A DNA stretch of 33,954 nt from Bacteroidota bacterium (lineage in GTDB: Bacteria > Bacteroidota > Bacteroidia > Chitinophagales > CAIODY01). The stretch covers positions 1 to 33,954 of the forward strand of contig JBEANU010000381.1 in NCBI GenBank assembly GCA_041165265.1. The letters are read 5' to 3'. Positions 1 through 33,954 of the stretch are shown piece by piece (within the stretch, counting starts at the first letter, position 1; each line of letters starts with the position of its first letter). The notes below the pieces were generated by a model, which was not told the DNA's origin, ran no database searches, and was given only the letters and a program-made list of their open reading frames with translations. The position numbers and the translations under genes are program-made.

Positions 1-729
1 TAAATCGTGTATGTTCTTTAAATCTGGTAAACAATGGATTTGATTTGAAAAACAATATAAATAACCTAAACTATCTGGTATCGGAGGTAAACTACTAAGT
101 TGATTATTATTACAAATTAAATAATTCAAAGAAGATGGTAAAGTAGGTAAACTTGCAAGGAGATTGCCAACGCAATCTAAACTTGTCAATGTTGATGGTA
201 AAGTAGGTAAACTATCAGCATTATTCCAATCACAAACCAAAGATAATAAATTTGAAGGTAATATTGGAAGAGAAGTTAGTTGGTTACCACCACAGTCAAA
301 AGTTAGTAAACTCGACGGTAAAGCTGGTAAACTTGTGAGATAATTGTTGTCACAATCCAATTTTAGTAAATTGGGTGGTAATGAAGGAATATTTGTTAGC
401 AAATTGTGATCGCAGTATAAAGCTAGTAAACCTGATGGTAAGGTTGATAAATTGGTAATATGACTGTTAGAACAGTCTAGGTGTTTTAGGCTAACAAAAT
501 ATTGGATACCAGTTAAATCTGTAATGGACGAATAAAAAGGTCTTAAAATAGTATCTGTTAATACTTTGGCATCTTGCGTATTCAGTTGATTTCCATTCAT
601 AGCACTACTATAACCATGACTATTTAACCAATTTACAAAAAAACCATCAGGTATAGTTACATACTGTGCCTTCGCATTTTTGCCCATCATCATTGCCAAT
701 AACAAAAGCAGGGTAAATATTTTTTTCAT
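1..729 (-). CDS. Secreted leucine-rich-repeat protein, 5' part only (runs off the left edge); absent from the ORF track
   Basis: Manual translation from ATG at 729: MKKIFTLLLLLAMMMGKNAKAQYVTIPD... (signal peptide, A-K-A|Q). Eight 20-aa repeats LxxLxCxxNxLxxLPxLPxx follow (e.g. NLLKLDCDNNYLTSLPALPS, SLLTFDCGGNQLTSLPILPS). No stop before position 1; 60-bp periodicity is visible in the DNA. Confidence 0.93.
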   Translation of the reverse strand, partial: MKKIFTLLLLLAMMMGKNAKAQYVTIPDGFFVNWLNSHGYSSAMNGNQLNTQDAKVLTDTILRPFYSSITDLTGIQYFVSLKHLDCSNSHITNLSTLPSGLLALYCDHNLLTNIPSLPPNLLKLDCDNNYLTSLPALPSSLLTFDCGGNQLTSLPILPSNLLSLVCDWNNADSLPTLPSTLTSLDCVGNLLASLPTLPSSLNYLICNNNQLSSLPPIPDSLGYLYCFSNQIHCLPDLKNIHDL

Positions 730-939
730 CTATTTAAATTATTTATGGTTAGATGCAATTCGGATAAGTACAACAACAGAATGATTAACTAAGGTTATGT
801 TGTTGTTTTTAATCATCCTCATTTCATGTTCTAATTTTTAGTTGGTAGTAAATTTATTCTTTTCTGTTCAAAATAAAAAATATAGATGCACAATTTATAA
901 AAGGTATAATGCTGATTTTTTGAGGCAATACTATTTATA

Positions 940-984
940 AGCAACAAAGGCTATCTCAATCAAATTGAGATAGCCTTTGTTGCT
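940..984. terminator. Perfect 21-bp inverted repeat with 3-nt loop; probable terminator or stabilising hairpin downstream of the 992-aa gene
   Basis: agcaacaaaggctatctcaat (940-960), caa, attgagatagcctttgttgct (964-984); 15 nt after the stop at 1000. No clear U-tract on the minus strand. Confidence 0.7.
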
Positions 985-999
985 AAAAACATTTATTAA

Positions 1000-3978
1000 T
1001 TAGTTTGATTTTATCAATCTAACATTTAATAAATTATTGTTTGATTTAACTTTAATTGTATAAACTCCATTTGGATATTTAGCTAAAGATATTTTTTCAT
1101 TAAACTCATTTGTTGCTTTTGCTTGAATAGTTTTTGAATCCATCACCTGTCCTAAAGTATTTAAAACAGTTAATTCAGCAGTTGCCGATTTTAATTGAAA
1201 AGATAAATTCACATCATTAGTTACTGGGTTAGGGTAAGCATAAATTTGCGAAGGAGTAACATCATTAATGCCAGCTGGCCAAAAATTAACAGCCATAGTA
1301 TCAGTATATGTTCCGCAAGCACCATTTACTGTTAAAATAACCATGTGTGTACCATAGTTTGCATAATTATGAACTGGGTTTTGAGTGAATGCTAATGCTG
1401 TTGTATCGCCAAAATCCCATGTCCAACTAGTTGCATTGGTTGATAAATCAGCAAAGTAAACACTTGTTGAATCAGTGATGTAGCCAAATGAAGCGGCGCC
1501 TGATGCCAATACCATTTCTATAGAATCAACAACACTACAACCAGGTGCACTTGAAACTGTTACATGAATCCATCCTGTTGAATTTACAATAATAGTATCA
1601 TTTCTGGTAGTTTTTGTATCATCCCATAAATAAGTGTTAGTATTGCCAAATCCTCCACCACCTTGAGCTCTTAATACAACCTGTGTTCCAGGGCATACGG
1701 TATCAATACCAGGATTTAAGTTGGTGATATTGCCTGGGTTAGGCGGATTAACTGCTGTTACAGTAATTTGAACAGTTGAGCTACAAGCACCAATTGATCC
1801 TGTAATAGTATAATTACCACCACCTGGGCCACCAGCTGGCGTTACTGAAGCTGAATCATTAGCTGAAGATAAAAAAGTAACACCATTAGTGTTATTCCAT
1901 GAATAGGTAGTAGCACCCTTGATGGTAACTGTAGCACTTGATGATGTTAAGGTACAATATCTAATTGGTGATGATGGAGTAACTACTAAATTAGGTTGAA
2001 CCCCTGAAATTACTTCAATATTAATTGATGCTGTATCAGCACATCCAGCTGTATTTGATACAATTAAGGTGTATGGATATGTTCCAACGTTGGCTATCAT
2101 TGCAGTATCTCTTCTTGTAATTGGGCCGTTGCTCCAATTATAAGTTAATCCGCCACCAAATCCAGCATTAGGGCCCGTTAAAATAACCGTACCACCAGTA
2201 CACATGGTATCATTTACTAAATTAGTTGTAATAGTTGCTGTAGGTGTATTTGACCGTGTTACAGTAACCGATGCAGTAGTAGAGCAAATGCCGTTTGAGC
2301 CCGAAACTGTATATACTGTTGTGCCACCACCTGGGCCACCACCACCTGTTGGGGTTGCAATAACTGTAGTACCAGTTGATGTATTTAATGTTGCAGCTGG
2401 GGTCCAAGTATAAGTAGTAGCAGTGCCTGAAGCTACTAAAGTAACTCCTGGGCCACCCACACAATAGGTAGCTGTAATTGGCGAAACAGATACTGTAGGC
2501 GGAGTACCAACATTTACAACAATTGTAACCGTATCAGATGAAGAGCAACCTGTTGCATTAGATGTAACAGTGCCAATATATGTAGTAGTTGTAGTTGGCG
2601 AAATTGTATCTCTTCTTGTAATAGGGCCATTGCTCCAAGAGTAAGTGCCACCACCACCTGGGCCACCACCAATATTTGGCATTGTTAAAATTACTGTAGT
2701 TCCAACACAAATTGTATCATTAGGAATAGATGACGTAATTGTTGCATTTGGTGAATTTGATACTGTTAAAATAACTTGAGCAGTATCTGAGCAACCTGCA
2801 GCATCAAAACCAGTTACAACAATGGTACGAGTACCGCCACCAAAACCACCACCTGCAGGCGGTGTAGCTGTAACTGTTGAACCTGTTGTAGCATTTAAAC
2901 CAGCATTTGTTGATGACCAAGTATAGGTTAAAACATTTGAAGCAGTTAGTGTTGTAGTTGTACCACTACATAATGCTACCGTTGTAGGTGTAACCATTAC
3001 AGTTGGTAAAGCTGCATTACTAATATTTATTGAATCAAGTGGAGTGGTATAAGTTAAACCACTGCCTGAACAAGTAACAACACATTGGTAATACATCACT
3101 GCAGTAGGTGATGATAATACACCTGTATTGGCACTAATAGTATTACTTGAACCTGCAATTGTTGTAAAAGTACCTGTAGCTGTAGTTGAGCTTTGCCAAT
3201 CGTAAGTTAAACCACCGGCATTAGTAATAGGTGCTGTTAAAGTTAAATTTGCTGAACCTGAACCACCGCATATTATATTGGTACTATTAATAATTGAACC
3301 AACATTAGGTGTGCCGGTACACATTGGCGGAAATGCTGTCCATGAAATTTCATCAACAAAAATATTTCTACCAGTGTTACCGCCGCCGCCGCCAGCAACT
3401 CTTTGACTTGTTCCCTCAAACAAAATATAATTGCTTGCAGTATTAAATGAAGTTGGAATGGCAAATGAGTATTGATACCAGCCAATAGCTGCTTCAGTAT
3501 TAGGTAATGCAATTGCTGTTGAACGGGCAACGCCACCAATACGTGTTGCGCCCATAGTAGTATCTGAAGTATTTACCCAAATGGTAATACTATCGCCTTG
3601 CATAGCAAATGCAGTATCACGATATACCCACATGCTAACTGATGTAGCGGCTGTGCCTCTGCCTGACATATCAATCATTGGCGTACATAATGTTTGCATG
3701 CTTCCGGCAGCATTATTTCGGCTATCAAATCTTGCCATTGCTGTTCCTGCATAAGGGGTAGCGGCAGGATTAGTTCCATTAGGAGTTGTTCTCCGCCAAA
3801 TTTGATTTCCACCAACGCCACCAGTAATTAATGGTGAAATTTTCCAGCCAGTAGGTGCGAATGCAGCATTTTCAAACCCTTCAGTAGTAACTACTTGCGC
3901 AAAGGAGCTTGAACTTGATACAACCGAAAGCAATACAATTAGCATTGCAAAAAGGTGTTGTAATGTTCTTTTTTTCAT
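1000..3978 (-). CDS. T9SS type-A cargo surface protein: cleaved-adhesin/MAM-like N-terminal beta-sandwich, tandem Ig/PKD-like repeats, PKD domain, CTD
   Basis: Signal peptide ending SFA|Q; EGFE...W start and FVDEI end typical of cleaved-adhesin/MAM-like domains; repeated C..G..L..S...YTW and GCS motifs; PKD motif SWTWDFGD...NPVHNY; CTD YPNP...L..YPNGVYTIKV...LIK. Confidence 0.88.
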   Translation of the reverse strand: MKKRTLQHLFAMLIVLLSVVSSSSSFAQVVTTEGFENAAFAPTGWKISPLITGGVGGNQIWRRTTPNGTNPAATPYAGTAMARFDSRNNAAGSMQTLCTPMIDMSGRGTAATSVSMWVYRDTAFAMQGDSITIWVNTSDTTMGATRIGGVARSTAIALPNTEAAIGWYQYSFAIPTSFNTASNYILFEGTSQRVAGGGGGNTGRNIFVDEISWTAFPPMCTGTPNVGSIINSTNIICGGSGSANLTLTAPITNAGGLTYDWQSSTTATGTFTTIAGSSNTISANTGVLSSPTAVMYYQCVVTCSGSGLTYTTPLDSINISNAALPTVMVTPTTVALCSGTTTTLTASNVLTYTWSSTNAGLNATTGSTVTATPPAGGGFGGGTRTIVVTGFDAAGCSDTAQVILTVSNSPNATITSSIPNDTICVGTTVILTMPNIGGGPGGGGTYSWSNGPITRRDTISPTTTTTYIGTVTSNATGCSSSDTVTIVVNVGTPPTVSVSPITATYCVGGPGVTLVASGTATTYTWTPAATLNTSTGTTVIATPTGGGGPGGGTTVYTVSGSNGICSTTASVTVTRSNTPTATITTNLVNDTMCTGGTVILTGPNAGFGGGLTYNWSNGPITRRDTAMIANVGTYPYTLIVSNTAGCADTASINIEVISGVQPNLVVTPSSPIRYCTLTSSSATVTIKGATTYSWNNTNGVTFLSSANDSASVTPAGGPGGGNYTITGSIGACSSTVQITVTAVNPPNPGNITNLNPGIDTVCPGTQVVLRAQGGGGFGNTNTYLWDDTKTTRNDTIIVNSTGWIHVTVSSAPGCSVVDSIEMVLASGAASFGYITDSTSVYFADLSTNATSWTWDFGDTTALAFTQNPVHNYANYGTHMVILTVNGACGTYTDTMAVNFWPAGINDVTPSQIYAYPNPVTNDVNLSFQLKSATAELTVLNTLGQVMDSKTIQAKATNEFNEKISLAKYPNGVYTIKVKSNNNLLNVRLIKSN

Positions 3979-4102
3979 TTTTTAACTGTTGATTTTTGTT
4001 TAATTATTATTATTTTTGAGATAGATTTTATACCATGCAAGTTCATTTTTTTTATCCAATCAATACTTATATAATTTTTTATAAAAATTATAAGATTAGG
4101 GT

Positions 4103-4963
4103 TTAGTATTCAAAACCTACCATTTGAAATAGTTCGTTTAATGGTAATTTATCCAATCTTTTTTCCTGAATAGTTTTCATCTTTTTATTGATGGCTTTTG
4201 AATTTGGTAATTCTTTTTCAGATACCAATTCAAAAACATATTTATTTCCATTTTTTAACAAATTAAATTGTAAAGGAAAAATATTAGGATTAGATGGATA
4301 CTGAAAATCGTAAATTAAGTTTGATGTTTCATTAATTTCATTGGTAAATAAAGTAGTGCTAGAGTACATTTTATTTAAGAATTTAATTTTTGAGATAGTA
4401 GTATTGTGACCTAAAATTTGAATAGGAAGTTCAGGAATTGTAAAAGTATTTTGAGAACTATGAAGTTGTTGGAGTAACCCCATTTCAGTTGTATAATGGT
4501 AATTTCCCTTTTTTGAAAAAAAATAGTAATTGATAGATGGTTCATCTATTTTTTTTGTTCCAATTAAAGTATCACTACCAATCAATAAGTAAGAGTAATT
4601 ATATTCATTATTTTGATACACTTCAATTTTTGCACTATCGTTGCCAATTGATTTTAGAGATGCTTTTTTGAAATTTTCAATCGCATTAGTTTCACTTTGC
4701 ATGCTTTTTATTAATGCAACAATTTTTTCAACATATGCTCCATTTTCAAAATTATAACTGCCGGTAGTACACTCAAACAAACTCTCATTTTCAAGGTTTT
4801 GCATGCAATATTCTAAATCAATTTTTTCAGCTAACGGCTGAAGTTTCAATTTATACTTATAAACTTTTGTTTTACTATCACTTGATGCATCAGTTGATTG
4901 TGCATGAATTTGAAATGAAAAAAAACTGAGTGTAGCTAATAATAATGTAAGCGTTTTTATCAT
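4103..4963 (-). CDS. Exported hypothetical protein, weak resemblance to the GLPGLI family in its C-terminal half
   Basis: 286-aa ORF with signal peptide (IHA|Q). IQILGHNT and LFTNEI recall the family ILGY.C and WYT.EIP motifs, but the GLPGLI motif is absent. Confidence 0.6.
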   Translation of the reverse strand: MIKTLTLLLATLSFFSFQIHAQSTDASSDSKTKVYKYKLKLQPLAEKIDLEYCMQNLENESLFECTTGSYNFENGAYVEKIVALIKSMQSETNAIENFKKASLKSIGNDSAKIEVYQNNEYNYSYLLIGSDTLIGTKKIDEPSINYYFFSKKGNYHYTTEMGLLQQLHSSQNTFTIPELPIQILGHNTTISKIKFLNKMYSSTTLFTNEINETSNLIYDFQYPSNPNIFPLQFNLLKNGNKYVFELVSEKELPNSKAINKKMKTIQEKRLDKLPLNELFQMVGFEY

Positions 4964-4981
4964 GATTTAATGTTTTTTAAA

Positions 4982-5755
4982 TTACCAATTTATTTTTTCT
5001 TTATTTAAAAATGATGAAATTCCTTTTTTGCAATCATCTGTTGCACGGGCAATTGCGTTTTGATTGGCTGCTAATTCAAGCGCATCATCTATTGAAAGAT
5101 GTTGGGTTGCTGAAATTAAATTTTTTGTTAATGCCAACGACTGGCCGCTTGCCTGCAAAATAAGTTGATTGCATTTATCTTTTACAAAATCAGCAATACT
5201 TTCTTTTTCCACAATTTTGGTGATTAATCCACATTCTGCTGCTTCATTTGCTGATATTATATTGCCTGAAAGCAATAAATTTTTAGCTTTTGCTTCTCCA
5301 ATTTTCCGTACCAAAAATACACTTACAAGGGCAGGAATAAACCCTATTTTAACTTCTGTAAATCCAAATTTTGATTCTGGGGTTGCAAAGCAAAAATCAC
5401 ATACATTTGCCAATCCGCAGCCCCCGGCTAAAGCTGCGCCTTCCACTTGCGCAATCACCACCTTCGGAAAATCATAAATGGTTTTAAATAATTTTTTTAG
5501 ATGTTGGCTATCCTCCAAATTTTCATCAAACGTATTTTTTTGTAATTGCTGCAAGTAACTTAAATCGGCACCTGCGCAAAATGCTTCACCATTTGCTTTA
5601 ATGATTACCACTTTTGCATTTTCATTTTTTTCAATTTGGTGCAATGCTTCTAATAGTTCTGAAACCATTTTGGGATGCAAAGCATTTCGTTTTTCAGCTC
5701 TATTTAAAATAATTGTGGCTATTCGTTCTGATACAGCCCATTCAATATATTCCAT
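4982..5755 (-). CDS. Enoyl-CoA hydratase/isomerase (crotonase) family, probable methylglutaconyl-CoA hydratase
   Basis: LNRAEKRNAL, FCAGADL, ALAGGCGL, FGFTEVKIGFIPA crotonase motifs. Confidence 0.9.
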   Translation of the reverse strand: MEYIEWAVSERIATIILNRAEKRNALHPKMVSELLEALHQIEKNENAKVVIIKANGEAFCAGADLSYLQQLQKNTFDENLEDSQHLKKLFKTIYDFPKVVIAQVEGAALAGGCGLANVCDFCFATPESKFGFTEVKIGFIPALVSVFLVRKIGEAKAKNLLLSGNIISANEAAECGLITKIVEKESIADFVKDKCNQLILQASGQSLALTKNLISATQHLSIDDALELAANQNAIARATDDCKKGISSFLNKEKINW

Positions 5756-5757
5756 AT

Positions 5758-6396
5758 TTATATTTTTGTTTTATTGTTTGATGTTTCATGCAATGAGTAA
5801 AATACTAAGCATAACAAAATACCAAAAAGTATTGATAATCCTATCACATTTTTATGATGTAATGGATGTAGGATAGTTTGTGCAATATCGATAAATAAAT
5901 TGTTGGGGTGGGTAAATATATCCCATGAATTATATCGCCAAAATCTACCAATATATATACCATAACCGCTTATCATTAAGCTAAATATTGTAAAAATATG
6001 AGCTATTTTTTTACTAAATTTTTTTTCAATTTCGCTAAATATAATTCGGGATGATGCATACCCCAATAATAGCCCATTGATAGCAAATGAACTAAGCATT
6101 ATAATATCAAACCAAAAAGGAATGATAATGTGTGTTTTAATTTTTGATAAGTACATTAAATCAGTAACCAAGTAAGGAGCATTAGGAAAAAATAAAAACC
6201 AACTTGATATTAAAAACCAAAATTTTAAACCTTGATATTGTTTTGATTGTAAAACGGATGCAAAAATTAAAGGCAGAATAGCTAAAAAAAGATTCCAGTT
6301 TAAATAAATAAAGTTCAAATTGTAACTCATGCCAATACGTAGCATACTTAAAGTAAAACTAAAGAGGCAGAACAGAATTAATGATTTTGATTTCAT
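5758..6396 (-). CDS. DUF1361 family integral membrane protein
   Basis: WNLFLA, WFLFFPNAPYLVTD, GIYIGRFWRYNSWD motifs; several hydrophobic helices; 2 bp from the next gene. Confidence 0.85.
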   Translation of the reverse strand: MKSKSLILFCLFSFTLSMLRIGMSYNLNFIYLNWNLFLAILPLIFASVLQSKQYQGLKFWFLISSWFLFFPNAPYLVTDLMYLSKIKTHIIIPFWFDIIMLSSFAINGLLLGYASSRIIFSEIEKKFSKKIAHIFTIFSLMISGYGIYIGRFWRYNSWDIFTHPNNLFIDIAQTILHPLHHKNVIGLSILFGILLCLVFYSLHETSNNKTKI

Positions 6397-6537
6397 TTAA
6401 TTTTTGATAATTGATGAATGAAAAGAACGCTAAATTATCTTTTATCATCTTTCATTCATATTTATTTTTCATAATAAAAAATAAATGAGGTGGGCAAAAA
6501 AAAATATATCTTCGCCATGTATTTTTAAAATCGTTGA

Positions 6538-7176
6538 ATGACATTACTAAATAACTTTGCAATTTTTATTGCCTACTTATTGGGCTCAATTCCTACCGCA
6601 GTTTGGGTAGGTAAATTTTTTTTCAATACAGATGTACGTGACTATGGTAGCGGTAATGCAGGCACCACCAACACGTTACGTGTACTTGGCAAAAAGCCAG
6701 CTATGTTTGTTTTATTGGTTGATGTATTGAAAGGTATTGCTGCATTAAAATTAGCTTACTTAAGTTTTAATCCAACAACACAGCCTGATTTATTTGTCAA
6801 TTTTCAAGTTATATTAGGTATTGCAGCCATAGTAGGCCATGTGTTTCCGGTGTTTGCTGGCTTTAGGGGCGGAAAAGGAATTGCTACCATGTTTGGCGTT
6901 TTGTTAGGTATTCATACTGAAGTAGCATTATTATGTATGGCAATATTTTTTGTTTCATTAATGTTTTCTCATTACGTTTCATTAAGTAGCTTATTAGCAA
7001 GTATTGCATTACCACTTTTAATATTTTTGGCATTTAAACACGATGACCAAATTTTGTTGCGTTTGTTTGCCATTGCAGCTACATTCACGGTTGTAGCCAC
7101 TCATCAAAAAAATATTCAACGCTTAGTGAACGGCACTGAAAGCAAAACGTATATTTTTAAAAAGGTGAAAAAGTAA
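6538..7176 (+). CDS. plsY: Glycerol-3-phosphate 1-O-acyltransferase PlsY
   Basis: AYLLGSIP, GSGNAGTTN.LR, DVLKG, GHVFPVFAGFRGGKGIAT, H..NI.RL..GTE motifs. Confidence 0.96.
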   Translation: MTLLNNFAIFIAYLLGSIPTAVWVGKFFFNTDVRDYGSGNAGTTNTLRVLGKKPAMFVLLVDVLKGIAALKLAYLSFNPTTQPDLFVNFQVILGIAAIVGHVFPVFAGFRGGKGIATMFGVLLGIHTEVALLCMAIFFVSLMFSHYVSLSSLLASIALPLLIFLAFKHDDQILLRLFAIAATFTVVATHQKNIQRLVNGTESKTYIFKKVKK

Positions 7177-7257
7177 ATTAGTTCACTTTTTATTTATTAT
7201 CTAATTTTATTTCAAGTACTAAAAAAATGCGATGCTCGTTTGTAATTTAGCATTCAA

Positions 7258-9750
7258 ATGATGGAGCAAATTAGTTGGTGGAAACGCCTCAAGAAATTTT
7301 TACTGTATAGTCTGTTTTTTATGGTTGGCGCATTGCTAATCTTAACCGCTTTAGCTTTTATTTATCAAGATAAATTGAAAGCAGTAGCCGTTCAGCAAAT
7401 AAATCAGCAATTAAAAGGAGAGCTGATTTTGAAAGGCGATATTTCAATTTCATTTATCAAGCATTTCCCTAATGCAAGTGTTAGTTTTCATCAAATAATA
7501 TTACGTGATAAAATAAAAAATCATTCTTCTTTTATTGAAGCCGATGAATTTGATGCAGGATTTAATATGCTTAAAATTTTCAAAGGCGAATATGTTTTAG
7601 ATGCCATTTATCTAAAAAATACAAAAGTGAATGTTGTGGTTTATAAAGATGGAACAAACAACTATGATGTGTTTTCAGCCTCAAAAAATAAATCATCAAA
7701 CACTAATTTAGAAGTTAAAAAATTAGTGCTTTCAAATTCAATGTTGATGATAGATAACCAACCTTCAAATTTTAAAATGGAATTATCATTAAATGAATTT
7801 TTGGGCTATGGAGTTTATGAAAATAATATCCTAAAAACTGATTTTACTATTGATGCACAACTTACCAAAAATTCAACTTCATTGCCAGCTTTTATTTTTG
7901 AAAAGCAAATTTCAGTAAACGGAAAAAGCAAGATGGATATGGATAATAGCGATTTTGAATTTCCGTACATCGGCTTATCAATTGCTGAAAATGAATTTGA
8001 ATTAAGTGGTAATTTAAAATTAAACAAACAATTTTCATTAAACTTTAAAGGACGAAATTTTAATGTAAAAAATTTAACTCAATTGTTAGATGAAAAAACA
8101 AAACAGAAATTAAAAGGAACTAAAGGAGAGAATTTGTTAGATAATTTTAACGGGAAAATTAAGTATGATTTTCCCTCAGAAAAATTAAATGTAAGCGGCA
8201 GTTTTAATTGTGATGATGGAAGTTTGCAAATTGCTGATTGGAATAATGAATTCAAAAATATTTCTTGCATTGCATCGTTCAACTACTCCAATAATTTATT
8301 TGATTTTGAATTGAAAAAATTTAATGCTCAATTTCAAAATTCAAATTTTTCATTAACCTCACATTATCAGTTTGAAAATGGCGAACAATTGATTGCTGCT
8401 ACAATTAGCGGTAATTTGAATTTGAAAAATATGATTGAATTATTTCCTGTTGAACAAATTGAAAAGTTGGATGGAACTGTTCATTTAGATTCATTGCAAA
8501 CTGTTTTGCGATTTAATGACCAATCAAATTTGAATTATTTAAGTTTGAAAAATTCAATTGCTGTTGAACAATTAGAATTAAAAACAAAAAATGGTTATTT
8601 AATTGAAAAATTAAATGCTGTAGTTCAAGCTTCTGCTGATGATAATTTAATCATAAAAAATGGAAGCGGAATTATTAACGGAAATGAAATTCAGTTTAGC
8701 GGAAATTCATCGTATCAAAATTTTATGCATGACATAAAAAAATATACAACACTTAAAATTCAAACTGAAAATTTAGATATTAATTCGTTGTTGGTTGCTA
8801 CTAATGAATCCAAAAATGATTCAGTTCAAAATAACAACTGGATTGATTTTCCAATGATTGTTGAGTTAAATTGTAAAAAAGCAAATTGGAATAAATTCAA
8901 AATGCAAAACACAATAGCGGAAGTTGATTTACATGAAAATATAATTACCATAAATCAATTTAAAACCGAAACACAAAATGGAAATTTGCAATTAGTTGGT
9001 TCATTAATTCAAATGGATAAAACTATTGATTTTACTTGTAAAGCTGATTATAAAAACTTGAATATTACATCAACTTTTGAGCAGTTTGAAAATTTTAATC
9101 AAACCATGTTAAAAGCTGAAAACGTGAATGGAAATCTTTCAGGAACAACCACAGCAACAGGAAAATTTGATAAAGAATTTCATCCCATCTCAAAAAGCAT
9201 TACATCATCATCAGATATTTCAGTGGATAATGGGGAATTAAAAAATGTAACTCAGTTATTGAGTTTATCAAAATATTTGAATGTAGATGATTTGAAATAT
9301 TTGAAATTTGCTACCTTAAAAAATCAAATTGAAATTAGCAATGGTAAAATAATTATTCCTGAAATGCGTATTCAGAATAATGCTTTGAACCTAAATATTT
9401 CGGGCACACATACTTTTGATAACGAAATGGATTATTTATTTAAATTAAATTTGATGGATTGGTTTGGTAAAAAATTAGGGAAGAACAATGATGATAATTG
9501 GGAAGAAGATAATGAAAAAAAGGGTTTTAATATTTTTTTACGAATGACGGGTAAAGGAAGCGATATAAAAATTTCAAGAGATAAAAAATCGAGCCGTGAA
9601 AAATTTAAAGAAAATTTAAAAGCCGAACATGAAACCATGAAAGCTTTACTGAAAGCGGAATGGAAAGGTGAACTAAAAAAGGAAACACCTATTGATTTTA
9701 AACCTCAGGAACAAATTGAATTAATAGATTGGAATGATTCCATCAAATAA
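7258..9750 (+). CDS. AsmA-family (AsmA-like C-terminal region) protein
   Basis: N-terminal TM anchor, long beta-rich body, G..NY motif, C-terminal I.NGKIIIPEM.I.NNA..L.ISGTHTFDN.MDY. Confidence 0.8.
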   Translation: MMEQISWWKRLKKFLLYSLFFMVGALLILTALAFIYQDKLKAVAVQQINQQLKGELILKGDISISFIKHFPNASVSFHQIILRDKIKNHSSFIEADEFDAGFNMLKIFKGEYVLDAIYLKNTKVNVVVYKDGTNNYDVFSASKNKSSNTNLEVKKLVLSNSMLMIDNQPSNFKMELSLNEFLGYGVYENNILKTDFTIDAQLTKNSTSLPAFIFEKQISVNGKSKMDMDNSDFEFPYIGLSIAENEFELSGNLKLNKQFSLNFKGRNFNVKNLTQLLDEKTKQKLKGTKGENLLDNFNGKIKYDFPSEKLNVSGSFNCDDGSLQIADWNNEFKNISCIASFNYSNNLFDFELKKFNAQFQNSNFSLTSHYQFENGEQLIAATISGNLNLKNMIELFPVEQIEKLDGTVHLDSLQTVLRFNDQSNLNYLSLKNSIAVEQLELKTKNGYLIEKLNAVVQASADDNLIIKNGSGIINGNEIQFSGNSSYQNFMHDIKKYTTLKIQTENLDINSLLVATNESKNDSVQNNNWIDFPMIVELNCKKANWNKFKMQNTIAEVDLHENIITINQFKTETQNGNLQLVGSLIQMDKTIDFTCKADYKNLNITSTFEQFENFNQTMLKAENVNGNLSGTTTATGKFDKEFHPISKSITSSSDISVDNGELKNVTQLLSLSKYLNVDDLKYLKFATLKNQIEISNGKIIIPEMRIQNNALNLNISGTHTFDNEMDYLFKLNLMDWFGKKLGKNNDDNWEEDNEKKGFNIFLRMTGKGSDIKISRDKKSSREKFKENLKAEHETMKALLKAEWKGELKKETPIDFKPQEQIELIDWNDSIK

Positions 9751-9759
9751 AATGTAAAC

Positions 9760-10926
9760 ATGAACCACTACACTTTTTATAATCGTTTCCGAATTGCTTT
9801 GTTGATTGCTGCCTTGTTGATTGTGATTACAAGCCTGTGGTACACTAATTTGTTAGCTAAAAAATTATCGGCTGAAGAACGCAACCGAATGGAGCAATTA
9901 GCCAATACTTACGAGCATTTGAACACAGCTGGTGATAATATTGATATTGGTTTTATCATCAATATTATTCAACGCAACAAAACTATTCCGTTGATTTTAA
10001 CAGATGAAAAAAAACAAATTCAGGGGTGTAAAAATTTTCCTACAAAAGACTCGGCTGATATAAAAAAAATGGAAATTGAATTGATGAAGATGAGGGCCGA
10101 ACAAGATTCTATTCCAATTTTTGCCAACGGAAAAGTGGTGCAATATATTTTTTATAAAGATTCTACTTTGCTAACTGAGCTAAAATATTTTCCTATTATT
10201 CAAATCTTAATTATTATCGTTTTTTTAATTGTGGCTTATGTTGCTTTTTTTTCATCACAACGTAGTTTACAAAATCAATTATGGGTAGGCATGGCTAAAG
10301 AAACGGCTCACCAAATCGCTACACCACTAAGTTCAATAACGGCTTGGGTTGATTATTTGAAGGAGTCAGACGAACAATTAAAAAATAATAATGCCATTGT
10401 TGAAATGGAAAATGATATAACAAGATTAGAAATTATTACCCAACGATTTAGCAAAATTGGTTCAGCACCTGAATTGGAAATGGAAATTATTTTCGGTTTG
10501 GTGGAAAGAAGTATGAACTATATGAAACGCCGAGCCAGTAGCAAAATTGAATTCAATTTAATAAATCAATTACCTGAAAATTTTCAAACAAAAATCAATA
10601 CACCATTAATAGAATGGGTAATGGAAAATTTATTGCGTAATGCTTTAGATGCCATGGAGGATGGCAAAGGAAACATTACCATTCATTTATCTGAGCAAAA
10701 TAATAAATGTATCATTGATGTAACAGATACTGGCAAAGGCATATCATCAGATAAATTCAAAACAGTTTTTAAACCTGGGTATAGCACTAAAAAACGTGGA
10801 TGGGGCTTAGGTTTGGCGTTATGCAAACGAATTGTTGAAGAATATCATCAAGGCAAAATTGTTGTAAAAAATTCTGAAATAAATAATGGAACAACTTTCA
10901 GAATAATGTTGCAAAATGTAAAATAA
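9760..10926 (+). CDS. Membrane sensor histidine kinase (no cognate response regulator in window)
   Basis: Two TM helices; H-box AKETAHQIATPLSS; N-box ENLLRNALDAM; G1 DTGKGI; F FKPGYSTK; G2 GWGLGL. Confidence 0.93.
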   Translation: MNHYTFYNRFRIALLIAALLIVITSLWYTNLLAKKLSAEERNRMEQLANTYEHLNTAGDNIDIGFIINIIQRNKTIPLILTDEKKQIQGCKNFPTKDSADIKKMEIELMKMRAEQDSIPIFANGKVVQYIFYKDSTLLTELKYFPIIQILIIIVFLIVAYVAFFSSQRSLQNQLWVGMAKETAHQIATPLSSITAWVDYLKESDEQLKNNNAIVEMENDITRLEIITQRFSKIGSAPELEMEIIFGLVERSMNYMKRRASSKIEFNLINQLPENFQTKINTPLIEWVMENLLRNALDAMEDGKGNITIHLSEQNNKCIIDVTDTGKGISSDKFKTVFKPGYSTKKRGWGLGLALCKRIVEEYHQGKIVVKNSEINNGTTFRIMLQNVK

Positions 10927-10930
10927 GGAT

Positions 10931-12832
10931 ATGCAAAAGGCGGATGAATTATTACAAAAATATTGGGGCTATCATCAGTTTAGAGATGGTCAAATTGAAA
11001 TTATTAATTCAATAATTGCAGGTAAAGATACCTTGGCACTATTGCCAACTGGTGGTGGAAAATCTATTTGTTATCAAATTCCGGGATTAATGATGGATGG
11101 AGTTTGTATTGTTATTTCACCATTAATTGCTTTGATGAAAGATCAGGTAGCACAATTAAAGCGAAGAAAAATTAATGCTGCTGCTATTATTAGTGGTATG
11201 AGTAAACGTGAAATTCAAATTGTAATGGATAATGCTCATAATGGATTTCTTAAATTTTTATATGTTTCACCCGAAAGATTACAAAGTGAATTATTTCTTG
11301 AACAAATAAAAAATTTGAAAATAAATTTTGTAGCAGTTGATGAAGCGCATTGCATATCGCAATGGGGTTATGATTTCCGACCAGCTTATTTGAAAATTGC
11401 TACTATTAAAAGTTTGCATCCTACCATTCCAATTATGGCATTAACTGCCACAGCTACAAAGGAAGTTGAACAAGATATTTGTGATAAATTAGGATTACAA
11501 AATACAGCCATTTTTAATGCAAGCTTTGCCCGTAAAAATTTAATTTATGTGGTTAGAAAAGAGGAAGAAAAACAAAGTAAATTATATGATATTTTAAGGC
11601 ATGTAAAAGGCTGTAGTATTGTGTATGTAAGAAACCGACGACTCACCAAACTAACTGCCAATTGGCTTGCTCAAGGTGGTATAAAAGCCGAATATTATCA
11701 TGCAGGTTTAGCCCAAAAAGAACGGGATAAACGACAAGATAATTGGATGAAAAATAAAGTGCAATGCATGGTTTGTACTAATGCTTTCGGGATGGGTATT
11801 GATAAGCCTGATGTAAGGTGTGTTGTACATTTAGATTTGCCTGAAAGCCCTGAAGCTTATTATCAAGAAGCTGGCAGAGCAGGCAGAGATGGCTTAAATT
11901 CGTATGTAGCATTATTATGGAATGATGATGATATACACTCCATTGAATTAGCAAATAAAAATAATTTTCCAGATATCACTGAAATTAATAGAGTGTATGA
12001 GGCTTTAATGAATTACTTTCAAGTAGCTGTTGGTGGCGGCGCTGGGTATCCCTTCGATTTTGATTTGCTAACTTTTATTGATACCTTTAATTTAAATCAT
12101 TCGGTGGTATTCCATAGTTTAAAATTATTAGAGCAGCTGAATATTTTATCCTTAACTGATGCCGTAAATTTACCACCCCGTGTATGTATTACTGCACCAC
12201 GTGATGTGTTGTATCAATTTGAAGTAGAGCATAAAAAATACGAACCTATTATCAAGTTATTATTAAGAATGTATGAAGGTATTAGGGATAATTATTGTGT
12301 AATTAATGAAACAAAATTGGCGGTTGAATTGGCAATGAGTCATCAATTAGTGCAACAATTTTTGATGGATTTAAAACAGTTTAATATTTTAGATTATTCA
12401 GCTGCTAAAGATAAACCTCAAATAATATTGGTAGAACCCCGTAAAAAAATTGAGCATTTGCAAATTGATATAAATGCTATGAACCTATTGAAAAATAAGC
12501 ATTTAATTAGGGCAAATGCAATGATTGAGTATGCTATGAATACGCAAGAATGCAGAGGGAATTTTTTATTGAATTATTTTGGTGAAAACAATAAAATGCC
12601 TTGTGGCAATTGTGATATTTGTATTGAGTTTAAAAAAAATAATTATTCAGCTGAACAAATAAATAAATTTTATTTGGATTTGAAAGCTCTGTTAGGAACT
12701 TCCGATTTTGAATTTCATGCCCTACAAAATTTTAATTTTGAATTATCTGAAAAAAAAATAAAATATTATTTAGAGTGGTTAATCAACGAGGATAAAATAA
12801 AATATCAAAATGGTATTTTAAAAATAGTTTAA
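10931..12832 (+). CDS. recQ: RecQ-family ATP-dependent DNA helicase (Bacteroidetes RecQ2 type, no obvious HRDC)
   Basis: LPTGGGKSICYQ, VDEAHCISQWGYDFRP, ALTATA, TNAFGMGIDK, QEAGRAGRDG, Zn site CR...CGNCDIC. Confidence 0.93.
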   Translation: MQKADELLQKYWGYHQFRDGQIEIINSIIAGKDTLALLPTGGGKSICYQIPGLMMDGVCIVISPLIALMKDQVAQLKRRKINAAAIISGMSKREIQIVMDNAHNGFLKFLYVSPERLQSELFLEQIKNLKINFVAVDEAHCISQWGYDFRPAYLKIATIKSLHPTIPIMALTATATKEVEQDICDKLGLQNTAIFNASFARKNLIYVVRKEEEKQSKLYDILRHVKGCSIVYVRNRRLTKLTANWLAQGGIKAEYYHAGLAQKERDKRQDNWMKNKVQCMVCTNAFGMGIDKPDVRCVVHLDLPESPEAYYQEAGRAGRDGLNSYVALLWNDDDIHSIELANKNNFPDITEINRVYEALMNYFQVAVGGGAGYPFDFDLLTFIDTFNLNHSVVFHSLKLLEQLNILSLTDAVNLPPRVCITAPRDVLYQFEVEHKKYEPIIKLLLRMYEGIRDNYCVINETKLAVELAMSHQLVQQFLMDLKQFNILDYSAAKDKPQIILVEPRKKIEHLQIDINAMNLLKNKHLIRANAMIEYAMNTQECRGNFLLNYFGENNKMPCGNCDICIEFKKNNYSAEQINKFYLDLKALLGTSDFEFHALQNFNFELSEKKIKYYLEWLINEDKIKYQNGILKIV

Positions 12833-14673
12833 TCAGCTTGAGTTAAAAATAGATAAGTCATTAAATATTTCCATTCCAGCTCGGTGGAGGCATGCTTATT
12901 AGTAATTCCGTTTTTTAATAACCATTGATGTGCTTCGGCAATAATAGGTTGCAAATCATTTGAGTGTAACCATTTTTTTTCAGGCGGTTGAAAGCTTAAT
13001 TTATTTTTTCGCCAAGTAATTTCACTGGGTACAATATCAGCAAATGTTCTTCGCAAAATATATTTCGTCCAACCATCATTTATAAAAAAACCGCTTTGCA
13101 TTTTTAAACATTTTTCAACTAATGTATGATTTAAAAATGGTAATCGTACTTCAATTGAATTACCCATTGCATTTCTATCGGCATATTTTAATAATTTATG
13201 CAAACCATATTCAGTAGTGCTATACAGCCTTGCTTTAGTTAAATTATTAAAATTTTTAAAGTTACTTTTAAAGGATTGTGGTTGATGTGAATGAACATAA
13301 TCTGAATGTAAAAATTGATTATAACCGGCACCTACATATTTTCGTTTTAGCACACCAATTTTATCAAATAATGTATGAAATTTGGCATCTAACATAAATG
13401 CAAAATCTAATTCAAATTCACTGCCCGTTATATTTTTGTAACCATCTAATTCGTCTTTTAATTTTTTATCATTGGCTAATAATAATTCTTTAAAATAGAT
13501 AGCATACAGGTTTGAATAGCCTGCTAAATATTCATCAGCACCTTGCCCATCTAATAAAACTTTTACACCATTTTTTGCAGCCATTTGCATTACATCGTAT
13601 TGGGCAATTACACTTGTGCCTGCATACGGTTCATCCTGAAATTTTAAAACATTTTTTGCTCTATCAATTAAATTGTTTTCATTTATCCAAACATCATGTG
13701 GGTCAATAGCAATTTCGCTTCTTACAATATTGATGTATTTACCTTCATCCAAATTATCATCATAAAATCTTGCTGAAAAAGTTTTTTGAATTTGAGTATT
13801 TTCTTTTAAACTATTGATAATACAAGTAATTGTACTTGAATCTAAACCACCTGAAAGTGATGTGCCTACAGGTACATCTGCCATCAATCGGGATTGAACT
13901 GAATGAATTAATAATTCTCGAAATTCATCATATTGTTTTTGCTCATTTGATTTTGAAATGCTTGGTTTTTCATATTCATTTATCTGCCAATATTTATTTA
14001 TCTGAATATCATTATCAGCATTAATTATTAAATACGATGCTGCGTTTAATCTATAAATATTTTCAAAAAAGGTTTCTGATAAATCAAAAGGATTTTCAAC
14101 TAATTCATGCGCCAAATAATTGTAAACCATTTTGTGGTTGATGCTTTTATTTACACAACCCGATGCAAATAATGCTTTAATTTCTGATGCAAAAACAAAT
14201 TTATCTTCTTGCTTTGAATAATAATAATGAAAAGGTTTTTCACCAAATCTATCACGAGCACAAAACAATCTATTTAATTTTTTATCCCAAATAGCAAAAG
14301 CAAACATGCCATCCATTTTTGATAAACATTCAGTGCCATATTCAGCATAAAGTGCCAATAGTACTTCTGTATCTGATTCAGATTTAAATTGATGACCTTT
14401 TTGTAATAATTCTAATTTAAGTTCTTTATAATTATATAATTCACCATTGTATGAAATGGTGAAATAATCGGCGTAATGCATAGGCTGTGCTGCATTTTCC
14501 GATAAATCAATAATGCTTAATCGATTATGTGCTAGCCCAATAGTTTGCGTTTCATTCATCCAAACTCCATTACCATCAGGCCCTCGATGGTGTTGTGCTT
14601 TCACCATCTTATTTAAATTAGTGAGGTTGGCTAATTTTAATTTTGAGCTATATATTCCTGCAATGCCGCACAT
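12829..14673 (-). CDS. asnB: Asparagine synthase (glutamine-hydrolysing) family amidotransferase, likely glycan amidation
   Basis: N-terminal MCGIAG, HRGPD, RLSIIDL, NGELYNY, RDRFGEKP, SLSGGLDS, GQGADE, EVRLPFL. 3' end overlaps recQ by 4 bp. Confidence 0.92.
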   Translation of the reverse strand: MCGIAGIYSSKLKLANLTNLNKMVKAQHHRGPDGNGVWMNETQTIGLAHNRLSIIDLSENAAQPMHYADYFTISYNGELYNYKELKLELLQKGHQFKSESDTEVLLALYAEYGTECLSKMDGMFAFAIWDKKLNRLFCARDRFGEKPFHYYYSKQEDKFVFASEIKALFASGCVNKSINHKMVYNYLAHELVENPFDLSETFFENIYRLNAASYLIINADNDIQINKYWQINEYEKPSISKSNEQKQYDEFRELLIHSVQSRLMADVPVGTSLSGGLDSSTITCIINSLKENTQIQKTFSARFYDDNLDEGKYINIVRSEIAIDPHDVWINENNLIDRAKNVLKFQDEPYAGTSVIAQYDVMQMAAKNGVKVLLDGQGADEYLAGYSNLYAIYFKELLLANDKKLKDELDGYKNITGSEFELDFAFMLDAKFHTLFDKIGVLKRKYVGAGYNQFLHSDYVHSHQPQSFKSNFKNFNNLTKARLYSTTEYGLHKLLKYADRNAMGNSIEVRLPFLNHTLVEKCLKMQSGFFINDGWTKYILRRTFADIVPSEITWRKNKLSFQPPEKKWLHSNDLQPIIAEAHQWLLKNGITNKHASTELEWKYLMTYLFLTQAD

Positions 14674-15854
14674 TAATTCAAAGTTTTATTATCAAACAAA
14701 ATATTTTTTAATCGTATGTAGCTATTATGTACATCATAATTATCTACAATAGTTTGTCTTGCTGCCGCTCCCAATTCTTCACGAAGTGGTTTGTTTTCAA
14801 TTAATTTGATAAGTGCATTTTCCCACTCCATTTCACCATCGGCAATAAATAAATTTTTTAAATGCTTTGCTTCTTTGGGTAACCCGTAGGGTACGCCAAT
14901 CATGGCTAATCCTGTAGATAAAAAATCCATCACTTTCATGGCTGATTTTCCGTTAGCATGAATCGTATTTTTTTCAGGATATATACCAATATCAGCAGTT
15001 TGCAATAATTGATGAAAAGTGTTGGCATCCCAAAAGTGGTGTTCAATTTCTAATCCTTCAACGGTTGGAGCCTGCCTGCCTATTATTCTTAATTTTAAGG
15101 GATACTTTTTATTTACTTTTATTAGTGTAGGAAAAATATAATTCAAGTTTTTTAAATTATGGGGTAATCCTGTCCAAACTAAAGTAATAGGATGATTCAA
15201 TTCAAAATTTATTTTAGGTAAATATTTTGAGGTTACCATGGATATATTCCAAGGTACAACTTGGGCATGCCATTGCTTAAAATTTTGTTCTAAAAACGGA
15301 TTGGAAACCGTGATGGTTTTAGCATATTTTACAGTATTAATAGTTAATTCAAGCTGCCCATCAAATACTGAATCCCAATAATCAATAGTTACATTTTTAT
15401 TGATTTTGTAAATTGTTTTTTCAAGTATTGGATGTTTCAAATCAAAATATAAAGGGAACATGCCTCTTTGAATAAAAATGGCTTCATATTTAGTGGCTGC
15501 TATGGTTTGAAAAATGCGTTTATAAAAACAAAATAATAAAAAGAAATACCATTTCCATCGTGGGCCATTAAAGTATTTATGGCAGGTATCATCATGGGCT
15601 ATATGGCAAACTTTAGTAGGAATATTTTCATGGTCAAAAAATTTGGTGTACTGCATTATTCTGCGGTTTGCACCATCACTTCCTTTAAAACCATACGGAA
15701 AAAAAATCACTCCTTTTTTAGTAATCAATTTCCCAAAAATTGGTGCTATTATTCCTATTATTTCAAGAATTATATGGCCTAATTTTAATGAAATAATAAA
15801 AATAAGATAACAGAATCGGTCCCAATTTTTTTCAATAAAAGTGGTTGGTTGCAT
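14673..15854 (-). CDS. Glycosyltransferase family 4 (GT-B)
   Basis: LVWTG, ADIGIYP...GKSAMKVMDFLSTGLA, L..LIEN..LREELGAAARQ C-terminal GT4 pattern; stop overlaps the asnB start by 1 bp. Confidence 0.8.
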   Translation of the reverse strand: MQPTTFIEKNWDRFCYLIFIISLKLGHIILEIIGIIAPIFGKLITKKGVIFFPYGFKGSDGANRRIMQYTKFFDHENIPTKVCHIAHDDTCHKYFNGPRWKWYFFLLFCFYKRIFQTIAATKYEAIFIQRGMFPLYFDLKHPILEKTIYKINKNVTIDYWDSVFDGQLELTINTVKYAKTITVSNPFLEQNFKQWHAQVVPWNISMVTSKYLPKINFELNHPITLVWTGLPHNLKNLNYIFPTLIKVNKKYPLKLRIIGRQAPTVEGLEIEHHFWDANTFHQLLQTADIGIYPEKNTIHANGKSAMKVMDFLSTGLAMIGVPYGLPKEAKHLKNLFIADGEMEWENALIKLIENKPLREELGAAARQTIVDNYDVHNSYIRLKNILFDNKTLN

Positions 15855-15907
15855 GCAGCTTTATATTACTTTATAAAAGGAAGAATTAATGTTAGAAATT
15901 GAATTCA

Positions 15908-16591
15908 TTAAAATAAAATAAATTTCTTTTTCTTTTTTAAAATGGTACACTTTAAAATTCTAACATCTTCAATGGGCCTATCACCAGGTGCTGTGGTAAC
16001 ATTGGCAATTTTATCAACCACATCAATGCCTTCAACCACTTCGCCATAGGGGGTATAATTGCCATCAAGGTGCGGTGTGCCGCCCATTGTTTTGTAATCT
16101 GAAATTTGCTGAGGAGTGTATTTTACTCCATTTCGTTGCCCCATTTGTTGTATTTCAACTTCAGTATAAGTTCGGCCTTGAACAATATAAAACTGACAAT
16201 TGCTACTTGCTTTTTCAGGGTTGTTATCACGGGCTGCTGCTAATACCCCTTTTTTGTGAATATATAAATCGGGTTTTATTTCAGCTGCAATTCTTTTACC
16301 ACCGGGCATTTCACCATTTCCAAGCATTTGATTGGGTGCAGCATTTTTAGATTGAGGATCGCCACCTTGAATCATAAAGTGATTGATAACTCTATGAAAA
16401 AGCAAACTATCATAGGAGTGTGCTTTTACCATATTGATAAAATTATCACGATGTAAGGGCGTTTCATTATACAATTTTAAAATTATTGTGCCCTTAGTGG
16501 TTACCATTTTTATTTTGGTTTCGGTATTTTTTTTTGCAAATGATAGGGTTGCAAAAATTATTGCCAAAAGTGTTAATCCAATTTTTTTCAT
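15908..16591 (-). CDS. Cyclophilin-type peptidyl-prolyl cis-trans isomerase, exported
   Basis: Signal peptide; TPLHRDNF, FHRVI..FMIQGGDP, HKKGVLAAAR, QFYIV, TPHLDGNYT.YGEV. Confidence 0.94.
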   Translation of the reverse strand: MKKIGLTLLAIIFATLSFAKKNTETKIKMVTTKGTIILKLYNETPLHRDNFINMVKAHSYDSLLFHRVINHFMIQGGDPQSKNAAPNQMLGNGEMPGGKRIAAEIKPDLYIHKKGVLAAARDNNPEKASSNCQFYIVQGRTYTEVEIQQMGQRNGVKYTPQQISDYKTMGGTPHLDGNYTPYGEVVEGIDVVDKIANVTTAPGDRPIEDVRILKCTILKKKKKFILF

Positions 16592-16610
16592 TGTAATAAA
16601 TAATTAATTT

Positions 16611-16967
16611 TTAAAATGAGGTATCAAAATAATCTAAATCATTAAAGTATTCAATAATATTTTCTTTTAAAAGTGTTTCTTGTTCAATAATATTTAATGC
16701 AGGTAATTCTTTAACAGCTTTCCAATGAGGCCAGCCTTGTTGGTCAGCAAATTCAAGCTCATAAAACCCATGCCTACTCAATAATTTGCAAGTGGCTATA
16801 TGCATTAAATCTTGTTTTTCTTCTTTTGTAAAAATACGGGGTGCGGCACCTAATTCACGAATGCCAATCAAAAATAACAAACCATCTAAATCAGGTTTTT
16901 TACCAAATTGGCTCCGCAATTTTTCAGTTAATTTACCCCATTCAAAATCTATTTGTTCCATCAACAT
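16611..16967 (-). CDS. Hypothetical protein resembling a conserved Bacteroidota family; start probably ATG 16967 or 16961 rather than TTG 16985
   Basis: FGKKPDL...LFLIG.RELG...FTKEEKQDLMHIA.C.LL...GWPHW pattern. A TACATTTG -7 promoter element at 16983-16990 overlaps the TTG used by the ORF track. Confidence 0.75.
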   Translation of the reverse strand: MLMEQIDFEWGKLTEKLRSQFGKKPDLDGLLFLIGIRELGAAPRIFTKEEKQDLMHIATCKLLSRHGFYELEFADQQGWPHWKAVKELPALNIIEQETLLKENIIEYFNDLDYFDTSF

Positions 16968-17064
16968 TAATAATATGTTTGGCAAATGTATTTTAAAAAT
17001 GTGATATAAGATGACACTTTGTGTATCTTTGAAAATAATTTTTTAAGATTAAAAAGTATTTTAA

Positions 17065-18123
17065 TTGAAAATAGGAATTTATATTTTACTGTTTTTAATG
17101 TTATCCATTCAAGCCATTGCAAACACTGAAACCGATAAACAGTTAGCAAAGGAAAAATCTATTGAAGCGGTTAAACTAATTGATGCCCGAAAATTTGATA
17201 GCGGCATTAAATTGTTGCAGGATGCTGTAAAACTTGATCCTACTAATTCAAAAATAGTGTATCAAATGGCTATTGCATATTATCAAAAGTTAGATATTGA
17301 AAAATCGCAATTAATTTTTGAGAAATTGCTTAAAATGCATACCCTTTTGCCTGAATACTATCAAGCATATTCAATACTTTTAGAAGATGTGAATCAAATT
17401 CAGAAAGCATTAAATGTGTTGGATATAGGGATTAAAAAATTTAGTGAAGCAGGCATATTATACTTGCAAAAAGGCACAATTTATGCTGCTCAAAAAAAGT
17501 ATAATTCAGCCATTAATTGTTTTGAAAAAGGAATAGATGCTGAACCTTTGTTAGCCGCCAATTATTACTATGCTGCCAAATTATATTGTTATAGCAATGA
17601 AGAAGTTTGGGGAATGATTTACGGTGAAATATTTATGAATTTAGAGCGCAATTCAAAACGAACCACTGAAATCAGTAAGCTACTATTTGATACTTATAAA
17701 AGCGAAATAAAATTTACTACTGACTCAACCACAGCTGTAAGTTTTAGTAAATTTGTTTCCATTAAAAATGATGAATTATCAAATGTGGCCATTTATGAAC
17801 CTACATTAATGCAAGCCTTAATTGGCACCAAAGCCTTAAATATTAACACTTTAGATAAAGTAAGAACCAAATTTTTGGATATTTATTATGAAAATAAGTA
17901 CCCTTTAAAATTTAACAATATTCTATTTCAATTTCAAAAGGAAATTAAGGATGCAGGGCATTTTGAAGCCTATAATCATTGGTTATTGTATAAAGGCAAT
18001 GAAACTGATTTTACTATTTGGCAATTGAAAAATAAAGAAAAATGGGAAAAATTTATTGAATGGTATAAATCACACAAACTTGAAATCAATAACAATAATA
18101 AGTTTGTTCGATTCAAATATTAA
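17065..18123 (+). CDS. Exported tetratricopeptide-repeat protein
   Basis: TTG start, signal peptide, TPR-like repeats (AVKLDPTN, A...FEKGIDAEP...NYY); TATCTTTG element at 17024-17031 upstream. Confidence 0.82.
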   Translation: MKIGIYILLFLMLSIQAIANTETDKQLAKEKSIEAVKLIDARKFDSGIKLLQDAVKLDPTNSKIVYQMAIAYYQKLDIEKSQLIFEKLLKMHTLLPEYYQAYSILLEDVNQIQKALNVLDIGIKKFSEAGILYLQKGTIYAAQKKYNSAINCFEKGIDAEPLLAANYYYAAKLYCYSNEEVWGMIYGEIFMNLERNSKRTTEISKLLFDTYKSEIKFTTDSTTAVSFSKFVSIKNDELSNVAIYEPTLMQALIGTKALNINTLDKVRTKFLDIYYENKYPLKFNNILFQFQKEIKDAGHFEAYNHWLLYKGNETDFTIWQLKNKEKWEKFIEWYKSHKLEINNNNKFVRFKY

Positions 18124-18135
18124 TTAAGTTTCTGC

Positions 18136-18165
18136 TTTGAAGACGTATAGCTTTTCTTATTTTTG
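18136..18165 (+). promoter_or_regulatory. Bacteroidetes primary sigma promoter (-33 TTTG / -7 TAnnTTTG) for adk-obgE-EamA
   Basis: TTTG at 18136-18139, 18-nt spacer, TATTTTTG at 18158-18165, 36 nt upstream of the adk ATG. Confidence 0.55.
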
Positions 18166-18201
18166 TTCACTATCTAAAAAAAATATAACCACTATTATTA
18201 T

Positions 18202-18783
18202 ATGTTAAATCTAATTTTATTTGGCCCACCAGGAAGCGGAAAAGGCACACAATCTGAAAATTTAATAAAAAAATACCACCTTCAGCACGTTAGCACAGGT
18301 GATATTTTTAGAAGTGAAATTGCAAATGAAACTGCATTAGGCATGGAAGCAAAAAAATTTATGGATAAAGGTTTATTGGTGCCCGATGAAGTTGTAATTG
18401 GCATGATAGGTTCAAAAATAGATGCTTGTATTGAGTTAGGAGTTCAAGGTTTTATATTTGATGGATTTCCACGTACTATACCACAAGCCGAAGCATTAGA
18501 TAAATTATTGTTGTTTAAAAATATTCCAATTAATCAAGTATTATCATTGGATGTAAGTGAGGAGGAATTAGTAAAAAGATTGCTATCAAGAGGGGTAACA
18601 AGTGGTAGAACCGATGATCAAGATGAAAGTATAATTAGAAATAGAGTAGTGGAATACAGAACCAAAACTGAACCTGTTGCAGGATTTTATCAGCAACAAA
18701 ATAAATTATCAAAAATAAAAGGAGAGGGCAGTGTTGATGATATCTTTATAGCATTATCAGATGCAATTGATAATGTGAATTAA
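18202..18783 (+). CDS. adk: Adenylate kinase (short LID)
   Basis: FGPPGSGKGTQ P-loop, STGDIFR, GLLVPDE, FDGFPRT, GRTDD. Confidence 0.97.
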   Translation: MLNLILFGPPGSGKGTQSENLIKKYHLQHVSTGDIFRSEIANETALGMEAKKFMDKGLLVPDEVVIGMIGSKIDACIELGVQGFIFDGFPRTIPQAEALDKLLLFKNIPINQVLSLDVSEEELVKRLLSRGVTSGRTDDQDESIIRNRVVEYRTKTEPVAGFYQQQNKLSKIKGEGSVDDIFIALSDAIDNVN

Positions 18784-18824
18784 GGATGATGAAATAGGCT
18801 TTTTGAACAACAACAAACAATGAA

Positions 18825-19820
18825 ATGGAAGGAAGTAATTTTGTAGATTATGTAAAAATATTTTGTAGAAGTGGCGCAGGTGGTAATGGTAGTGTACACT
18901 TTAGGCAAGATAAATTTACAGCCAAAGGTGGCCCTGATGGCGGTAATGGTGGCAAAGGCGCCAGCATAATTTTAAGAGGAAATAAGCAACTTTGGACATT
19001 ACTACATTTAAAATACAAACGTCATATTTTTGCACCTGATGCTGAGCATGGCTTAGGTGATTTATGTACTGGGGCATCAGGACAAAATGTAATAGTAGAT
19101 GTGCCTTTAGGAACAGTTGCAAAAGATTTTGAAACAGGTAAAATTGAATTTGAAATAACTGAAGATGGTGAAGAAAAAATTATCATAACTGGCGGTAGGG
19201 GTGGTAAAGGAAATGCATTTTTTAAAAGCCCTACCAAGCAAACTCCTCGATTTGCACAAAAAGGTGAACCAAGAAAAGAATCTTGGAAAATTTTAGAACT
19301 AAAAGTATTGGCTGATGTAGGTTTGGTAGGTTTTCCCAATGCAGGAAAATCAACTTTGCTATCTAAATTATCAGCAGCAAAACCAGTAATTGCTGATTAT
19401 CCATTTACTACACTTACACCACAATTGGGTATCGTTTCTTATCGGGAACATAAATCGTTTATCATGGCCGATATACCTGGTATTATTGAAGGAGCATCGG
19501 AAGGAAAAGGATTAGGGTTACGATTTTTACGACATATTGAACGAAACTCGGTTTTATTATTCACAATTCCGGTAGATGCCAATGATATAAAAGCCGAATT
19601 AAAAATTTTGAAAACTGAACTGAAAAGATATAATAAAGAGTTACTCACTAAGCGAACCGTATTGGCCATCACCAAATGCGATATTGTGGATGATGAATTG
19701 AAAAAAATGATTAAAAAAACATTGCCACGAAAAATGCCTACTGTATTTATTTCAGCGGCTACTGGCGATGGATTACAAAATTTGAAGGATTTATTATGGA
19801 CAGAGTTAAATGCTGATTAA
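18825..19820 (+). CDS. obgE: GTPase ObgE/CgtA
   Basis: Gly-rich Obg domain FVDYVKI...GGPDGGNGG; GLVGFPNAGKSTL; YPFTTL; DIPG; TKCD; SA. Confidence 0.97.
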   Translation: MEGSNFVDYVKIFCRSGAGGNGSVHFRQDKFTAKGGPDGGNGGKGASIILRGNKQLWTLLHLKYKRHIFAPDAEHGLGDLCTGASGQNVIVDVPLGTVAKDFETGKIEFEITEDGEEKIIITGGRGGKGNAFFKSPTKQTPRFAQKGEPRKESWKILELKVLADVGLVGFPNAGKSTLLSKLSAAKPVIADYPFTTLTPQLGIVSYREHKSFIMADIPGIIEGASEGKGLGLRFLRHIERNSVLLFTIPVDANDIKAELKILKTELKRYNKELLTKRTVLAITKCDIVDDELKKMIKKTLPRKMPTVFISAATGDGLQNLKDLLWTELNAD

Positions 19821-19835
19821 TCTAATTATTAACTC

Positions 19836-20726
19836 GTGAAAACTACCTCGGAATATAAGCCTTGGCATTGGATGGTAGTTGCCTTGCTGGCACTTACCTG
19901 GGGCAGTTCATTCATATTGATGAAACGGTCGTTAGTTGGGCTATTGCCATTTCAAGTGGCAGCACTTCGCATATCAATAACAGCCTTTGTATTATTACCA
20001 TTTAGTATTGCATACATTCGTAAAGTTGACCCTAAAAAAATTAAGTACATTATTTTTTCAGGATTGATGGGTAGTGGCATTCCTGCCTTCTTTTTTGCCA
20101 CAGCTCAAATGCATTTAAGTAGTTCGTTATCAGGTGTGTTAAATGCGCTTACACCAGTATGGGCAATGTTTATAGGAATTGTGATTTTTAAAACCAAAAC
20201 AACTTTTTTCCAATTTACAGGTATTTTAGTTGGCTTTTTAGGGGCTATAAGTTTAGTGATTTTTGGGCATCATAATAACGGAATTAATTCTGAAATTCAT
20301 TATGCTTTATTTATAGTGATAGCAACATTTTGCTACGGAATGAACTTAAACATACTTCGCAACTATCTCACAGGCATTAATCCTATTCATTTAGCAGCTT
20401 TGTCTTTCTTTTTTATTGGTATTCCGGCTACTATTTATGTATTGGGTTTTACTGATTTGCTTACCCGTATTAATACCAACCCTGAAACACTTACATCATT
20501 GGGCTATATCAGTATTTTGGCCATTGTAGGCACTGCCATAGCCTCGGTAGTATTTTATACTTTAGTACAAAAAACAAGCACTTTGTTTGGCGCTGTTACC
20601 ACTTATTTTATTCCGGTTGTAGCAGTAATGTGGGGTGCTATTGATAACGAACAAATAACTTATATTCATTTTATTGGATTAGGATTAATACTATTTGGTG
20701 TTTGGATGGTAACCCGAAAAAAATAA
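19836..20726 (+). CDS. DMT/EamA family transporter
   Basis: About 10 TM helices in two EamA halves; WGSSFILMK, A.LR, LNALTP, Y.IPVVA..WG. Confidence 0.9.
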   Translation: MKTTSEYKPWHWMVVALLALTWGSSFILMKRSLVGLLPFQVAALRISITAFVLLPFSIAYIRKVDPKKIKYIIFSGLMGSGIPAFFFATAQMHLSSSLSGVLNALTPVWAMFIGIVIFKTKTTFFQFTGILVGFLGAISLVIFGHHNNGINSEIHYALFIVIATFCYGMNLNILRNYLTGINPIHLAALSFFFIGIPATIYVLGFTDLLTRINTNPETLTSLGYISILAIVGTAIASVVFYTLVQKTSTLFGAVTTYFIPVVAVMWGAIDNEQITYIHFIGLGLILFGVWMVTRKK

Positions 20727-20740
20727 TTTCAAAATAACGC

Positions 20741-22540
20741 TTACATCACTGATGGTGCTTGAATGCCCAGTAATTGCAAAGATTGATGAATTACCTTATT
20801 TACCATTTCTACCAAATGCAATCTGAATTGAATTTCATTTTCTGTATCCGCCTTTAAAACACTTAATTCAGCATAAAATTGATTAAATGATTTTGCTAAA
20901 TTATACGTGTAATTAGCCAATATGGAAGGATTATGTTCTTTACCTGATTCTAAAATTTTATCAGGGAATAAATTAATTTCTTGAATCAAAGCTTTTTCTA
21001 ATTGATGTAAATGATAGTTTTTAATTACATCGTTCACATCTTTTCTTTCCAAACCATTATTACGTAAAATGGAGCAAATACGAGCATGTGTGTATTGTAT
21101 GAACGGACCTGTGTTGCCTTGCAATTCAATGCTTTCAGCTGGGTTGAACAACATTTTTTTCTTAGGGTCAACTTTTAATAAAAAATATTTTAAAGCACCC
21201 ATTCCTATGGTGTAATATAATTTTTGTTTTTCATCATCCGTCATACCATCTAATTTGCCCCGTTCTTCTGTGGTTAATTTGGCTGAAGTAATCATTTCAT
21301 TCATTAAATCGTCGGCATCCACCACCGTTCCTTCTCTGCTTTTCATTTTACCAGTTGGTAATTCCACCATTCCGTAACTTAAATGATAAATACCATCAGC
21401 ATAAATTTTATTCATTTTTTTAAGTATTAATTGCAATACCTTAAAATGATAATCTTGTTCATTGCCTACCACATAAATGCTTTCATTCATGCCATAGTCA
21501 TTGTATTTCATCTGCGCTGTGCCTACATCTTGGGTAATGTACACTGATGTTCCATCTTTGCGTTGTAATATTTTTCTATCTAATCCATCAGCCGTTAAAT
21601 CAATCCAAACTGAATGATCATCATCTTGTGTAAATACTTTATTTGCTACACCTTCTTGCACAATTTCTTTACCTAATAAATAAGTATTGCTTTCATAATA
21701 GGTTTTGTTAAATGTAACACCAAGTGTTGTGTAAGTAGCATCAAAGCCTTCATACACCCAGCTATTCATCATTTTCCATAATGCAATCACTTCGGGTTTT
21801 CCGGCTTCCCAATCCAAAAGCATTTGTTGGGTTTCGGCCATTAATGTTGATTTTTTTGTAGCATCATCTTCGTTTAATCCTTCAGCTTTTAGTTTTTCAA
21901 TTTCTAATTTAAAAAGGTCATTAAAAATTACATAATATTTCCCCACTAAATGGTCACCTTTCATACTTTCAGTTGCAGGATTGATGCTCCCAATTTCCAT
22001 TTCTCTTTTCTCACAATCTTTTTTATATGCCAACATGCTTTTGCAAATATGAATGCCTCTATCATTTACTAAAGTAGTTTTTATTACTTCATTGCCACAT
22101 GCTTTTAATATTTCAGAAATGGAATGACCTAATAAAATATTGCGTACATGCCCCAAGTGTAAAGGTTTGTTGGTATTTGGCGATGAATATTCCACCATTA
22201 TTTTTTTGCCTGATGATGGATGAAATCCATAATTATTTTGGTTAGAAGCTTGCGCTAATTGGCTCAACCAAAATTGTTGAGTGAATACAATATTCAAAAA
22301 ACCTTTTACAACATTAAATGATTCAATAGATGAATTTTGTAATTTTAATTGCTCACCAAAAAAATTACCTGTTGCTTCAGGATTTAATTTTGAAAACTTT
22401 GTAAACGGAAATACAACAATGGTGCAATCGCCAACAAAATCAGTAGGTGTAGCATTTATCTGAATTGAATTAGCATTAATATTTTGCTGAAAATTTTCAG
22501 TGATAATGTTGGAAATGGATGCTTTTAAAAAGTGGAACAT
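20741..22540 (-). CDS. argS: Arginine--tRNA ligase
   Basis: VEYSSPNTNKPLHLGH.RN (HIGH), KMKSREG (KMSKS), GNTGPFIQYTHARI.SI, C-terminal M. Confidence 0.97.
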   Translation of the reverse strand: MFHFLKASISNIITENFQQNINANSIQINATPTDFVGDCTIVVFPFTKFSKLNPEATGNFFGEQLKLQNSSIESFNVVKGFLNIVFTQQFWLSQLAQASNQNNYGFHPSSGKKIMVEYSSPNTNKPLHLGHVRNILLGHSISEILKACGNEVIKTTLVNDRGIHICKSMLAYKKDCEKREMEIGSINPATESMKGDHLVGKYYVIFNDLFKLEIEKLKAEGLNEDDATKKSTLMAETQQMLLDWEAGKPEVIALWKMMNSWVYEGFDATYTTLGVTFNKTYYESNTYLLGKEIVQEGVANKVFTQDDDHSVWIDLTADGLDRKILQRKDGTSVYITQDVGTAQMKYNDYGMNESIYVVGNEQDYHFKVLQLILKKMNKIYADGIYHLSYGMVELPTGKMKSREGTVVDADDLMNEMITSAKLTTEERGKLDGMTDDEKQKLYYTIGMGALKYFLLKVDPKKKMLFNPAESIELQGNTGPFIQYTHARICSILRNNGLERKDVNDVIKNYHLHQLEKALIQEINLFPDKILESGKEHNPSILANYTYNLAKSFNQFYAELSVLKADTENEIQFRLHLVEMVNKVIHQSLQLLGIQAPSVM

Positions 22541-22620
22541 GGATTATTTATTTTAGCTTCAACAAAGAACGGAAAGAAAAAACAGGAATTGAAAAATTGG
22601 TTGAAAATTTTATAAGAACT

Positions 22621-22651
22621 AAAAAAAGCCGCTTCATTTGAATCGGCTTTT
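22621..22651 (-). terminator. Intrinsic terminator of fumC
   Basis: Minus strand AAAAGCCG-attcaaatgaag-CGGCTTTTTTT: GC stem followed by a U-tract, about 20 nt after the fumC stop. Confidence 0.8.
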
Positions 22652-22672
22652 ATTGATTTATTCAGAACGAAA

Positions 22673-24067
22673 TTACAATCCACACATCTCTTCAGGCTTC
22701 ACCCATTCATCAAATTCTTCAGCAGTTAAGTAGCCTAATTTAATGGCTGTTTCTTTCAATGTTGAATTATTCTTGTGAGCCGTTTGAGCAATTTCAGCCG
22801 ATTTGTAATAACCAATTTTTGTGTTCAAGGCAGTAACTAACATCAATGAATTGTTCAAATGTTTTTTGATATTATCCGTTAAAGGTTCAATACCAACAGC
22901 ACATTTATCGTTGAATGAAACACAAGCATCACCAATTAATCTGGCACTGTGTAAAAAATTATAAATCATTACTGGTTTGAAAACATTCAATTCAAAATGT
23001 CCGTTTGAACCACCAATGCTAATGGTAACATCATTTCCCATTACTTGTGCAGCTACCATTGTCATGGCTTCGCATTGAGTTGGGTTTACTTTGCCCGGCA
23101 TGATGGACGAACCTGGTTCATTATCAGGAATAAAAATTTCACCGATTCCACTTCGTGGGCCTGATGAAAGCATACGAATATCATTTGCAATTTTCATCAA
23201 CGAAACAGCAACGGTTTTCAAAGCGCCATGACTTTCAACAATAGCATCATGCGCTGCTAGGGCTTCAAATTTATTTTCCGCAGTTACAAATGGCAAACCT
23301 GAAAGTTGGGCAATATGCTTAGCCACATTTTCAGAATAATTGGGTGGCGTATTAATTCCTGTGCCAACCGCAGTTCCACCTAATGCTAATTCGCTTAAAT
23401 GCGCTAATGTATTTTCAATGGCTTTAATGCCATGATTTAATTGCGAAACATAACCCGAAAATTCTTGCCCTAATGTTAAAGGTGTTGCATCCATGAAATG
23501 TGTTCTTCCAATTTTCACCACTTTCATAAATGCTTTTGATTTAGCATCTAAAGTATCTCTTAATTTTTTGATACCCGGTAAAGTTGTTTCTACTAAAATT
23601 TTGTAAGCCGCAATGTGCATAGCTGTTGGGAAAGTATCGTTAGATGATTGTGATTTATTTACATCATCATTCGGATGTAAAAATTTCTTTTCATCTAATA
23701 AATTTCCACCTTGCATCACATGCCCTCTGTAAGCAATTACTTCGTTGCAATTCATGTTGCTTTGTGTTCCGCTACCTGTTTGCCAAACTACTAAAGGAAA
23801 ATATTCATTCAATTTTCCTTCTAAAATTTCATCACAAACTTTTCCAATTAAATCACATTTATCTTGTGGTAAAACACCAGCATCAAAATTGGTCAAAGCG
23901 GCTGCTTTTTTCAAAATAGCAAATGCTCTGATGATTTCCTTAGGCATTTTATTAATATCAGTAGCTATTTTGAAATTATCAATGGAGCGTTGCGTTTGAG
24001 CTCCCCAATATACTGTTGATGGCACTTCTACAATGCCCATCGTATCTTTTTCTTTTCTGAATTCCAT
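22673..24067 (-). CDS. fumC: Class II fumarate hydratase
   Basis: [55 protein letters not shown]. Confidence 0.98.
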
Positions 24068-24114
24068 GATGTTATTTTTTTAAATAAAATGTTTATGAAT
24101 AAAAATTGTGGCTG

Positions 24115-24160
24115 CAAAAATAATCTATCATGAATAGATTTTCAGATTGATTTTTATCAT
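24115..24160 (-). promoter_or_regulatory. fumC promoter region: -7 element, adjacent palindrome and FNR-like box
   Basis: TATTTTTG on the minus strand at 24115-24122; palindrome aatctat-catga-atagatt 24122-24140; TTGAT-tttt-ATCAT 24147-24160. Confidence 0.45.
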
Positions 24161-24226
24161 TCCATTAAAATGATTTGTTTTAGAAATAATTAGCGTTTAC
24201 TTTTATTGCAATCAATAATTTAAGAT

Positions 24227-24898
24227 ATGAATAATAATTTGATATTGGAATCATTAAAGGAAAAAATGAAATTGAAAAATGAAGTTGCTAAACATACAGC
24301 AAACGATTTTTCTATTTTGAAACAAGCATTGCATGTGGTATCAAAAGAGTTAACTCAAAAAATAGGCAATCATCAAGAAGTAATTTCAAAGGAAAATGGA
24401 GCTTGGGAAATTGAAATAAAATTTGGTGGTGAAGTTTTGATATTTAGCATGCATACTGATATTTTTAATTTTGATGACGAACATTTTACACATAAATTGG
24501 ATTATGTAAAACATGATAATACTCGTTCGTATTGTGGTGTGATTAAGGTGTATAATTTTTTAGCTGATTCCTTTAAATACAGCAGAAATAATGATTTGGG
24601 GTATTTAATTGCAAGAATATTTATCAATAAAGACAATCATTATTTTGTAGAAGGCAAACGTCAATTAGGTTTTTTATATAATGATTTTGAGAATGCAATT
24701 TTTGATGAATCGGCTGTTAAATCGGTGATAGAATCTTGCTTATTGTATGCTATTGAATTTGATTTATTAGTGCCTCCTTTTGATCAAGTAAAAGAAATTA
24801 CCGTGTATCAAAAAGTGGAGCAAATGGGCAATGCTGCTGTAATTACAGGCAAACGCTTAGGATTTAATTATCAAGCCGATACTGATACTTTTGGTTAG
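24227..24898 (+). CDS. Cytoplasmic hypothetical protein resembling a conserved Bacteroidota family, divergent from fumC
   Basis: 223-aa ORF; motifs L.F.MHT.IF.FD, YCG.I..YNFLADSFKY.R.ND.GYLIARIFIN...H.FVEGKRQLGF, TGKRLG recalled from an uncharacterised family. Confidence 0.8.
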   Translation: MNNNLILESLKEKMKLKNEVAKHTANDFSILKQALHVVSKELTQKIGNHQEVISKENGAWEIEIKFGGEVLIFSMHTDIFNFDDEHFTHKLDYVKHDNTRSYCGVIKVYNFLADSFKYSRNNDLGYLIARIFINKDNHYFVEGKRQLGFLYNDFENAIFDESAVKSVIESCLLYAIEFDLLVPPFDQVKEITVYQKVEQMGNAAVITGKRLGFNYQADTDTFG

Positions 24899-25518
24899 AA
24901 ACTAAGTCCAACAGAGATCAATCCATTTAATGCAAAACTAGATGTCCAATAAGATGATTTAAAACTTTGTTGCGTTTTATTGTTCAATAATTCCGTTTTA
25001 AATTTCTCTGTCTTCAATCCAAAATCTAATTGAAGTTCAACTAAAATGTTTTTACTAATTTTTGTTCTGGCTTTAGAAGAAATGAATTTAGAGACTCTTT
25101 GTTCAAATATTTTAGATGTACTATTTATTGCATTTTCGTAAGCTTCAGTTCCTTCCATTTGTCTGTAATCCAAAAGTATACCTGAGTAAAAGTGAGTTAA
25201 TTTTTTCTCTGAATAATCATGACTGAAAGAATAATATATGCCATTTCCCAACATATAATAATATCCATCAAGATATATCTTGTTGAATTCCAAAGCTGAT
25301 TGAACTTCGTAATACATTCCAGGTCGATAAGCTGCATAAATAGTATAATTAAAGTAATCATCAAAAAATTGAATGTTATATGCTACTTGTATTTTTTTTA
25401 AAAGCAAAGGATTAAACGAAACAAAGACCGAATGCCTTTTTGGAGGAATGCTATCTTGTGAATAGGCATTAATAGCAATTAAAACAATAATTAGAAAGGC
25501 AACTAATTTTTTTTTCAT
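24895..25518 (-). CDS. Hypothetical exported protein, probable small outer-membrane beta-barrel (DUF3575-like)
   Basis: Signal peptide AYS|Q, alternating aromatic/hydrophobic strands, C-terminal ISVGLSF ending in Phe (BAM signal-like). Confidence 0.6.
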   Translation of the reverse strand: MKKKLVAFLIIVLIAINAYSQDSIPPKRHSVFVSFNPLLLKKIQVAYNIQFFDDYFNYTIYAAYRPGMYYEVQSALEFNKIYLDGYYYMLGNGIYYSFSHDYSEKKLTHFYSGILLDYRQMEGTEAYENAINSTSKIFEQRVSKFISSKARTKISKNILVELQLDFGLKTEKFKTELLNNKTQQSFKSSYWTSSFALNGLISVGLSF

Positions 25519-25528
25519 ACTGTTTTAT

Positions 25529-25969
25529 TTAAGGTAAAAACTGACTTACATCGCCACCGCTTTTTAGTATTTCTCTAATAATAGTAGATGATATAGAAGC
25601 CAAATCAGGTGAGCAATTCAAGAAAATAGTTTCGATGTTGGGATTCATTTTTTTGTTCATTTCGGCAATGCTTTTTTCGTATTCAAAATCAATGGTATTT
25701 CTAATGCCACGAACAATAAAATTACAATTCATTTTTTCTGCAAATACAGTAGTTAAACCTTCATAAGTTAAAACTTTAATTTTCGAATTGTCTTTGTATA
25801 ATATTTCAATTTGTTCAATTCGTTGGGCTAATGGCAATAAATATTGCTTAGTAGTATTATTTCCAATGCCAATAATAATTTCATCAAACAAAGGCAAAGC
25901 TCTGTTTACAATATCAAAATGTCCTTTTGTAAATGGGTCGAAACTGCCAGGAAAAATTGCTTTTTTCAT
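25529..25969 (-). CDS. coaD: Pantetheine-phosphate adenylyltransferase
   Basis: AIFPGSFDPFTKGH, VRGIRN..DFEYE, ISSTIIREI. Confidence 0.97.
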   Translation of the reverse strand: MKKAIFPGSFDPFTKGHFDIVNRALPLFDEIIIGIGNNTTKQYLLPLAQRIEQIEILYKDNSKIKVLTYEGLTTVFAEKMNCNFIVRGIRNTIDFEYEKSIAEMNKKMNPNIETIFLNCSPDLASISSTIIREILKSGGDVSQFLP

Positions 25970-26028
25970 ATTTCAAAAATAAACAAAAACAAATGTATTA
26001 GTAAAATAAAACAGCAAACAAAATATAT

Positions 26029-26152
26029 CCTATTGGCGCATTCTAAAGTCAAGCCAAGAGCATTTGCCGACTTGTGCCCAGATACAATGGCACAAGTTCA
26101 TCACTCACAAATCTAGGGTGCAAACTTGCTAGCAGGAGCTCTATTTGGCAAA
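26029..26152. repeat. GC-rich nested palindromic element, REP/REPIN-like remnant
   Basis: About 47% GC by hand count. Central IR acttgtgcc (26070-26078) / ggcacaagt (26089-26097); flanking pairs aagtc/gactt (26046-50/26069-73) and caagtt/aacttg (26093-98/26123-28). Confidence 0.45.
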
Positions 26153-26381
26153 CTACTGAATGGTAATTTTTTGAATATACTTTTCATGTGTAGTATTGTT
26201 TTGAATAGTTATAAAATACAAACCCGATGCTGCTTCTATTAATTCTATTTGTTTATTAGTACCACTGTTTTTACAATTATATCCTATGGCTCTTCCGCTC
26301 AAATCTGTAATGCTGATTTGATAATTCTCATTAGGTAGCACTACTGTAAAGTTACCTGTGTTAGGATTGGGATATATTTGT
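26153..26381 (-). repeat. Direct repeat copy 1 (229 bp, T9SS CTD cassette)
   Basis: Ungapped match to 27342-27570 (offset 1189) with 11 mismatches by hand alignment; 26298-26381 is identical. Confidence 0.95.
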
Positions 26382-27376
26382 GCTAAAAGCAAACTCGAAT
26401 TAGAATCTTGTATACCATCTTCCTCTCCTTTTATTTTTACGGTTATTGTATCTGAAGTTAAATTACCACATAAATCCATTTTAACAATATACGATGTAGT
26501 ATGCATAGGATGAACCGTACAAATACTACTGGCTGCTATTTTATTGCCTTGCATATCATACCAATCACAGGGCAAGCCCAATGTGGTATGCAAGCCTAAA
26601 ACCACTGTATCACCTGCATTTATAGTGGTATCTTTACCTGCTTTTATTTTACTGCCTAAATCTATTACACTTACATCATCTATATAATAGTTTGCTTGAA
26701 AACCCTTTAATGGATTATTCAGAACAACACTATGCACATTCATAGTATCTGTAAATCGCCCTATGATTAATCGGTTCTCTGTTCCATTTGCTACAAAACA
26801 GCCTTGTATTTTAGTCCAATTTAACGTATCAGTTATGGGTATGCCCACTGGGCTATAGGCTTGTGCTGTTGCTAATGATACTTGATTTGGTATTGTAAAT
26901 AAAAGGCTTCCATCATCTACATAAGCCCCTAATTGGTCAACTGCATAATCAGAAGTAGCACATAAATTCACATAAAAACTCACTGCATACATATGTCCTA
27001 CTAGTAACTCACTTTTAAAATCTGTTTGGATGTAATCTGAAAAATTATTAATGCCTGGTTCGTTATAAGGCAGATTATAAAAAGAATTAATTGCTACCCC
27101 TCCGTTACTCCTAGGATATTTCATTGAATCAAATTGATTGGTAGGTAAAGTGCCGCTGCAAATATTTCCGATTGCCAAGCCTGCGGTATTTGGTGGGTAA
27201 GTCCACGGCATCCATGAGTAAGGTACACAGGTATCATATTCAAAGGAAGGATTGGGAATTAAGTTGATACTTGTTTGTGCTTTAGTGTAAAAAGGCAAAA
27301 AATAGAAAAGCACTGCTACTACCAATAACTTCTTACTTTTATTATTGAATGGTAATTTTTTGAATATACTTTTCAT
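26153..27376 (-). CDS. T9SS type-A cargo protein with NLIPNPSFE CBM-like beta-sandwich, Ig-like domain and CTD
   Basis: Signal region KKLLVVAVLFYFLPFYTKA|Q; NLIPNPSFE; Y.VSFYVNL; DTLNWTKIQG.F.A.G.E..L.IG.F; YYIDDVSV; CTD IYPNP...ASGLYFITI...KITIQ. Confidence 0.87.
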   Translation of the reverse strand: MKSIFKKLPFNNKSKKLLVVAVLFYFLPFYTKAQTSINLIPNPSFEYDTCVPYSWMPWTYPPNTAGLAIGNICSGTLPTNQFDSMKYPRSNGGVAINSFYNLPYNEPGINNFSDYIQTDFKSELLVGHMYAVSFYVNLCATSDYAVDQLGAYVDDGSLLFTIPNQVSLATAQAYSPVGIPITDTLNWTKIQGCFVANGTENRLIIGRFTDTMNVHSVVLNNPLKGFQANYYIDDVSVIDLGSKIKAGKDTTINAGDTVVLGLHTTLGLPCDWYDMQGNKIAASSICTVHPMHTTSYIVKMDLCGNLTSDTITVKIKGEEDGIQDSNSSLLLAQIYPNPNTGNFTVVLPNENYQISITDLSGRAIGYNCKNSGTNKQIELIEAASGLYFITIQNNTTHEKYIQKITIQ

Positions 27377-27570
27377 GTGTAGTATTGTTTTGAAGAGTTA
27401 TAAAATACAAACCTGATGCTGCTTCTGTTAATTCTATTTGTTTGTTAGTACCACTGTTTTTACAATTATATCTTACTGCTCTACCACTCAAATCTGTAAT
27501 GCTGATTTGATAATTCTCATTAGGTAGCACTACTGTAAAGTTACCTGTGTTAGGATTGGGATATATTTGT
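27342..27570 (-). repeat. Direct repeat copy 2 (229 bp, T9SS CTD cassette)
   Basis: Ungapped match to 26153-26381, about 95% identity. Confidence 0.95.
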
Positions 27571-30500
27571 AGCTTAGTATTGCTAAAGCGTACATTGTTC
27601 AATTTAATTTGATTTTTAGGTTTATATTTTCGCTGATTGCTGATGTTAGCACCTGCAGGAGCATTGCAATCGTCTGTAAAATCAATACCTGCATGATTTA
27701 ACAAACACCATAATGCACGGGCTATATATACCCCATATCCTTCGTAATAAGGACAACTATTGGCTAATGTTAAAATTGAAGCAGAATCAATACTACTTAA
27801 ACTTTGAGCTGAGGAATCAATTCCTAAAAAATCACTTGATTTAAATTTGCGAATCCAATCCATCAAATTCATATAATTTTGTTCGATATGATTTTGTGGC
27901 GAAAATGTGCTAATTAAATTTTGCAAATTAGTAGTATTCGAATCAGTGAGTACACTCATAATACTATCTATCAGCCTATAATTACTATTAAGCGATTGAT
28001 TATAAAAATCATCAATCATAGGGTCTCTCCCTAAAATACTATCCGCATGATTACGGATATAGTGATACAAATCATATTTAGCAATATAATCAGTCTCTAT
28101 TGGGTAAGGGCTATCAGCAGCAGCTTGTCCTACAATTATCTCGTTTAACCCTTGCCAATCAATAACATTGGTGGTTGTATCCGCTGATAATAATGTATCT
28201 GTTTTCAACATCTGCCTATAAGCGCTTAATTCATCATTTGAATAATCGGGTAATGGATTAGGTACAGTAGGAAAATTAAAAGGATAGTTAGTAGAACAAT
28301 TACTTGAAAAACCACTTGAATTTGTAATTAGAGAAAAACCAGAGACATAATGGTTAAGTGCATTAAAATTTACATTAGCTCCACTTGAATAGGTAGGGTC
28401 AGTGGTACTAGTAGTGGCTACAAACATACGACTAGAAGGAGTTGGACTAGAAATATTACAAAATGTCATATAAGGAACTGCAGCATTATAACTACCAACT
28501 GAATTATTCCAAGTAGTGCCTTGCCATGAATTATTGGCAGCCGAAGAAGTTGAACCTTGCTGCCCTATTATGCCTACATTATCTAATACAAATCCAAAAT
28601 AAGAGTTTTGAAACAATGTATTGTTTCTAAAAATGGAAAAATTGCAGTTGCCTGAAAACTGAATCCCTCTAGCAACATTAGCTACATTATTACAACTTAC
28701 AGTTGTGTAGGGTGTTGAATTAACTTTAATTCCATATTCTTTTGATAATGCGTTACAAGGAGTGGCAGTGGCATTAGGGTTTTGATTTACTATATTTGAA
28801 TTTGAACTCCCAGCTCTAAAAATTGCATTCTTACCAATATAATTTTGAGAATGATTGCTTACAATATAAATAGGAATAGGACAAGCTAATTGAATTTTCG
28901 GTGGATAGTTTGCATCAAAATTTATCCCATATTGGTCAGCATTTGATATAGTATTATTTGCAAAAGCAGTTGCTGCATTTCTTAAATATATTGTATTTTG
29001 ATATAAATAGAATAGTTTTCCTCCAGTTGCTGTAGAATTATTATTAAAGTTGGAAATATTGATTCCTCTAAATGAATTATTAATAAAATTATACGAAATA
29101 GTTATTGGATTAAAAGGTTGCAATCCGCTAATCGGTGAATATGGAGTTGGTGGAGTTGGTTGGGTAGTCATTTGAGTTTGTAGTAAGTTAGAAAGATAAA
29201 TAGCAGTATTAGTGTATTCACTTCCACTTGCTGGATTGCTTGTACATACACTACAAAATTTATCAATTGTATTATAATTAATATTAACCTCTCCATCAAC
29301 GAAGGTACCTAATCCCATTGCAGGTGACCCAAAGCAGCTAAACAATCCATTACCTGGAATTGGTCTTGTATTCATAGTAATAGGTGATTCAATATTGTAA
29401 AATTTATTAGATAAAATAGAATATTTTAAAAATTGTCCTGTTTCAATGAATAGCCCTTGGTATCCATAATGTTGAGAGTTACTAGCAATTGAAAATTGAG
29501 GCGCCGCTGTTGATGATAAACTTTGATTGCTTTTAAAAGTAGAATATCGAACATCAACATCCATGTACATATCACAAACTAAACTTCTAACACAATTATA
29601 AAATCGATTGCCATAATAATATTTGTAATCATCAGATGAAGTAATATAAGAAGAGCCTAAAATTAAACTACCCTGCCCATCCAAAGTATAATTACGTAAA
29701 AAGATTCCAGTGCCTCCATATTGATAAGATAATGAAGAAGGCATACTGCCTTGATAAATCATATTTTGAAAAACATTATCATAACAACGTAAATTAGATT
29801 CATTACTATTTATTTGATTATAATTATTTCTTGGAAATTCAACTCCATTTGATTGTTGTTTTGCTAATATCCCAAAACAAAGATTGTCAAAAACATTTGC
29901 AGATGTAGATAATGGGAGTGAACTTGTAGGAGATAAACCAACTATTAATGGATAAACTGTTTCAGTATAGGTTGAAAGTATTTTTGGGACATTTGAACAT
30001 AAATTAATATTTGTAATACATGTAGCACCTACATTATCAACTAAAATGCCTGCTTTAGGTTTATCATTTTGGTAAGGTTGGTGTAGTGAAGTACTAACAA
30101 TTACATTTGGATTAAAGGAATATTCAGGGGTTAAGCAATAAAAAGTAGAAATTGGTTCATTTTTCATAAAATTAGTTAATTGGGTATAACTAGAACATTT
30201 ATATGACCCAATTGCACTTGTAGTGGCATGAGTAAAAATATTTCTAAAAGTAAATAATGAACCTATGATACTTATAGGAATATTTTGCTGCAATTTCATA
30301 TTGCTTAATGATACACCTACATAATTATTATTAAGTACAGACCCATCAATAGTTAATATTTTTTGATTTCCATTATAACCAATTACATTATACGATGAAG
30401 TATTATTATAGTCAATACTAACTGCACTTATTGCATCTTCAATTATGCTATTATTCTTAATTATTAATTGCCCACCTGGCTCAACTACAATTCCATTCCA

Positions 30501-30890
30501 CATATCAGTACAATTATAAAGATGCGAATTATCTATAACCAGGCATTGACCATTAGGTATTTTTAAAGTAACTCCTTTATCTAATGCTAATGATATATTC
30601 TGAAAAATTACTGTCCCAAGAATTGAAACAACATATGGGTTTTGACCAATGTTAGGTACACCATAAACTCCAACACCACTATTTAATTGTGCCGTTTTTA
30701 TAATTCCACCTTGACCAATTAAAGTCACCTCACTTTGACAAAGAAATTGAAAAGAGGAACCATTCTGTATTTGTGTAAAACCTTTATTTGAAAATAAAAG
30801 TAATTGACTAGCAAAAATGGCAGAAATAAAAGTTAATTTACTTCTATTGGTCAATTTTGACGTTTTAAGAATTAGTAATTTTAAGTTCAT
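27342..30890 (-). CDS. Large T9SS type-A cargo protein, probable right-handed beta-helix plus helical region plus CTD
   Basis: Signal peptide; C..MWNGIVV..GG.L.I..NSIIEDA; many Asn/Ile-rich N.I/N.F...GI repeats; LANSCPY.EG..VY.AR; CTD IYPNP. Confidence 0.82.
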   Translation of the reverse strand: MNLKLLILKTSKLTNRSKLTFISAIFASQLLLFSNKGFTQIQNGSSFQFLCQSEVTLIGQGGIIKTAQLNSGVGVYGVPNIGQNPYVVSILGTVIFQNISLALDKGVTLKIPNGQCLVIDNSHLYNCTDMWNGIVVEPGGQLIIKNNSIIEDAISAVSIDYNNTSSYNVIGYNGNQKILTIDGSVLNNNYVGVSLSNMKLQQNIPISIIGSLFTFRNIFTHATTSAIGSYKCSSYTQLTNFMKNEPISTFYCLTPEYSFNPNVIVSTSLHQPYQNDKPKAGILVDNVGATCITNINLCSNVPKILSTYTETVYPLIVGLSPTSSLPLSTSANVFDNLCFGILAKQQSNGVEFPRNNYNQINSNESNLRCYDNVFQNMIYQGSMPSSLSYQYGGTGIFLRNYTLDGQGSLILGSSYITSSDDYKYYYGNRFYNCVRSLVCDMYMDVDVRYSTFKSNQSLSSTAAPQFSIASNSQHYGYQGLFIETGQFLKYSILSNKFYNIESPITMNTRPIPGNGLFSCFGSPAMGLGTFVDGEVNINYNTIDKFCSVCTSNPASGSEYTNTAIYLSNLLQTQMTTQPTPPTPYSPISGLQPFNPITISYNFINNSFRGINISNFNNNSTATGGKLFYLYQNTIYLRNAATAFANNTISNADQYGINFDANYPPKIQLACPIPIYIVSNHSQNYIGKNAIFRAGSSNSNIVNQNPNATATPCNALSKEYGIKVNSTPYTTVSCNNVANVARGIQFSGNCNFSIFRNNTLFQNSYFGFVLDNVGIIGQQGSTSSAANNSWQGTTWNNSVGSYNAAVPYMTFCNISSPTPSSRMFVATTSTTDPTYSSGANVNFNALNHYVSGFSLITNSSGFSSNCSTNYPFNFPTVPNPLPDYSNDELSAYRQMLKTDTLLSADTTTNVIDWQGLNEIIVGQAAADSPYPIETDYIAKYDLYHYIRNHADSILGRDPMIDDFYNQSLNSNYRLIDSIMSVLTDSNTTNLQNLISTFSPQNHIEQNYMNLMDWIRKFKSSDFLGIDSSAQSLSSIDSASILTLANSCPYYEGYGVYIARALWCLLNHAGIDFTDDCNAPAGANISNQRKYKPKNQIKLNNVRFSNTKLQIYPNPNTGNFTVVLPNENYQISITDLSGRAVRYNCKNSGTNKQIELTEAASGLYFITLQNNTTHEKYIQKITIQ

Positions 30891-31057
30891 GTTTAATTTT
30901 GATTTAAAGTTATCAATTTAGGTTCATTTTAATTCGAGTATTAACAAAACTAAATAATTATATGAGATATAAAAAAAATACAATAACAATAAATCGTTTA
31001 TTTTATAAATTCATTTCTAAAAATAACAAAAAATAATCTATTCAATAATTATTCAAA

Positions 31058-31843
31058 TTATTCGTAGCTAAATATTTTCGATAAATTGGCAGCCAGTTTA
31101 TTGGCTAATGAAGTTGAATTATCGGAAATGGTTTTTACATTTAAATTAGATGAATTTGTAACATCAATACCATCCAGTAATTTACCATAATCAATAGTAA
31201 GATGAATATATTGGTTAAGATTAGCCGTTACAGAAAAATTTTGCTCAGGCATTGTAATACTCGTATAATGATTATTTTTTCCAATTTTATAATCGAATGA
31301 TTGCATTTGATTGATGTTTCCATTCATTGAAATCGAAGTATCAATTTTGCCACTTAGGTGAGCAAATACATATCCATCATTAGTTGTAAAAGTACTACCA
31401 AACCACATTTCTGAATGATTTAAAATAGAATTGGATGTTGGCAATACCTGATTTTCAGTAGCATCAAAACCAATATTAAATTTCACCGTTTTATAATTAC
31501 CTACAGGTACTGAGCCTATTACTATTTCTTCGGCATCTAAAGTTTTTAAAATTTTTGAATTCTCAATTTCAATTTCTGTTCCATCTAATTTTACCACTTT
31601 AATATGCGATAAATAAATTTGAGCCAAGCTTAATGATAATTTTCTGCCATCATTATTGGTATAAACCGAATCATAAGCTTCTATTTCTGATGTATCAATA
31701 TTAGAGTGAATGTGCAACACTAATGTGCCTTTCGGAACTTCAGTAGTAGGATTTGTTTTGTCTTTTTTACATGATGCTATGATTAATGTGATGGCAAATA
31801 TGCCTATCCATTTTATGGTTTTGTTTATTTTATTTGATGTCAT
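31058..31843 (-). CDS. MbnP-like lipoprotein (copper-associated family), divergent
   Basis: Lipobox IIAS-C-KKD; YLS.IK....DG, VP.G.Y....F.IG.D, M W...GY.F..L.G, I.L..D..KL.DG, A..LA.N...F match my recollection of Bacteroidota MbnP proteins. Confidence 0.68.
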   Translation of the reverse strand: MTSNKINKTIKWIGIFAITLIIASCKKDKTNPTTEVPKGTLVLHIHSNIDTSEIEAYDSVYTNNDGRKLSLSLAQIYLSHIKVVKLDGTEIEIENSKILKTLDAEEIVIGSVPVGNYKTVKFNIGFDATENQVLPTSNSILNHSEMWFGSTFTTNDGYVFAHLSGKIDTSISMNGNINQMQSFDYKIGKNNHYTSITMPEQNFSVTANLNQYIHLTIDYGKLLDGIDVTNSSNLNVKTISDNSTSLANKLAANLSKIFSYE

Positions 31844-31854
31844 TTTATTTTTAT

Positions 31855-32928
31855 TTAATAGGTATAACTAATGGAAGTATTAATACTATTTTTCAACGGA
31901 GATTGAATTCCATTGTAATAATAAAAAAGCTGAAAGCCATATTCAGCGCTTATTTTAAAGTGTGATAATGTTTTGTTTTTACTGATAAAACTTGAGCCAA
32001 TATAAATCTGCATAAATCTACCACCATAATTTTTTGCATTAGCCATGGGTTCATTAAATTCATAAAGTGTAGCATCATATCCATTTATTTTTCCAATATA
32101 ATTTGCTTCAAAATGTATGGATGAACTAATACAATTTAACCATGAATAGGCTCCCCATAAATGAATTACAGATTCATTTCCTAAATGATAATGAATTGAG
32201 TTGTGATAGAATCTGATAGAATTATTCCATTGCATCCCCGATGCCCATTTGTTTTTTCGAATGCTATAACTTAGTCCTGGCAAAATATCAAAAGTGCCTG
32301 AATCCATTTGCATCATGTATGGCAATCTGCTTGATGTGTAACTCATATCATTTTTATTTCCTTTTTGATTTATACTGCCTGTTGGTAAATTCAAGCCGCC
32401 AATTAATATGATTTGATGCAAATCGTTTTTATACAATCCATACAGGGCAAATAATTGAATATCTAAAAAGCCATTATTCATCATCATTTCATTATGATTG
32501 GTTGAATGATGCATGTTCATCATTGTTGAATTGGCAGTTGGAAGCATTTGCATATTCATCGTATTAATACGATAATTAATCATACTCATTACAGTTAGTT
32601 TATTATTGATGCCATACATTGCCATCAGCATGTGCATTTGCATATTCATTTTATTGGATAGCATTAAATAATTATTGTACACTTCATTTTCAACAATTGC
32701 CTTATTGCCATTTATCAAACCCTTTGTATTCATATTCATTACAGAATAAGAAATCATCCATTTATTTTTTTTATGCAAATGGCTAAGCATAACCGATGAT
32801 GGCGTTAAATTAGTTTTGCAACAGCACCCATTATTGCATACAATTGTTGAATCGCAAGAAGCCTTTGATTCCATGTTTTGAAATAATAATAGCACTGCCA
32901 CAATTATTTTTATAAATAGTTGTCGCAT
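31855..32928 (-). CDS. Met/His/Cys-rich outer-membrane beta-barrel channel (COG4313/MetA-pathway-like transporter), putative metal uptake
   Basis: Signal peptide; P..VM..H.H.K.KWMISY..M.M, M.M.MHML.AMYG, GF.D, GLNLPTGS, RLPY.MQ..SGT.D, N.GG; C-terminal aromatic Y; about 31 Met in 357 aa. Confidence 0.7.
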   Translation of the reverse strand: MRQLFIKIIVAVLLLFQNMESKASCDSTIVCNNGCCCKTNLTPSSVMLSHLHKKNKWMISYSVMNMNTKGLINGNKAIVENEVYNNYLMLSNKMNMQMHMLMAMYGINNKLTVMSMINYRINTMNMQMLPTANSTMMNMHHSTNHNEMMMNNGFLDIQLFALYGLYKNDLHQIILIGGLNLPTGSINQKGNKNDMSYTSSRLPYMMQMDSGTFDILPGLSYSIRKNKWASGMQWNNSIRFYHNSIHYHLGNESVIHLWGAYSWLNCISSSIHFEANYIGKINGYDATLYEFNEPMANAKNYGGRFMQIYIGSSFISKNKTLSHFKISAEYGFQLFYYYNGIQSPLKNSINTSISYTY

Positions 32929-32945
32929 TTCAATTTAGTTAAATT

Positions 32946-32980
32946 AAAAAATTATTCATCTGCACAAATGCAGTGAATAA
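32946..32980 (-). terminator. Intra-operon hairpin plus U6 tract (putative attenuator) between the small ORF and the barrel gene
   Basis: Minus strand UUAUUCA-CUGCA-uuug-UGCAG-a-UGAAUAA followed by UUUUUU; 12 bp with one bulge; starts 27 nt after the stop at 33008. Confidence 0.6.
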
Positions 32981-33007
32981 GATAGTTTCAGTAAAAAAAA
33001 GAATGTA

Positions 33008-33373
33008 CTAAAGTTGAGGTGGACGAAAAAATGAAAGAGAAAAACTAGAGAAGTAATGATTAATAAATGTGGATTTGAATTCAAAAAAAGTTTTTGAAAT
33101 AAAACTTTTTAATTGAAAATGATGTTGAATAAAAAGGTCTTCAAATTTTTCTTTTGAATTAGATGAATTAGGCTTGCTGCTATTTTCATCTTCTTTCATT
33201 TGCTTTTTTAAATGACAACATCCTTGGCAATCATTATTTTCAATATTGCGTTTTACACAAATATTTTTAGCAATATAATTTCTATTTACATTGAAATTAA
33301 CCACAATAAAAAACTTAGTAAAACTTTGCGACAATACCGCAATAGAAAGCAATATGATGAAAATGTTTTTCAA
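33008..33373 (-). CDS. Small exported or membrane-anchored Cys-motif protein ending in FFRPP; candidate regulatory uORF (CruR/CutF/DUF2946-like)
   Basis: TTG start; hydrophobic N-terminus; YIAKNICVKR...CQGCCHLKKQM; low-complexity charged linker; terminal FFRPPQL. Confidence 0.75.
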   Translation of the reverse strand: MKNIFIILLSIAVLSQSFTKFFIVVNFNVNRNYIAKNICVKRNIENNDCQGCCHLKKQMKEDENSSKPNSSNSKEKFEDLFIQHHFQLKSFISKTFFEFKSTFINHYFSSFSLSFFRPPQL

Positions 33374-33383
33374 ATGATGATTA

Positions 33384-33428
33384 CAAAAGTAAACTATAAT
33401 TTGATTTCAATTTCGTGATTATTGTCAT
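33384..33428 (-). promoter_or_regulatory. Promoter of the putative copper operon: -7 TACTTTTG plus upstream Crp/Fnr-like box
   Basis: TACTTTTG (minus strand) at 33384-33391, 10 nt before TTG 33373; GTGA-ttattg-TCAT at 33415-33428. Confidence 0.55.
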
Positions 33429-33506
33429 ACGCTTCTTTAGAAAATACCATTCTTCTCTTTGGGGAAGATTAAGATGAGGTCATTAATAAACATTTTCTGA
33501 AGAAGT

Positions 33507-33954
33507 CTATTTCAAAAAGAATAATCCACAAATAAATATAGCAGCAATTACACAAATCAAATCCACCAAAAGCATGGTAGATAAAGTATATCGAGTATCT
33601 TTTATTTTTATTGAACCAAAATAAACCGCAATTACATAAAAGGTAGTTTCGGCTGAGCATTGAAACACACAAGCCAATCTGCCAGTAAAGGAATCAGCAC
33701 CATAAGTACGCATAGCATCCAACATAAATCCACGAGCACCACCCGAACTAAATGGGCGCAATAACCCAACTGGTAATGCATCAACAATTGATTTATTGAT
33801 ATGAAAACTTAAAAATAATTTTGAAATTAGGTTTGATAAAATTTCAAATACGCCACTATTTCTGAATATGGAAATAGCCACCAACATACCTATAATGTAA
33901 GGAAAAATAGTAACGCCTGTTTTTGCGCCATTCGCTGCACCATTCACAAATGAA
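33507..33954 (-). CDS. Nucleoside-recognition (Gate) domain membrane protein, SpmA/SpmB family, 3' part only
   Basis: F..GA..G......IFPY..GMLVAI..FR.SG, P..L.RP.S..GARG, G.DS..G, S.ETTFYV.AVYFGS..IK.TRY. The frame is open to the right edge, so the GTG at 33947 is not the true start. Confidence 0.88.
   Translation of the reverse strand, partial: SFVNGAANGAKTGVTIFPYIIGMLVAISIFRNSGVFEILSNLISKLFLSFHINKSIVDALPVGLLRPFSSGGARGFMLDAMRTYGADSFTGRLACVFQCSAETTFYVIAVYFGSIKIKDTRYTLSTMLLVDLICVIAAIFICGLFFLK

Follow-up and report, generated by a model that had tools for sequence, protein, structure and literature searches.

The 121-codon open reading frame that stands first in a three-gene copper-type unit of the window, by which we mean the whole 33,954-nucleotide stretch of Bacteroidota DNA analysed here, is by sequence comparison a member of a conserved, phylum-wide family of leader-type genes, referred to below as FHPP. 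It is followed by the genes of a Met/His-rich outer membrane (OM) channel and an MbnP-like lipoprotein (Table 1). Our best explanation, which we hold with somewhat better than even confidence, is that this ORF acts as a copper-sensing translational-arrest leader, analogous to CruR and CutF while lying outside their family. For FHPP leaders in general, we infer arrest, metal binding and action in cis.

Table 1. Features of the leader-channel-lipoprotein unit, in the order of transcription
Feature	Positions in the window	Strand	Basis
10-nt palindrome TTGAAATCAA	33401..33410	-	sequence
TACTTTTG, TAnnTTTG-type motif	33384..33391	-	sequence
Leader ORF, 121 aa	33008..33373	-	TTG start; reading of sequence
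Cys motif codons, C39-x9-C49-Q-G-C52-C53-H54	33212..33259	-	sequence
F116-R117-P118-P119 codons, proposed arrest site	33017..33028	-	sequence and family consensus S-[IV]-F-[H/R/Q]-P-P
Predicted long-range helix, 5' strand (R-P-P-Q-L codons and stop)	33007..33024	-	MFE
Stem-loop, 12 pairs, one bulged A, loop UUUG	32952..32980	-	folding
U6 tract directly 3' of the stem	32946..32951	-	sequence
Predicted long-range helix, 3' strand, -11..+6 around the barrel start codon at 32928	32922..32939	-	MFE
Met/His-rich OM beta-barrel channel, COG4313 / Phenol_MetA_deg type	31855..32928	-	AF2 and structure match
MbnP-family lipoprotein, 261 aa	31058..31843	-	Pfam PF20243

A profile search for relatives of the leader returned 2920 cluster representatives at E<=1e-3 (332 at E<=1e-10), mostly of 110 to 130 aa and aligned from end to end. 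Since so many representatives are matched and homologues at 96% and 67% identity exist, the leader ORF is more than a chance reading frame. Of 301 Bacteroidota genomes, 110 (58 of 144 genera) have FHPP members, often two to three of them, and no member turned up in 201 Pseudomonadota genomes. The family has no Pfam or NCBIfam entry, the window's protein gave no Pfam match at E<=0.1, and our literature searches returned no description of it.

The build of these proteins is well defined, consisting of a transmembrane (TM) helix, the motif C-x9/10-C-x-G-x-C, a spacer of ~65 residues, S-[IV]-F-[H/R/Q]-P-P and a final 1 to 10 residues. Cx8-11CxGxC occurs in all 151 members examined, 146 of which have a PP no more than 15 aa from the end, with a tail of 1 to 10 aa (mode 2); the two residues preceding PP are FH in 101, FR in 15 and FQ in 13. 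Among 149 members anchored on PP, and hence all containing it, F is found in 135 and H, R or Q in 139. C39, C49, G51, C53, P118 and P119, as numbered in the window's leader, are invariant in 82 aligned members, such that the family-wide Cys triad comprises C39, C49 and C53, with C52 not conserved. While the N-terminal half is strongly conserved (YIAKNLC..K....N.C.G.CHLKKQL), the C-terminal half is highly variable save for the last six residues ahead of the tail. Despite this variable intervening sequence, the distance from Cys motif to PP stays within 62 to 71 residues, with a mode of 65.

The window's leader follows this layout, with the TM helix at residues 2 to 29, the Cys motif at residues 39 to 54, a variable unstructured spacer, and F116-R117-P118-P119 followed by Q-L and the stop; C53 lies 65 residues before P118. 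An earlier, sequence-only reading of this DNA had noted a C-x9-C-x2-CCH motif in the 121-aa ORF, which we read as C39-x9-C49-x2-C52-C53-H54. Its "terminal RPP" is indeed present as R117-P118-P119, albeit near-terminal, since Q-L intervenes before the stop. It had also named conservation among homologues as a check, and the Cys motif, the near-end PP and their mutual spacing are all conserved in the FHPP family. The hydrophobic N-terminus is likewise conserved throughout, and AF2 places a helix at residues 2 to 29 of the window's protein. Its model has no secondary structure from residue 67 to 112. The pLDDT of at least 90 over residues 1 to 66 suits a stable membrane protein, too, and counts against an arrest leader.

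The second gene encodes a protein of 357 aa, of which 31 are Met, 13 His and 6 Cys. AF2 models it as a barrel built entirely of beta strands (pTM 0.75), and the closest solved structure is the COG4313 channel 4rl8 (E 4e-11; 0.73 for TM by target), in agreement with the Met/His/Cys-rich OM barrel listed by the earlier reading. Homologues carry PF13557 (Phenol_MetA_deg), while the window's own barrel protein reached no Pfam model at E<=0.1. Although the fold is that of COG4313 and 4rl8, the window's barrel stands apart in being rich in Met and His, in its conserved MxMQMHMLMAMYG motif and in its Cys-rich N-terminus (C-x6-C-x3-CCC), all of which suggest that its substrate is a metal instead of a hydrophobic compound. 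Eight Met are invariant across 24 aligned barrel homologues. The third gene matches Pfam MbnP (PF20243) at E 4.3e-23, scoring 82.6 bits where the cut-off is 27, and carries the lipobox IASC, in line with the MbnP-like lipoprotein noted earlier; for NCBIfam TIGR04052, it scored 20.9 bits against a cut-off of 140. No MbnH partner (CCP_MauG) was present among the window's other ORFs.

To see which genes accompany FHPP leaders, we used a sample of 60 hand-picked places spread over kinship classes, with 64 leaders. In 55 of these 64 cases, at least one of the next two ORFs encodes a TonB-dependent receptor, MbnP/MbnH, SCO1 or a COG4313-type barrel, which upholds the link to metal genes drawn by the earlier reading. 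Specifically, a TonB-dependent receptor was seen with 29 leaders, MbnP and/or MbnH with 15, SCO1 without a receptor with 6, a COG4313-type barrel only with 5, and other or unknown genes with 9. The 29 receptor cases include 6 after a YtkA-like gene, 5 with PepSY_TM, 3 with BNR_2 and 1 with SCO1. When loci were found via the barrel protein instead, a leader lay directly upstream in 11 of 13. The genes 5' of FHPP leaders were unrelated housekeeping genes in most of 58 scanned loci; the leaders are not always first in the transcript, however, since a few (L035, L046, L059, L060 and L062) trail a co-directional gene by only 3 to 16 nt. The distance from leader to next gene exceeds 208 nt in a quarter of the loci and is 15 to 60 nt in many, and the window's intergenic region, at 79 nt, is very A+T-rich with few C.

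These properties recall CruR (Bp2923) of Bordetella pertussis, described as a small exported or membrane-targeted protein that comes first in copper-type operons and has a conserved Cys motif and, at a conserved spacing from it, a conserved PP motif a few residues before the stop (PMC9426467). Among the genes given in that account as lying 3' of DUF2946 (TBDT, PepSY_TM, Sco, PCuAC, YcnI, CopC, MbnPH and AhpC_TSA), TonB-dependent receptor, PepSY_TM, Sco and MbnPH genes are found downstream of FHPP leaders as well. Yet the two differ in range (Bacteroidota versus Proteobacteria), in the Cys motif (C-x9/10-C-x-G-x-C versus CXXC or CxxxC in DUF2946) and in the C-terminus (F-[H/R/Q]-P-P versus RAPP). 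The Cys-to-Pro spacing is ~65 in FHPP, compared with a described 45 in CruR (PMC9426467) and about 69 in CutF (10.1101/2025.02.05.636593). As to output, CruR is described as working via Rho (PMC9426467), whereas a helix masking the start region is better supported for FHPP. Membership in DUF2946 (PF11162) was rejected, as 0 of 82 FHPP members matched it at E<=0.01; hhalign of the 82-member alignment against 25 DUF2946 genome sequences returned a probability of 0.06% globally and 1.3% locally, the latter for the signal helix only. The analogy, drawn already by the sequence-only reading, therefore rests on architecture and neighbours.

In geometry, the window's leader is nearly identical to CutF, the DUF2946 protein of the Rhodobacter capsulatus cutFOG operon: Cys 39 to 53, PP at 118-119, Q-L and 121 aa in total here, against Cys41xxxCys45, P114-P116, then R-L and 118 aa as reported for CutF (10.1101/2025.02.05.636593). 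CutF governs a detoxifying multicopper oxidase and its stall is induced by copper, whereas the genes downstream of FHPP leaders look acquisition-type, so that the opposite sign is likelier for FHPP. A further comparison is with the RQH arrest peptides (SecM, ApdA, ApdP and uA/uDF_RQH of Bacteroidales and Flavobacteriales), reported to carry R, Q or H before prolines (PMC10987492, PMC12992588). RAPP-like peptides, as described, are also small secretory or membrane proteins with a [R/Q/H]-x-P-P-type sequence near the C-terminus, drawing on the same R/Q/H set. However, their motif is [R/Q/H]-[A/G]-P-P and they monitor Sec/YidC genes, whereas in FHPP the R, Q or H abuts PP after a conserved Phe and metal operons follow. 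With the A/G position missing and no Sec/YidC gene downstream of FHPP leaders in the scanned loci, we rejected the possibility that FHPP is such a Sec/YidC monitor; where SecA did occur, in 2 of the 58 loci scanned, it preceded the leader. A 2025 arrest-peptide survey would have missed the family because, by its own description, it was limited to RAPP- and RGPP-containing proteins.

How might such a leader work? The growing chain would be directed to the inner membrane by its N-terminal helix while translation is under way and, judging by conservation, the ribosome would pause at F-R-P-P, five codons before the stop. The Cys triad, at that point ~65 residues from the peptidyl-transferase centre, should by geometry have passed both tunnel and translocon, and copper on the Cys motif may then alter the duration of the arrest, by analogy with CruR and CutF. 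A point against such an arrest is that a bare PP is normally relieved by EF-P. While arrested, the ribosome would hold the last codons and the stop unpaired, which would leave the initiation region of the next gene free and allow the channel to be translated. Shine-Dalgarno-led initiation is mostly lacking in Bacteroidota, so the masked element would be the A-rich start region. Since the controlled genes look like acquisition genes, arrest and expression under copper scarcity, with release on copper binding, is the likelier direction; the sequence-only reading was right to commit itself to neither the metal nor the direction of regulation.

Folding predicts the unmasking step in about half of the family loci and, weakly, in the window. 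There, the predicted helix shows 4.9 paired nt in the ensemble compared to 1.7 in shuffles, a value reached by 2 of 30 shuffles; under an earlier choice of window, its z was 0.97. The barrel start region AATTTAACTAAATTGAAATG is identical in L094, the nearest relative. For the family, we kept 42 of 72 records, those with an intergenic distance of 25 to 150 nt, and assessed pairing between the segment that runs from the first Pro codon up to +32 and positions -35..+6 of the next gene, these windows having been fixed after example foldings had been viewed and downstream starts being assigned by a crude longest-ORF rule. The median number of paired nt was 7.1, against 0.25 for an equal window upstream and 1.75 for shuffles, and at least 8 nt paired in 20 of the 42 loci, against 3 and 1, respectively. 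In the other 22 loci, pairing is absent or weak, and the Wilcoxon p of ~4e-5 overstates the support because the loci are related. In the 20 strongest loci, pairing on the 5' strand peaks between +9 and +21 relative to the first Pro codon, and on the 3' strand between -24 and -9 relative to the start; examples of unrelated sequence show the same architecture. We therefore describe the last codons and stop as predicted to pair with the next start region in about half of the testable loci, an arrangement resembling a SecM/CutF-type switch. Direct melting by a stalled ribosome is hard to reconcile with the quarter of intergenic distances that exceed 208 nt.

The hairpin and U6 tract between leader and channel gene invite a different explanation, namely attenuation, in which the position of the ribosome on the leader decides whether transcription terminates there. 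The structure itself, reported in the sequence-only reading, is a real nested stem: its 12 pairs at 32980-32952 fold with -11.6 kcal/mol (z -4.1; none of 200 shuffles folds as well), the U6 follows immediately, and the bulge kept it from being picked up in a consensus terminator scan. As the controlling element that reading took it for, it is improbable. Nearest relative L094 retains the stem, with loop and bulge altered, but has ACTATTTAATTTAATTT in place of the U-tract, and barrel-type relatives carry nested hairpins that lack U-tracts. T runs of at least six occur at 2.33 per kb per strand in the window, making one at exactly that place uncommon by chance; nonetheless, only 8 of 64 other FHPP loci have a terminator-like site even under permissive rules (a hairpin of -7 kcal/mol or better, then at least 4 T). 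Moreover, a ribosome at PP or at the stop would not block the stem, which begins ~27 nt past the front edge of the former and ~15 nt past the latter, and a search for a competing antiterminator or alternative pairing of the window's hairpin, which could do so, found none. The hairpin and U6 may end part of the transcripts as well and are probably not the regulated step.

Alternatively, the leader could be a stable inner-membrane-anchored copper protein (a chaperone, sensor or accessory subunit) acting in trans, its conserved FHPP end serving as a docking or metal-ligand motif instead of an arrest site. We think this unlikely. The strongly conserved N-terminal half, and the confident helices of residues 2 to 66 (pLDDT >=90) with the Cys loop between them, would befit such a protein, but no secondary structure is predicted for the C-terminal half, which varies except for its last six residues before the tail, with the Cys-to-PP distance nevertheless kept at 62 to 71. 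The His beside PP is a possible ligand; the same end module, however, sits on the unrelated DUF6660 with other partners. Co-occurrence with copper proteins is to be expected of a structural partner no less than of a regulator, yet the partners (receptors, MbnPH, SCO1, barrels) are unusually diverse for a specific subunit, and roughly half of the loci show predicted pairing between the stop region and the next start. We give still less credit to a CruR-like output, in which the arrested ribosome blocks Rho loading and release of the arrest leads to Rho termination in the intergenic region, even though this is, as presented in PMC9426467, the sole experimentally dissected mechanism for such an uptake-type operon; it strikes us as highly improbable. 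Where family members have long intergenic regions (upper quartile >208 nt), a Rho site could be accommodated, but the A+T-rich, C-poor 79 nt of the window and the 15 to 60 nt of many family loci speak against it. Finally, MbnP/MbnH genes accompany methanobactin operons, and a Cys-rich small ORF adjoining MbnP-family genes might be the precursor of a methanobactin-like, ribosomally made copper-binding peptide. We regard this as extremely improbable, given that neither the window nor scanned neighbours contain an MbnB/MbnC-type or other modifying enzyme gene, that the Cys motif lies in the N-terminal third after a TM helix instead of in a C-terminal core, and that the genes following most family members are those of TonB-dependent receptors, SCO1 or barrels.

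The arrest leader we favour may have a counterpart in DUF6660 (PF20365), an uncharacterised Bacteroidota Pfam family, the name of which was not mentioned in the literature we searched. DUF6660 has the same design and is likewise the first gene of a metal operon: a hydrophobic N-terminus, a Cys cluster C-[SP]-P-F-C-x-C-x-C-C, a spacer of ~48 residues, and a C-terminal s-[IL]-W-Q-P-P with 2 to 3 aa after it. Outside this end, the two families are unrelated, the alignment covering the last 22 residues only (hhalign local, probability 30%, E 5e-4), and DUF6660 precedes efflux rather than uptake-type genes, heading operons of fused RND/outer-membrane-factor efflux pumps with CusB-like adaptors. It is conceivable, at a little less than an even chance, that Bacteroidota possess an arrest module of their own, [S]-[IV]-[F/W]-[H/Q/R]-P-P, which at least two unrelated families of small, Cys-rich, membrane-targeted leaders have recruited, providing phylum-wide sensing of periplasmic metal by nascent chains via start-region unmasking. 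FHPP would then stand before copper-acquisition-type genes and DUF6660 before RND metal-efflux pumps, with the arrested ribosome exposing the start region of the next gene, which lacks a Shine-Dalgarno sequence, and so switching that gene on. If true, nascent-chain metal sensing as in CruR and CutF would reach a second major phylum via a non-homologous family, which would argue for more than one origin of the design, and F/W-H/Q/R-P-P would be a new arrest motif tuned to Bacteroidota ribosomes. Thousands of "hypothetical" genes, and probably DUF6660, would also gain a function, and there would be a testable model of arrest coupled to next-gene translation in a phylum mostly without Shine-Dalgarno-led initiation. 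In addition, candidate copper-uptake genes (Met-rich COG4313 channels, pairs of YtkA-like genes and TonB-dependent receptors, MbnP/MbnH) would be flagged in Bacteroidota, about whose copper import little is known.

As for the promoter region, the TAnnTTTG motif of the sequence-only reading is present as TACTTTTG (33391-33384, minus strand) and matches the Bacteroidota -7 promoter motif. It ends only 10 nt before the TTG start of the leader; if this motif is used, the 5' leader would therefore be very short. In two close homologues, gene callers placed the start at a later TTG. Both the TTG start 10 nt past a promoter-like motif and the later TTG called in homologues count against the arrest-leader reading. 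The proposed Crp/Fnr-like box turned out to be the 10-nt palindrome TTGAAATCAA, whose resemblance to a Crp/Fnr site is weak because its TTGA-N2-TCAA spacing differs from the TTGAT-N4-ATCAA of such sites. The palindrome is unchanged in L094, which is uninformative since the entire upstream region is nearly identical there. It overlaps the place of a -33 element and could just as well be a promoter element of the -33 type or an operator.

A word-based search with the 121-aa minus-strand ORF, hereafter the leader, returned only two relatives; their identities are 96% and 67%, and their ends read HPPQF and HPPKF. When 1.84 billion cluster representatives were searched with a profile, 2920 matched at E ≤ 1e-3, and the stricter limit of E ≤ 1e-10 left 332. 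The matches are mostly 110 to 130 aa long and align end to end. The motif Cx8-11CxGxC is found in all 151 members examined, and a Pro-Pro pair lies within 15 residues of the end in 146 of the 151, followed by 1 to 10 residues (mode 2); of the remaining five, two appear truncated, and in the other three the motif is followed by a longer tail. In these 151 members, the Cys motif and Pro-Pro lie 62 to 71 residues apart (mode 65), and the residue pair preceding Pro-Pro is most often FH (101), followed by FR (15) and FQ (13). A sequence logo anchored on 149 members shows an N-terminal block, LLQ[ST]FSK..I..F..N[RQK][DE]YIAKNLC..[KR]....N.C.G.C[HQY]LKKQL, and a C-terminal one, S-[IV]-F-[H/R/Q]-P-P, with little conservation between them. 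The window's own leader has C39-x9-C49-x2-C52-C53-H54 and ends F-R-P-P-Q-L; the RPP that the sequence-only reading had called terminal is thus present but near-terminal, since Q-L comes after it.

The leader profile matched 110 of 301 sampled Bacteroidota genomes, in 58 of 144 genera, and none of 201 sampled Pseudomonadota genomes. Two or three copies per genome are common, in some cases arranged as a tandem with about 3.6 kb between them. The family goes without a name in the libraries and sources checked: there were no real Pfam matches among 82 members and no match in NCBIfam, all visible source names read 'hypothetical protein', the closest ESM-Atlas clusters are unnamed Bacteroidota clusters, and a sequence search of solved structures gave a chance-level match only (E 0.12). 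Literature searches, supplements aside, found no description of the family or of a Bacteroidota copper leader in the accessible text of the papers retrieved (including PMC9426467, 10.1101/2025.02.05.636593, PMC12992588, PMC10987492 and PMC12914433), and on these searches we consider the family unpublished. Three contigs carrying leader and barrel genes (L095, L098 and L106) bear the titles of Kuenenia or Saccharibacteria MAGs; their gene content is Bacteroidota-like, and the titles may be binning errors.

The elements of the window locus are collected in the table. TAnnTTTG is a motif of Bacteroidota promoters. The palindrome upstream of it had been read as a Crp/Fnr-like box, an assignment that we do not retain: its element spacing does not fit the Crp/Fnr consensus, and the upstream region of the nearest relative locus (L094) is too similar to test conservation. 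No Rfam family was found in 30800-33954 at E ≤ 1. The window is one contig (C381) of a genome of 2.7 Mb, 382 contigs and about 30% G+C, and its remaining genes have housekeeping functions or encode type-IX-secretion cargo.

Elements and genes of the leader locus in the window (forward-strand coordinates)
Feature	Position	Strand	Basis
10-nt palindrome, TTGAAATCAA	33410-33401	minus	sequence
TAnnTTTG-type promoter motif match, TACTTTTG	33391-33384	minus	sequence
Leader ORF, 121 aa, TTG start	33373-33008	minus	sequence
Spacer between leader and barrel, 79 nt		minus	
Stem in spacer, 12 pairs and one bulge	32980-32952	minus	folding
U6 directly 3' of spacer stem	32951-32946	minus	sequence
Barrel ORF, 357 aa	32928-31855	minus	
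MbnP-like ORF, 261 aa	31843-31058	minus	

The genes that follow the leader point to copper. We hand-picked 60 places among the Bacteroidota genome matches, spread over kinship classes and with full-length matches preferred, and scanned the first two ORFs downstream of the 64 leaders there with Pfam and with a profile of the window's barrel. The linkage to metal genes proposed from sequence was borne out, with copper-type genes downstream of 55 of the 64. A TonB-dependent receptor follows 29 leaders (it is preceded by a YtkA-like gene in 6 cases and accompanied by PepSY_TM in 5, BNR_2 in 3 and SCO1 in 1), and MbnP and/or MbnH follow 15 (11 with both, 2 with barrel and MbnP as in the window). 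Six leaders precede SCO1 but no receptor (four with the barrel, two with an Fe/Mn superoxide dismutase), five the barrel alone, and nine other or unknown genes. Of the 58 upstream genes scanned, seven are metal-related; the majority are unrelated and include citrate synthase, SecA, phosphoglucomutase and malate dehydrogenase. Approaching from the other side, we located 13 loci through the barrel protein: a leader lies directly upstream in all 11 not titled Gammaproteobacteria and in neither of the two gammaproteobacterial ones. In one of these two, titled a gammaproteobacterial MAG, a 143-aa ORF (L105:2461-2892, plus strand) with a His run, a Cys and the end NPRAPPYLREC precedes the barrel homologue; despite this CruR-like RAPP end, it has no DUF2946 match in Pfam at E ≤ 0.01. 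A reading of the small ORF as a RiPP precursor was rejected because neither the window nor the scanned neighbours hold modifying-enzyme genes.

Four loci (L055, L056, L059 and L060) contain two leaders each, 2 to 3.7 kb apart, forming tandem modules with one leader per module; examples are leader-SCO1-Fe/Mn superoxide dismutase followed by leader-MbnP-MbnH, and leader-receptor-PepSY_TM adjoining leader-MbnP-MbnH. The arrangement of a leader followed by SCO1 and Fe/Mn superoxide dismutase (L059:6871-8375, L060:2214-3641) could be a hint of leader-controlled, copper-sparing enzyme replacement.

We compared the family with the DUF2946 (PF11162) copper-sensing arrest leaders of Proteobacteria, CruR of Bordetella and CutF of Rhodobacter. 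According to the accessible part of PMC9426467, DUF2946 occurs in Proteobacteria, with few cases in Planctomycetes, Firmicutes and Deinococcus, and is followed by genes for TBDT, PepSY_TM, Sco, PCuAC, YcnI, CopC, MbnPH-like and AhpC_TSA proteins. In our Bacteroidota sample, PF11162 matched 7 of 301 genomes at E ≤ 1e-3, four of them above the cut-off; these matches lie at loci other than the leader's. Gathering DUF2946 sequences by word search recovered only the query; a search at class level (E ≤ 1e-6) found matches in 2 of 151 genomes, and one at order level in 35 of 121. The 25 sequences cut from genomes all end R-[A/G/D]-P-P or similar plus 2 to 6 residues. Aligned with these by hhalign, the leader family scored a probability of 0.06% globally and 1.3% locally, the local match covering the signal helix only. 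Given these near-zero values and the missing Pfam match, we reject homology and file the family as an analogue of DUF2946, not a member. The geometry is nevertheless very close: CutF has Cys41xxxCys45, P114-P116, the tail R-L and 118 aa (accessible part of 10.1101/2025.02.05.636593), the window leader C39..C53, P118-P119, the tail Q-L and 121 aa.

On this comparative evidence, the best reading, and in our judgement a fairly probable one, is that the leader is a CruR/CutF-like, cis-acting, copper-responsive arrest leader. Copper is proposed as the metal because of the neighbouring genes, and arrest with expression at low copper as the direction because these genes are of acquisition type. A serious rival, which we hold to be unlikely, is that the leader is a stable membrane protein that binds copper and acts in trans. 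In an AlphaFold2 model on an 82-member alignment (overall pLDDT 82), residues 2-29, 31-38 and 52-66 are helical, the Cys loop lies between these helices, and residues 67-112 have no secondary structure.

How would such an arrest leader act on the next gene? The sequence-only reading had proposed an intrinsic terminator. The window does have a convincing terminator-like hairpin plus T-run: the spacer stem folds at -11.6 kcal/mol (z -4.1), a value reached by none of 200 shuffles. Against control through it, the stem begins about 27 nt past the front edge of a ribosome with the first Pro codon in its P site, and no alternative pairing that a ribosome could control was seen. As a family-wide mechanism, the terminator was rejected, since permissive rules gave a hairpin plus T-run in just 8 of the 64 other loci. 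The nearest relative keeps the stem with ACTATTTAATTTAATTT in place of U6, and barrel-type relatives show nested hairpins without U-tracts.

Many loci are instead predicted to fold a long-range helix, its 5' strand formed by the end of the leader's coding sequence, the stop codon and a few bases beyond, its 3' strand lying just upstream of the next start codon. We quantified this masking helix in 42 of 72 records, those with an intergenic distance of 25 to 150 nt, the others being dropped for distance, short window or missing Pro-Pro, and scored the pairing of the region from the first Pro codon to +32 with positions -35 to +6 of the next gene, regions chosen after examples were known. Among these loci, which are related and whose downstream starts were set by a longest-ORF rule, the median number of paired nucleotides was 7.1, against 0.25 for an equal window upstream and 1.75 for shuffles; at least 8 paired nucleotides were reached in 20/42, 3/42 and 1/42, respectively. 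Among the 20 loci with the strongest pairing, the peaks lie at +9 to +21 for the 5' strand and at -24 to -9 for the 3' strand. A first version of the test gave a median of 5.5 paired nucleotides in 37 loci versus 1.2 in shuffles, with z > 2 in 12 of 37 and z 0.97 for the window. Little or no pairing was found in 22 of the 42 loci, and the window's is weak (4.9 nt, reached by 2 of 30 shuffles); in its minimum-energy fold, 33024-33007 (R-P-P-Q-L-stop) pairs with 32939-32922, AUG included, with the spacer hairpin nested inside. Overall, an output that unmasks the start region of the next gene has better support than one through a terminator.

TTTCAT, encoding Phe-His, is exactly reverse-complementary to ATGAAA, with which many downstream genes begin. 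Exact complementarity of this kind holds in 11 of 72 records and pairing is predicted in 8 of 47, a minority feature that we do not propose as a rule. The segments compared are L094:2899-2904 with 3001-3006 and, in the window, 33028-33020 with 32927-32922; between the two loci, His-to-Arg in the leader goes along with Lys-to-Arg at barrel codon 2 and some pairing is kept, an anecdotal case.

A lead from the ESM-Atlas pointed to DUF6660, a Pfam family that occurs in 28 of 151 Bacteroidota genomes, the window's own among them (contig C82), and that is named in no paper of the literature library searched. Twelve members share a hydrophobic N-terminal end, then C-[SP]-P-F-C-x-C-x-C-C as the Cys cluster, about 48 spacer residues and the end [IL]-W-[Q/E]-P-P plus 2 to 3 residues. 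In all eight loci fetched from other genomes, the next genes encode proteins of about 1450 and 420 aa; Pfam scans of four of these loci identify them as a fused ACR_tran+OEP efflux pump and a CusB-type adaptor. DUF6660 and the leader family align over their last 22 residues only (hhalign local, probability 30%, E 5e-4), the part that would lie in the ribosomal tunnel. DUF6660 appears to be a second family of arrest-type metal leaders. The own-genome member (C82:24662-24922, equal to L127:1063-1323; motif CSPFCFCNCC, end IWQPPKVS) lies directly upstream of genes for a 1447-aa fused RND pump/outer-membrane factor and a CusB-like adaptor. It and the window leader are the only credible small ORFs with an FHPP/WQPP-type end in this genome; avoidance of such 4-mers was uninformative, with about 1 expected and 0 to 4 observed per pattern.

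The description of the two genes after the leader as a Met/His/Cys-rich outer-membrane barrel plus an MbnP-like lipoprotein proved fair. The 357-aa barrel protein has no Pfam match of its own; a word search gave 66 homologues, several with PF13557 (Phenol_MetA_deg), and its AlphaFold2 model (pLDDT 79, pTM 0.75) best matches the COG4313 outer-membrane channel 4rl8 (E 4e-11). It contains 31 Met and 13 His, with 8 Met invariant across 24 homologues within the motif MxMQMHMLMAMYG, and its N-terminal end is Cys-rich. Residues 25-48 (32784-32856, minus strand) comprise this mature end, C-x6-C-x3-CCC, then AP.G.M..H.H.KGEWM; this stretch is kept in close homologues, residues 17-37 are poorly modelled (pLDDT <50), and the segment may be a metal-capturing plug or tether. 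The 261-aa protein matches Pfam MbnP (E 3e-23 to 4.3e-23), has a lipobox and scores far under the NCBIfam equivalog cut-off for MbnP; the window holds no MbnH (CCP_MauG) gene. Two more MbnP genes of this genome, C305:1913-2464 and C274:131-667 (L001 and L002), give stronger Pfam matches than the window's copy (E 1.7e-43 and 2.5e-41). Since the genome has one family leader, these copies are not headed by one; contig C274 begins 130 bases upstream of its MbnP gene.

Elsewhere in the window, two adjoining and otherwise dissimilar type-IX-secretion cargo genes (26153-27376 and 27342-30890, both minus strand) share near-identical C-terminal sorting domains (76 of 79 residues), a sequence pattern that suggests recent tail duplication or conversion.
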